A DNA stretch of 64,000 bases, from positions 4,139-68,138 of the forward strand of contig CAVTUE010000005.1 of the NCBI GenBank assembly GCA_963737805.1. The letters are read 5' to 3'. The stretch comes from an uncultured Acidimicrobiaceae bacterium (GTDB taxonomy: Bacteria; Actinomycetota; Acidimicrobiia; Acidimicrobiales; RAAP-2). The position numbers were made by a program, and so were the translations under genes. Within the stretch, counting starts at the first letter, position 1. Each line of letters begins with the position of its first letter. Positions 1 through 64,000 of the stretch are shown piece after piece. Under the pieces are notes generated by a model. The model was not told the DNA's origin, did not search any database, and saw nothing but the letters and a program-made list of their open reading frames with translations.

Positions 1-400
1 CCGACTTCGAGTGGCCGTGACCCGACTCAACCGCAAGCTTCGTCAGCAGGCCCTGGCCGGGTTGTCGCCGGCTCAGGCCTCTGCACTCGGCACGGTCAAC
101 CGGTTGGTCAGTCCCACACTCGGGGAGCTGGCCGCAGCCGAGCAGGTGCAGCCGCCGACGGTGACCCGATCTGGTGACCTCGCTCGAGACGGCAGGCCTG
201 GTAGGCAGGGAGATCGACGGTGTCGACCGGCGGGTGGTCCGGGTGAGGATCACCCCCGATGGTCGCCGCAACCTCCAGCGGATCCGGACCCTCAAGAACG
301 CCTTTCTCACCCGTCGACTGGCCGCGCTGGACCCGGCTGAACACGCGCTCGCCGAGGACCTGACCGAGGCTCGCTCGAGCACCTGGTGGCCGAGGAATGA
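1..400 (+). CDS. MarR-family transcriptional regulator (5' end outside the window; needs two compensating frame changes)
   Basis: The frame of ORF 11..340 reads LSPAQASALGTVNRLVSPTLGELAAAEQVQPPTVTR. The frame of ORF 174.. then reads TSLETAGLVGREIDGVDRRVVRVRITPDGRRNLQRIR, a MarR winged-helix. The first frame resumes for SLEHLVAEE, ending at TGA 398-400. This stop overlaps the ATG of the next gene (ATGA). Confidence 0.75.
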
Positions 401-1758
401 GCCCTCTCACCCGAGCAGCCCGGCAGACTTTCCAGGCGCTGCGGGTCCGCAACTACCGCCTCTATTTCTTCGGCCAGGTGATCTCGGCTTCGGGCACCTG
501 GATGCATGCCGTCGCCCTCGGACTCCTCGTCCTCTCGGACCAGCTCCACGGGAACGGGTTCAACGTTGGCATCGTCACAGCCCTGCAATTCCTGCCGATG
601 CTGCTGCTCGGCAGTTGGGGTGGACTGATCGTGGACCGGGTCGACAAGCGACGGCTCTTGTATGTGACCCAGTCTGCATCGGGGGTACTCGCCCTCGCCC
701 TCGGCCTCTTGGTGGCGGTAGGGACGGTCACCATGTGGGAGGTCTACCTGATCTCCACCTTGTTCGGGGTGGTCAACCTCTTCGACAACCCTGCTCGCCA
801 AACCTTCGTCTCCGAGATGGTCGGCCGCGATCTCATGCCCAACGCCATCAGCCTCAATAGCGTGGTCATGAATTCCGCCCGGGTCATCGGCCCCGCCATC
901 GGAGGGATCCTCATCTTCACGGTCGGCCTTGCCGCCTGCTTCCTCTTCAACGCCGCGTCCTACGTGGCGGTCCTGGTGGCCCTGTTCATGATGCGTCCGG
1001 CCGAGCTGCACCAGCGCCCGCCGGTGGTCCGGGCGAAGGGGCAGGTCCGCGAGGGCCTTCGCTACGTGTGGTCGACCCGCGAGCTACGGGATCCGCTGCT
1101 GGCCATGGCGGTGGTGGGCATCTTCGCCTTCAACTTCACGACCACCCTCCCGCTCTTGGCGACCCGTACCTTCCACGGCGGCGCCGGTACCTACAGCGCC
1201 CTCGTTTCGGCCATGGGCGCCGGCGCGGTCGTCGGCGGTCTGATGGTCGCTCATCGGAGCCGGCCCAGCACCACCATGCTCAGCCTCATCGGCCTCGCTT
1301 TCGGCGTCATGCTCCTGGTGGTTGCCATCGCCCCGACCGAGATCGTGGCCCTGGTGTCCCTCGTCTTCATGGGCCTCTGCAGCATCTCGTTCATCTCCAC
1401 TGCGAACGCCACGATCCAGATGCAGGCGAATCCGTCCATCCGCGGCCGTGTCATGGCTCTCTACGCCATCGCCTTCCTCGGGAGCACCCCCATCGGTGCC
1501 CCGCTGGTGGGTTGGATCGCCGACGTCACCAACCCGCGGGTCGCCATCATGGTCGGCGGCGTGGCGACCCTGGCCGCCTGCATCCCCCTCGCTCTGCGCT
1601 ACCGACGCGGGCATATGTTGTCAGGGTCGACCTTGGCGGTCACGTCCGAGATCCCGGACGCCGAGCCGGGCGAGGTGGTGGACTTCGCTCCCCGGCCCAC
1701 CATCTATGCCGCATCCGAAGAGGATCAGGCGCAGATCCGTCGGGTCGCCGGCACCTGA
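397..1758 (+). CDS. MFS transporter (MFS_3 / EntS-like exporter type)
   Basis: Intact 453-aa ORF with many hydrophobic helices and a DRVDKRRLL loop motif. It is translationally coupled (ATGA) to the upstream MarR gene. Confidence 0.88.
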   Translation: MSPLTRAARQTFQALRVRNYRLYFFGQVISASGTWMHAVALGLLVLSDQLHGNGFNVGIVTALQFLPMLLLGSWGGLIVDRVDKRRLLYVTQSASGVLALALGLLVAVGTVTMWEVYLISTLFGVVNLFDNPARQTFVSEMVGRDLMPNAISLNSVVMNSARVIGPAIGGILIFTVGLAACFLFNAASYVAVLVALFMMRPAELHQRPPVVRAKGQVREGLRYVWSTRELRDPLLAMAVVGIFAFNFTTTLPLLATRTFHGGAGTYSALVSAMGAGAVVGGLMVAHRSRPSTTMLSLIGLAFGVMLLVVAIAPTEIVALVSLVFMGLCSISFISTANATIQMQANPSIRGRVMALYAIAFLGSTPIGAPLVGWIADVTNPRVAIMVGGVATLAACIPLALRYRRGHMLSGSTLAVTSEIPDAEPGEVVDFAPRPTIYAASEEDQAQIRRVAGT

Positions 1759-1870
1759 GGCGTCAGAAGACCTCCGTCCAACCCCCATCCGGCGGGACAC
1801 TTTGTCCGGAATGGTCCACCCAATGGGATCACGCGCATTCGGTAGGGCTTGTGCAGCCACGCGGACTCGG

Positions 1871-1943
1871 TAGGGCTGGTGGGGATCGAACCCACGACCC
1901 AAGGATTATGAGTCCTCTGCTCTAACCACTGAGCTACAGCCCC
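1871..1943 (-). tRNA. tRNA-Met (anticodon CAT; could alternatively be the lysidine-modified Ile2 type)
   Basis: The reverse complement folds as a cloverleaf: acceptor GGGGCTG/CAGCCCT, D arm GCTC-AGTGGTTA-GAGC, anticodon loop CT-CAT-AA, T arm GTGGG-TTCGATC-CCCAC, discriminator A followed by CC. Confidence 0.9.
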
Positions 1944-2025
1944 ACTGTGGGGTTCTAGCCGACGAACGCCATGGGCGCCCACATTTAACGCTGCAGCAAC
2001 CTCCCCGGCTGACCAGCACGGCAAC

Positions 2026-3717
2026 ATGCCTGGATGGATCGCGTTGATCGACGACGACACCGATCCCCGCTTCTCGCGGATCCTCGACGACTGGGGCGTT
2101 CCCCATGTTCGCCGCCACGCCCATCGCGGTGAGGGGTTCGACGAAGCCGGCCTCGCACGAGCCGCCGCGGTGGTGTGCGTGGAGATCGACGAGATCCACA
2201 CCCTGGAGACGGCGCTGCGCATCAAGGAGATCCGGCCGGATCTACCGCTCGTCGTCCAGCTGGCCAACCCTTCGGTGGCGCAGGCGCTCGAGCGGGTGTC
2301 CGGGCCGGGCAGCGTGCTGGACGTGGCATCCCTGGCCGCGCCCTCCTTCGTCGAGGCCTGCCTGGGACGGCCCTCCCACGCCATTGAGCTCGCCGGCGAT
2401 CGACTTCGCCGTCGTCCAGCTCGGCGTCGAGGCGTCGGAACACACGCACGACACGTTCCGGGGGCACTTCGGCCATCTGGCCCCCGTGGCGATCATGCCC
2501 TTCGGCGACGCGCCGATGGCGACCTGCCCGGGGCGCGACCACCCGCTGCACCGCGGTGACCGCGTCGCCGTCCTCGGCACCGCTGGACGAGTTGAGGAAC
2601 ATGGGGATCAGCACGACCCACACGCCGGACATCGGCCCCAGCGCTCCGTGGGCTTGGGCCGCCGCATCCGGCTCGCAGGTCGACATCGCCCTCGAGGAGG
2701 GCAACCGGGCCCTGGCCGTAGTGGCCTCGGCGCTGTTCGGACTGATTGTGGTGGCGACGATCGTCGCTGCACTTCGCCTTCCGGCCCCGCCGACGGCCAC
2801 ACCCACCTCGGTTTCCTCGTCCTCCCTGTACTTCACCGTCGAGACGGTGGCGACCGTCGGGTACGGGGACTACAGCTTCTCCGACCAGAGCCCGTGGCTC
2901 CTCGTCTGCGCCATCATCCTCATCCTCTCGGGCGTGGCGCTGGTATCGACCGCGTTCGCACTCTTCACCAACATTCTGGTGAGCCGCCGCATCGAGCGGT
3001 CACTCGGACGCCGGCAGGTGCCGGGGATGGTCAACCACGTCATCGTCATCGGCCTCGGCGCGGTGGGTATCAGCGTGGTGCGCCGGCTGGTGGCGGAGGG
3101 CGAGGCCGTCGTCGTCATCGAGCGGGACGCCGACAACCGCTACCTGGCCCAGGCCCGGGCCCTCGGCGTCCCCGTCGTCATCGCGGACGCCACGCAGTCG
3201 CAGACCCACCGCATGGTCAACATCGCCGACGCCAAGGCGGTCGCGGTGTTGACCAGCGCCGACCTGACAAACATCGAAACCGGGCTGTCGGTACGGGAAT
3301 CACTCGGGGAACGCTGGGACGACGTCCCGGTCGTCCTGCGCGGTCTTCGATCGTGAGCTGGCGCACATGATGGAGCGGAGCTTCGGCTTCCGCCACGTCC
3401 GCTCCACCTCGGCCCTGGCTGCGCCCTGGTTCGTCGGCGCCGCCCTCGGGCTCGACGTGCTCAGCACGTTCTACGTCGACCAACAGCCGTTCTTGGTGGC
3501 CGGCCTCACGGTGGCGCCGGACGGCGGCCTGCAGGGGCTGGCCATGCAGGATCTCTCGTCGCGGACCCGGGTGATCGCACTGAGCCGCGCCGCTGACGGC
3601 GTGCTCGAGCATCCACCCCGCCGGGGCACCGACTTCGCCGGCGGGGACACCGCTTCCTGCTCGGCCCCTACGAGGAACTCCTCGCGGGTCCTGCAGCGCG
3701 ATCAGACACCCGTCTGA
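2026..3717 (+). CDS. Potassium channel with flanking RCK/TrkA-N domains (at least 4 frame changes)
   Basis: Fragments are 2026..~2400, ~2400..2575, 2556..3356 and 3367..3717. The selectivity filter TVGYGD sits in fragment 2556..3356, followed by the Rossmann motif VIVIGLGAVG and VVVIERD. The N-terminal fragment looks like an RCK domain and the C-terminal fragment like an RCK_C domain. Confidence 0.8.
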
Positions 3718-3740
3718 GCCAGTCGGCATCATGGTGCGCC

Positions 3741-5994
3741 GTGACCATCGTCGAGGAGGAGACGCCCGGATCCCCCGCGGCCGCACCGCCTCCTGATCGG
3801 GCAACGCCCGCGACGAGGTCGCCGGCGCGGTTCGGGCCCTGGATCCTGGTCGCCCTCTCCATGGCCTGGGGGCTGTGGGAGCTGCGGCCCGAGCTCCGGG
3901 CCGTGCCGTACCTCGACGACAGCTCCCTGCACGAGCAGATGGTGCGCGCCGCCGCCGCCCGCATCAGCCAGGGCCACCTCCCGCTGACGAGTTGGTTCCC
4001 CTACCTCGGTCTCGGCTCGCCCCAGTTCCTGCACTACCAGAGCCTGCCGTCCATGATGACCGGCCTGATCGGCACGGCCGTCGATCCCGACACCGTCTTC
4101 CGCTGGTCGCTCTACCTCCTCCTCGCGCTGTGGCCGCTCGCCGTCTACTGGAGCGGCCGGCTGTTCGGGCTGAGCCGCTGGACCGCCGCCACGGCCGCCG
4201 CGGTGGCGCCCTTCCTCGCCTCGGCCGCCGGCATCGGCTACGAGACGAAGGCCTACGTCTGGGTCGGTTACGGCGTGTGGACCCAGCTCTGGGCGTCGTG
4301 GACGCTGCCGCTGGCGTGGGGCTTCACCTACCGCGCCCTGTCGACGCTGCGGGGCGCCTTCTTCGCCGTCCTCTTCATCATGCTGACGGTCGCGCTGCAC
4401 TACGAGACCGGATACCTGGCCTTCGTCCCGCTCGTCGTGTGGCCCTTCATCGTCCCCTCCGACCTGTGGCGCCGGCTCGGGCGCGCCGTCGCCCTGCGGC
4501 GCGGCCGCGCTGCTGGCCTCGGCGTGGGTCATCGTCCCGCTGCTCCAACAGTCGCATTGGGCGGCGCGCAACCAGGTGCTCGAGGGCACGGGGCTCGAGA
4601 ACGGCTACGGCGCCGGGCAGATGCTGTCCTGGCTGTTCACCGGGCATCTCTACGACGACGGCCGCTGGCCCGTCGTCACCGTCCTCGTCGCGGTTGGCAT
4701 CGGGTTCTGCATCTGGCGCTGGCGCTCGTTCATCGCCGGTCGCGCCCTCGTGCTCATCTGGCTGGTCACGCTCGTCATGTCGTTCGGGCGAACGACCTTC
4801 GGGTCCCTCTACGACATCGTGCCGGGCAGTAGCGACATCTTCATCCGGCGTTTCGAGATGGGCGTGCAGCTCTCGGGCACTCCTGCTGGCCGGCATCGGC
4901 CTCGTGTTCCTCGGACGCCTCGTGCTGCACGGCGTGGTCTGCGCCTGCTCCCCGAGGACCGCCGGGGATGGGTCACCCAGCCGGCCGGGCGCGGCATCGT
5001 CGCCGGACTGTGCATCGTGGCGACGATCGTCGTGCTCGCCCCCGCCTGGAGCGACCTGGACACCTACGACGGCCACAACGCGACGAACATCGGCCTCCAG
5101 GCCCAGGCCGACGCGCAGCAGGACCCGCAGATCGACCGCTTGCTGGCCTACGTGCGCGCCCATCCCAAGGGCCGCGTCTACGCCGGCTCGCCGACCAACT
5201 GGGGCCAGGACTTCACGGTGGGGGCGGTCCCCGTGTTCAAGTACCTCGAGAGCAAGGACATCGACGAGGTCGGGTACACGTTGCGCACGGCGTCGCTCAT
5301 GACGGATCCCGAGTACTTCTTCGACGAGACGAACCCGGGCGACTATCCGCTCTTCGGCATCGGCTACCTCATCACGCCCGCCGACATGGCGACGCCGGTG
5401 CCGGCCGACAAGGTCGGCTGCGCGGGCAACTACTGCCTGTGGGCGCTCCCGGACGCCGGCTACATCCACGTCTACGACACGACCGGCGTGCTGACGGCGA
5501 CCCGGGCCGACGTCGGGTCGCAGAGCACGACGCTGCTCGAGTCGCCGCTCCTCGAAGACCAACGCGACCTCACGGTGGCCTTCAACGGGCAGGCGGCCGC
5601 CACCCCGACCGCGCCCGACGCGTCGGCGCTGGAAGGCAAACCCGGGCACGTGGTCGTGGAGCACGCCGACCTCCAGAACGGCACGGCCCAGCGCCGTGGT
5701 CAGGACGAACCGCCGCGCCACGGTCGTGCTGAGCGCCTCGTACGACCCGGGCTGGCACGCCACCGTGAACGGCCACCCGGCGCCGACGGTCATGGTGGCG
5801 CCGGCTCTGGTCGGTGTCGTCGTGGGCCCGGGCGCCCACACGGTGACGTTCACCTACGGCGGCTACGGCTCCTACGCCCGCTGTTCGTCCTGGCGCTGGC
5901 GGTGCTCGTGGTTCTGGCCGTCGCTCCGCTGGTGTGGCGGCGGGGACGTGGACGTGGGCACAAGGACGTTCGTGGGGTTGCCGCCGACGGCTGA
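3741..5994 (+). CDS. Large polytopic membrane protein, possibly a GT-C-like glycosyltransferase (function tentative; at least 6 frame changes)
   Basis: A hydrophobic N-terminal half (WILVALSMAWGLWEL..., LLLALWPLAVYW...) is read across ORFs 3741.., 4576.., 3875.. and 5696... A soluble C-terminal part follows (DTYDGHNATNIGLQ..., SASYDPGWHATVNGHPA), then a final transmembrane helix. The stop is at 5994. Confidence 0.6.
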
Positions 5995-6005
5995 AGGTGC
6001 CCTGC

Positions 6006-6086
6006 GGTGCGCATCCCGGAGGGACGCTGAAGAGGCCGGCGGTGCATCCGGAGGGATCGCTGAAGAGGCCGGCGGTGCATTCTGGG
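6006..6086. repeat. Tandem 33-35 bp repeat, about 2.4 units (GGTGCATCCGGAGGGATCGCTGAAGAGGCCGGC)
   Basis: Units lie at 6006-6040 and 6041-6073, with a partial unit at 6074-6086. Each unit carries a minus-strand ATG, at 6014, 6047 and 6080. Confidence 0.85.
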
Positions 6087-6113
6087 ACTATAAGCAATCC
6101 TGCTTATAGTCCC
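6084..6113 (-). promoter_or_regulatory. Perfect 13-bp inverted repeat around a 24-nt AT-rich palindrome; candidate operator/-10 module or bidirectional terminator hairpin
   Basis: The sequence is GGGACTATAAGCA-atcc-TGCTTATAGTCCC. The core ACTATAAGCAATCCTGCTTATAGT (6087-6110) matches 60655-60678 at about 18 of 24 positions. On the minus strand TATAGT is followed 6 nt later by an ATG (6080). Confidence 0.5.
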
Positions 6114-6194
6114 GAGGAGTTCGCCGGCGCGCTCCCGGTCTGGTCCGGTTCGATCAGAGTCCGCCCCGATCCGGTAACCCCGACCCCGCGTGGC

Positions 6195-6437
6195 CTACTG
6201 CAGATAGCCCTCCACGGTGCCCGCCGAGCGGGGCGCCGCGGCGTCGGGGTCCTGGCCGGCGGAGCGCTTGGCGCGGCGCTGGCGCAGGACGTCCCACAGC
6301 TGGTCCAAAGTGACCTCGAGGTCGCGCTTGCGCTTCAGCTCGTCGTCGCTCAGCCCCTCGCCGACGTGGGCCTCCTCGAGGCGCTGCTCCTCGGCCGCGA
6401 GATCGCCGATCTGGTTCACGATGTCCTGGTCGTCCAC
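6195..6437 (-). CDS. DUF2630-like small conserved actinobacterial protein (80 aa)
   Basis: The product (V)DDQDIVNQIGDLAAEEQRLEEAHVGEGLSDDELKRKRDLEVTLDQLWDVLRQRRAKRSAGQDPDAAAPRSAGTVEGYLQ matches my memory of the DUF2630 family. The GTG start at 6435-6437 has GGAG upstream. In the ORF track this gene is fused in frame to lon. Confidence 0.7.
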   Translation of the reverse strand: MDDQDIVNQIGDLAAEEQRLEEAHVGEGLSDDELKRKRDLEVTLDQLWDVLRQRRAKRSAGQDPDAAAPRSAGTVEGYLQ

Positions 6438-6522
6438 TGTCCGCTCCGCTCCGCTTCGCTCGACTCGGCTACATCCGGTCCTGCTGGTTCCGGGCCGTGG
6501 CCCGGAACCAGTCTGCCCGGCC

Positions 6523-8898
<2,376 letters not shown>

Positions 8899-9073
8899 CG
8901 GGGTGTCCTTTTGTAATGCCGTAATGGCAATTCCTCTGACTGGTCAACCATATGGGTGGAACAGTCATTCCCGTACGGGTCCGGCCCCTGGTGGGAGGCC
9001 AGAAGAAAGGCGGGGCGGCCCCGGCCAGGGAATACGCTGAATCCCGTGAGGAGTCCCGCCGCAGAGAGGAGGC

Positions 9074-9133
9074 CCGTGAGCAGAGCCGTGAGCAGAGCCG
9101 TGAGCAGTGTCGTGAGCAGAGCTGTGAGCAGAG
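9074..9133. repeat. 12-bp tandem repeat, 5 units (CCGTGAGCAGAG)
   Basis: Units start at 9074, 9086, 9098, 9110 and 9122, with 1-2 substitutions in the last three. The repeat lies between the divergent lon and DUF3039 genes. Confidence 0.9.
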
Positions 9134-9174
9134 CCCAGACCGCCCCGGACCCCGGAGCGGCAGGGGGGACGACG

Positions 9175-9438
9175 GTGGCACCGGCGCGGCCGGTGCCCGA
9201 CCTCGACGACGGCGACCACGACCGCATGGCCCACATCGTCCTGGAGGGGTACACCCCCAAGGGGGGTGACTTCGTCTCCACCGGGCCGAGCGTGGTCGAG
9301 GGCATGGTCAACCGCACGGCCGTGCGGGCGCTGTGCGGCAAGGAGTGGGTGCCCGGGCGGGACCCGGGGCGCTACGGCCTGTGCCCCACCTGCAAGGAGA
9401 TCGCCGAGTCCATGGGTTGGAAGATCCCGGCCAGCTGA
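9175..9438 (+). CDS. DUF3039-like small protein with a CxxC motif
   Basis: The sequence DDGDHDRMAHIVLEGYTPKGGDFVSTGPSVVEGMVNRTAVRALCGKEWVPGRDPGRYGLCPTCKEIAESMGWKIP resembles the actinobacterial DUF3039 family. The ORF is open from 8956, but I prefer the GTG at 9175, downstream of the 12-bp repeat. Confidence 0.65.
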   Translation: MAPARPVPDLDDGDHDRMAHIVLEGYTPKGGDFVSTGPSVVEGMVNRTAVRALCGKEWVPGRDPGRYGLCPTCKEIAESMGWKIPAS

Positions 9439-9536
9439 GGCCGGGCTGTGCTCTTCGTGCCGTCGGTCCCCCGGTTCGCTACCGTGCGGCAGACCGATGG
9501 ACCGGGGCGGTGGCCGGCCGCTCCGAAGGGAGCACG

Positions 9537-10667
9537 TTGGCACAGGTCAGCTTCGACGGGGCCACCAAGTACTTCGGTGACACCACCGCGGTCGACGACC
9601 TGACGCTGCACGTGGCCGACGGTGAGCTGCTCGTGCTGCTGGGCTCGTCGGGGTGCGGCAAGACGACGGCACTGCGCCTGGTGGCCGGGCTCGAGGAGCT
9701 GAGCAGCGGCACCGTCTCCATCGGCGACCGCGTGGTCAACGACATCGACCCCAAGGACCGCGACGTCGCCATGGTCTTCCAGAGCTACGCGCTCTATCCG
9801 CACCTGACGGTGTACAAGAACATCGAGTTCCCGCTCCGCCAGCGCGGCGTCGACAAGGAGGAGCGGACGACCAAGGTGAAGCGGGCCGCCGAGACGCTGG
9901 GGCTGGCTTAGCGCTGCTCGATCGCAAGCCTGGACAGCTCTCCGGTGGCCAGCGCCAGCGGGTGGCGCTGGCCCGGGCCATCGTGCGCGAGCCCACCGTG
10001 TTCCTCATGGACGAGCCGCTGTCGAACCTCGATGCCGCGCTGCGCGTGCAGACGCGGGCCGACATCGTCGAACTGCAGGCGCGGCTCTCGACCACCACGC
10101 TCTACGTCACCCACGATCAGGTGGAGGCCATGACGATGGGCGACCGCATCGCCGTCATGAGCGACGGGAAGCTGCAGCAGGTGGCCGCGCCCGAGGATCT
10201 CTACGCGCGGCCGGCCAACGCGTTCGTGGCCCACTTCCTCGGCAGCCCCGGCATGAACCTCATGCAGGGGATGCTCGTCGAGAGCGGGGCGCCCGACGCC
10301 GAGGGCGCGGACCGGCACGGGACGTTGAGCGTGGCCTTCCCCGGCGCCTCGGTGCCGCTGCCCGCCCGCGGTGGCCGACGCCGTCCGGGGGTCCGGACCC
10401 GACGTCCAGCTGGGCCTGCGGCCCGAGGCTCTGCACCTCAGCCCCGACGGCGCCATCGAGGCCAGCGTGATCATCGTCGAACTGCTGGGCGCCGAGACGC
10501 ACGTGATCTGCCACACCGAGACGGGCGCCCGGATCATCGTGCGCCAGAGCGCCTCGGCGGCCAAGCCCAAGATCGGCGACGCCGTGCGCATCGGCGTCGA
10601 CCCGGACCCGGCCTCGTACCACCTCTTCGACGCGGCCACCGGAGCCCGCCTGGGCGGCGCGCCGTGA
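9537..10667 (+). CDS. Sugar ABC transporter ATP-binding protein (MalK/UgpC/MsiK type; frame changes near 9905 and 10365)
   Basis: TTG start at 9537 after GAAGGGAG. Motifs present are Walker [10 protein letters not shown], signature LSGGQRQR, Walker B FLMDEPLS, and a C-terminal regulatory domain in ORF 10371..10667. Confidence 0.88.
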
Positions 10668-11602
10668 CGGCGGTCACCGCCGCGTCCCCGGCGGTCGCTA
10701 CGAAGCCCTCCGGGGCCGTGCGCGCCAGCCGGCGCAAGCAGGCGCTGTTGGCCTACATGCTGCTCCTGCCCGCGCTGGTGCTCTTCGGGGTGTTCTCCTT
10801 CTATCCGTTCCTGCGCAACTTCAAGCTGATGCTCTACGAGACGCCGCCGGTGCCGGGCCTGCCGCCGCACTACGTGGGACTGCACCAGATCATCCCCACC
10901 ATCACCTCGACCCAGTTCACGCAGAGCCTCGTCACCACGCTGCTCTTCGTGGTCCTGGTCGTGCCGATCAGCCTCATCGCCGGGCTGGCCCTCGCCGTGG
11001 CGGCGCACCGCAAGCTGAAGGGCATGGCCGCCTACCGGGTCATCTTCTCCTCCACCGTGGTCAGCTCCGTCGCCGTGGCCTCGGTCGTGTTCGGGACTCT
11101 GCTCAATCCGGTGGTGGGGCTGCTGCCCTGGCTCGGCATCAACCCGACCCCGCCGGCGCTCGAGAGCTCGACCTGGGCCCTGCCCGCGGTGGCGCTCATC
11201 ACCATCTGGCAGTTCCTCGGCCTGTCGTTCATCATCATGCTCGCCGGCCTGCAGTCGGTACCCGACGAGCTGCTCGAGGCGGCGCGCATCGACGGCGCCG
11301 GCCCCTGGACGCGCTTCTGGCGGATGACGGTGCCACTGCTCTCCCCCACCATCTTCTTCGCCGGGGTCGTGAGCACGATCTACGCCTTCCAGGCCTTCGG
11401 TGCGATCGACATCCTCATCGGGGCGCCGAACACCGTGCGGCTGCACACCAACGTGCTGATCTACAACATCATCAACACGTTGCAGATAGAGAACAACGCC
11501 GGCGCCGCGGCCATCATGGCCACGGTCCTGTTCCTGATCCTGCTCGTGCTCACCATCCTGCAGCTGCGCTTCCTCGAGCGACGGGTCAGCTATGCCCGCT
11601 GA
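10664..11602 (+). CDS. Sugar ABC transporter permease (UgpA/MalF type)
   Basis: The GTG start overlaps the upstream stop (GTGA). It has a multi-helix membrane profile and an EAA-loop-like motif, [24 protein letters not shown]. Confidence 0.85.
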
Positions 11603-12483
11603 CGTGCTCGACGCCCCAACCCCGGCGGCGACCCCGACGGAATTGCCCGCCCCGCACCGGCGGCGGCGCCGGTGGCGGACCATCGGCAGCTACACGCTGC
11701 TGACGGCCGGCGCCGTCGTCATCCTCTTCCCGATCTACGTCACGATCGTGAACTCGCTCCTCCCCCTGGACCAGCTGGCCCGCCAGCCGCCCCCGCTCTT
11801 CCCGACCAATCCCCAGTGGCACGACTACAGCGCGGCATGGAACGGCGGGCAGATGTCCAAGTACATGGCGACCTCGGCGATCATGACGGCGAATCATCGT
11901 GGTGGGCCAGCTGGTGACGTCCGTGCTGGCCGCCTACGCCTTCGCGTTCCTGACCTTCCCCTTCAAGCGGACGCTCTTCATCCTGTGCCTGACCACGCTC
12001 ATGATCCCGCTCGAGGTCACCTTCATCACCAACCTCGACACCATCACCTCGCTGCACTGGTTCAACACTTACGCCGGGCTTTCCATCCCCTTCCTGGCCA
12101 CCGGGTTCGGCATCTTCCTGCTGCGCCAGGCCTTCCTGCAGATCCCCCGCGACCTGCAGGAGGCGGCCCAACTCGACGGCTACGGGCACCTGCGTTTCAT
12201 GACCCGGGTGGCGGTCCCGCTCGCCCGCCCGTCGCTCGCCGCCCTGGCCGTCTTCTCGTTCCTTGGCGCCTGGAACCAGTACCTGTGGCCGCTGGTGTCG
12301 ACCGGCGGGACGACGCCGCTCTTCACCGTGCAGATCGGCCTGAAGCAGCTGCTCGGCACCGAGGTGTCACAGATCCCCGTTGCCCTCGCCGGCGCGGTCA
12401 TCGCCTTCGTGCCGCTGGTGATCCTGCTCATCATCTTCCAGAAGCAGCTCGTGCGCAGCCTCACGGCGGGCGCCGTCAAGTAG
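11592..12483 (+). CDS. Sugar ABC transporter permease (UgpE/MalG type; frame change near 11890)
   Basis: ORF 11592.. supplies the N-terminus ([23 protein letters not shown]). ORF 11899..12483 supplies the remainder, including the EAA loop [23 protein letters not shown]. Confidence 0.85.
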
Positions 12484-12534
12484 CACGGGGCGGTGCACCC
12501 GGCCGGGGTCCCCTCGGGTGCTAGGCAATAGGAA

Positions 12535-13944
12535 ATGCGGACCCTTCGTCTCGCCCGACTGGCTGCCGCCGCTCTGTTCGTCACGACGCTCGGCGGCACC
12601 GCAGCCACCGCTGCCCTCGGCGTCAGCACCCCCGCCGGCGCGGCCAGCCTGCCCGCCTGCAACCTCAAGGCGCTGGCCAACCACAAGGGCCTCGTCAGCA
12701 TCACCTTCTGGGAGTCGGCCTCTTCGGCCAACCTGACGGTGCTCCAGTCCATCACGAGCGCGTTCAACTCCTCGCAGTCCAAGGTGCACGTCACCCTGGT
12801 CACGCAGGCGGGCTACGACGACACCTGGCAGAAGTATCTCGCCGGGCTCTCCAACGGACAGCTGCCCGACGCAGTGCAGTTGGAGGACCAGCGCACCCAG
12901 GCCGCCATCGACACCGGCTCGTTCCTGCCCGTGCAGTCCTGCATGAACGCGGCCAAGTACTCGACCAGCGATTACCTGCCCCGCCCCCTCGCCTACTGGA
13001 AGGTGAACGGCGTGCAGTGGGCCCTTCCCTTCGCGGTGTCGGCACCAATCCTCTACTACAACCAGAACGCCTTCACGAAGGCCGGCCTCGACCCAGCCGA
13101 CCCCCCGACCACGTTGCCCCAGATGGTGATCGACGCCAAGGCACTGAAGGCGTCCGGCAGTGGCATGGGCCTCGTCCTCGATCCCTGGCACCTCGAGACG
13201 TGGCTGGCCACGGCCAACCAGCTCTTCGTGAACAACAAGAACGGGCGCAGCAGCCGGGCCACGCAGGGCTCGTTCAACACCAAGACCGCGGTGTCCATCT
13301 TCAGCCAGCTGAGCAACCTGGTGCGCTCGGGCTACGCCACGACCAACCCGTCGACGGGACCTGACCAGTACGACAACCTGCTCGGCATCGGCAACGGCAA
13401 GTACGGCATGACCATCGAGACCTCGGCTGCGCTCGGCACGGTGACCCAGCTCCTCGGCACCGGGAAGTACGCCAACGTGAAGCTGGGGATCAGCGCCTTC
13501 CCCGCCTACAGCTCGGCGGTGCAGGGCGGGATCGAGCCCGGGGGGTCGGGCGTCTACATCTCGAACAAGGCCCCGGCCATCGACCAGGCGGCGTCGTGGC
13601 AATTCCTGTCCTACCTCTTGAACACCCAGAGCCAGGCCACCTGGGCGGCGGGGACCGGTTACATCCCGGTCCGCAAGTCCTCGGCGCAGACGGCCACCGT
13701 CCAGCACCTGTGGGCCACCAGCCCCGGGTACAAGGTGGCCTACGACGAGATCAACAACGGCGCCAACACCCCGGCCACCTCCGGCTCGGTGATCGGCCCC
13801 TACGCCGACGTGCGCACCGACGTGCTCAACGCCGAGATCTCCATGTACACCCGGGGCGTGCAGCCCGCCAAGGCCGTGAGCGCGGCGGAGCAGAGCGTCA
13901 ACACGACGATCTCCGACTACAACAGCCGGCTCGGCTCGTCGTAG
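12535..13944 (+). CDS. ABC transporter extracellular solute-binding protein (sugar type)
   Basis: Intact 469-aa ORF with a signal peptide (MRTLRLARLAAAALFVTTLGGTAATAALG) and the composition typical of SBP family 1. It is the last gene of the importer operon. Confidence 0.85.
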   Translation: MRTLRLARLAAAALFVTTLGGTAATAALGVSTPAGAASLPACNLKALANHKGLVSITFWESASSANLTVLQSITSAFNSSQSKVHVTLVTQAGYDDTWQKYLAGLSNGQLPDAVQLEDQRTQAAIDTGSFLPVQSCMNAAKYSTSDYLPRPLAYWKVNGVQWALPFAVSAPILYYNQNAFTKAGLDPADPPTTLPQMVIDAKALKASGSGMGLVLDPWHLETWLATANQLFVNNKNGRSSRATQGSFNTKTAVSIFSQLSNLVRSGYATTNPSTGPDQYDNLLGIGNGKYGMTIETSAALGTVTQLLGTGKYANVKLGISAFPAYSSAVQGGIEPGGSGVYISNKAPAIDQAASWQFLSYLLNTQSQATWAAGTGYIPVRKSSAQTATVQHLWATSPGYKVAYDEINNGANTPATSGSVIGPYADVRTDVLNAEISMYTRGVQPAKAVSAAEQSVNTTISDYNSRLGSS

Positions 13945-13946
13945 GG

Positions 13947-14895
13947 AGCTGGGCGCCGGGGTGGGGATGCTCGCGCCGACAGAGCAACCGGGTGTCGGCG
14001 GGCCAGCCGGCCACGGCGTAGAGCTCGGTGAGCTCGACCACCCAGGCGCCCGTCGCGGACCGAGCCGTCGAGCTCCTGGCCTGCGCACCCAGTCCTCCTC
14101 TTGGGCCAAGACCAAGGCGTCGCGTACAGAACCGTGATGGGGAAGCCGATCGAGAAGTCGAAGTTGGCGTCGCTGAGAGAGTCCACGAAGCGATGGGTGG
14201 CTCCGGCCGAGTCGGCCCGAACCAAGATGGGGTGGACGACCAGGCGGGATCGTCGCCTTCTTCGTGGCCGGCGCGTACTCGGCCGGCACGACCGGACCGC
14301 GTGCTCGAGGAGCTCGAGGTGGTCGTCGGTGTCGTTGGCAGCGGCGTTGCCCGGCTCGCAGCATGGCGGCGAGCGGCTCGGTAGTGGTGTCGCACCACAC
14401 CGCCAAGGGGTTGAACCCGAAGCCGTGCTTGTAGGTGGGGGCGGCGTCTTGTTTCTCAGAATGCACGTTGAGCAGGGTGGAGTCGAAGTCCCAGATCATC
14501 GGGCCTGCGGTGGCTGGGCGGCCCAGACGCGAGCCCGGGCCGTCGGCGATGGCCACAGGGATGGCCCGCAGCTCGACCGAGGCCGTGGCGTGCACGGCCC
14601 GCCAGGCGGTCGCGACCGAGGCCACCGGGCCGAAGAGCTCCTCCTGTTCTTTGAGCGCGGCGATGTCGGCCAGGCAGTCCGCGCCGTCGCGATGGCGACG
14701 GCGAGGTGCGTGAGCACGACACCGGGATCGTGGGTGTGCCAGTAGATCCCGCACTCGGCCATGGCCACCGACATGCGCCTCGGTCAACCCGCTGCGATCG
14801 GCCAGCTCGGCCAAGAGCGCGGCACCGGCGTGGGACACGAGGTTCTTGCCGTCGGGTATCACTTTGGCGCGACGGACCGAGCGACTACTGTGCAC
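13947..14895 (-). mobile_element. IS1380-family transposase remnant (3'-truncated, with several frame changes)
   Basis: Readable stretches are VIPDGKNLVSHAGAALLAELADRSGLTEA, GADCLADIAALKEQEELFGPVASVATAWR, DFDSTLLNVHSEKQDAAPTYKHGFGFNPL, VRADSAGATHRFV and RREHPHPGAQL. The GTG start at 14893-14895 follows GGAGGG. The coding remnant stops 3 nt from the stop codon of the SBP gene. Confidence 0.8.
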
Positions 14896-15040
14896 CTTCA
14901 AGGAGCCCTCCGGTTCTGGTTGAGAATGTGTGTTGTGGCGACAAACATTCTTCCAGGAGGCCCTATCGGGGCCGGGGCGGGGCCGGCCCCGGGACAGAAA
15001 CCCCCCTCCCCGCCACATCGGCACGGCGGGGCGTTCCCTC

Positions 15041-15088
15041 AATAGAGCCGAACGTCACAATGGCAATAGAGCCGAACGTCACAATGGC
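15041..15088. repeat. Perfect 24-bp tandem duplication (AATAGAGCCGAACGTCACAATGGC, 2 units)
   Basis: Units at 15041-15064 and 15065-15088 are identical. The duplication lies between the 5' side of the IS remnant and the PAS-GGDEF gene. Confidence 0.9.
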
Positions 15089-15156
15089 GGGAAGAACCGC
15101 CCTCCGGGCGCGGGCTTCGGTATCCTGGGTGCGGCGGGACGTGCGCTCCGCGGTAT

Positions 15157-16098
15157 GTGTCGGGCGCGGCTTGGAGGAACAGGCTGGTGCATGACACAGA
15201 CGTGGTCGGGCTCGCCGCCTCCCGCGTCCTGTTCGCGCACGCCTCCGAGGGCGTGCTCTTCTGGACCCACGACGGCCGGATCACCGCCGCCAACCCAGCG
15301 GCCTGCACCATGCTCGACCTGCCGGCCGAGGAGATCTGCCGCCTCGGCCCCGACGGGCTGGTGGACGACGAGGACTCACGCTGGGGCATCGCGGTCGCCG
15401 AGAGCGAGCGCACCGGGTCGGCCGTGGGCGTGGCCCGGCTGCGCCGGGGCGACGGCCGCTCCATCGAGATCGAGATGACCGCGCTGCGCTTTCACGACGA
15501 GGACGGGGCGCTCCAGACCTGTTGCATCTTGCGCGACCTGACCGGGCGCCTCGCCATTGAACGCGAGCTGGACGAGTTGAACGCACGCCTGCACCAGCTC
15601 TGGCGCGACGACGAGCTGACCGGCCTCGAGAACCGGCGCGGCCTGTTGGCGTCGGGGACCCGGCTGCTGCAGTTCGCCGACCGCCAGATCGCGCCGGTGC
15701 AGGCGCTCTTCGTCGACGTCGACAACGTGCAGAAGCTGAACGAGCACCTCGGCCATCGGGCGGGCGACGCCGCGCTGCAGGCGGTGGCCCGCGCCCTGTC
15801 GGTGACCTTCCGCAAGAACGACGTGATGGCCCGCATCGGCGGGACCCAGTTCCTGGTGCTGACCCTTCACCTCGCCGAACCCGACTCCTCGGCCCTGACG
15901 GCGCGCATCCGGTCGCATCTCGATGCACCCGAGACGCGGCAGTTCGTCGGCGCCGCCGTCGAGGTCTGGTGCGGCTCGACGACGCGCCAGGCCGGCGAGA
16001 CCACCTCGCTCGAGGATCTGATGGCCCGCTCGGAACGGGCCATGCTCGAATCCCGCGAGGGTCGGCACGCCGCCTCGTTCCAGGCCGTCGGCGGCTGA
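15157..16098 (+). CDS. PAS-GGDEF protein with a degenerate active site (GGTQF) and an intact RxxD I-site
   Basis: Intact 313-aa ORF. The PAS-like N-terminal half reads LFAHASEGVLFWTHDGRITAANPAA. The GGDEF domain begins DELTGLENRRG and contains RKND-VMARI-GGTQF in place of GG(D/E)EF. Confidence 0.85.
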   Translation: MSGAAWRNRLVHDTDVVGLAASRVLFAHASEGVLFWTHDGRITAANPAACTMLDLPAEEICRLGPDGLVDDEDSRWGIAVAESERTGSAVGVARLRRGDGRSIEIEMTALRFHDEDGALQTCCILRDLTGRLAIERELDELNARLHQLWRDDELTGLENRRGLLASGTRLLQFADRQIAPVQALFVDVDNVQKLNEHLGHRAGDAALQAVARALSVTFRKNDVMARIGGTQFLVLTLHLAEPDSSALTARIRSHLDAPETRQFVGAAVEVWCGSTTRQAGETTSLEDLMARSERAMLESREGRHAASFQAVGG

Positions 16099-16237
16099 CC
16101 TTCCGGCGCCGGTCGGCCCCACCAATAGCCACCGCACCCGCCCCCCTGAGCAGGGATCTTCCCACCGGCAACCCTCCCGCCCTTATTCCTGACTAATCCG
16201 CTTGGATTTAGCGATCCACGTGTATTAAGTTGAGCTG

Positions 16238-17283
16238 ATGCACCGAAACCCCTTGCACCCCGACCGCGCCCACGGGCGCCCCCGCTCACCGCCACCGGGT
16301 CCGCCGGAGCGCCGCCATCGGCGCCCTGGCCCTGTGCGGCCTGGCCTTCACCGCTCTCCCGGCCGGCGCGCAGGGCGGCTCCGTGAACCTCGTGGCCTAC
16401 TCCACGCCCAAGCCCGCCTACACCGTGCTCGCCAAGGCCTTCGCCGCCACCAAGACCGGCGCGGGGGTGACGGTGACGCCCTCCTTCGGGCCCTCGGGCA
16501 CCCAGGCCACCTCCGTGGTCAACGGGCTGCCGGCGGACGTCGTGAACTTCTCGCTGGAGCCCGACATGACCAAGGTGGTCAAGGCCGGCCTGGTCTCGAG
16601 CTCGTGGAACAAGGGCCCGACCAAGGGCATGGTCACGAACTCCATCGTCTCCTTCATCGTCCGCAACGGGGAACCCCAAGCACATCACCACCTGGGCCGA
16701 CCTGGTGAAGTCGGGCGTGCAGGTCATCACGCCCAACGTCTTCAGCTCGGGCAGCGCCAAGTGGAACCTCATGGCGGCCTACGGCGCCCAGATCTCCCAG
16801 GGCAAGTCGCCGGCGCAGGCGCAGGCCTACCTCACGAAGCTGCTGCACAACACGGTGGCCCAGCCCTCGAGTGCCAGCGCGGCGCTGCAGACGTTCCTGT
16901 CGGGTCAGGGGGACGTGCTGCTCGACTACGAGGACGACGGGCTCTACGCCAAGAGCCAAGGCGAGGCGATCTCCGTCATCACCCCGCCGCAGACGATCCT
17001 GATCGAGAACCCCATCGCCGTGACCAAGACGGCGAGCCCGGCGGCCAAGGCCTTCGTGGCCTACCTTCTCTCCCCCGCCGGCCAGACGGTGTGGGGCAAG
17101 CAGGGCTACCGGCCCGTGCTCCCGGCGGTGGCGGCCAAGTTCAACTTCCCCAAGCCCAAGACGCTCTTCACCATCGACAAGTTCGGGGGGTGGACCGCGG
17201 TGAACACCAAGTTCTTCGACCCCCAGACGGGCATCGTGGCCAAGATCGAGCAGTCGCTCGGCGTCTCCACCGCCAGCGGATAG
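16238..17283 (+). CDS. sbp: Sulfate/thiosulfate ABC transporter substrate-binding protein (frame changes near 16300 and 16680)
   Basis: ATG at 16238. The signal peptide RRSAAIGALALCGLAFTALPAGAQG lies in the next frame. The mature part reads VNLVAYSTPKPAYTVL...GPSGTQA...SGSAKWNLMAAYGA. It is followed by cysTWA. Confidence 0.85.
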
Positions 17284-17296
17284 CGGTCGCCGCCCT

Positions 17297-18217
17297 ATGG
17301 TGAGTACGGGCGCCGTCGCCGACCTGGGTCTCCCGGGGAGTTCCGGCGCTCCCGCAGACCGCCGGCCAGGGCGGGGACGCCGGCGCCGCAATCCCCCCTC
17401 GGCGCCTCCCCCGGCCCTGGTCGCGGCGGGACGGGTGGCCGGGCGCGTCGGCGGTCCCGCCCTCGCCGTCACGTACCTGTCGCTGCTCGTCCTGCTGCCT
17501 CTCGCTGCGCTCATCACCAAGGCCTTCAGCGGCGGCTGGTCCGCCTTCTGGGACTCCGTCACCCAACCCGAGGCGGTCGCCGCCCTCGAGCTGACGCTGG
17601 CCGTCGCCGCCATCGTGGCGGTGGTGAACTCCATCGCCGGCCTGGCCATCGCCTTCGTGCTGGTGCGGGACGACTTCCGCGGCAAGGCGCTCGTGAGCGC
17701 CGTGATCGACCTGCCCTTCGCGCTGCCCACCGTCGTCGCCGGCCTGACGCTGCTGACGCTCTACGGCGTCGACAGCCCGTTGCACGTCGACCTGGCGGGA
17801 ACCCGCCTCGGCGTGGGCGCCGCGCTGCTGTTCGTGACGCTGCCCTTCTGCGTGCGCAGCGTCCAACCGGTGCTGGCCGAGCTCGATGCGGAGACCGAGG
17901 ACGCCGCCGCCTCCCTCGGCGCGACCCGGCGCCAGGTTCTGAGCCGGGTCATCCTCCCGAGCGTGCTGCCCTCGGTACTGGCCGGGGCCGGCCTCGCCTT
18001 CGCCCGGGCCGTGGGCGAGTACGGCTCGATCATCCTCATCTCGAGCAACCTCCCCTTCAAGACCGAGGTCGCCTCGTCGTACATCTTCGGGCTCTCCCAG
18101 AGCGACGACCTCCAGGGGGCCAGCGCGGTGTCCATCGTGCTCGTGGCCATCGCGCTGCTCGTGCTCATCGGCATCGGCTGGGCCCGCCGGCGCTTCGACG
18201 TCCCGGAGACGGTGTGA
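17297..18217 (+). CDS. cysT: Sulfate ABC transporter permease CysT (start uncertain; the N-terminal 45 aa may not be translated)
   Basis: Intact ORF with conserved CysT/CysW-type stretches [20 protein letters not shown] and [19 protein letters not shown]. Confidence 0.88.
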
Positions 18218-19035
18218 AGGGCTCGCGCTGGCGCCTGCCGTTGCGCGTCACGGTCCTGGTCTATCTCGGGCTGCTCGTCGTGGTACCGGTGGGAGCGGTC
18301 TTCTACCACGCTTTCGCGCCCGGGCTCGGAGAGGCGTGGGACGCCTTCACCGCGCCGGGCGCCGTCCACGCGCTCCTCCTCACGCTGCTCGTGGTGGCCA
18401 TCGCCGTGCCGCTCAACACCATCTTCGGCGTCGGGGTTTCGCTGCTGCTGGCCCGCCACCGGTTCCCTGGCGCCTGGCTTCTCGATGCGCTGATCGACAT
18501 CCCCCTCGCCCTCTCCCCCGTCGTCATCGGCCTCTCCCTGATCCTCGTGTACGGCAAGACGGGCTGGTTCGGCAACTGGCTGGCCGGGCACGGCATCACC
18601 GTGATCTTCTCGGTGCCCGGCATCGTGATGGCCTCGGCGGCCGTGTCGTTGCCCTACGTCGTGCGCGAGGTGCTCCCGGTGCTCCAGGAGATCGGCACCG
18701 ATCAGGAACAGGCGGCCCGCACGCTCGGAGCCGGGCCCTTCGCCGTCTTCTGGCGCATCACACTGCCCAGCATCCGCCGGGGCCTCGCCTACGGCGTGAC
18801 GTTGACCACGGCCCGCGTGCTGGGCGAATTCGGCGCGGTGGCCATCGTCTCGGGCGCCATCGCCGGCAAGACGGAGACCTACACTCTGTTCATCTCCGAC
18901 AGCATCGACAACCTCCAACCCCAGAGCGCCTACATCGGCGCGGTGGCCCTGTGCCTGGCCGCGCTCATCGTGCTCGGCCTCCTGACGCTGACCGACCGCG
19001 ATCGGGACGCCTGGCACGGCAAGGTGACCGCATGA
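18214..19035 (+). CDS. cysW: Sulfate ABC transporter permease CysW
   Basis: Intact 273-aa ORF overlapping the cysT stop, with EAA-type loop [23 protein letters not shown]. Confidence 0.88.
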
Positions 19036-20021
19036 GCATCGAGGTGCAGTCCATCTCGAAGCGGTTCGGCGACGCCGTGGCGCTCGACGACGTCTCACTC
19101 GATGTGCCGACGGGCTCGCTGACCGCCCTGCTCGGCCCGAGCGGCGGCGGCAAGTCGACGCTGCTGCGCATCATCGCCGGCCTCGACGCGCCCGACAGCG
19201 GCGTCGTACGCATCGAGGGCGAGGACCTGACCGCCACGCCGGCCCGCAGCCGGGGCGTCGGCTTCTGCTTCCAGCACTACGCCCCCTTCCGCCACCTCAC
19301 CGTGCGCCGGAACGTGGCCTTCGGGCTCGAGATCCGTCACCGCCCCAAGGCCGAAGTCAAGCGCCGGGTGGACGAGCTGCTCGAGCTGGTCGGCCTGGCC
19401 CACCTCGGCGGCCGCTACCCGTCGCAGCTCTCGGGCGGCCAGCGCCAGCGCATGGCCCTGGCCCGGGCGCTGGCCATCGAACCCAAGGTTCTGCTGCTCG
19501 ACGAGCCCTTCGGCGCACTGGACGCCCAGGTGCGCACACAGCTGCGCCTGTGGCTGCGCGACCTGCACGCCACGCTGCCGGTGACGACCGTACTGGTCAC
19601 CCACGACCAGGAGGAGGCGATGGAGGTGGCCGACCGCCTGGCCGTCATCAACCACGGCCGCTTGGAGCAGGTGGGCGCGCCGGCGGACATGTACGACCAC
19701 CCGGCCAACGAGTTCGTGCTGGCCTTCCTGGGGCCGGCGACGCGCCTCGACGGACAGTGGGTGCGCCCGCACGACCTCGTCGTGCACCCGGTCGACGAAG
19801 GTAAGCCGACCAGCACCGCGGTGGAGGGCACCGTGGCCCGGGTCACCCACCTCGGGTTCGAGGTCAAGGTGGACGTGGAACTGGCCGGTGGCGACTCGTG
19901 CTGGGTCCAGCTCAGCCGCGGCAGCGCGGCCGAGCTGGACCTGCAGGCCGGGCAGCGGGTCTGGGTGGCGCGTGCCGAGGCGTCCGCCAGGTCGGACCGC
20001 CTCCCGATCCTCAGCGCCTGA
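19032..20021 (+). CDS. cysA: Sulfate ABC transporter ATP-binding protein CysA
   Basis: The ATG at 19032 overlaps the cysW stop (ATGA). Motifs are Walker [10 protein letters not shown], signature LSGGQRQR, Walker [12 protein letters not shown], and a TOBE-like C-terminus. Confidence 0.9.
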
Positions 20022-20062
20022 CGAGTCCCGCTCCCCGGCGAGGCAGGGTCGCCCTCATGTCG

Positions 20063-21587
20063 TCAGCCGACGGTGGGCCGCCGGCCTGGTTGCTGCGACG
20101 GCAGCGACTGCTCCTGGCCGGGGAACGGCGGCAGGGGCAGCGTCGACTGCTGCGTCTGGAAGGCCAGCTCCGCCGCGGTGGCCGCTGCCGTGGCGGCCGG
20201 GATGGCCGGAGCCGGCTCCGGGGACCGCTGGAAGGCGGACGTGAAGTCGCCGAACGTGCTGCGCCGCCAGGCGCTGATGTTGGGCGCGGCGATCCCCGTC
20301 ACCCGCTCGACGAAGCGGAGCACCGAGGTGTGGTCGAGTGGATCGGAACAGACGTTGCCGCCGACGGTCCAGGGCGAGATGACCATGGCGGGCACCCGGA
20401 ACCCGGACCCGAGGTTGAGCCCGCCGCCGGGCGTGCCTCCCGGTGAATTCAGCGCCGTGAACTCGTCCGCCGTGCCCTTCGGGGGCGTGATCGGTGGCAC
20501 GTGGTCGAAGAAACCGTCGTTCTCGTCGTAGTTCAGGATGAACACGGTCGAGTTCCACAGGTCCTCGTTGGCGGCCAGCGCCTCGATCTTGGAAGCCACG
20601 AACTGCGCCCCGGCGGCCGGAAGGAACGACGGGTGCTCCGAGGCGACGCTGGTCGGAAAGAGCCAGCTCACCGTCGGCAGCGTGCCGTTGGCGCAGTCCT
20701 CCTCGAAGGCCATGGTGGGGGTCGCTGGCCGGCGTGCCGTCGAAGTGCGTGCTGACGCCGAAGGCACTCTGGTAGAGGTTCGACGACGTGGGGGCGTTGA
20801 TGAACTGGCTGAAGAACTCGAGCACGTTGGTGCCGTAGTTGTCCGCCTGCTGGTAGCACTTCCACGAGATCCCGGCGGCCTCGAGACGCTCGGCCATGGT
20901 GGTCCAGTTGTAGGTGCCGTTCGGCGCGTTGTTGTCGAGCGCCGGCCCCCCGTTCTGCCCGTCGGGGTCGACGGTCCCGGTCATCCACATGGAGCGGTTC
21001 GGGTGGGTCGGTCCCAGGATGGAGCAGAAGTAGTTGTCGCAGATGGTGAACGTGTTGGCCAGCGCGTACTGGAACGGGATGTCGGCGGCCGTGTAATAGC
21101 CCATGGTGAAGGGACCGGCGGTGTCGCTGTCCGCCGCGATGTGCGACCGCAGCCAGCCGTCCATCTCGCCGTTGGCCCACGACGCGTGCTGCACCTGCCA
21201 GGCGTGGCTCAGTGAGGGGACGGCCTGGGCCGCTGAGTTCGAAGAATCGAGGTGGTACGGGAGCAGGAAGCTGTCGGGGTTCTCGCCATCGGGCTGGGCG
21301 AAGACGGAGCGCCCGAAGGGCAGCCGCATCGCCCTCGGATCGCCGAAGCCCCGTACGCCGGAGAGCGTGCCGAAGTAGTGGTCGAAGCTGCGGTTCTCCT
21401 GCATCAGCAGGACGATGTGCTTGACCTGGCTCAGGTCGAAGCTGGTCGGGTTGGCCCCGGCGATGGCCCTGCGGACGCTCGACGGCAGGTAGGCGGCGAG
21501 CGCCGCGCCGGCCGCGGCTCCGGCCCCTCCCTTCAGGAGCTGGCGCCGGGAGAACGGGGTGGCAAGGAACGAAGAGTGATTCGTCAT
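20063..21587 (-). CDS. Phosphoesterase-family phospholipase C / acid phosphatase with a Tat signal (frame change near 20740)
   Basis: The N-terminus MTNHSSFLATPFSRRQLLKGGAGAAAGAALAAY contains a twin-arginine motif. Further motifs are HIVLLMQENRSFDHYFG and PTVSWL...SEHP...ILNYDENDGFFDHV. Confidence 0.85.
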
Positions 21588-21652
21588 GGGTGTGTGTCCT
21601 TTTAGTGAGATGTGCGTACGCGGGTTGGTCGATGGGCGGGCGATCGGGCCGC

Positions 21653-22836
21653 TCAGTGGTGGTGCCGCGGCGGGACCGGCGGGGCGGGAGCCTCGGGGCC
21701 GCCCGCGGTCGTGGTCGGGGGCGTGAACCCGGTGACGACGCGGACCCGGTTGTTCGACGTGTCGGCGACGTAGAGGTCACCCGTGCCGTTGTCCACCGAC
21801 ACCGCGAAGGGAGTGTTGAGCTTGGCGGCGGCGGCCGGACCGCCGTTGCCGCTGCTCCCCTTGGCGCCGACGGTGTTCACGACGGTCGAGATGGTCCCGG
21901 CCGGGGTGACCTCCCGTACGGCGTTGTTGAAGGTGTCGGCGATGAAGAGGTCGCCGGCCTGGTCCAACGCGACGCCCTGTGGGGCGTTCAGCCGGGCCGC
22001 AGTGGCCGGGCCGCCGTCGCCGCTGAAGCCCCCGAGACCGCCGGAGGCCTGGTCGGCGGCGACGTTGCCCGCCACCGTGGTGATGACCCCCGAGGTGGAG
22101 ACCCGGCGGACGACGTTGTTGCCCGAGTCTGCGATGTAGAGGTTGCCCAGGGAGTCGACGGCCAGCCCGGTCGGGAACGAGAGCTCGGCCCGCCACGCCA
22201 GCCCGTTGTCACCCCGGTACCCGGGATTGCCGTTGCCGGCGACGGTCGAGATCAGTCCCCGCGGGGTGACCTCGCGGACGATGTTGTTGTAGGTGTCGGC
22301 GATGAAGACGTCACCCTTGCCGTTGACGGCGACGCCCTGGGGGCTGTCGAGCTCGGCGCGTACGGCGAAACCGCCGAACTCGCCCCGGTTCCCTTCGGTG
22401 CCGTTGCCGGCGATCAGGTGGATGACGCCGTCGGGCGTGACCTCGCGTACCACGTTGTCCAGGGTGTCGGCGATGAAGACGTCACCGGCCTTGTCGCGCG
22501 CCAGTGCGGTCGGTTGGTCGAGAGTGGCCGCGGTGGCGGGGCCGCCGTCACCGCTCTCCCCGGTGGCCTCGTAGACCCGGCGATCGTCGCGGTGGCGGCG
22601 CCGATGATGCTCGCCACGACGTTGTCGTTCGTGTTCGACACGTCGATAGTGCCGTTGGCCGCGACCACACCTTGGGGGTTGTCGAGCGACGTCCCGGGCG
22701 GGGCGGTGAAGGTCACAGCAGCGATCGTGGGCGGCGTGGCGGCGGACGCCGTCACGACACTGCTCGCGACAGTCGTCACGACAGTTCCGCACACCGCAAA
22801 GGCCACGACGGCACGTCGGGTTCGGCTGGTGGGCAT
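21653..22836 (-). CDS. Secreted NHL-repeat protein (frame change near 22570)
   Basis: Signal-like N-terminus MPTSRTRRAVVAFAVCGTVVTTVASSVVTASA from ORF 22414..22971. At least five repeats of GDGGPATAA.L..P.GVAVD..G.L(Y/F)IAD..NN.VR.V follow, from ORF 21653..22846. Confidence 0.8.
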
Positions 22837-23255
22837 GGGTTGGCACCTTTCGTTCGTCGGCGTTGGAGAAGCGACGAGAGGTTCGTACCCAGGGTTCGTG
22901 ACGCGATCTCGGACAATCGGTGATGCCGAGATGAAATGAATTCGACCGTTGCGCGCGCTCGGCTTTGGCACCGGGGTGGCAAAGCGGGGGCCCGAAGGAA
23001 CCGGTGTGACCCCCTGTTCAACAGTCTGTGCATTGTCGGTCGGCGGTGCGCCGGACGCTCAAGAAAGAACCGACGTTCGCCGCTCGTCGGGACGCCGCGT
23101 GCGCGCCCGATGCAGTATCGGGATTCTGGCGCGACGAAGGTTGCAATGGGCGCTGCGGCAACCTTCTGAGCTATTTCACCTGGTCACGGACCCGGCCATG
23201 GTTGCCGCTCGGTTGCAAATTGGGCGAAACTTGTAGGTGGGAAAGGAGGGCACCG

Positions 23256-23396
23256 GTGGCACGGTCGTTTCTCCCTCCTCGCCTGTACAGACAGACGTGT
23301 CCCCTACCCGACAGACGTGTCCCCGCTGGAAGGACGTGTGTTCCACCACCACAGGGCAGACGTGTCCCCTGCCGGGCAGACGTGTCCCTTATGTGA
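23256..23396 (+). other. Candidate SD-led 46-codon ORF spanning the five phased direct repeats (coding status doubtful)
   Basis: GAAAGGAGG-gcaccg-GTG at 23256, ending TGA at 23394-23396, giving (M)ARSFLPPRLYRQTCPLPDRRVPAGRTCVPPPQGRRVPCRADVSLM. The SD and start context mimic those of the downstream repeat units. Confidence 0.25.
23293..23390 (+). promoter_or_regulatory. Five direct repeats of AGACGTGTCCC phased at about 20 bp (iteron or operator-like array)
   Basis: Copies start at 23293, 23313, 23332, 23358 and 23378, giving spacings of 20, about 19-20, about 25-26 and 20 bp. The third copy is degenerate (GGACGTGTGTTCC). The array sits immediately upstream of the 96-bp tandem array. Confidence 0.45.
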
Positions 23397-23404
23397 CAGC
23401 GCAC

Positions 23405-24066
23405 GAAAGGTGGCAGCCGATGACCAGTGGACGTTTTCCGAAGTGGGCCTAGAGAAGCCCGACCACCGATCCAGACATTCAACGCGCCGTACCCGAGTGT
23501 GAAAGGAGGCAGCCGATGACCAGTGGACGTTTTCCGAAGTGGGCCTAGAGAAGCCCGACCACCGATCCAGACATTCAACGCGCCGTACCCGAGTGTGAAA
23601 GGAGGCAGCCGATGACCAGTGGACGTTTTCCGAAGTGGGCCTAGAGAAGCCCGACCACCGATCCAGACATTCAACGCGCCGTACCCGAGTGTGAAAGGAG
23701 GCAGCCGATGACCAGTGGACGTTTTCCGAAGTGGGCCTAGAGAACAACCGAGCAAGACATTCAACGCGCCGTACCCGAGTGTGAAAGGAGGCAGCCGATG
23801 ACCAGTGGACGTTTTCCGAAGTGGGCCTAGAGAAGCCCGGCCACCGATCCAGACATTCAACGCGCCGTACCCGAGTGTGAAAGGAGGCAGCCGATGACCA
23901 GTGGACGTTTTCCGAAGTGGGCCTAGAGAAGCCCGACAACCGATCCAGACATTCAACGCGCCGTACCCGAGTGTGAAAGGAGGCAGCCGATGACCAGTGG
24001 ACGTTTTCCGAAGTGGGCCTAGAGAAGCCCGACAACCGATCCAGACATTCAACGGGGCGTACCGAT
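23405..24066 (+). repeat. Tandem array of seven 96-bp units (one 90-bp variant), each with an SD and an identical 10-codon mini-ORF
   Basis: Mini-ORF ATGs lie at 23420, 23516, 23612, 23708, 23798, 23894 and 23990. Each unit is GAAAGGAGG-cagccg-ATGACCAGTGGACGTTTTCCGAAGTGGGCCTAG plus a 54-nt spacer, and the mini-ORF encodes MTSGRFPKWA. Units are near-identical, with variation confined to GA(C/G)C(A/C)ACCGATCC. Confidence 0.95.
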
Positions 24067-24245
24067 GCTGGTACTGCCTGTAGCTCTGTGTTGTTCGACA
24101 CGGCGGCCAGCCGCCTTAGGCGATCTAGTCTCGCTGAGGCAGCAGCTGCCTTTGTCGCGTCAGAGACCAGATAGAAAATAATGAGGGACAAGCCGGCCAT
24201 GCGAAGGCCTCACAATCTGCGGTCCAGGTCACAGCTGCAGCCTCC

Positions 24246-25478
24246 GTGACCGTCCGCAACGGGTCAACGCACCGCATCTGGAGGAACCCATTCGGCCGTC
24301 CCTTCGCCCGCCTGTGGGTTGGCTTCACGCTGGCAAGTTCTGGTGACGGACTGACGGCCGGGGCGGTCCCCCTTATGGCTGTCGTCGTCAATCCCCACCC
24401 GCTGGCCGTCTCTAGTGTCGTCGCCGCGGACAGTCTGCCGTGGCTCCTCTTGGCACTCCCGGCTGGCGCGTTTGCGGACCGATTTGAGCGCGGCCCGCTG
24501 ATGGCGATCTCAAATCTCGGGCGCGCCGTCGCCATCCTGGGCGGCGCGTTCCTCATTCTGGGCGATCGCATGACCTTGGCGCTCTTGATCCTGGTCGTGC
24601 TGATCAACGCGGGCGGCCGGGCTGTCTACTACTCCTCGCTGCAGGCGATCGTGCCCGGTCTCGTGGAGTCGGACGCGCTCGAGCACGCCAACGGCGTCCT
24701 CACCGGCACCGAAGCGGCCACTGAGCATCTCGCCGGCCCAGTGATCGGCACGTGGCTCTTCGCCATGAGCAAGGCGGTGCCCTTCTTCGCCGACGCCATT
24801 GCGACAGTGTTGTCCTGCTTCTCCTTTGTCCGCTTCCGCTCGAAAGCACCGAGACCGGACGGGTCCTCGACCTCGGCCTGGGAGGGCGCCCGGCTCCTCT
24901 TCGGCGACCGCCGGCTGCGGATCCTGCTTCTGATGGTGGGCTCTTTGGCCGGACTTCAGGGGATGGAGGCTGGGGTCTTGGTGTTGCTGGCCACAACCGA
25001 GTGGGGCGTCCGAGCCGGTGCGTACGGGGTCTTCGTCGCCGTCGGCGCGGCTGGGAACCTCATCGGGAGTCTGGGGGCAAACCCGCTAGTCAGAAACTTC
25101 GGGAGCGCCCGCACCCTGATCGGTGCCGCGCTCATATCCGGCGTCGGCTACCTGATCATGGCGTTGGCCCAGGGCTGGGAGCTGGCCGGCCCTGCCTTCG
25201 CCCTGGTTGGATTCGCCGTAGGCGTCGGATCCGTGGTCGCCATCTCCCTCCGCCAGAGACTGACTCCAGAAGATCTCATGGGACGGGTCGGCGGCGCCTG
25301 GCGCGGCCTCGTGTGGGGTGCGGCGCCCGTGGGCGCGCTGGCAGCCGGAAGCCTGGCCTCGATCGGCGGACTCCGTTTGCCATTGGTGCTGGCAGGGACC
25401 TTGCAGTGTGCCGTTGCGGTGTTCCTTGCCCGTCCGCTCCTCCGGAGCCTCCGGGAGGGTACCCGCCCGACCGAATAG
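24246..25478 (+). CDS. MFS transporter (MFS_3-like)
   Basis: Intact 410-aa ORF with a GTG start and about 12 hydrophobic helices. The motif AFADRFERGPLM is comparable to the DRVDKRRLL motif of the MFS transporter at 397. Confidence 0.85.
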   Translation: MTVRNGSTHRIWRNPFGRPFARLWVGFTLASSGDGLTAGAVPLMAVVVNPHPLAVSSVVAADSLPWLLLALPAGAFADRFERGPLMAISNLGRAVAILGGAFLILGDRMTLALLILVVLINAGGRAVYYSSLQAIVPGLVESDALEHANGVLTGTEAATEHLAGPVIGTWLFAMSKAVPFFADAIATVLSCFSFVRFRSKAPRPDGSSTSAWEGARLLFGDRRLRILLLMVGSLAGLQGMEAGVLVLLATTEWGVRAGAYGVFVAVGAAGNLIGSLGANPLVRNFGSARTLIGAALISGVGYLIMALAQGWELAGPAFALVGFAVGVGSVVAISLRQRLTPEDLMGRVGGAWRGLVWGAAPVGALAAGSLASIGGLRLPLVLAGTLQCAVAVFLARPLLRSLREGTRPTE

Positions 25479-25741
25479 CCGACTCAGGGGAGCAATCCCT
25501 ATTACCTCTCGTCAATCAGGATGGCTCTGAGGAGACCTCCGGGAGGGTTCGATGGCGGCCGACAAACCCTGCCAGGAAAGGCCGGAGTGATGGATTCCGT
25601 CGTCGGACCCACGGAAATCCCCGGATTCAGTCAACGCCATCGGGGTTGCCAGCGAAACACTGCTCAAGTGGAGGCCGGATCGGGCGTCACAGAAATGACG
25701 CAATCTCAAGTCTTGAACAAATTCCGCCGATAGTTTGATCC

Positions 25742-28465
25742 GTGTTCGCGGATGGCGCCGAGGCCATCAACGGGTGTGCAAAGACGGTGTGCTCTATGGA
25801 TGGGACGAATGTTCAGGAAGACGGATCCGTCAAACCTGGAAGTCTGCCTGTCCTCGCCGGTGTGAGCGATGCTGCCGGGAGCCGTAAGCGGCCACGATGG
25901 CAGGTGTCCGCTGCCATCTACTCGTTTTCCTTCACCCTGGCGCTGGCCACGGCCGCACTCTGCCTGAAGGGTCCGCTGCACGGACTGGGACCCCTCAGGG
26001 ACGTGATCCCCCAGGGTGCCATGTTCAGCATCGTCTGTGTGCTCTGGGCAATTACCGACTGGGTGCCGGTCTCATTGCACTACCGCGGCAACACCTTCCT
26101 GTGGGTGCTGGAGGACGTGCCGCTCCTCATCGGCTTGGTCTTCCTTTCCCCCAATCTTCTCGTCCTCAGCACGGTCTGCGCCGTTGCTTTCGTTTTCCTC
26201 GTCCTGCGCCGTCAAGCGATGTTGAAGGTTACGTTCAACGTCGCCTCGACTGCGATGCTTACCGCGCTCGCAGCCGTCGTCTTCCGCGAGCTCCTCGGAA
26301 CCCACAGTCCAGTCAGCCTCAGGGGCTGGGCCGCGGCCGCGGCGGCCTTGATTTCCGCCCAGATCGTGGCACCTCTCACACTACGTGTCGTCACGCTGAT
26401 TGCCGGACAGACTGCAAAGAAGAAGCGGTCGGGAATCCTTCTGCTGGCGAACCACGCGATGCTGATGGCGGTGAGCATGTGCCTTGCCTTGGCGTTCCTC
26501 GACGCCGCTTGGTTGGACCCATGGACGACATTGCCCCTCGTTCTCGTGGTCGCTCTGGTCATTGTGACCTACCGGGCGTATACCCGCCTCTCTCTCCGCT
26601 TCTCGTCTCTGCAACATCTCTACGATTTCAGTCGAACCATGGGTACGGCGAGCCTCGAACCGTCGTCCATGAGCGTGGACGTCCTCAAGGAGGTCTGCAC
26701 GGTCATGCGGGCTCGTCGCGCCGAGCTCATCTTGGCCGAGCCTTCGGGGATCCCCCGCCGGATCTCCTTCGATGAACACGGGGCCTCGGGGATCGAGCCG
26801 ATCACCCTCGATGAGGCGTCGATCGTGACGCAGACCATCGACACGGGCGAGGCCTCACTCCATCACTCTGCCGCGCCGGACCGCACGGTGAGTGTCGATC
26901 CGGTCGTCGGCGAGTATCGCGACGCCATCGTTGCCCCACTGATGAACCGGCACACCGCGATCGGCGTCATTATTGCGGTCGATCGCGACGAGGAGTTGGA
27001 CAGTTTCGACGATGACGACCTCAAGCTGTTCGAGACCCTCGTCGCCCACGCCAGCGCCAGCCTCGAACGGGCCCGACTCGTCGAGGAGCTCCGCTACGAG
27101 GTCGACAGCAAGTCGCACCAGGCCACCCATGACATGCTGACCGGGCTCCCTAACCGCATGTTGTTCCTCACCCGTGCCGCCGCCGCTCTCGGCGAGAGCG
27201 ACGGCGTGGCCATCGTGCTCTTGGACATCGACAGTTTCAAGGACGTCAACGACACGCTGGGCCACGCCATCGGCGACCGTCTGTTGTGCGAGGTCTCCGA
27301 ACGTCTGTTGCGCGCGGTCTCCGGGCGGGCCACCGTCGCCCGCCTCGGTGGCGACGAGTTCGCCCTCGTCATCGCCGACGTGACCGAGCCCGAGAGGGCC
27401 GTCGTCATTGTCAACGACCTCAACAACGAGATGTCGCGCCCGATCAAGATGGACGGCCTGACCCTCGCCGTGACCGCCAGCGCCGGCATCGCCATGGCAC
27501 CCGAGCACGGAGACGACGTGGCACTGCTCCTGCAGCGGGCCGACATCGCCATGTACCTGGCCAAGGAACGGCGCAGCACGGTGGAGCTCTACTCGGTGGA
27601 GCAGGACCAGAGCATGCGGCGCTGGCTGATGCTCGGCGGCCTCCTCACGCACGCGCTCGAGGAGGACAGCGAGCTGAGCCTGATGTACCAGCCCATCGCC
27701 GACGTCCAAACCCGGGAGATCGTGCAGGTCGAAGCCCTCTGCCGCTGGAACCATCCGGTGCAGGGGGCGATTCCCCCGGAGGAGTTCATCGGGATCGCCG
27801 AGCAAATGGGCCTCACCCCGCAGATCACGGACTTCGTCCTCTCCGAGGGCTGCCGCCAACTGGCCGCCTGGCGCGATGTCGGCATCAACGTCGGTCTCGC
27901 CATCAACGTCTCGGGACGGGAGTTCGCCGACGTCACTCTGGTCGAGAGGGTCGCCTCACAGCTGCGGGAACATGACCTCCCACCCGACATCCTCACGCTC
28001 GAGGTGACAGAGACCCAGATCATGGCCGACCTCGCACAGGCGAGCAAGGTGCTGGACAAGCTGTCCGCGCTAGGCATCAAGATCGGCATCGACGACTACG
28101 GCACGGGGTACTCGTCGTTGGCCTACCTGCACCGCCTTCCCGTGCAGGAGCTGAAGATCGACCGTTCTTTCGTGAGCAACCTCCCGAACGAGGCGAGCAA
28201 CCGGATCATCGTCCGCTCTTCCATCGCCATGGCCCACTCGCTCGGCCTCCAAGTCGTGGCCGAGGGCGCGGAGGACGAGCTCACGTGCGCCATGCTGGCG
28301 GAGGCCGCGTGCGACTTCCTTCAGGGCTACTACCTGTCCGAGCCCAAGGAGGCGTCCGTGCTCCAGGCCTGGCTCTTGGACGGTGCAACCCTCGAGTTCT
28401 CAACCGTCAAGGAGATCCGAGACTCGAAGAGTGCCGCCCTCATGGTCATGTTGAAGTCCGGATAG
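25742..28465 (+). CDS. Membrane sensor with GGDEF and EAL domains (c-di-GMP turnover protein)
   Basis: Intact 907-aa ORF. It has an N-terminal multi-helix membrane module, a GAF-like linker, a GGDEF domain (HDMLTGLPNR, ARLGGDEFALVI) and an EAL domain (QVEALCRWNHP, DDYGTGYSSL, VAEGAEDE). The true start may be the internal ATG (MDGTNVQ) near 25797. Confidence 0.9.
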   Translation: MFADGAEAINGCAKTVCSMDGTNVQEDGSVKPGSLPVLAGVSDAAGSRKRPRWQVSAAIYSFSFTLALATAALCLKGPLHGLGPLRDVIPQGAMFSIVCVLWAITDWVPVSLHYRGNTFLWVLEDVPLLIGLVFLSPNLLVLSTVCAVAFVFLVLRRQAMLKVTFNVASTAMLTALAAVVFRELLGTHSPVSLRGWAAAAAALISAQIVAPLTLRVVTLIAGQTAKKKRSGILLLANHAMLMAVSMCLALAFLDAAWLDPWTTLPLVLVVALVIVTYRAYTRLSLRFSSLQHLYDFSRTMGTASLEPSSMSVDVLKEVCTVMRARRAELILAEPSGIPRRISFDEHGASGIEPITLDEASIVTQTIDTGEASLHHSAAPDRTVSVDPVVGEYRDAIVAPLMNRHTAIGVIIAVDRDEELDSFDDDDLKLFETLVAHASASLERARLVEELRYEVDSKSHQATHDMLTGLPNRMLFLTRAAAALGESDGVAIVLLDIDSFKDVNDTLGHAIGDRLLCEVSERLLRAVSGRATVARLGGDEFALVIADVTEPERAVVIVNDLNNEMSRPIKMDGLTLAVTASAGIAMAPEHGDDVALLLQRADIAMYLAKERRSTVELYSVEQDQSMRRWLMLGGLLTHALEEDSELSLMYQPIADVQTREIVQVEALCRWNHPVQGAIPPEEFIGIAEQMGLTPQITDFVLSEGCRQLAAWRDVGINVGLAINVSGREFADVTLVERVASQLREHDLPPDILTLEVTETQIMADLAQASKVLDKLSALGIKIGIDDYGTGYSSLAYLHRLPVQELKIDRSFVSNLPNEASNRIIVRSSIAMAHSLGLQVVAEGAEDELTCAMLAEAACDFLQGYYLSEPKEASVLQAWLLDGATLEFSTVKEIRDSKSAALMVMLKSG

Positions 28466-28516
28466 CGGTCCCAGCCCGAGTGACCGGGCGGCCCTCGACC
28501 GGATCGGACCTCAGGC

Positions 28517-29773
28517 TCAACCCACTGACGCGTTGAACCACTTGGCCGTCGCCCCGTGGGCGGTCATAACCCGGCCGATCTGCGTCACCGCGCGCGCAAC
28601 CGCACGATGCCGGTTTGGTGGAGCGCCATCGAGCAGCTCGTTCCAGAACACGGCCCAGCCGCCAGACAGCGCATCGCCATGGCCCGCCGCGGTCAGAAGA
28701 CGACCGACCATTGCCGTTGCCCGGGGCCGTCCCACCAGGCCGGCGTGGACGACGGCGGCGATCAGATGGTACGGGAGGTGCTCGACGGCGAGTCTGGATC
28801 GATAGCTGTCGGCTGCGAGGCTCGGGCCGGTGAGGATCGCCTCCGCGGCCGCGCGACCACTGGTCATGGCCTGGGCGATCCCCTCCCCTTGCATCGGGTT
28901 CACGAGACCCGCCGCATCGCCAGCCAGAAGGATGCGCCCCCGCGCCGGCGTGGTCCCGACCATTCCCATCTTGAGCCAGCCACCGAGACGGCGTGACGGT
29001 ACCACCGGACCTGGCTCGAGAAGACCAAGGGCGCGCAGGTGCAAGAGGAAGTCAGGCAAGGCCCGGACTGCCTGTGCACCGGCCTTGCGATCCGACCGGG
29101 TCCCGATACCGAGACCGATGTTGGCGCCGCCCTGCTCTCCCGGAAAAACCCAGCCATATCCGGGGAACGCCCGCCTCGGCGTCGGCTCCCACAAGACGAT
29201 GGCCGGGAGATCGACCGCCTGTGGCAGATAGGTGCGCACGGCGAAGCCCCACAGAACCATCTGCGGGTCCACGAGACCCGCGGCCGCGGCGACTTCGCTC
29301 GTGGCGCCGTCGGCGCCGATCACGAAGTCGGCATCGATCCTCGCGCCGGCGCTCAACCGGTAGCCAACGATGCGCCCCTCTTCTTCCAGAGGCTCCTCTG
29401 CCCGCCCGACGATGGGAGTGACCCCCGCGGTGACGGCGGCCGCGTGGAGCATGGCGTCGAACACCGTCCTCGTGACCGCAGTGCCGTGCCCGGGATACGT
29501 CAGGCCATCCGCAGAGGGGAGCCGAACCCGGCGACCGGTTGGACCGACGACGAGCATGTCGCCGACGTCAGGCCCCATCGGCGGCGCCAACCCGAGATCG
29601 CTCATCAGCTGGAGACCTCGGGGTCCGACCACGTCGCCGCACGCCTTGTCCCGCGGAAAGGGCGATTTGTCGACCAAGGCGACGTTCACGCCACCTCGAG
29701 CAAGGACCAGCGCGGCCACGCTGCCCGCCGGTCCGCCCCCGACGACGAGCACGTCAAAGCTGGACATGCTCAC
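28517..29773 (-). CDS. FAD-dependent geranylgeranyl reductase family oxidoreductase (MenJ-like)
   Basis: Intact 418-aa ORF with an N-terminal FAD fold (FDVLVVGGGPAGSVAALVLARGG, DKACGD) and LAGDAAGLVNPMQGEGI. Confidence 0.85.
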   Translation of the reverse strand: MSMSSFDVLVVGGGPAGSVAALVLARGGVNVALVDKSPFPRDKACGDVVGPRGLQLMSDLGLAPPMGPDVGDMLVVGPTGRRVRLPSADGLTYPGHGTAVTRTVFDAMLHAAAVTAGVTPIVGRAEEPLEEEGRIVGYRLSAGARIDADFVIGADGATSEVAAAAGLVDPQMVLWGFAVRTYLPQAVDLPAIVLWEPTPRRAFPGYGWVFPGEQGGANIGLGIGTRSDRKAGAQAVRALPDFLLHLRALGLLEPGPVVPSRRLGGWLKMGMVGTTPARGRILLAGDAAGLVNPMQGEGIAQAMTSGRAAAEAILTGPSLAADSYRSRLAVEHLPYHLIAAVVHAGLVGRPRATAMVGRLLTAAGHGDALSGGWAVFWNELLDGAPPNRHRAVARAVTQIGRVMTAHGATAKWFNASVG

Positions 29774-29831
29774 CCTGCTCCTTCCACCTGCCCGGATCTA
29801 CAGTGAGATCCTCTCACCCCTGGAGGAAGGC

Positions 29832-30565
29832 ATGCCGACGGACGTTGCCGGTGCTCGGAACCGCTTCGCGCAGCAGCTGTTCGCGTCCCTCCCGAAGCGT
29901 TACGACCAGTTGGCCGAAGTCCTCTCCATGGGCCAGAACGGCCGATGGAGACGGGCCATGGTCGACCACATTGCGCCCATCTCGCCCGCCCGGATGCTGG
30001 ACGTCGCATCGGGGACCGCCGGCGTTGCCCTGCAGTTGGCGGCCGCACTTCCTCTGACGTCGTTGGCCTTGATCTGACCCGGAACATGCTCGCCCGGGGT
30101 CAGGAGAACGTGGCCGAGGCCGGGATGAGCCAGCGGATCAGTCTGGTGGCCGGTCGAGCCGAACAATTGCCATTTCCCGATGAGACCTTCGACGCACTGA
30201 CCTTCACGTACCTCCTTCGCTACGTTGACGATCCCCAGGCCACGCTGTACGAGCTGGCCCGGGTCGTGAAGCCCGGTGGTGCCGTCGCCAGCCTCGAATT
30301 CCTCCTGCCACCGAGTCGGTTCTGGCGCTTCTGGTGGTGGCTCTACACCCGCCTGCTCCTCCCCGTCGGCGGCTTGCTCACCGGTGGCCGCGAGTGGTTC
30401 CGGGTGGGGCGGTTCCTCGGACCCAACATCTCGCAGCACTACCGCACGTATCCCTTGTCATGGACCGAGGAGGCGTGGCGGAAGGCGGGGTTCGAGGATG
30501 TCGGTGTCAGCGTCATGAGCTTCGGGGGCGGTCTGGTCATGTGGGGGACGCGCAGGCGTGACTGA
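29832..30565 (+). CDS. Class I SAM-dependent methyltransferase, UbiE/MenG-like (frame change near 30050)
   Basis: ATG at 29832 after GGAGGAAGG. Motifs are LPKRYDQLAEVLSMGQNGRWRR and MLDVASGTAGVAL, then in the next frame VVGLDLTRNML...FDALTFTYLLRYVDDP...VKPGG. Confidence 0.8.
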
Positions 30566-31364
30566 GGAGCCTGCACCGGGGGCGAGCGACGCGGAGATTT
30601 CTTCTTCCCGACCCGAGGAACCGCACGCCGAGCGCGCCACGGAAGGACGACCGGCCTTCTACGCCGCCCGGTCGGGTGGCTGGCGTGATTGGTGGACCCT
30701 GCTCCATCCCCCATACACGGGGTGGCATTTGGCCTACGTGGTGATCGGTGCCTGCCTGGCGCCCACCGTCAACCTGACTCGGCTGCTCGCCACGCTCTTG
30801 GCCTTCTTCTTAGCCGTGGGGCTTGCAGCGCACTCGCTCGACGAACTGAACGGTCGTCCGTTGGGAACCCATATCCCGACCGGGGCGCTGATCGCCGTCA
30901 CGGTGGTGGGGCTGGCGGGTGCGGTTGCGCTCGGCGTTGCCGGAGTGTCCCGAGTCGGTTGGCCTCTTGTTCCGTTCTTGGTGCTGGGGCCTCTTCTTGT
31001 CGTCGCTTACAACCTGGAGCTGTTCGGCGGTGTGATCCATAGCGACGCTGGCTTCGCCTTGGCGTGGGGCTCCTTCCCGGTACTGGTCGCCTACGTGGCT
31101 CAAACTGGGCGGCTGGCGATCAGCCCGGCCATCGCCGCGGCCGGGGCTTTTGCGCTCTCGGCCGCGCAGCGCCAACTGAGCACGCCGGCACGGCTCATCC
31201 GCCGCCGCAGCGCCGCGGTGGGAGGTCAGATCACGCTGGCGAGCGGTGATGTGCTCCCGATAGATGAGCGGACGCTGTTGGGTCCCCTGGAGCGGGCTCT
31301 GCATGCCATGTCATGGGCGGTGGTGCTTCTGGCCGCGTCGCTGGCCGTGTCGAGCCTCAGCTAA
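30558..31364 (+). CDS. Integral membrane protein of unknown function (about 7 helices)
   Basis: Intact 268-aa ORF that overlaps the methyltransferase stop. Hydrophobic helices run throughout. No motif I can name with confidence. Confidence 0.6.
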   Translation: MTEEPAPGASDAEISSSRPEEPHAERATEGRPAFYAARSGGWRDWWTLLHPPYTGWHLAYVVIGACLAPTVNLTRLLATLLAFFLAVGLAAHSLDELNGRPLGTHIPTGALIAVTVVGLAGAVALGVAGVSRVGWPLVPFLVLGPLLVVAYNLELFGGVIHSDAGFALAWGSFPVLVAYVAQTGRLAISPAIAAAGAFALSAAQRQLSTPARLIRRRSAAVGGQITLASGDVLPIDERTLLGPLERALHAMSWAVVLLAASLAVSSLS

Positions 31365-31367
31365 CGG

Positions 31368-31832
31368 CTAGTCGCCGGACTCGAGCCGGCGGCGGAAACC
31401 CGCCACGGTGATCTCGACCACACGGTCATGACCCCACTGCAAGAGAGGGCGCCCGAAACGAGCTGCCAGCCGCATCGGGCGCTGCATCATTTCGACCGTC
31501 CATGCGACCTCGGCTTTTGCGCCGACATCGGTGGGGTGGATCTCGATACTCGCCAGACCTTCGAGGTCGCCATGGATGACGGCGTCAATCTCTCTGGGCG
31601 GATCGCTGCGAGTGATTTCGACCCGGAGGCGCATCCTGTACGGCAGCGGCGGAGCGACCACGCCGTGCAGAACCGAACCCGCCTTCAGGCTGCCCCCCTC
31701 AAGGCGGAACTCCTCCAGCCACGGCCACCATGCTTCGAACTGATCGACCTCCTGCATGGCAGCCCACAGCTGTTGTGGCGTGCACCCGAACTCATAGGCA
31801 CGCTGGTACCGAATATCTGCTCGCCCAGTCAC
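31368..31832 (-). CDS. SRPBCC / polyketide-cyclase-like small protein
   Basis: 154-aa reading from the GTG at 31830-31832: VTGRADIRYQRAYEFGCTPQQLWAAMQEVDQFEAWWPWL...IHGDLEGLASIEIHP. The longer ORF 31368..32384 runs antisense into the next gene, so I treat it as overextended. Confidence 0.6.
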   Translation of the reverse strand: MTGRADIRYQRAYEFGCTPQQLWAAMQEVDQFEAWWPWLEEFRLEGGSLKAGSVLHGVVAPPLPYRMRLRVEITRSDPPREIDAVIHGDLEGLASIEIHPTDVGAKAEVAWTVEMMQRPMRLAARFGRPLLQWGHDRVVEITVAGFRRRLESGD

Positions 31833-32174
31833 GTGCAACCACGTTAGGAGCTGACTCCAGAACCGTTTCGAGCCATCGTGCCCAGACGCGCACCGCGGGG
31901 TGAAGCCGAGGGTGAGGTCGAGGTCATACCGCCGCCTACCGGCGAAACGAAGAAAATGCTCCGGGGTGAGACTCGAACATTCAACCCAGCGCGCGCCCGC
32001 ACCGGCAATTCGGCCATGATCCCAGGTCAGCGGGCACGGATTGGATTGTCGGCACCGACACCGTTTGAGCGGTTTCGCAGGCCATCGCCGAGTCAGTATT
32101 GCGTTCAATGTTCGCGGCACGTAGTAACTAAGGTCGTTGTCCCCCGAGCACCCGGGGGTCCGGTGGGGAGGCAG

Positions 32175-34333
32175 GTGGACGCAACCGAGCGAGCCGGGAC
32201 CGGCGACGGTGTCACCGCGCGGCTGCGCGGGTTGTTCACGCCGCGGTCCGTGGCGCTCGTCGGGGCGACTGACAACTCGCAGTGGTCGGTGTTCACACAC
32301 GCGAACCTTCGGCGGTACTCGCCCGACGTCACCCTCCACCTCGTGCACCCCCATCACGAGAAGGTGCACGGTGAGGCGGCGCACAAGTCGGTATCCGCCA
32401 TCGGAGAGTCGGTCGACCTTGCCTACGTCATGGTGCCCACTTCCGCGGTAATGGAGGTGGTGGAAGAGATCGCCGATGTCGGCACCCGCAACCTGGTGAT
32501 CCTGACCGCCGGTTTTGAAGAGGCCGGACCCGCAGGGGCGGAGTTGGCCACCCGCCTAGAGAAGCTCGCCGTCCGCCGTGGCCTCGCCGTCCTCGGCCCC
32601 AACGGCAATGGTTTCATCAATGTCGCTGGCGGGGTCGCTGCCTACGGCCTGCCGATCGCACCACCCCTGGTTGGCGGGCCGGTGGGGATAGTCCTGCAGT
32701 CCGGCGGTCTGGCTGCCGCGGTGCTGTCGGGAGCGCAGGTCCGCGGCGTGGGGCTCAGCCTCATGGTTTCCACTGGCAACGAGGCGCTGATCTCGGCGAC
32801 CGACATCATGCGCTACCTCATCGAGGACGAAGACACCAAGGTGATTGCGGCATTCTTGGAGTCGGTCCGTCACCCTGAGGACTTCCGGGACATGGCGGAG
32901 CGGGCCTTACATGCCGGCAAGCCGATCGTCGCCCTCAAAGCCGGCCGCTCCGAGCAGGGTGCCCGTACCGCCCTCGCTCACACTGGTGCTCTCGCGGGCG
33001 ACGACCAGATGATCGACGCGGCGTTCCGTCAGCTTGGGGTGGTGAGGGTGAACTCCCTCGAGGAGCTGCTCGCCACGGCCGGCTACCTCGGCTACCACCC
33101 CGACGTGAAGGGCCGGCGCATCGCGGCGGTGACCCCGTCGGGTGGAGCGTGCGACCTACTCGCCGACCGGGCGTCGAGCGAGGGGCTGGAACTGCCTGAG
33201 TTCCCTGCGGCGACCTTGCAGGCGCTGACCGAATTCCTGCCCTCCTTCTCCAACCCCCACAATCCTCTCGACGTCACCGGCTACGTGGTAGTCGATCCGC
33301 GGCTGTCTTTCGAGGCGTTGCAGATCGTCGCCAAGGAGGCCGCCGGCAATTACGACATGATCCTCTACGCGATCAGCTTGCCCAGGATCGCCCCGAAGGA
33401 TCTCAAGCCGATCGTCGACCGCCTTGACGCGCTGGCGTCGGCCCGGCAACGGATCCCGGTCCCGTTGCTCCTGCAGACCTCGGTGGTATCGGACCTGCCT
33501 TCCTACGCGCAGGAGCTGTTCGGGCAGAGGGACCTGTACGTGCTCGACGGTATCGAGCTGGGTACCCGCGCCATCGGCCACGGTGCCCGCTACCATGAGC
33601 GGCGCGACCGTTGCCTCGCCGGCTCACCCCCCTCCATCTCGCCGGCGCCGCCGCTTTTGGTTCCCGCCGGCGCCGAAGGCGTCTGGACGGAGCATCGTCC
33701 GCGCGCCCTTCTGGAAGCCCATGGCATCCCGCTGGCACCAGCAGCGCTGGCGAAGAGCGCGGCAGAAGCGGTGGAGCTGGCCGCTTCCTATGCACAACCG
33801 GTGGCGATGAAGATCGCCTCGGATCAGGTTGCCCACAAGTCCGACTTCGGCGGGGTGCGCCTCGAAGTCCATCCGGCCCAGGCGGCGATCGCGTTCGGTG
33901 AGTTGGCAGCAGCGCTGGCGGAACACCGTCCCGGTGCCCTCCTCGCTGGGGTGCTGGTCGGGCCGATGCGCCGGGGCGGTATCGAGCTGCTGGTCGGGGT
34001 CGTGACCGATCCGGATTGGGGGAAAGTGCTCTCGGTCGGGCTCGGCGGGCTCTGGGTGGAAGTGCTCAATGACACCTCCCTGCGTCTGCTTCCCGTCGAC
34101 AAGGTCGACGTCGCCGAGATGCTCGCCGAACTACGTGCCGCTGCGCTGCTGACGGGGGCACGCGGTTCGACGCCAGCGGACATCGACCGTCTGTGCCAAG
34201 TGATCGCCGACATCGCCGCTCTTGCTGAGGGGCTCGGCCCGGCGCTCGACACCCTCGAGGTCAACCCGCTTCGCGTCGATGGACCTGACGTCGAGGTGCT
34301 CGACGCGCTGGTCGTCTGGAAGGAAGGACAGCT

Positions 34334-34337
<4 letters not shown>
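32175..34337 (+). CDS. Acyl-CoA/acetyl-CoA synthetase, ADP-forming (CoA-binding plus ATP-grasp domains)
   Basis: GTG at 32175 after GGGGAGG. Motifs are RSVALVGATDN, VMVPTSAV, VLGPNGNGFINV and ALAHTGALAGDD, with a C-terminal ATP-grasp part (VAMKIAS...HKSDFGGVRL). Confidence 0.85.
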
Positions 34338-35160
<823 letters not shown>

Positions 35161-35164
<4 letters not shown>

Positions 35165-35369
35165 AGGCGGCGCCGAAGCCAACACCCGAAACAGCGCCCG
35201 ACTGGGTGGCCGCCAACCCGGGGAGAGCTTCAGATCCAGCGATGCAACGTGTGCGGCCCGCACCCTTCTACCCGAGGACCGCGTGCGCGTCGTAACGAGA
35301 GGAGCACTCTTGGTTGAGCCAAGCCTTCGGCCGGGGTACGACCAATACGGCGGGCGACATCCATGGTGA
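35161..35369 (+). pseudogene. Truncated DUF35-type Zn-ribbon/OB-fold protein (frame changes; C-terminal OB part missing)
   Basis: The GTG overlaps the SDR stop (GTGA). Across frames it reads APDWVAANPGELQIQRCNVCGPHP.YPRTACAS and then LLVEPSLRPG. The similarity ends where GC content drops, at about 35.38 kb. Confidence 0.5.
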
Positions 35370-35491
35370 ACTTGCACAATTCGACCGCTGGACTGGCTCG
35401 CCAGCCACCAGGCGCTCACAGACGGCTCGGCGAAACTCCCTTCAGGCCACGGACAGAACGATCTGATGCCCTATCCGGGACCCCTGAACTG

Positions 35492-36142
35492 TCAGCTTCC
35501 GCGATCTGGACGCTCGTTCACGAGGCTGCTACGAAGCTGGTGAAGAAGGTCGCGTTCGTCTGTCCGAAGGAGCGTGGACAGTTGTCCGTCACGTGGTTTA
35601 CCGGTCGAGAGCCGATCCGTAAGAAGTGCAAGGTTTCCTTCGCTGTGCTGGAGTTGTAGCCGCAGTTCGTCGCGCTCGGCCTCAAGCGTCTTCGACTCAG
35701 CTTTTGCCTGCGACAGGGTGCGTTCCAAGTCGTCGATACGCCGCTCGAGTCGTTCGATCCGGCGGCGCGCCCACGACCCGTCCGTCTCTCGCTCTCGATT
35801 TCCCTGGCTTAGAGTCTGAACGACCTGAACAAGTAAGGCGGAGGCCAATAGGTCGTAATCCATATCTACGTTTGTCTGTTGCATCTTGGCCGGTTGGTTT
35901 TGAACGTCCGACGGCGAAGAGTCGGCAACTGGCACAATTCGATAGGTCCTCTTACCTTTGACCTCTCTGGTCAATTGACCCGCTCGATCCATGTTGGCGA
36001 TCAGTTGAGTGAAGCTCGCCTCTGACCCGTGGAAATCGAGTGCTTCCCGAAGCTTCGCCGTTGCTCTCCCTGTCGGGTCTTCGATCGGCCCATGCTGCGT
36101 GAGATGCTGCACCACCTGTTGGCGGATGTGGCTTTGCGACAT
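35492..36142 (-). CDS. Hypothetical protein: N-terminal winged-helix-like domain plus a long coiled coil
   Basis: ATG at 36142 preceded by AAGGGAGAAGGGC. The coiled-coil stretch reads RRIERLERRIDDLERTLSQAKAESKTLEAERDELRLQLQ. The gene sits in a lower-GC region with AT-rich flanks. Confidence 0.55.
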   Translation of the reverse strand: MSQSHIRQQVVQHLTQHGPIEDPTGRATAKLREALDFHGSEASFTQLIANMDRAGQLTREVKGKRTYRIVPVADSSPSDVQNQPAKMQQTNVDMDYDLLASALLVQVVQTLSQGNRERETDGSWARRRIERLERRIDDLERTLSQAKAESKTLEAERDELRLQLQHSEGNLALLTDRLSTGKPRDGQLSTLLRTDERDLLHQLRSSLVNERPDRGS

Positions 36143-36299
36143 GCCCTTCTCCCTTGCGACTCCATCACGGCTATTCATCGAGGGTTGCCTGTCGACGAAT
36201 CAGATCATTTGGAGGATGAATGACTTAACAAGATCCTAGCGTAGGTTACTATTGAGTCATCGTTTTAAGCTGTGGAAGTGATTGTAGCCATCTCAAATA

Positions 36300-36601
36300 G
36301 TGATTTACGCCATTACGAAACGTGTCATCAGGCAATTCGTACAAATCCCTCGTCCGGCACCCCCAAAAGAGCTCAACGACCTCACCGAACGAGAACAAGA
36401 AACACTGCGCCTCCTCGCTGGCGGCTTGTCAAACGCTGAAATTGGCGACGCCTCTACATCAGCGAGACAACTGTCAAGACGCACGTCACTCACATCCTCC
36501 AGAAGCCCGGTCTCCGCGACCGCGTCCAAGCCGTCGTCTTGGCCTACCAGAGCGGGCTCACACCAACACTCGACCACGAAGATCACGATCGGAGGAGTTG
36601 A
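36300..36601 (+). pseudogene. Remnant of a LuxR/NarL-type response regulator (only the C-terminal HTH survives; frame change near 36450)
   Basis: It reads [23 protein letters not shown], then in the next frame [36 protein letters not shown]. No receiver domain lies upstream. Confidence 0.65.
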
Positions 36602-37254
36602 GCGACCCTAACGTCTTGGACCGGTGGCTCTTCGCCGGGCCGATTCGCGGGCGCCAGCTGCGCAGAGAGTTGCCCGCGTCGCTCACCGACCTCTCCACGC
36701 TCGTCTCCTGACGCCACTCCACCAAGGAAAGCCCGCACGACTTCCATCTGGCGAGGCGGATTGAGTTCACCGTCTCGGTCGAGGCCAAAGCACGGGTCCA
36801 CATGTCCAACGATGTCGTGGACGGCCCGAAATCTGTCGTAGGAGCCGCCGAGGTCGCAGCCCAGAAGCGGGTGACGGCGGTCCCGCTCCCTGGCGCTCGT
36901 GGTGATCTCCAGCACCCGACGAGTGCGCACTCCGCCGATCAGCTCATCATCGGAGTCGTAGGGGCGTGCACAGCGAGTGAATTCGACTCGGAGACCGCCA
37001 TGGAGCGGATGATCAGAAGATCTGTCAAGTGGGTGAAGATTGCATCCGACTGGCGTTTCGAGCTGGTCGTACGCGGCACGGACCGTTGCATTGATGTGGT
37101 CATTTCGCGCCGCCTGAAAAACGCTTGGCCACTTCACCGGCAAGATCTGGATCAACTCTTCGGGACTCCCGCGAACAAACCTCAAACGCAGACCCTCCTC
37201 ATCCGGCGATCCGTCGTCGAATACGTCGGCCGTCGTGCCTCCCTCGTCACGCAA
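36583..37254 (-). CDS. Hypothetical protein (start and C-terminal frame uncertain)
   Basis: A protein-like stretch runs [21 protein letters not shown]...[14 protein letters not shown]. The likely frame change is near 36800. I could not assign a family. Confidence 0.35.
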
Positions 37255-37275
37255 CCCGTTGCTACGGTCATCGCG

Positions 37276-40043
37276 ATGACCGGTCGGCCCCGTGTTCGAA
37301 GATGGCACGGGCCGGTTGTCAGTGCGGGGGCGCTGGCCCTGCTGGGTGTGCTGTCTGCGACAGCTACCGGCCCTCCCCTCCCCGCCTCGGGCGCCTCGCC
37401 GCCCTCCACCGCCGGAACGAACCCGGCGGCCCTCGTCCACCCGCTCGACGGCACCGCGACCGGACCGGTGAGCCCCGGGACCGTCGGCGAGTTCCCTGGC
37501 GCGGACCTCCCGTTCGGCATGATCCAGTGGAGCCCCGACACCAGCCCCAACGAGGCGCAGGCCGGCGGAGGGTACGCCTACGACGACTCAGCGATCAGCG
37601 GCTTCAGCCTCACCCACCTGAGCGGCACGGGATGCCCGTCCTATCAGGACGTCCCGATCCTGCCCACCGTGGGTGCGGTGACGTCGCCCGCGACGGCGGT
37701 CGCCACCTTCTCGCATCAACAGGAGCATGCCGCGCCCGGCCGCTATCAGGTCGAGCTCGGGAGCCCAGCTCCCATCTCGGTCTCCATGGCCGTCACCACA
37801 CGGTCGGGCATCTCGAACTTCGACTTCCCCGCGGCGCAGAGTCCAACGTGCTCTTCAAGGTGGCCGATGGCGTCAACCCCGTCACGGCGGCCAGCGCGCG
37901 GGTGGTCGGTCACAACGAGGTCGAGGGCCAGGTGAGCAGCGGGCAGTTCTGTGGGACCGGATCCAGCTACACGCTGCACTTCGTCGCCCTCTTCGACCGG
38001 CCGTTCTCGGCGGCGGGGATGTGGAGCGGTTCGGGCACGGCCCCCGGAGCCGCCGACTGCAACGGGACGTCTTGTGGTGCTTTCGCCACCTTCGACACGA
38101 CCAGGCAGCAGCAGGTTCTGATGAAGGTCGGAATTTCCTTCATCAGCACACAGGATGCCCTCCAGAACCTCCAAGGAGAGGATCCGGGCTGGTCACTGCA
38201 GAGCGTCAGCGCCCAGGCGCAGAATCGCTGGAACAGCCTGCTCGGCCGGATCGCCATCCGGGGCGGCACCCAGACGCAGGAGCACACTTTCTATACGGCG
38301 CTGTACCACTCGCTCCTCTTCCCCAATGTGGTCTCCGACCTGAACGGCCGATACGACGGAAATGACGGGAAGGTCCATACGGCCGAGCATCGCAACGAAT
38401 ACGCCAACTTCTCCGAGTGGGACATCTACCGCAGTGAGATCCAGCTCGAGTCGCTACTCGCTCCCCATGACGTCGGTGACATGGTGCAGTCACTCGTGAA
38501 CGATGCAAAGCAGGACGGCTGGCTCCCGAAGTGGGCCATCGTCGGCGGGGACGAGTCGCAGATGAATGGCGACTCGGCGGATCCCATCATCGCTGACGCC
38601 TACGCCATGGGTGTCCGCAATTTCGACGTCGCTTCGGCGCTCAAATACATGGTCAAGGGCGCGACCCAGAACGAGGCGGGCCATGGGCTCGAGATCGAGC
38701 GGCAGTATCTCAGCCAGTACATCTCGCAGCATTACGTCAATGCGAGCTCGCTGGACCTGACATCAATCGACTACTCCATCGGAGGCTCGGTCACGCTTGA
38801 GTACGCCCTCGACGACTTCGCCATCGCGCAGATCGCCACGGCCGAGCACAACCGCTCGCTGGCGTCGACCATGAACCGGCGCGCCGCTAGCTGGGAGTAC
38901 CTGTTCAACCCCGCCACGGGCTATATCCAGGCTCGCGGCACGGACGGCAGCTTCCCTCCCGGGGCGGCGTTCGAGGCATCACAGCTCGAGCCAGGCGGGC
39001 AGACGGGCTTCGAGGAGGGCAATGCGGTGCAGTACACATGGTCCGTCCCCCAAGACCTGGGCGCCCTGGCCTCGCTGATGGGCGGCGACGCTGCTGCCAC
39101 CACCAAGCTCAAGACCTTTATGAGCTCCCTCAACGCGACGAGAGATGTCCCCGAGGAATGGTCCGGCAACGAGCCCGACGAGTGGGCTCCGTGGGAGTTC
39201 GACTCCTTCGGGGCTCCGGACGAGACCGAACGTGCCGTACGCGCCATTGCGGACACGCAGTACGCGGACGCTCCGGTCGACGAGCCCGGGAATGACGATC
39301 TGGGCGCCCTCTCCTCCTGGTACGTCTGGGCCGCCCTCGGACTGTTCCCCGTGACGCCGGGCTCGGCGGACCTGGCGCTGGCCAGCCCCCTCTTCCCGTC
39401 CGTGACCATCACACTCGCGGACGGTCACCGTCTGGTCGAGCAGGCCACGGGCGCGGCCGCCTCCCGGCCGTACGTCCACACGCTGAGGATCTCGGGCGTC
39501 GCCCACCCTGCCCCCGCAAAGCCGACCTGCTCCGGCACTCCGGAGCCGCACTCCACCACCGGAAGCTGGGATCTGCCCTGGCTCCCGGCATCCGCGCTCG
39601 ACACGGGCGGAATCATGCACTACGTCCTGTCCGCCACGCCGGACCCCACATGGGCGTCGTCGTCGTCCGCCCGCCCCCCTTCGTTTGGGCAAGGTCAACT
39701 GCCGGCGGTCGGATTTTCGCTGCCGAGCGGCGCGGCATCCGCCACGGCCGGGCAACCGACCACGATCCAGCTCGGGATGGTGCGGGCCGGTGACCAGGCG
39801 ACCACAGTCCGGTGGCAGGCGGTGGCGAATCCGACTGGGCTGACGGTGTCACCGTCCTCCGGCACGCTGACGCTGGCGCAGTCTCATGGCGACGCCGCGG
39901 GATGCGGCCCGCCCCAGCCCGCCAGGCAGCTGCTCAGCGTCACCGCTCCGGCGGCGGGGTCCTACTCGGTCCGCGTGAATCTCAGCACCACCAGCGGGGT
40001 GACGCTACCGCCCGTCGTAGTCGACGTCGAGGTTCAGCCCTGA
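37276..40043 (+). CDS. GH92-family alpha-mannosidase, secreted (frame change near 37845)
   Basis: The signal peptide and N-terminus come from ORF 36802..37935 (MTGRPRVRRWHGPVVSAGALALLGVLSA..., DLPFGMIQWSPDT, GFSLTHLSGTGC). The remainder comes from ORF 37125..40043 (FYTALYHSLLFPN, NFSEWDIYRS, DGWLPKW, GNDDLGALSSWYVWAALGLFPV). Confidence 0.88.
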
Positions 40044-40361
40044 GGACCTAGAGCGCGTTCGCTACCAGCCCACGCCCTTCTGGCGTTTCCCTGTTCGAGC
40101 CCATCGCCCGAAGTCGTCGCACGACCCGTCGAAGGCCGCAACGCCGACGCACGGCCACCGCAGGTGGCAAGGAGAGGGTCGATGCCGCGCTGCCTCACAC
40201 ACTTAGGGCTCAAGATTCACAGACTTCACAGGAACGACCTGCACGAGTCGGAGTTGTTCACCAAACTGCAATGCGATGCTCAGGAACCGCTCAAGAGCAG
40301 TTAACTTCCGCTGTACCTCCGCCCATCACCATGGGCTACCAGGAGGAGGAACCCACTCCCT

Positions 40362-40565
40362 ATGGTTCCGGCGAAATCAATGACACTCTTGATGGTCAGC
40401 ATTCCCCTCATGGTCCTGGCAATCGCGGTAGCTGTCTTGCCGCTAGTTGTGATGTCACACGCCGACCACCGTCGTCGCACGGCAGAAACGATCTCCCGCA
40501 GCCATGGGACTCCGAATGAGTCCGTCACAGCGGTCGAATCGGAGTGCGTGCCCCTAGCGGCCTGA
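40362..40565 (+). CDS. Possible small membrane protein (67 aa)
   Basis: The ORF has one clear hydrophobic helix (LLMVSIPLMVLAIAVAVLPLVVM) and lies upstream of the TMEM175-like gene. No homology was recognised. Confidence 0.3.
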   Translation: MVPAKSMTLLMVSIPLMVLAIAVAVLPLVVMSHADHRRRTAETISRSHGTPNESVTAVESECVPLAA

Positions 40566-40691
40566 AGCTTCTCGTGCCGTCACAAGGCTTCCATCGTGTT
40601 ATGGGTAGGTGCCACAGAGCGGGTGAATCCGTAGTCGTCCCACGTAGTTGTTGAACGCCACAGAGCCCGTTCTGGGGCCCGGGCTCAAGTC

Positions 40692-41339
40692 GTGTTGGTC
40701 GTAGCGATTCTCGGTCAACGGCACCTGGTATGCGATGCTCTCGCTGTGACAAAAGGGCGGCTCGAGGCATTCACAGATGCCGTGATCGCCATCGTCATGA
40801 CGATCATGGTGCTCGATCTCCGGCCACCTGCTGGTCACGGTTTCGGGGATCTGAGGCCACTGGTGCCAAAGCTTCTTGTCTACGCCTTGAGCTTCACCTT
40901 CTTGGCCATTTACTGGAACAACCACCACCATTTGATGCACGTCGTGGAGCGCATCGATGGTCGGGTTCTCTGGGCGAACATGGGACTGCTGTTCTCACTC
41001 TCGCTGACGCCCGCGGCCACGGCGTGGTTGGGTGAACATCCGAGAAACACCGCCCCGGTGCTCGTGTACGGATTGGTCCTGCTTCTTTCGGCTATCGCCT
41101 ACTTCCTGCTCACCCGGGCGCTCTTAGCACTGCATCCGGCGGGTTCACCATTGGCCGTGGCGATCGGCAGTGACCGCAAGGGCCGGCTTTCGGCTATCGC
41201 ATATGTGGCGGGGATCGTTGTGGCGCTCTTCGAACCATGGGTAGCCCTTGCGATATACGTCGGGGTAGCAGTCGTCTGGCTTGTGCCCGACAGGCGAATT
41301 ACGAGGGTCATCGAGGGTGGAGAGGGGGCCAACTCCTAA
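40692..41339 (+). CDS. TMEM175/DUF1211-family putative potassium channel
   Basis: The signature RLEAFTDAVIAIVMTIMVLDL is followed by further helices (LLVYALSFTFLAIYWNNHH...). An alternative GTG start lies at 40746. Confidence 0.75.
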   Translation: MLVVAILGQRHLVCDALAVTKGRLEAFTDAVIAIVMTIMVLDLRPPAGHGFGDLRPLVPKLLVYALSFTFLAIYWNNHHHLMHVVERIDGRVLWANMGLLFSLSLTPAATAWLGEHPRNTAPVLVYGLVLLLSAIAYFLLTRALLALHPAGSPLAVAIGSDRKGRLSAIAYVAGIVVALFEPWVALAIYVGVAVVWLVPDRRITRVIEGGEGANS

Positions 41340-41492
41340 AGGACGAGGACGGCTGCAAACGTGCCCTCCGATCCGGCAGCGAGCAATGTAGGGGGGCAGG
41401 TTGCCTTTACCGATCGACTACTCGAGGTCAATACCATTCTTCGCATTGGAAGGAGTCGGGATGGCCGAAAACGGGGAACTGAAACCACTAGC

Positions 41493-41577
41493 AGGTGAGG
41501 TGCTGACCCACCGCCGCTGACCAGCGGAAACAACGAGAAATGCTCCGGGGGAGAGACTCGAACTCTCAACTTAGCGG
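41493..41577 (-). repeat. Duplicated 3' half of tRNA-Asn plus about 48 nt of its downstream flank (att-like direct repeat, copy A)
   Basis: AGGTGAGGTGCTGACCCACCGCCGCTGACCAGCGGAAACAACGAGAAATGCTCCGGGGGAGAGACTCGAACTCTCAACTTAGCGG aligns with 43614-43697. The tRNA-derived 36-37 nt differ by a single mismatch. Confidence 0.85.
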
Positions 41578-41893
41578 GCCCCCCGGACGAGGATTCTGAA
41601 CAGGATCAACTCGAATAGTCCCAGCTAGATGAGCAAATGGACCTACCGCCAATAACCGCTCGTGACCCTAATTTCCGATCCTTCGCGCGCGGATCGCGTG
41701 TGGAGGTTGACTCCTTCACAGCTTTCGCGTTCGTTACGCGATGCGTCAAAGGGAAGTGGCAGGCGAACAAGGACACGGAGCGCAGCGGAGTCCCCGCACT
41801 GACCCTTGACGTGTCGGGTTGCCCCGAAGACCAGACCGGAACAGAGGTCGGAGCGCCAGGGCCGGCCTGTCTGCGCTTAGGTCTGCCTCTCGC

Positions 41894-42282
41894 TTACGAG
41901 CGGCGCGGAGCGTCATACTCGGCATCGCTCACGTGGTCGCCAAACTGCGGCGGGCCCTCGGTAATCGAGATGTGGGTCATGAAATGCTCCGAGGTAGCGC
42001 CATGCCAGTGCTCCTCTCCGTCAAACGCGTAGACGATGTCCCCGAGCGAATCTCGACGATATCTTCGCCACGCGACTGGACGAGGCCCCGCCCCTCGGTC
42101 ACGTAGAGGGTCTGGCCTCCTTTGTGGCGATGCCAGGCCGTGCGGGCGCCTGGCGTGAAATGCACCGCACCTACGTTGAGCTGGGAGGGCGGTTCGCCCT
42201 GGGTCACCGGATCGATCCAGACCTCCCCGGTGAACCACTCTGCAGGTCCCTTTCCGGTTGGCTGCTTTGGTCGAAGTTCCAT
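41894..42282 (-). CDS. Cupin-domain protein (frame change near 42040)
   Basis: ATG at 42282 after AAGGAG. It reads MELRPKQPTGKGPAEWFTGEVWIDPV...VHFTPGARTAWHRHKGGQTLYVTEGRG, then in the next frame DIVYAFDGEEHWHGA. Confidence 0.75.
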
Positions 42283-42326
42283 TTCATTTCTCCTTGTCAG
42301 ACAGAAGGCCGCCAAGACCTTCGTAG

Positions 42327-43154
42327 TCACGCCGGTGCGAGGTCGCCGTAGAAGTAGGAGGCTGTGACGCCACCATCGATCAAGAAGTCGCTCCCGGTGA
42401 TGAACGCACCGTCACGTCCCATGAGCAGCGCTCCGAGTGTCCCGATCTCGTCCGGCGTGCCGGCCCGCCCCGCCGGCGCCCGTGCGATCATGCGCCGATA
42501 GCCCTCTCCACGGGGACCAGTCAGTTCGTCGTTGGCCAGTGGCGTCATGACGATGCCAGGGCTGATCGTGTTTACCCGAGCACCTCGCTTGGCCCAGCGC
42601 ACGGCCTCGGCCATGACCCTGAGTGAGTTGCCGCGCTTGGCCAGTTGGTACGCGTGAAGCGTGTCAGCAACGTGTCCGGACTGCAGCATCTCGAGGGCGA
42701 GCAGATCGTCTGCTGGCGTGGTGGCCAGGGCGGCGTCTTGTTCAGAACTGAGAGCTCCGAGCCGGTGCCCCGACTGAGAAGAAATAACGATTCCGGACCC
42801 GCCGCCGGCGATCACGTTGCCGAATTCCTCGAGAATCAGAGCAGTGCCGTAGAGGTCCACGGCGAGGATGGTCTCCACCGACGCCTGGCTAGGCGAGACG
42901 CCGGCGGCATGGATGACGCCGCTGACATCACCAAGTGCGGTGGCGGTCTCGACAAGCGTGTGAACCGATTCACGTTCCGAGACGTTCACAACTGCAGTGC
43001 TGATGTCGAACCCCGCGTTGGTCAGCACTTCGGCCGCTTCCTCGGCGTTGTCCTTGCGCAGGTCGGCCAGGACGAGGTGCTTTCCGGCGCTGACCCGCCG
43101 GGCGATGGCCTGGCCGATCTGCCCGGCTCCGATGACGGCAATGACTTCGCTCAT
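42327..43154 (-). CDS. SDR-family oxidoreductase
   Basis: ATG at 43152-43154 after GGAG. Motifs are MSEVIAVIGAGQIGQAIARR, YQLAKRG (YxxxK) and NTISPGIVMTPL. In the ORF track it is fused to the upstream DUF2255 reading. Confidence 0.8.
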   Translation of the reverse strand: MSEVIAVIGAGQIGQAIARRVSAGKHLVLADLRKDNAEEAAEVLTNAGFDISTAVVNVSERESVHTLVETATALGDVSGVIHAAGVSPSQASVETILAVDLYGTALILEEFGNVIAGGGSGIVISSQSGHRLGALSSEQDAALATTPADDLLALEMLQSGHVADTLHAYQLAKRGNSLRVMAEAVRWAKRGARVNTISPGIVMTPLANDELTGPRGEGYRRMIARAPAGRAGTPDEIGTLGALLMGRDGAFITGSDFLIDGGVTASYFYGDLAPA

Positions 43155-43180
43155 GATGATCTCCTCTTCTCGCAGGTGAG

Positions 43181-43568
43181 TCAGACCTGCCGTGCGACTG
43201 GCAACAGGCGGATGGTGACGTCGTGCGACTCGATCCCGGTGACGTGGCCGACAATGATCGCCCCGTAGCTGTCGTATTTGTGGTGGTAGGCCGTGTCGAT
43301 GGCCTTGCGAGCCGGATTGGGCCTTCGCGAACGACACGTCGGCTTCGACGCCGCCGGCGCTGATGCGACCCGCCCGACTCGCCAGGGCGTGGCGGTACCA
43401 CGGCCGGTCGCTCCCTCCAGCCGATCGGACGAAGAGCTCGTCACCGGTCCGCACCACCCACATGGTCGTGAAGGGTCGCAATGACCCGTCGGACCGGCGG
43501 GCGGCCAGGCGCAGCTCATCGGCGCCACCGATCTTGTCGAGCTGCTCGGAAGTCCCGGTGGCGTCCAT
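43181..43568 (-). CDS. DUF2255-like protein (frame change near 43310)
   Basis: It reads MDATGTSEQLDKIGGADELRLAARRSDGSLRPFTTMWVVRTGDELFVRSAGGSDRPWYRHA, then in the frame of ORF 43181..43528 AIDTAYHHKYDSYGAIIVGHVTGIESHDVTIRLLP. Confidence 0.6.
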
Positions 43569-43613
43569 CAGATCGATCGCGGGCGTGGCGCCGCGGGACG
43601 AGCGAGAGGTGGA

Positions 43614-43734
<121 letters not shown>

Positions 43735-43811
43735 AGGGCGAGGAACGGACCCCGAACGATATCAGCGGTCCGGCACGGCCGTAGCGAGGCTGCGCCCCAG
43801 ATTCGGCGCGA

Positions 43812-45172
43812 TCAGGACTCTTCGAGGTAGTCCCGCAGCAGGTGGGCGGCGTCGGGCCGGCGCAGCTTGGCCAGCGTCTTGGACTCGATCTGGCGCACCC
43901 GCTCCCGGGTCACCCCGAACTCCTTGCCGACCTCTTCGAGCGTGCGGATCTTGCCGTCGTCGAGGCCGAAGCGCAGCCGGACGACGTCCTGCTCGCGGTC
44001 GGAGAGGTGGCCGAGCGCCTCCTTGACCGCCTCGTCGAGCAGGGCCCGTGTCGCCGCGTCGTCGGGGACCACCGCGCCCCGGTCCTCGATCAGGTCGGAC
44101 AGGTTGAAGTCGTCCTCGTCGCCCACCGGCTGCTCGAGCGAGACCGTGTCCTGGTTGATGCGCTGGATCTCGCGCACCCGCTCGATCGGGAACTCCACGC
44201 GTTGCGCCACTTCCTCGATCGTCGGCTCGCGACCGAGCTCCTGGAGGAGCTGGCGCTGCGCCCACACCACCTTGTTGATGGTCTCGACCATGTGCACCGG
44301 GATGCGGATGGTGCGCGCCTGGTCGGCGATGGCCCGGGTGATGGCCTGGCGGATCCACCACGTGGCGTAGGTCGAGAACTTGAAGCCCTTCGTGTGGTCG
44401 AACTTGTCGACCGCCCGCATGAGGCCGAGGTTCCCCTCCTGGATGAGGTCGAGGAAGGCCAGGCCCCGGTTGCGGTACCGCTTGGCGATCGAGACCACGA
44501 GGCGCAGGTTGGCCTCGATGAGCTCGTCCTTGGCCTTGGCCCTTGCGCATGAGCCGCTTGCCGCGGGCGACCCCGCCGGCGTCGAGCAGGTCCGTCTCGG
44601 GCCCCTCGCCGGCCAGGGCCAGCTCGTGGGCCGCCAGCCGGGCCGCGGCCTCGTTGCCCTGCCTCGATCGCCGGGCCATCTCCACCTCGAGCTCGGCGTT
44701 GAGCAGCGGGACCTTGCCGATCTCCTTCAGATAGGTGTGGACCGGGTCCTCGGAGCTGCCCCCCGAATCACCGCTCGAGGCGGACCGCTTCGCCGTTCGG
44801 CCTCGCGGCGTGCATCCGCGCCGGATCCGCGCCGTTGGACTTCGGCACCAGCCCTCGGTTCCTTCGGGGGCGCGACCTCGCAGGACAAGGTCTTCCTCTT
44901 CGTCCGGCACGAGCGCGACACCCTCGGCCTTGACCCGATCGATCAGTGTCGTGAGCACCTCGGGAGTCAGCTCGACCGTGTGCAACGCCTCGATCAGCTC
45001 GGCCTGCGTGAGCTGTCCCTTGGCGCGACCGACGGCGAGCACCGCGTCGAAGTCGACCTGCGAGACCCCGGGTGGCAACGCCGACGTGCGAGATCGGCGC
45101 CAGCGAATCGGAGGGCGCGTCCGACAGCTCGACGGCGCCTTCGTCGATCGCGACTGCAGACTCTTCGCTCAC
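43812..45172 (-). CDS. rpoD: Principal-type RNA polymerase sigma-70 factor (at least 3 frame changes)
   Basis: The C-terminal two thirds are intact in ORF 43812..44498 ([58 protein letters not shown]; region 4 [20 protein letters not shown]). The N-terminal pieces lie in ORFs 43762..45078 and 44768..45172. It sits directly downstream of dnaG. Confidence 0.9.
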
Positions 45173-45223
45173 TCTCGCCCTGCCAACGTTGTCACTCCCC
45201 CGGCTCCCTCTGAACCAACCAAG

Positions 45224-47098
45224 CTACCAACCGGTCGGCCGCATCGCTGCCAGAGGCTGATCGTCGAGTTCGTCCAGCCAGCGCCGCACTTGCGCGGTCT
45301 CGGCCGCCCGGCCTGCCAGGAGTCGTCGCCCAGCCCGCGATTCGACCTCCACCTCGGCCAGCGCGCGCCGGGCCGCGCCGCGCAGGAGCACGGCGACCAC
45401 GGAGTCGACCGGGATCGCCAAGGTCGGGGTCGCCCACCATCGGCTCCTCGACAATCACGCGTCGCAACAGGCTGGCCACCTCCGGTGACGCGGCCTCCAC
45501 CGCTTCGTGCACGCTGTCGTTCTCCAGGAGCGCAACGAACGCCTCGGCGTTGCACCGATCGGTGAAGAGCACAGCGTGCGACCCGATCCGCTACATCTTC
45601 GGGCGGTGGACGGCCAACTTGAGCGCCTCGAGCCCCGGCCCAGGTCGCAGCGCCGCGGCCAGCGGCCGGCACCACTCGCCCCCGCCTTCGGGCGCCATCG
45701 TGGTCGCCGTCGTCCTCGGGATAGTCGCGGTCGGCGGCGGCTCGTCACTCGAACGCGCGTGCGCCGCGTCGGGCGCTCCGGCCGGCCGGGTGGGCGCGCG
45801 AGATAGTCCAGGCGCTCGCGCACCCGGGCCGGGTCGAGACGGCACCGGTCGGCCACCTGCATCACGTACTGGTCGCGCACCAGGTCGTCGGGGTGCTCGG
45901 CCACGGCCGTCAGCGCGGCGTCGGCGGCCCGGGCCCGTCCCTCGGCCGTCGTCAGGTCGCCGGCGTCCAGCATCCGGTCGACCCGGAACTGCAGGAACGG
46001 CCGGGCCTCCTCGATGGCCCGGGCCAACGCCGTCGGGTCGGTGCGGGCCAGCTCGCCCGGGTCGCTCCCGCCGGGAGGTCGGCCACGACCACGTCGACCT
46101 CGTGCCTGCGCTCCCATTCGTAGACGCGCGAGGTGGCGCTCTGCCCGGCGGCGTCGGCGTCGTAGGCCAGCACGATGCGCTTGGCGAAGTTGCGCAGCAG
46201 CGTGAAGTGCTCCTCGGCCAGCGCGGTGCCGCAGGTGGCGACGGCCCACGGCACCCCGGCCTGGAAGCAACCGATGACGTCGGTGTAGCCCTCGCACACC
46301 ACCACCTCGCCCTGCGCGATGATGCCCTTCTTGGCCCAGTTGAGCGCGTAGAGGGTCCGGCGCTTCGAGTAGATCGGCGACTCCTGCGAGTTCTTGTACT
46401 TGGGCTCGGGCCGCTCGGACGGCGGCTGACCGGGCCGGGGCGGCAGGATGCGCCCGCCGAGCGCCACCGGGCGGCCCGAGGGGTCGCAGATCGGGAAGAG
46501 CACCCGGGCCCGGAAGGAGTCCTGCGCGCGGCCGCGCCGGTTGACGAAGCCGAGGCCCGAGTCGGAGAGCACCCGTCTCGGGCAGCCGCAGCGCCTTGGC
46601 CAGGGCGTCCCAGTCGTCGGGTGCCCAGCCCAGGCGGAACTGGCGCACGACGTCGCCGTCGTAGCCACGCGAGCGCAGGTAGTCCCGCGCCCGGCCCGGC
46701 GTCGGGCGACGCGCAGCAGGCGCTCGTGGTACCAGTCGACGGCGCGCTCCATGGCGTCGAGCAGCTCGGAGCGCCGCTTGTGGTCGCGGCCCGATCTCCT
46801 GCGTCCTCGTGCAGCGTGACGCCGGCCCGGTCGGCCAGGAAGCGCACGGCGTCGACGAAGTCGAGGTGCTCCATCGCCCGGACGAAGCTGATGGCGTCGC
46901 CCGAGGCCTGGCAGCCGAAGCAGTAGTAGAAGCCCTCCTCGGCGTTGACGCTGAACGAAGGGGTCTTCTCGGCGTGGAACGGGCACAGGCCCGCTCCAGC
47001 GCCGGCCGACCTTCTTGAGCAGCGGCGTGCTCGCCGATGAGCGCCACGATGTCGGTGGCCGCCCGGACCTGGGCCACTTCCTCGTCGGGTATGCCCAC
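45224..47098 (-). CDS. dnaG: DNA primase (many frame changes)
   Basis: GTG at 47096-47098: (M)GIPDEEVAQVRAATDIVALIGEH. The zinc-finger block CPFHAEKTPSFSVNAEEGFYYCFGCQASGDAISFV and the TOPRIM block VVVCEGYTDVIGCFQAGVPWAVATCGTALAEEHF...IVLAYDADAAGQSAT are scattered over three frames. Confidence 0.88.
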
Positions 47099-47322
47099 GG
47101 ATGACGGTACCGCGGCGCTGTCCCCGATCGTCCGGCCCAGGTTCGCTCAAGGCCGTCGATCTATGGCGTCTGCGCCTGACCTTCATGACGGGGTACGCCT
47201 CGAGGCTGGCGGCCCGGCCTTCGCCTGGCCTACGCCCTCTGGTTCGCCCGTCCTGCTGGCCGCCTCGTCCGGGGCCTGGACCTTCGGCACGTCGGAGGCC
47301 GTGGACCCGCGTCGGCTCCGCG

Positions 47323-50003
<2,681 letters not shown>

Positions 50004-50112
50004 CGGGCCTCCTTGCCCTGGACGGGCGAACCGCGTGGCGGCGCGGTCGCTCGAGTGGTCACCCTCCCCAGCCTGGGACGGCCCAACTCAGCCTACTTCC
50101 CTCCGGCGGTAC

Positions 50113-50640
50113 TCAGGAGTGCAGTTCAGGTCCGGCGGCCGCCGCGCGGATCGTCGCCGGGTGGCACGGTGTCCCCCTTGTCGGCACCGGTGACCTGGCG
50201 CTGGAAGACCTCTTTGGCCTGGCGCATGAAGTCGCGCACGATGGCCAGCTCGTCGGCCTTGAAGCGCTGGGCCACCTGGCGCATCTCCTCGGCGACCGGC
50301 CGCTGCAGGCCCTGCGAGTCGCTGCCGGGCCGCCGGGACGATCTCGACCCAGACCCGCCGGCGGTCCTCGGTGTCGCGCCGACGCGTCACCATGCCCGCC
50401 TCTTCCAGGCGGTCGAGGATGAAGGTGACGGCCCCGGTGGTCAGGCCGCTCTCCTCGGCCAGGTGGCCCGCGGTGATGGGTCCGAGGCGGCCAATAAGGT
50501 CGAGGCAGCGCATGTCGGTCCTGCTCAGCTTCAGCTTCTTGGCCAGGCCGCTCGTCGAAATCGCTGGCCGCGCCGAAGTACCCCATGATCTCCGTGCGCA
50601 GCTGCTGCGCCAGCTCTGACCGCGACCATTGTCTTGACAC
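50113..50640 (-). CDS. MarR-family transcriptional regulator (about 3 frame changes)
   Basis: GTG at 50640: (M)SRQWSRSELAQQLRTEIMGYFGAA. Across frames it then reads LAKKLKLSRTDMRCLDLIGRLGPITAGHLAEESGLTTGAVTFILDRLEEAGMVTRRRDTEDRRRVWVEIV. It is divergent from the ABC exporter genes. Confidence 0.8.
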   Translation of the reverse strand: MSRQWSRSELAQQLRTEIMGYFGAASDFDERPGQEAEAEQDRHALPRPYWPPRTHHRGPPGRGERPDHRGRHLHPRPPGRGGHGDASARHRGPPAGLGRDRPGGPAATRRACSGRSPRRCARWPSASRPTSWPSCATSCARPKRSSSARSPVPTRGTPCHPATIRAAAAGPELHS

Positions 50641-50672
50641 ATAAGTAACTTTATCACTAAGTTTCTTTGGTA

Positions 50673-51739
50673 ATGGCTAATTCTTCACACACCAGGCTGG
50701 CGGTTGAGGCCCACGACCTGGTGAAGGTCTTCCCCCGCGGCAACGTGCGGGCGCTCGACGGGGTCTCCCTCGAGGTGGAGGCCGGCACCGTGCTCGGGTT
50801 GCTCGGCCCGAACGGCGCGGGCAAGACCACGGCCGTGCGCATCCTCTCCACCATTCTCGGCCCCGACGCCGGGCGGGCCTCGGTCCTCGGCCACGACGTG
50901 GTCGCACCAGGCCGAGCGGTGCGGCGGATCATCGGGCTGGCCGGCCAGTACGCCGCGGTCGACGAGAACCTCACCGGGCCGCGAGAACATCCACATGGTC
51001 GGCGCGCCTCTCGCACCTGAGCCGCAAGGTGTCGTCGCGCCGGGCCGACGAGCTGCTCGAGGAGTTCGGCCTGACCGACGCCGGCGACCGCGTGCTCAAG
51101 ACCTACTCGGGCGGCATGCGCCGGCGGCTCGACCTGGCCGCCGCGCTGGTGGCCAACCCGCCGGTGCTCTTCCTCGACGAGCCGACCACCGGGCTCGACC
51201 CCCAGAGCCGCCAGGACCTGTGGGTCGTCATCGAGGAGCTGGTCGCGCGACGGCACGACGGTGCTGCTCACCACCCAGTACCTCGAGGAGGCCGACCGCC
51301 TGGCCCGTGACATCGTGGTGATCGACCACGGGCGCGTCATCGCCGAGGGGACGCCGGCCGAGCTCAAGGCCGACCTGGGGACCTCGGTCGTCTCGGTGAC
51401 GCTGGGCGACCGCGATGCCGCTGGCGCCGCGCGGTCCACTGCTCGCGCCGTTCTCCGAGAAAGCGCCGGTCGTCGAGGACCTCGTGGTCGAGCTGACGGT
51501 CGAGGACGGGCCCGCAGGGCGGGCGCCGAGGTGCTGCGCTCGCTCGACGCGGCGCAGATCACCGATCGCCGGCCTGGCGCTGCGCGAGCCCAGCCTCGAC
51601 GACGTCTTCCTCAGCCTGACCGGCCACAAGACCGAGCCGAGATCGAAGAGGAGCGCCGACGACACGGCAGCGAAGCCGAAGCGGGGCCTGGCGCCGGGCG
51701 CGCAAGAACGACGTCGCCGACGGGAAGGATGCCGCATGA
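50673..51739 (+). CDS. ABC transporter ATP-binding protein, DrrA/ABC-2 type (about 3 frame changes)
   Basis: It reads [20 protein letters not shown], with Walker [10 protein letters not shown], signature [12 protein letters not shown], Walker [12 protein letters not shown] and [14 protein letters not shown]. The TGA stop at 51737-51739 overlaps the next ATG. Confidence 0.85.
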
Positions 51740-52565
51740 CGACCACCACCATCACCGCACCGGCGCGGTCCGGCAGCCCAGTCAGGGCAACCGGCTGCGC
51801 TGGGTCGTGGCGGACATCGCCACCATCACGTGGCGCAACCTCCTCGCGCTGGCCCGGACGCCCCGAGGCGCTCTTCTTCTCGACGTTGCAGCCGATCATG
51901 TTCACGCTGCTCTTCCTCTACGTCTTCGGTGGGGCCATCCACGTCCCGGGCGGCCGCTACGTCGAACTACCTGATGCCCGGGCATCTTCGTGCAGACGGT
52001 CATCTTCGGCGCCGTGAGCATCGGCGGTCGGGCTGGCCGAGGACCTGCAGAAGGGCATCATCGAGCGCTTCCGTGCCCTGCCCGATGGCCCGATCCGCCG
52101 TGCTGGCCGGCCGGACCACCGCCGACCTGGTCCGCAACGTCTTCGTGGTGGTGCTGATCACGGCCGTCGGCTTCGCCGTGGGCTTCCGCATCGGGACCAA
52201 CTTCCGGCTGTTCATCTGCGGGGCGCTGGTGATCCTGTTCTTCGCCTACGCGTTGAGCTGGGGCTTCGCCTACATCGGCCTGTCCGCGCCGAACGCGAGA
52301 CGGCGCAGGTCATGGTCTTCCCGATCCTCTTCCCGCTTCATCTTCGCCTCGTCGGCCTTCGTCCCGGTGGCCGTCCATGCCCGGCTGGCTGCAGGCCTTC
52401 GCCGAGCACCAGCCGGTGAGCCAGGTCGTCGACGCCGCGCGGTCGCTGATGGTCGGCGGCGTCCTGCACGACTCGGGCGCCGTGTGGTCGGCCCTCGCGT
52501 GGTCCGTCGGGCTGCTGGTGGTCCTGGCGCCGCTCGCGGTGCGCAAGTACCGCAAGGTCGCCTGA
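51736..52565 (+). CDS. ABC-2 type transporter permease (about 3 frame changes)
   Basis: ATG at 51736. It reads [47 protein letters not shown], then [21 protein letters not shown], then [22 protein letters not shown]. Confidence 0.8.
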
Positions 52566-52577
52566 GCGGCCGCTCCC

Positions 52578-53912
52578 CTACCCCTGGCCGGTGCGCCGGC
52601 GCAGCTCGCCCAGAGATCGGCGATGGGCACGCGCACCTGGTCGGTGGTGTCGCGGTCGCGGACGGTGACGGCGTCGTCCTCGAGCGAGTCGAAGTCGACC
52701 GTCACGCACCACGGCGTGCCCACCTCGTCCTGGCGGCGGTAGCGCCGGCCGATGCACTGGGTGACGTCGTAGTCGCACATGAAGTGCGGCTGCAGGGGCG
52801 ACAGCACCTGGCGGGCCAGAGGCTCGAGGGTGTCCTTCTTCGACAGCGGGAGCACGGCCACCTGGTAGGGCGCCAGCCGCCAGTGGAGGCGCAGCACGGT
52901 GCGGGCCTCGCCCCCGACCTCGTCCTCGTCGTAGGCGGCGAGGAGGAAGGCCATCATGGTCCGGGTGGCGCCGGCGGCCGGCTCGATCACGTAGGGCGTG
53001 TAGCGCTCGTTGGTCTGCTGGTCGAAGTAGTCGAGCGCCACCCCGGACGCCTTGGCGTGGGCCGTGAGGTCGAAGTCGCCCCGGTTGGCGATGCCCTCGA
53101 GCTCGTCCCAGCCCCACGGGAAGTGGAACTCGACGTCGGCCGTGCCGCGCGAGTAGTGCGACAGCTCGCTCTGCTCGTGGTGGCGCAGGCGGAGCTTGTC
53201 GGCCGGGATGCCGAGGTCGAGGTACCACTGCATGCGCTCGGCCAGCCAGTAGTCGAACCACTTCTCGCTCTCGTCGGGCGGGACGAAGTACTCCATCTCC
53301 ATCTGCTCGAACTCGCGGGTGCGGAAGACGAAGTTCTGCGGGGTGATCTCGTTGCGGAACGACTTGCCGACCTGGGCGATGCCGAAGGGCGGCTTCTTGC
53401 GGGTGGTGGTGAGCACGTTGGCGAAGTTGGTGAACATGCCCTGGGCGGTCTCGGGGCGCAGGTAGGCGACGTGGCCCTCGTCCTCCACCGGGCCGGCATG
53501 GGTCTTGAACATCAGGTTGAAGGCCCGGGCCTCGGTGAGGTCGTGCGAGCCGCAGTTGGGGCAGACGCCCTCGATCTTGTCGGCCCGCCAGCGCTCGTGG
53601 CAGTTCTGGCAGTCGACCAGGGGGTCGGTGAAGGTCGCCAGGTGGCCCGAGGCCTCCCACACGGCGGGGGGACCGAGGATGGCGGCATCGAGGCCGACCA
53701 CGTCGTCGCGCAGCTGGACCATGGCGCGCCACCAAGCGTTCTTGACGTTGCGCAGCACGTTGACCCCGAGCGGGCCGTAGTCGTAGGTGGAGCGGAAGCC
53801 GCCGTAGATCTCGGCCGACGGGAAGATGAAGCCGCGGGTGCGGCAAAGCCGCACGACCTTCTCCATCAGGTCGTCGCTGGCCGCCTGGGGCGCCTCGGCG
53901 GGTCTCTGTCAT
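52578..53912 (-). CDS. glyQS: Glycine--tRNA ligase, dimeric class II type (frame changes near 53898 and 52610)
   Basis: ORF 52310..53866 reads RGFIFPSAEIYGG...YDYGPLG...LRPETAQG...FRNEITP...FRTREFEQMEMEYF...EPAAGATR. The ATG at 53910-53912 is shared with the hemW stop (ATGA). Confidence 0.9.
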   Translation of the reverse strand: MTETRRGAPGGQRRPDGEGRAALPHPRLHLPVGRDLRRLPLHLRLRPARGQRAAQRQERLVARHGPAARRRGRPRCRHPRSPRRVGGLGPPGDLHRPPGRLPELPRALAGRQDRGRLPQLRLARPHRGPGLQPDVQDPCRPGGGRGPRRLPAPRDRPGHVHQLRQRAHHHPQEAALRHRPGRQVVPQRDHPAELRLPHPRVRADGDGVLRPARREREVVRLLAGRAHAVVPRPRHPGRQAPPAPPRAERAVALLARHGRRRVPLPVGLGRARGHRQPGRLRPHGPRQGVRGGARLLRPADQRALHALRDRAGRRRHPDHDGLPPRRLRRGRGRGRGPHRAAPPLAAGALPGGRAPAVEEGHPRASGPPGAVAPAAALHVRLRRHPVHRPALPPPGRGGHAVVRDGRLRLARGRRRHRPRPRHHRPGARAHRRSLGELRRRTGQG

Positions 53913-54999
53913 CGGTGCAGGATACCGGAGCGGATTCTGGCGCTGACCTCGTTGGCCAGCAGCCGGCCGCGCACGGTGAGCACCGCCCGGTCGCCCCGGC
54001 GCTCGACGAGGCCGTGCGAGCTCGTCGGGTCGCTCGAGGCAGTCCCAGGGCACGCCCCGCGGCGTGCGCAGCGACAGGGACAGGGCCTCGAACTCCCGCT
54101 GCTCCGGCGTGAGCTCCTCCCGGCCGGCTTCGGGCGAGCGGCCCGCCTCCACGGCGTCGACGTAGCGGTCGGGCGTGCGCACGTTCCACCAACGCGTGCC
54201 GGCGCGGTGCGAGTGCGCCGCCGAGCCGATGCCGACGTAGTCGCCCTGGTCCCAGTAGAGGTGGTTGTGCCGGCACTCGTGGCCGGGCCGGGCCCAGTTG
54301 GAGATCTCCTCCCAGGCGTAGCCCGCGGCGGTGAGGACGGCCCCGGCGTGCTCGTAGCGCCGGGCCTCGACGTCGTCGTCGGGGTGGCGCCCCGGGTCCG
54401 CCGCCAGCGGCGTGCCGGGCTCGACGGTCAGGCCGTAGGCGCTCACGTGCGGCGGCGGATGGTCAAGCTCGAGCACGTGGTCGAGCGTGGCGGCCCAGTC
54501 GCGCGTCGCTCTCGGTGGCGGCGCCGAAGATGAGGTCGAGGTTCCAGGTGGCGAACCCGGCGGCGTGCACCGCGTCGGAAATGGCCTCGGCGGCGTGGGG
54601 CACGTGGCGCCGGCCGAGACCGGCCAGGACGTGGGCCTGGGTGGACTGCAGCCCGAAGGACACCCGCGTCACCCCGGCGCACCGGTACGTGCCGAGGTGC
54701 GCGTCGTCGGCGTCCTCGGGGTTGCACTCGACCGTGACCTCGGCGCCCGGCGAACGCGGGACGGCCTCGAGGATGCGGCACAGGGTCTCGGGGTGGAGGC
54801 GGGACGGGGTGCCCCCTCCGAAGAAGACAGAGGTGGCGGGCCCGAGGCCAGCTTCCCCGAACCACCGCAGCAACTCGAGGACACAGGCGTCCGCGTAGCG
54901 CTCCATGAGGTGGTCGCGGTCGGTGTAGGTGGCGAAGGCGCAGTAGTCGCAGCGCTCCCGGCAGAACGGGACGTGGACGTAGACGCCGAAGGGGGTCAA
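53909..54999 (-). CDS. hemW: Radical SAM heme chaperone HemW / HemN-like (2-3 frame changes)
   Basis: The TTG start at 54997-54999 overlaps the recO stop. It reads LTPFGVYVHVPFCRERCDYCAF (CxxxCxxC), FFGGGTPS, RVSFGLQS, and later HLYWDQGDYVGIGSAAHS. It ends ...SGILHR-TGA. Confidence 0.85.
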
Positions 55000-55730
55000 A
55001 GGCCGGCGGTCGAGCGCACCGAGCGTATGCGCCGGTCGAGGTGCGCCTCCATGGCCTCGGTGGCCAGCTCGGCCACCTCGTCGGCCGCCGGTGGCGGCGG
55101 CCCCGCCAGCACCGCGGCCAGATCGCCGCCCAGGATGCGGCGCAGCAGCACCAGCGCCGCCGGGCTCATGTGGCGGCCGCTGCGGTGGGCCCGGCACAGC
55201 GTCCCGCCCGCGACGAGATCGAAGGCCACCAGCTCCACCGCCCCGTCGGGCTCGCCGCACGTGGCACACTCGTCGAGCACCGGGCCGGCGCCCTCGAGGA
55301 CGAGCGCCTTCAAGAAGAAGGACGGCGTCACGAGCGTCGGGTCGGCCGTCTCGTCGGCCAGCGCGGTGAGGGCGCCCACCAGCATCGAGTACAGCCGGGG
55401 GTCGGGATGGCGCTCCTGGGCCATCTGGTCGCTCACCTCGAGGAGCGCGATGCCGTGGGGCATGCGGTCGAGGTCCTCGCGGATGGGCCGGAAGGCGTGT
55501 ACCACCTCGACCTGGTTCACGATGTCGAGGTCGCTCCTCCCCTGCCACAGCAGGAGGTCGACGTTGGTCAGCGGCTCGAGGCGACCACCGAACTTCGAGG
55601 TGGTCTTGCGCACGCCCTTGGCGACTGCCCTTACCTTGCCGTGGCGCTCGGTCAGGAAGACGATGATCTTGTCGGCCTCGCCCAGACGGTACGTGCGCAG
55701 GACGACGCCTTTGTCGCGGAACAGGCTCAC
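54996..55730 (-). CDS. recO: DNA repair protein RecO
   Basis: GTG at 55728-55730. It reads VSLFRDKGVVLRTYRLGEADKIIVFLTERHGKVRAVAKGVRKTTSKFGGRLEP, with a zinc-like C..CG motif (CATCGEPDG...LCRAH). No frame change is needed. Confidence 0.88.
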   Translation of the reverse strand: MSLFRDKGVVLRTYRLGEADKIIVFLTERHGKVRAVAKGVRKTTSKFGGRLEPLTNVDLLLWQGRSDLDIVNQVEVVHAFRPIREDLDRMPHGIALLEVSDQMAQERHPDPRLYSMLVGALTALADETADPTLVTPSFFLKALVLEGAGPVLDECATCGEPDGAVELVAFDLVAGGTLCRAHRSGRHMSPAALVLLRRILGGDLAAVLAGPPPPAADEVAELATEAMEAHLDRRIRSVRSTAGL

Positions 55731-56092
55731 GTGTCGGCGTCGGACCTGGGCTGGGCGCCGGTGTCGGCGGCGGTGCCGGCTCGGCGGTGCCCGGGGTCGA
55801 GCGGGCAGTAGCGCTCGCCCCGGCGGGCGGCTTCGGCCACGGCCCGGCGGGCCTCCGCAGCCCGGTCGGCCGCCTGGTCGTGGGCCTCCTGGGCGGGCCG
55901 GACCCGGTTCATGGCGGCCGCCCCGTGGGAATGGCGACCGTAGAGGGCGTTCCCTGCGCCTACCAGCGCCGCGATGGCGACGAAGGCAATAACGGCAGCG
56001 CCGGCGCCGGCTTGCCCCTCGGCGATCACCACGACGGCAAAGACGGTGAGGAGGGCAATCCCGGCCGCGACGGCGATCCGGCTCCAAGTCAT
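55727..56092 (-). CDS. Small membrane protein (hypothetical)
   Basis: It reads MTWSRIAVAAGIALLTVFAVVVIAEGQAGAGAAVIAFVAIAALVGAG, giving two helices. The stop overlaps the recO start. The longer ORF starts at 56158. Confidence 0.45.
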   Translation of the reverse strand: MTWSRIAVAAGIALLTVFAVVVIAEGQAGAGAAVIAFVAIAALVGAGNALYGRHSHGAAAMNRVRPAQEAHDQAADRAAEARRAVAEAARRGERYCPLDPGHRRAGTAADTGAQPRSDADT

Positions 56093-56408
56093 AACCCCAC
56101 CATTCTCGCAGCCGGGCGGGGTGGCGCGAGCCCAGTGCCGGTCCGGGGCCGGTCTCACGGGTGTGGGGGCACGCCCGGATTCCGAGCAGTCAACCGCACC
56201 ATCTCGTTGGTGTGGGGCCTGGCCTTCCTGGTCGGGACTGTCTCACTGATTGTGGCGGGAAGCGTGACCGACCGACCTTTCCTGTTGCGCATCCTCATTC
56301 CGTTCGGGGCGCTGGCGTGGGCCTATTCGTACACGCAGCGCATTGTCACGGCGCGTGGGGCGGCGGGCGGGGCCGGCGGAACTGGCCCTGAACCGGTGGC
56401 GCCGCCGG

Positions 56409-57215
56409 TTAAGGGTTGACGGCCCCGAACCGGCGCACCCGGCGCTGGTAGTCGACGACCGCCTCGTACAGGTGGCGACGCCGCATGTCTGGCCAGAGGA
56501 TCTCGGGGAAGACAAGCTCGCTGTAGGCGATCTCCCACAGCAGGAAATTGGAGATACGCGTCTCGCCCGACGTGCGGATGACCAGATCGGGGTCCGGCAT
56601 GTCGGGGAAGTAGAGGTGGCGCGCGATGGCCTTCTCGTCCACCTTGGCGGCCGGGGTGCCCTCATCGACGAGAGCACGCACGGCGTCGACGATCTCGGCG
56701 CGACCGCCGTAGTTGAAGGCCATCGTCATCACCATGCGCCGGTTGTGCTTGGTGAGCTCGATCGACTCGTCCATCCGCTTGAGCACCCGTCGGGGCACGC
56801 GCCAGTCACGCCGGCCGGCGAAGCGGATCTGCACCCCTTTCTCGTTGAGCTCGTCGCGCCGGCGCATGAGGAGCGACTGGTTGAAGTTCATGAGGTACCG
56901 CACCTCGTCGGGGGGCCGGCGCCAGTTCTCGGTGGAGAAGGCGTAGAGGGTGATCCACTTGATGCCGATCTCCAGGGCACCGTTGACCACATCGAGGAGG
57001 GCGGTCTCACCGGCACCGTGCCCCTCGGTCCGGGGCAGGCCGCGGGCGCTGGCCCAGCGTCCGTTGCCATCCATCACGCAGGCGACGTGGACGGGCACCC
57101 GGGAGAGGTCCAGCTCCGGTGGGACCGGATCGAGTGTCTCCGAGCCGCCGTTGCCGGGGCCTCGGTCCTGATCCCGTCCCCGGACACCTCCCGGCTCGCG
57201 GACGGCAGGGGTCAC
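56409..57215 (-). CDS. uppS: Isoprenyl transferase (undecaprenyl/decaprenyl diphosphate synthase family)
   Basis: Intact 268-aa ORF with HVACVMDGNGRWA, TLYAFSTENWRRP, IRTSGETRISNFLLWEIAYSE and RRFG. Confidence 0.9.
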   Translation of the reverse strand: MTPAVREPGGVRGRDQDRGPGNGGSETLDPVPPELDLSRVPVHVACVMDGNGRWASARGLPRTEGHGAGETALLDVVNGALEIGIKWITLYAFSTENWRRPPDEVRYLMNFNQSLLMRRRDELNEKGVQIRFAGRRDWRVPRRVLKRMDESIELTKHNRRMVMTMAFNYGGRAEIVDAVRALVDEGTPAAKVDEKAIARHLYFPDMPDPDLVIRTSGETRISNFLLWEIAYSELVFPEILWPDMRRRHLYEAVVDYQRRVRRFGAVNP

Positions 57216-57327
57216 CGGATGAACCTACCGCGACCTGCCCCTCCTCGATCTCCAGCGGGGCTTCTATCCGTGTTGCATGATGGGGATCCCGGCCAGGCGG
57301 TACGGGTGGATGATCCGAGGAGGAACC

Positions 57328-58002
57328 ATGTCCGAGCCAGTAGCTGCACCACGCCCCGACACCGACGACATGTTCGCGGTGCACGGCGTCTTCCGGGACT
57401 GCCTCGGTGCTGCGCCCACACTGGTCGGGGACGTCGCGGCGGGCGACACAGCGCGGGTGGAGCTGATCGCCAATTACTACGAGAACATCCTGTCCTTCCT
57501 CGAATCGCACCACGACGGCGAGGAGAAGTTGGTCTTCCCGCTCCTGCGCGAGCGGTGCGCCGGCGACGACGCGCTGATCGACCACATGGACGAGCAACAC
57601 CATGAGGCGCTGGCGCTCCTGGGGGAGGCGAGGAGCTCCCTGGCGGCGTGGCCCGGTGGCGACGCCGCGGCCCAGCAGGCGGCGCAGGATCGCTTGGGCG
57701 AGCTGCACAGCCACCTGGGCGCGCATCTCAGCGAAGAGGAGCAAAAGGTGTTGCCCCTGGCGGGCGAGTACCTCTCCATGGAGGAGTGGGGGGCGCTGCC
57801 GGGGCACGGCTTGGCCAACTTCCACGGCGACAAGATCTGGCTCATCCTCGGCCTCATCCGCGAGCGCATGACCGAAGAGCAGCGCGCCGCGATGATGGCG
57901 CACATGCCGCCGCCGGCCGTCGAGATGTGGACCGGGTTCGGCGAGCAGGCCTTCAAGGACTACTCCAGGGACGTCGTCGTCGAGGTCGTCAACCACGCCT
58001 GA
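57328..58002 (+). CDS. Hemerythrin (HHE) domain-containing protein
   Basis: ATG at 57328 after GAGGAGGAA. His/Glu-rich helices are present (HHDGEEKLVFPLL, MDEQHHEAL, HLSEEEQ). The ORF is open from 57277. Confidence 0.7.
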   Translation: MSEPVAAPRPDTDDMFAVHGVFRDCLGAAPTLVGDVAAGDTARVELIANYYENILSFLESHHDGEEKLVFPLLRERCAGDDALIDHMDEQHHEALALLGEARSSLAAWPGGDAAAQQAAQDRLGELHSHLGAHLSEEEQKVLPLAGEYLSMEEWGALPGHGLANFHGDKIWLILGLIRERMTEEQRAAMMAHMPPPAVEMWTGFGEQAFKDYSRDVVVEVVNHA

Positions 58003-58103
58003 GGGGTCTACCCGTCGCGCTTCGATCGTCGCCGGGCGCCTCTGAGAGGGCTCCGACCAGGACCGGGGTGGGGCGGTACACCACGGCGGTAGCGTCATCT
58101 CCG

Positions 58104-60219
58104 ATGACGGACGAGGACGACGAGCTCTTCGACGAGCCCGACGGTCTCGACGAGCTCGATGTCTTCGGCTCCTCCGGAGGGAGCGAAGCCGATGCCCGCC
58201 AGGCCGGCGACGACGGGGTCGACGGGCTGGACAAGATCACGGCGGAGATGTCCGGCGGGGAGCACCGCCCAGAACAACAGGAGATGTGCCGCGCCGTGGC
58301 CGAGGCGATGGTCACCGGGACCCACCTCGTCGTCCAGGCCGGGACCGGGACCGGGAAGTCGCTCGCCTACCTCGTCCCGGCGGCGCTGAGCGGCAAGAAG
58401 GTGGTCGTGGCCACCGCGACGAAGGCGCTGCAGGACCAGCTGGCCGAGAAGGACCTGCCCCTGGTCGATGCAGGGTTGGGGCGGCCAGGGCCACTGGACT
58501 TCGCCGTGCTCAAGGGGCGCAGCAACTACGTCTGTCGCCAACGGGTGGCCGAAGTGGGCTCGGGTGGGATCCAGGCGGAGCTCGGCGATCAGGGCGGCCG
58601 GGCCGACGAGCCGGAGCAGGTCGAGGAGACCGAGAACCCGGCGCGTGACGGGACGCCGCCCGGGGGCATCGTCGAGGAGGTGCGACAGCTGGTGGCGTGG
58701 TCGCACAGGTCGAAGAGTGGTGACCGGGCCGACCTGAGCTTCGAGCCCTCCGCCCGGGCCTGGAACATGGTCAGCGTCGGCCCGCGGGAGTGCCCGGGCG
58801 CCTACAACTGCCCGTCGGGAGGGCGCTGCTTCGCCGAGGCCGCCCGCGAGCGGGCATCGGTGGCCGACATCGTGGTGGTCAACACGCACCTCTACGGGGC
58901 CCATCTGGCCAGCGGCGGCGTGGTGTTGCCCGAGCACGACGTGGTCGTATTCGACGAGGCCCACGAGCTCGAGGAAGTCATGACGTCCAGCCTGGGCGTC
59001 GAGGTGACGCCGGGCCGCTTCCGCTCGCTCGTGACCTCCGCCCGACCGCTGGTCGAGGCCCGCGACGCCGACCTGCTCGACTCGCTGGCCGCGGTGGGCG
59101 ACCAGCTCGGCACACTCCTGGCGGATCGGGTCGGGGACGCGCGTCTTGCACGACGACGCCCGGCCGCCCGTGGACGATCGGGAGCTGGCCGAGTTGCTCG
59201 CCCGCGCCGCCGAGCTCAGCCGGCGCGTCACCGACGCGCTGCGGCGCGGTGGGGCGCAGCGCTCCTTCCTCTCCGAGGACGGCGCGTCCGAGCCCGATCC
59301 CGACCGAGCCAGCCGCAAGACCCGCACCCTGCAGGCCGCCGTGCACATGGCGGAGGACCTGCACCGGTTCGAGACGCGCGGCGACGGGGAGGTCGCCTGG
59401 GTGGACGGGACGCGCCGCAACGTCAGGCTCCGCCTCTCCCCCATCGACGTCGGACCGGTGCTCGCGGGGATGCTCTGGGGCGAGGTCACCTCGGTGCTGA
59501 CGAGCGCCACCATCCCCCCGCGGATCGTGGAGCGCGTTGGACTCGAGGCGTTCCCCACCGAAGAGCTCAATGTGGGCAGCCCCTTCGACTACCGCTCCCA
59601 CGCACTGCTCTACGTCGCCCGCCATCTGCCCGACCGCCGTGCCGCAGGGGCCGAAGAGGCCCTGCACGAGGAGCTCTCCCAACTGCTGGAGGCGGCCGGC
59701 GGCCGTACGCTGGCGCTCTTCACGAGCAAGCGAGCCACCGAGGCAGCAGCCGAAGCGCTCGCGCCGGAACTCCCGTACACCCTGCTGCTACAGGGCGATC
59801 TCCCGAAGAGCCGGCTGCTCGAGCAGTTCGCGTCAGACGAGACGTCCTGCCTGTTCGCCACCATGGGCTTCTGGCAGGGCGTGGACATCCCCGGCCGGGC
59901 CCTCTCGCTCGTGACGATCGACAAGCTGCCTTTCCCGCGACCCGACGACCCGCTGCTCCAGGCGCGCCGGGACCGGGCCGGTGGGCGCGCTTTCTCCCTG
60001 GTCGATCTGCCGCGGGCGGCCACGCTGCTGGCACAGGGCTCAGGTCGGCTCATCCGCAACGCGGAGGACCGGGGGGTCGTCGCCGTGCTCGACCCCCGCC
60101 TGGCCACCGCGTCGTACCGCGGCGTCCTCCTGGCGACGCTGCCCCCGATGCGGCGGTCCGTCGACATCCATGAGGTGGAGTCGTTCCTCCGACGGGCGCT
60201 CGAGGAGGAGAGCGGGTAG
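58104..60219 (+). CDS. dinG: ATP-dependent DNA helicase, DinG/XPD-like (frame change near 59140)
   Basis: It starts MTDEDDELF. Motifs are Walker A AGTGTGKSLAYL, a Cys cluster (CRQ...C.GAYNC...C), DEAH box VVFDEAHELEE, and in the second frame FTSKRA, GFWQGVDIPG and QGSGRLIR. Confidence 0.88.
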
Positions 60220-60245
60220 GCCAGGTATCGCCGGCAAGCGCCGGG

Positions 60246-60647
60246 TCAGTCGGTGAAGTCGAAGACGAGGTCGCCCGCCTTGTTGCGAGTTCCCTCAGTG
60301 GAAACCCGCATGACCCACCGGCCCGCCACTCGGCGCAACTGGCTTCTGTTGAGCGTGTAGGCGCGTTCGTTGGAACGCACGTCGCACTCCAGGAGCCCGG
60401 CCTCGGTAAGGATCCGAAGGTGGCGCGAGACGGCTTGCCACGGGAGCGGGAATCGGCGGGCGATGTCATGGGAACTCAAGAACCCGCCATGGTCGTGGAG
60501 CACAGCGAGGATGCCGCGTCGGATCTCATTCGCCAACGCTTTGAAGACCAGGTCCAGCGTCTCGGGATCGGCGACATCGCGGAGGGTCGGCGGATCGGTC
60601 CGTCCCACTCTGAAGGCGGCGACGCGGGTTCGGGCGGCGGGGGGCAT
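60246..60647 (-). CDS. ArsR/SmtB-family transcriptional regulator (no obvious metal-binding Cys motif)
   Basis: Intact 133-aa ORF reading LVFKALANEIRRGILAVLHDHGGFLSSHDIARRFPLPWQAVSRHLRILTEAGLL. Confidence 0.85.
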   Translation of the reverse strand: MPPAARTRVAAFRVGRTDPPTLRDVADPETLDLVFKALANEIRRGILAVLHDHGGFLSSHDIARRFPLPWQAVSRHLRILTEAGLLECDVRSNERAYTLNRSQLRRVAGRWVMRVSTEGTRNKAGDLVFDFTD

Positions 60648-60654
60648 TTCTGAA

Positions 60655-60678
60655 ACTATAATCGGTTCTGCTTATACT
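60655..60678 (-). promoter_or_regulatory. 24-nt AT-rich imperfect palindrome overlapping a -10-like TATAGT, 7 nt upstream of the ArsR-family ATG (candidate operator and leaderless promoter)
   Basis: The plus strand reads ACTATAATCGGTTCTGCTTATACT. The minus strand reads AGTATAAGCAGAACCGATTATAGT-ttcagaa-ATG. A close copy lies at 6087-6110. Confidence 0.5.
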
Positions 60679-60741
60679 TCTGAAGGGGGCCGTCTCAAGG
60701 GGTCATCGCAGCGTGCCGGTCCGGAGTGACTCCGGCCTGGG

Positions 60742-61717
60742 TCAGAAGCCAAGGCGGTTGAGCATCTCGTCCCGGTTCTGCCAATGGCGCTCGACCTTGA
60801 CGTGGAGGTCGAGGTAGGTGCCCTCGGGCAACTCCTCGCGCACGGCGATGCCGACGGCCTTGAGGACTTCGCCCCCTTTGCCGATGACGATCGCCTTCTG
60901 GGAGTCGCGCTCGACGATGATCTCGACGCGGATATGCGGCCACTCCCATTCGGTCACCCGACAGGTGATCGCATGGGGAAGCTCGTCCCGGGTCTTGGCC
61001 AGCAACTGCTCTCGCACGAGCTCGGCCACCCAGAGCGCTTCGGGCGTGTCGGTGACGACATCGGGTGGGAAGAAGGGCGGGCCTTCGGGCAGCCGGGCGA
61101 TCAGGTGGGACATCAGCCCATCCACGCCCTTGCCGGAACGGGCGGAGACCGGGAAGTACTCGACGTCGGCCAGCTCGGCCGGTGCGGTGAGCGCGTCAAC
61201 CGCCGCCTTGGCCTGGGTCAGTCGTTCCATCACCTGGGCGTTCTTGGCCTTGTCGACCTTGTTGACGACGACGATCAGGCCCGGCGGTGCCTCACTCTCT
61301 GGGTCGGCGTCGTCGGGGTCGTCGGGGTCGTCGCGTTCGACGTCCGCGGGACCTGGCCGCGGCCGTCGTGACCCGTTGCACCTGACGCACCGAGCGCTCC
61401 AGCACGGTCCGGTCCCCGGGACCGATGGCCGCCGTCCCGTCGACGATCACCAAGATCACGTCGACGTCGTTCAGCGCGTCGGTGGCGGTCTCGTTGAGCC
61501 GGGTTCCCAACATGCTGCGCGGACGATGGATGCCCGGTGTGTCGACGAAAACCACCTGGGCGTCGGCCGCTGGGTCGTGCAGGACACCGAGTATCCGGTG
61601 CCGTGTCGTGTTCGGCCGCGACGAGGTGATCGCCACCTTCGTCCCGACCATGGCGTTCACGAGTGTCGACTTGCCGACATTGGGGCGGCCGACCACGGCC
61701 ACGAAGCCCGAGCGCAT
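60742..61717 (-). CDS. era: GTPase Era (frame change near 61380; carries an acidic insert)
   Basis: It reads MRSGFVAVVGRPNVGKSTLVNAMVG (G1), FVDTPG (G3), VVVNKVD (G4), and a KH domain (ITCRVTEWEW...IVIGKGGEVLKAVG). Confidence 0.9.
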
Positions 61718-61722
61718 CGTCC

Positions 61723-63108
61723 TCAGTTCCCGTTGTGTGAAGCGCTGCCGGCGTCGTTGCCGTTGCCCCGGTGGTCGGGGCCGCGATCGGCATCGGCATC
61801 GGCATCGGTCGGTGTGCCGGTGGGCTCTATGCGGACACGTCCGATGCGTCGCCCGCGGACGTCGAGGGCGGTGAGGCGGAAGCCCTTCACCTCGACAGAG
61901 TCGCCCGGATCCGGGACCCGCCCAACCAGGTCCAGCATCAGTCCGCCGACGGTGTCCCAGGGACCCTGTGGGAGCTCCGCTCCCAGAAGCACGTCGGCGT
62001 CGTCCACAGAGTACAACGCGCTCACCAGCACCGAGCCGTCCGCGCAGCGCTCCATGGTCGGCTCCTCCACGTCGAACTCGTCCACGATGTCGCCAACGAG
62101 CTCCTCGAGGAGGTCCTCGAGCGTGACCAGACCCGCCGTGCCGCCGTACTCGTCGACGACGATCGCCATGTGGAACTTCTCCTCCTGCATCTCGCGGAGG
62201 AGATCCGAGACCTCTTTGGACTCGGGGATGAACTTGGCCGGGCGCATGCTGTCGCGCACCGCCTGCCCGGCCTTGCCCACTCTTTCCGCGCGCACGAGGT
62301 CCTTGGCGTATGCGATGCCGATGATGTCGTCGATCCCGTCCGCCTCGACGGGTATCCGGCTGTACCCGGCGCCGAGAGCCGCCTCGAGCGCGTCGCGGAC
62401 CGTCACGTCGGCTTCGACCGTCACCATGTCGGGACGCGGTGTCATCACCTCACGGGTGACCGTGTCGCCGAAATCGATGATGGAGTGGATGAACGTCCGC
62501 TCGTCATGCTCGATCACGTTCTCTTCGTGCGCGACGTCGGCCATCGCCTTCAGCTCCGAGTCGGTGATGTACGAGCGCTCGAACCCCTCCCCGGCTTCCC
62601 CGCCGGCGCCGATGATCCGGTTGGCCAGACCTATGAGGATGGCCGAGATCCAGCGGATCGGCGGGAATCGGATGAGCGTGCTGACGAGAGGCGCACTGAG
62701 CAGGGCGGCCCGGTCCGCGTGCTGCACAGCCCAGTTCTTCGGGACCGCCTCGAAGAACACGAAGATGACGACAATCTCGAACACGATGCCGAGTGAGACG
62801 CCCAGGCCGCCGAAGAGGTGCTCGGCGACGATGCCGACCAGGGTGGCGGAGATCAACTGGCACATCAGCACCAGCAGCAATATGGGATTGAGGAAGTTGG
62901 CCGGGTTCTCGACCAACCGGGCCAGCTGACGGGCCCCGCGCTTCTTCTCGTCCACCAGCGACTTGGCCTTGATCCGGTTCATCCGCACGAGGCTGGTCTC
63001 GGCCATGGCCAGAACCCCCGACGCCGCGAGCAGGACGGCGATGATGACGATGAGGATGCCGTCTTCGACGTGAAACCCCGATGCCGCCAGGAGCGTGGGC
63101 ACGCTCAC
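61723..63108 (-). CDS. Hemolysin-family / CNNM-type protein (DUF21, CBS pair and CorC_HlyC domains)
   Basis: Intact 461-aa ORF with N-terminal helices, CBS-region motifs (VMTPRPDMV, YSRIPV) and a C-terminal transporter-associated domain. Confidence 0.88.
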   Translation of the reverse strand: MSVPTLLAASGFHVEDGILIVIIAVLLAASGVLAMAETSLVRMNRIKAKSLVDEKKRGARQLARLVENPANFLNPILLLVLMCQLISATLVGIVAEHLFGGLGVSLGIVFEIVVIFVFFEAVPKNWAVQHADRAALLSAPLVSTLIRFPPIRWISAILIGLANRIIGAGGEAGEGFERSYITDSELKAMADVAHEENVIEHDERTFIHSIIDFGDTVTREVMTPRPDMVTVEADVTVRDALEAALGAGYSRIPVEADGIDDIIGIAYAKDLVRAERVGKAGQAVRDSMRPAKFIPESKEVSDLLREMQEEKFHMAIVVDEYGGTAGLVTLEDLLEELVGDIVDEFDVEEPTMERCADGSVLVSALYSVDDADVLLGAELPQGPWDTVGGLMLDLVGRVPDPGDSVEVKGFRLTALDVRGRRIGRVRIEPTGTPTDADADADRGPDHRGNGNDAGSASHNGN

Positions 63109-63614
63109 GCCCCGTGGTCGACCCGGTGGAAGCGAGTGAGCAGCTGCTGCTCCACCGCCTCCATCCGTTCGGCCTGCGCCTCGTTCTCGTGGTCCATGCC
63201 GAGCAGGTGCAACAGCCCGTGAACGACGAGAAGCGCCACCTCGTCCTCGAAGGACACCTCGTGCTCTACCGCGTTGCGTGCCGCGACGACGGGGCAGATG
63301 ACCACGTCACCGAGCAGAGTGAGGATGCCTTGCTCGGCCGAGCTTCCGGGTCCGCTACCGCCGAAGTCCGGGAACCGGCCGGTCGGCCCGGCCTCGTCCT
63401 CGATTGGGAAGGACAGCACGTCGGTCGGTCCCGTCTTGCCCAGGAACTGCTCGTTGAGCGCGGCGCTGGTGTCCTCGTCGACGAAGAGGAGCGAGACCTC
63501 GGTCTCGCCTTTCACGCCGCGCGCCTGCAGCACCTGGCGCGCCAGTCCCGCCCATCGAGCGACGTCCATCTGATGAACCTGCTGCTCGTCGGCCGCAAAG
63601 ACGTCGATCGTCAC
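63105..63614 (-). CDS. ybeY: rRNA maturation endoribonuclease YbeY
   Basis: Intact 169-aa ORF with the zinc motif [11 protein letters not shown]. It overlaps both neighbouring genes by 4 nt. Confidence 0.9.
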
Positions 63615-64000
63615 TGCGTGGAACCCGCCCGCCCTTCTGCCACCTCGTAGGCGTCGACGATGTCAGCCACGATCTTGTGGCGGACGACGTCCCGGCGGCT
63701 CAGGTGGACGAACGAGATGTCGTCGATCCCCCCCAGCACCGGCTCCAGGCCGACCAGTCCCGAGCGGCCTCCCGGCACGTCGATCTGGGTCACGTCACCG
63801 GTGACCACGCACTTGGAGCCGAACCCGATCCGGGTCAGGAACATCTTCATCTGCTCGGGAGTGGTGTTCTGGGCCTCGTCGAGGATGATGAACGAGCTGT
63901 TGAGCGTCCGACCCCGCATGAAGGCGAGGGGTGCGACCTCGATGGTGCCACGGTCGAGGAGTCGTTGTGCGCCCTCGGGCTCGAGCAGGTCGTACAAAGC
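63611..64000 (-). CDS. phoH: PhoH-family ATPase (C-terminal part; the gene continues past the window end)
   Basis: It reads [40 protein letters not shown]...VRHKIV. The stop overlaps the ybeY start. Confidence 0.88.

Follow-up and report, generated by a model that had tools for sequence, protein, structure and literature searches.

The window, meaning the whole 64-kb stretch of DNA analysed, from an uncultured Acidimicrobiaceae bacterium, carries an intergenic tandem array between a minus-strand NHL-repeat gene and a plus-strand MFS transporter gene (Table 1), flanks that had been correctly named in the first-pass annotation. The array and the window have GC contents of 0.59 and 0.685, respectively, in agreement with the lower-GC gap described there. 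The best family for the MFS protein is the DHA3-like model TIGR00900 (2.A.1.21), at 144.8 bits and below its curated cut-off of 319.6 (NCBIfam), and the weak NCBIfam matches include EntS, Tap and Mef, the last of these as Mef(En2). Mef transporters belong to the DHA3 family. An exact look-up of the MFS protein returned no record. Neighbouring genes encode NHL, PLC, sulfate ABC, GGDEF-EAL and FAD oxidoreductase proteins, with no regulator gene adjacent to the MFS gene in the window neighbourhood.

Table 1. Features of the array, the surrounding leader and the MFS gene, in window positions.
Feature	Position	Strand	Description
Upstream element	23200..23231	+	GGTTGC(AA) boxes at 23200 and 23211, 11 bp apart, then GCGAAACT; candidate promoter/operator
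H1 hairpin	23239..23279	+	GGGAAAGGAGGGCACCGG...CGGTCGTTTCTCCCTCC; near start of conserved leader; SD-like 5' arm
Second, smaller tandem repeat	23286..23400	+	CAGACGTGTCCCC, four copies and one degenerate copy; 20-22-bp period
Array	23405..24066	+	Seven units: SD, 6 nt, uORF1, small stop-codon hairpin, linker into 5' arm of H3
uORF1 copy 1	23420..23452	+	MTSGRFPKWA, TAG stop; SD GAAAGGTGG
uORF1 copy 2	23516..23548	+	
uORF1 copy 3	23612..23644	+	
uORF1 copy 4	23708..23740	+	Within 90-bp unit with divergent spacer
uORF1 copy 5	23798..23830	+	
uORF1 copy 6	23894..23926	+	
uORF1 copy 7	23990..24022	+	Sole copy with complete leader downstream
H3 hairpin	24056..24078	+	GGCGTACC-GATGCT-GGTACTGCC; 3' arm only after last unit
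H4	24096..24157	+	CGACACGGCGG ... TGTCG; long conserved stem region
uORF2	24199..24249	+	MRRPHNLRSRSQLQPP; further in-frame ATG at 24181; TGA overlaps MFS GTG start (GTGA)
MFS transporter	24246..25478	+	Pfam MFS_1/MFS_3; presumed regulated gene

The array consists of head-to-tail 96-bp units, one of them shortened to 90 bp and the last one partial, and was delimited by Tandem Repeats Finder at 23405-24063 (period 96, 6.9 copies, 96% matches, score 1220). All seven modules that had been placed by their start codons in the first-pass annotation were recovered, each containing the 33-nt ORF ATGACCAGTGGACGTTTTCCGAAGTGGGCCTAG, the 10-codon uORF1, with 0 mismatches between the seven copies; no copies were expected from 100 shuffles and no further copy lies outside the array within the 64-kb window. 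Every unit runs from a Shine-Dalgarno sequence (SD) through 6 nt to uORF1, and the earlier observation that only the first SD differs was correct (GAAAGGAGG in six of the seven units, GAAAGGTGG in the first). Successive unit lengths are 96, 96, 96, 90, 96 and 96 nt, with the seventh unit diverging after ~89 nt. The spacer, initially given as 54 nt, is 48 nt long between a stop codon and the SD that follows it, and 63 nt lie between that stop codon and the following ATG. Reading of the stops bore out the closure of all three plus-strand frames in each unit, by the TAG of the ORF frame, a TGA within GATGAC and a TGA spanning the GTGT/GAAA junction, and the two open minus-strand frames correspond to ORFs at 23171-24052 and 23304-24200. 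An assembly artefact, which had been raised as a possible refutation, is unlikely because arrays of this kind also occupy this locus in relatives whose genomes were assembled independently. However, the metagenome-assembled genomes (MAGs) look like long-read assemblies, judging from their Mb-scale contigs and many apparent frameshifts, so the exact copy number and some of the unit indels may be errors. A BLASTN search of the region against plasmid and phage collections gave no match, and there is therefore no sign of a mobile element.

The remainder of the leader contains several conserved elements. The columns of the upstream element are nearly invariant across 25 orthologous leaders, with one relative having three GGTTGC(AA)-type boxes at an 11-bp period; since a scan of 23100-24300 for sigma-70 consensus promoters and terminators gave no match, the element is put forward as a candidate promoter or operator for this leader. 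Because the broad leader alignments are poor in their variable parts, RNAalifold yielded just two elements from them, a 4-bp anti-SD:SD pairing and the stem of H4, and H1 was therefore tested with a named structure and the stop-codon hairpin locus by locus. In the named-structure test, 85.6% of the H1 cells were paired compared with at most 57% for slid controls, compensatory changes were found in seven of the 13 H1 pairs, and most of 10 single-copy leaders tested had the hairpin in their minimum-free-energy folds. H4 appeared in the folds of all 10, with 13 mostly invariant pairs by RNAalifold and with ATCGACACGGCGGG and CCCGCCG.TGTCG nearly invariant across the 25 leaders. H3 is homologous to CGCCCCGT..ACGGGGTG of the single-copy leaders. 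Copies of the second, smaller repeat start at 23292, 23312, 23357 and 23377, with the degenerate copy near 23335; at the same position single-copy relatives show only ..CCCCTACCTGTACCGACGTGCG.. and the related array-bearing loci L001 and L002 show a 22-nt repeat in 2.4 copies, and the apparent source of these 20-22-bp repeats is the short linker that joins H1 to the first SD. Neither the scan nor inspection of the alignments and folds revealed a conserved intrinsic terminator in the leader, and no switch between alternative RNA structures could be demonstrated. The computed probability of an unpaired SD is low and uninformative in GC-rich RNA, so no claim of exposed SDs is made. An ORF of the uORF2 kind, with a GTGA or ATGA overlap, was present at 15 of 28 loci tested, which suggests translational coupling between uORF2 and the MFS gene.

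A single copy of the same module, comprising one SD and a uORF1 of 4-10 codons, occurs ~210-300 nt before the MFS gene at ~36 orthologous loci in uncultured Acidimicrobiales, a count that covers the orthologues with enough upstream sequence, all of which have the module. The ATG lies ~5-10 nt past AGGAGG throughout, and the SD and mini-ORF form a positionally conserved uORF co-oriented with the MFS gene. Among the orthologous peptides conservation is restricted to the last two or three residues, which follow the pattern [R/K]-[W/I/V/F]-x-stop, as in MRWH, MSRWG and MVRVG. The single-copy set includes the closest such relative, L059 (MTSRRGLRWG, with an MFS gene 89.2% identical to that of the window at the nucleotide level), L060 (MRCEAKWG), L017 (MTSDVRWG), L007 (MTCESRWG), 24 further loci and the most distant ones. 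In L017 and L007 the module stays with the plus-strand MFS gene though no NHL gene adjoins. The loci L062 and L063, checked for arrays because their MFS genes were called short (367 aa), contain one uORF1 each and lack an array. The 7-nt sequence CCGACGT flanks the module as a direct repeat in single-copy relatives, its copies ~89 nt apart.

Within the uORF1 motif the R/K position is encoded by AGG, CGG, CGA, CGT, CGC or AAG and the G position by GGC, GGA, GGG or GGT, and all three of TAA, TAG and TGA are used as stops. This persistence of the C-terminal motif through synonymous codon changes indicates selection at the peptide level. The conservation of the last codons could also be partly at the RNA level, as it is these codons that make up the 5' arm of the hairpin at the stop. 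The stop codon lies in or beside this small hairpin at most loci, with the first paired base 2-9 nt ahead of the stop in 28 of 28 loci; the hairpin segments had z < -1 in 19 of the 28 (mean z -1.5), and the window's own unit had z +0.89.

Arrays of the module were found in the window (seven units) and in three further MAG assemblies, L001 (nine), L002 (nine) and L003 (seven), the four together representing three lineages whose MFS genes have diverged by ~6-11% at the nucleotide level with the array kept throughout. Unit boundaries are the same in all four, and uORF1 is intact in all 32 of their copies. A comparison of substitution patterns gave 4 variable columns out of 48 in the SD and uORF versus 15 of 49 in the spacer between the three lineages (Fisher p = 0.009), and variation between array copies falls mainly 3' of the stop codon. 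Residue 6 of uORF1 is F, T or N depending on the array lineage, and unit lengths of 91, 92, 94, 95 and 101 nt occur in the relatives' arrays. The flanks of L001 and L002 are 100% identical, with differently arranged units. A distant orthologue, L037, has a 77-nt unit in 2.1 copies; it encodes MFCFDTKWG twice, the two ORFs differing by a single synonymous change, and its duplication is independent of the array of the window clade. An exact-pattern scan of representative genomes returned one locus in each of two MAGs, and a scan of JGI metagenome contigs for the SD and the first 14 nt of the ORF returned 0 matches; the array clade was found only in ENA/NCBI MAGs and possibly also in one Logan contig (SRR30731316_578549).

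Three readings of the array that had been proposed from the sequence concern either the minus strand or the peptide itself. The reading as a protein of 32-residue repeats on the minus strand, encoded by the ORF at 23304-24200, draws on the two minus-strand frames that stay open over the array and on the gene callers that made such ORFs in relatives. It was rejected, and can be considered practically negligible in probability, on the basis of its GC3 (0.62 and 0.55 for the two minus-strand array ORFs, versus 0.82-0.86 in the flanking genes) and the frame-breaking unit lengths in the relatives, which force the called ORFs to switch between frames. Further, no Pfam domain was detected in these ORFs, and their only two matches among 5.8 billion proteins are unnamed ORF calls over homologous arrays. 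A minus-strand RNA, displaying seven CCUCCUUUC anti-SD copies or acting as a repeated structured sRNA, possibly within the long 5' region of the NHL gene, which the array precedes when read along the minus strand, is likewise very improbable. The minus strand of one unit does fold to -30 kcal/mol with the 9-bp helix included, but its z-scores of -0.27 and +0.12 are no better than shuffles (single-unit folds on both strands ranged from z -0.27 to +1.10), and the structured-sRNA idea was therefore dropped. The Rfam check that had been suggested gave no relevant match over the whole window and none at all in the array region at E <= 10, and across four single-copy loci at E <= 1 the sole match was sX7 (E = 1), far from the leader. 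The module follows the plus-strand MFS gene, including in L017 and L007 where the NHL gene does not adjoin, and the conservation fits a plus-strand ORF, in that the spacing of the ATG is fixed, codons change synonymously and stop codons turn over.

The remaining proposal was divided between a multi-copy micropeptide and a leader peptide controlling the downstream MFS gene, and only its second half agrees with the comparative evidence, given the conserved single-copy uORF in the MFS leader. If the 10-residue peptide were itself the product, whether it served as a signal, as a RiPP-like core or as the MFS protein's substrate or partner, amplification would raise its dose, and both the strong SD with an intact ORF in each unit and the adjoining exporter-type MFS gene would suit such a role. 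This is an unlikely account, although somewhat less so than the minus-strand ones: the orthologous peptides vary in length (4-10 residues) and only their last two or three residues are conserved (MRWH and MVRVG being examples), residue 6 differs by array lineage, and there is no gene for a modifying enzyme, protease or receptor near the array. The RiPP version was ruled out on this combination of peptide variability and gene neighbourhood.

The array is therefore best explained, with fair confidence, by a conserved leader-peptide module having been amplified in tandem within one clade; the module lies in the 5' leader of an efflux-type, DHA3-like MFS gene and comprises a ribosome-binding site, the very short uORF1 and, around the uORF1 stop codon, a small hairpin. 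The first duplication may have arisen by unequal exchange between the CCGACGT direct repeats, after which the units would have evolved in concert. By analogy with the mef(E)/mel and erm leader peptides, uORF1 would be translated and act as a ribosome-dependent sensor, with pausing or slow termination at [R/K]-W-x-stop remodelling the downstream leader (H2/H3/H4) and the remodelled leader determining how far uORF2, and with it the coupled MFS gene, is translated. To our knowledge, [R/K]-W-x-stop does not match any established arrest motif. Each array unit would be an independent mini-cistron. As a minimum role, translation of all copies would keep a leader that is 0.6-0.8 kb longer covered by ribosomes and so spare downstream expression; beyond this, the extra copies may multiply sensing, or may allow expression to be tuned through copy number.

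Whether amplification is adaptive must be weighed against the possibility of a neutral minisatellite, generated by slippage or unequal recombination and simply persisting, in which the extra copies have no regulatory function and the uORFs are intact through recent homogenisation or because a broken copy would have polar effects. The presence of other small tandem repeats (20-22-nt and 10-nt) in the leader of this clade, the lack of unusual structure in the unit RNA, the different copy numbers by lineage (seven versus nine) and the VNTR-like behaviour of L001 and L002, with rearranged units between identical flanks, are all consistent with such an origin, and concerted evolution alone can keep copies within a genome identical. 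However, seven to nine copies have been retained in three lineages across 6-11% MFS divergence, the spacer is significantly less conserved than the SD and uORF, all 32 ORFs are intact, and both ORFs are also intact in the independent duplication of L037, leaving neutral persistence as a minority possibility. The more ambitious extension of the amplified leader-peptide account is held just as tentatively: the [R/K]-W-x-stop uORF with its stop in or beside a hairpin, together with H1, H3/H4 and uORF2, could constitute a ribosome-sensing leader, not described before, of a DHA3-type exporter across the sampled Acidimicrobiales, and the array an adaptive elaboration of it, a chain of identical sensor mini-cistrons that multiplies the response or makes it cooperative, or that allows copy-number tuning like that of a contingency locus.

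The first-pass annotation had stated that no described element has this layout. As far as was found, this holds for the array of seven to nine copies, with no description of so many identical leader-peptide copies in a row recovered in a limited literature search, but the array appears to stem from an ordinary kind of element, a conserved leader peptide. The mef(E)/mel efflux operon is under the control of an 8-codon leader peptide with an AGGAGG ribosome-binding site in a 327-nt leader, and the macrolide-type arrest motif is MRLR, or +x+ (PMC4335068). The window leader resembles that of Mef(E)L in its very short ORF, consensus AGGAGG ribosome-binding site, structured leader and co-oriented MFS efflux gene. 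It differs from Mef(E)L and the erm leaders in ending on [R/K]-W-x-stop rather than MRLR, in that the search for a conserved intrinsic terminator was negative, in the second uORF overlapping the MFS start, and in its seven identical copies as opposed to one or two, two leader peptides being the number that precedes some erm genes. The +x+ pattern (R/K-x-R/K) fits only a few orthologues (MRWK, MRWR and ..SRWR) and does not fit the ..PKWA of the window.

Mycobacterial interspersed repetitive units (MIRUs) have unit sizes of ~40-100 bp. MIRU-VNTRs are actinobacterial intergenic tandem repeats of variable copy number, co-oriented with a flanking gene, and their small ORFs are thought to preserve downstream translation (PMC12548453, citing Supply et al. 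1997). The window array is likewise an intergenic, co-oriented tandem repeat with small ORFs and variable copy number. However, MIRUs are dispersed over many loci, whereas the window unit is confined to one locus (within the 64-kb window and in the exact-pattern scan of representative genomes), and the MIRU ORF is coupled to its neighbour by a 4-nt overlap, whereas 48 nt separate stop and next SD here. Further, each window unit has its own SD, 10-codon ORF and 48 untranslated nt, and derives from a resident conserved leader peptide. Short upstream ORFs such as TnaC and PepNL regulate through impaired termination (PMC11890864, PMC8450073, PMC8429421), and uORF1 resembles them in that its conservation lies in the two or three residues directly preceding the stop. 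In contrast to TnaC and PepNL, uORF1 has no sequence similarity to them, uses all three stop codons and would arrest ribosomes only hypothetically, and at down to 4 codons it is too short for a structure in the tunnel like that of the 14-residue PepNL. Tandem riboswitches and tandem T-boxes illustrate how repeating a sensing module within one leader can sharpen or multiply a response, but these involve two, or rarely three, RNA aptamers rather than seven to nine identical mini-cistrons.

Ribosome-sensing leader peptides are a classic bacterial switch for resistance and efflux genes, normally present in one or two copies. The uORF1 family adds a conserved and very short example, with as few as 4 codons and a terminal R/K-W-x-stop, from an order of soil actinobacteria that has received little study; no description of an [R/K]-W-x-stop leader family was found in a limited literature search, nor was there a matching Rfam family, and its C-terminus is a new candidate arrest or termination motif. 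The arrays also call for caution in annotation, as gene callers convert them into fictitious repeat proteins. With a module amplified to seven to nine copies, kept through species-level divergence and duplicated independently elsewhere, the locus is a natural experiment in which the extra copies may have adaptive value, framing the question of whether repeating a translated sensor alters the gain, threshold or noise of the response.

Tandem Repeats Finder identified a single strong array in the window (23405-24063, period 96, 6.9 copies, 96% matches, score 1220), within which the 33-nt ORF ATGACCAGTGGACGTTTTCCGAAGTGGGCCTAG, here termed uORF1, occurs seven times with no mismatches, where none would be expected by chance; no further copy lies outside the array within the 64-kb window. 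Successive units measure 96, 96, 96, 90, 96 and 96 nt, the last unit departing from the repeat after ~89 nt, and the Shine-Dalgarno (SD) sequence is GAAAGGAGG in six of the seven and GAAAGGTGG in the first. All plus-strand frames are closed, two minus-strand frames are open, and GC content is 59% in the array against 68.5% in the window. The seven units of the first-pass annotation, with their identical 10-codon ORF and ATG positions, were thereby reproduced, as were its frame pattern and lower GC; its 54-nt spacer was corrected to 48 nt, measured from stop to next SD.

Orthologous leaders were compared across 54 syntenic metagenome loci fetched with the MFS protein, together with several further contigs that encode close homologs. 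Searching with a unit profile yielded no more than weak single matches, just 5' of the MFS transporter gene in two loci (L017 and L007). A systematic scan located one uORF1, about 210-300 nt 5' of the MFS start, wherever a locus extended far enough upstream, including in the nearest single-copy relative (L059), whose MFS gene is 89.2% identical to that of the window at the nucleotide level. Besides the tabulated examples, the encoded peptides include MRWH, MRWK, MRWR, MSRWG, MARIG, MVRVG, MEIRFG, MTEYRWA, MNDFGLRWA, MSDFAVRWG, MTTIRWS, MSDVRWS and MCRCPSRWR, i.e. 4-10 codons with the constant end [R/K]-[W/I/V/F]-x-stop. Six codons are used for R/K, four for Gly and all three types of stop, and this synonymous codon and stop turnover is a signature of selection on the translated peptide. 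On this comparison, the array unit stems from amplification of an upstream ORF conserved as a single copy in the MFS leader, which agrees with the earlier suggestion of a leader peptide, as SD and mini-ORF are positionally conserved 5' of the MFS gene. A RiPP precursor was rejected, since uORF1 length varies and only its end is conserved.

Coordinates and sequences of features in the window and in related loci
Feature	Locus	Position	Strand	Sequence or peptide	Remark
Array	window	23405-24066	+	MTSGRFPKWA	7 units
uORF1 copies	window	23420, 23516, 23612, 23708, 23798, 23894, 23990	+		exact 33-nt match
Array	L001	about 10179-11042		MTSGRTPKWA	9 units; 21-nt internal duplication, 5-nt insertion
Array	L002	about 10047-10883		MTSGRTPKWA	9 units; 1-nt deletion turning TAG into TGA
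Array	L003			MTSGRNPKWA	7 units
uORF1	L017			TTAGGAGG-tggacg-ATG ACC AGC GAT GTC AGG TGG GGC TAG (MTSDVRWG)	one copy
uORF1	L007			MTCESRWG	one copy
uORF1	L059			ATG ACA AGT CGA CGT GGC CTA AGG TGG GGC TAG (MTSRRGLRWG)	homologous place
uORF1	L060			MRCEAKWG	
Flanking repeat	L060	3728 and 3817		CCGACGT	89 nt apart
Flanking repeat	L007			TACCGACGTG and TCCCGACGCT	
Short repeats 5' of array	window	23292, 23312, 23357, 23377 (span 23292-23389)		CAGACGTGTCCCC x4	second tandem amplification; degenerate copy near 23335
GGTTGC(AA) boxes	window	23200-23231		then invariant GCGAAACT	two, 11 bp apart; two in most orthologs
GGTTGC(AA) direct repeats	L062	1998-2031			three, 11-bp period; also in L063
H3 hairpin				CGCCCCGT..ACGGGGTG	3' of uORF1 stop-codon hairpin
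H4				CGACACGGCGGG...CCCGCCG.TGTCG	long stem region, nearly invariant
uORF2	window	24199-24249 (alternative ATG 24181)	+	MRRPHNLRSRSQLQPP	TGA overlaps MFS GTG start (GTGA)

A pattern scan for the motif, covering one genome per GTDB species, matched two Microflora Danica bins, both MAGs labelled as uncultured Acidimicrobiaceae, namely the L002 contig and L003, whose 91-nt unit is present in 6.9 copies. A Logan contig (L061; MFS protein 92% identical) starts inside a ..TSGRFPKWG ORF, as might be expected if a short-read assembly had broken at a repeat. Across the window and the three related arrays, all 32 units carry an intact 10-codon ORF 6 nt past the SD, and by manual count there are six variants from SD to stop (an SD base in the window, an SD-ATG spacer change in L003, one Thr-to-Ser, two synonymous CCG-to-CCA and one TAG-to-TGA) and about 20 substitution or indel events in the spacers. 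With L001 and L002 counted as one lineage, beside the window and L003, variable columns among the three consensus units number 4/48 in SD and ORF versus 15/49 in the spacer (Fisher p = 0.009). The MFS genes of these lineages share 89-94% nucleotide identity, indicating that the array has outlasted species-level divergence; unit boundaries have stayed the same, and units have been homogenised within each genome. Comparison across leaders and arrays thus shows the unit to be a conserved, apparently peptide-constrained uORF module that has been amplified. That the array is instead a purely neutral minisatellite is a serious, if less probable, rival, to be weighed both against this bias in the distribution of variants and with the repeat dynamics that follow.

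In single-copy leaders a short direct repeat lies on both sides of the uORF1 module, and the unit junction in the window, ..CCGTACCCGA|GTGTGAAAGGAGG.., would be the expected product of unequal exchange between such repeats. The CAGACGTGTCCCC repeats (region 23286-23400, just 5' of the array, spacing 20-22 bp) appear to derive from the linker between hairpin H1 and the uORF1 SD (SD1) of single-copy relatives; counterparts are a 22-nt unit x2.4 in L001/L002 and a 10-nt CGCACGACAG x3.7 in L003. No array was found in a 79% relative. An independent tandem duplication of 77 nt (3671-3828, 2.1 copies) is present in L037, an ortholog at greater distance (MFS 60% identical); there, SD and MFCFDTKWG occur twice with one synonymous base between copies. 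L001 and L002 come from different samples and show 100% identity across 3 kb of flanking sequence, but their units differ in order and length, a pattern suggestive of fast copy-number-repeat dynamics or, alternatively, of errors in long-read assembly. Elsewhere in the window, the PLC-type phosphoesterase gene (20055-21587, minus strand) is broken into two ORFs in overlapping frames (20055-21587 and 20063-20767) and other long GC3-rich open frames overlap one another at several places (e.g. 3597-5994, 16570-18217), suggesting long-read assembly frameshifts or pseudogenes; assembly errors may likewise account for small indels among the array units.

Two minus-strand readings in the first-pass annotation were not upheld. 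For a 32-aa-repeat protein, GC3 is 0.62 and 0.55 in the two open frames versus 0.82-0.86 in flanking genes, and the 298-aa ORF matched, among 5.8 billion predicted proteins, two unnamed proteins, neither with a Pfam domain. Both come from ENA metagenome assemblies (L001, L002), where they are gene calls placed over homologous arrays at the syntenic locus. Because units in these assemblies measure 94, 95, 96, 101 and 117 nt, the two sequences alternate between the minus-strand frames. For a structured RNA, unit folds of either strand were indistinguishable from shuffles (z -0.27 to +1.10), no Rfam family matches the array region and no model matches single-copy leaders. At 24199 a conserved plus-strand ATG lies within the CATG that had previously been read as the start of a minus-strand ORF (24200).

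The leader runs in the order GGTTGC(AA) boxes, H1, SD1, uORF1 with a stop-codon hairpin, H3, H4 and often a second ORF (uORF2). The boxes resemble an operator of the response-regulator type or else an unusual promoter, and a sigma-70 consensus scan of this region in the window gave no promoter match. In H1, 85.6% of cells are paired, slid controls reaching no more than 57%, and 7/13 pairs are compensatory. In 28/28 loci, pairing in the local fold begins 2-9 nt before the uORF1 stop; most loci have a small hairpin whose 5' arm is made up of the final two or three codons and whose loop contains or adjoins the stop codon; arm sequences vary by locus (UUGGGC-CUAA-GCCCAA, UGGCAC-UAGAGA-GUGCCA; GGGC..GCCC in the window). 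These segments have z < -1 relative to shuffles in 19/28 loci, with a mean z of -1.5, but the unit of the window itself scores +0.89. No conserved intrinsic terminator was seen in the leader by scan and inspection of folds. A start-overlapping uORF2 (GTGA/ATGA; about 9-50 codons, usually 14-22) is present in 15/28 loci, and the overlap suggests translational coupling.

The window is chromosomal DNA of high GC, with the gene order sulfate ABC transporter genes, PLC-type phosphoesterase, NHL-repeat gene (minus), array, MFS gene (plus) and GAF-GGDEF-EAL, and no similar sequence was found in plasmid and phage collections. Across 27 nt, the NHL gene start region (22830-22856, minus, CGAACGAAAGGTGCCAACCCATGCCCA) shares 81% identity with the SD-ATG region of the first unit (23400-23426, CGCACGAAAGGTGGCAGCCGATGACCA), which may be a chance resemblance of two ribosome-binding sites; upstream of the L059 leader this gene (236-900) is apparently truncated or degraded (148-aa call versus about 395 aa in relatives), and the MFS leader there is intact despite this. 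The MFS protein best matches TIGR00900 (family 2.A.1.21, DHA3 drug:H+ antiporters), with a score under the curated cut-off, and it also weakly matches EntS, Tap and Mef.

Among documented systems, mef(E)/mel comes closest: macrolide-induced expression of this efflux operon depends on an 8-codon ORF (MTASMRLR) that has an AGGAGG RBS and lies in a 327-nt leader (PMC4335068). Transporter family, leader length and the lack of an adjacent regulator gene are consistent with this comparison, whereas the motif differs, R/K-x-R/K fitting few orthologs only, and the conserved uORF1 residues abut the stop codon. The latter recalls termination-stage arrest in TnaC and PepNL, although uORF1 is far shorter and without sequence similarity. 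Unlike a MIRU, the unit occurs at one locus, with its own SD and without 4-nt ORF coupling. Besides not being a MIRU, the element is neither a RiPP precursor nor a repeat protein, nor an RNA of any known Rfam family. Leader-peptide regulators are a known element type; the [R/K]-[W/I/V/F]-x-stop family and its 7-9-copy array of identical cistrons appear to be new, neither having been found described in open-access text, which is weak evidence.

By analogy, uORF1 is probably a ribosome-dependent sensor of the leader-peptide type, with H3/H4 remodelling, access to uORF2, or Rho as candidate output steps. Translation of all units would keep the 0.6-0.8-kb insertion covered by ribosomes and the MFS gene expressed, which would alone suffice to select an intact SD and ORF in each copy; non-exclusively, repeated units may multiply the sensing event or make expression dependent on copy number. 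The element would work like a leader-peptide cis-regulator, and it evolves like a copy-number-variable minisatellite.
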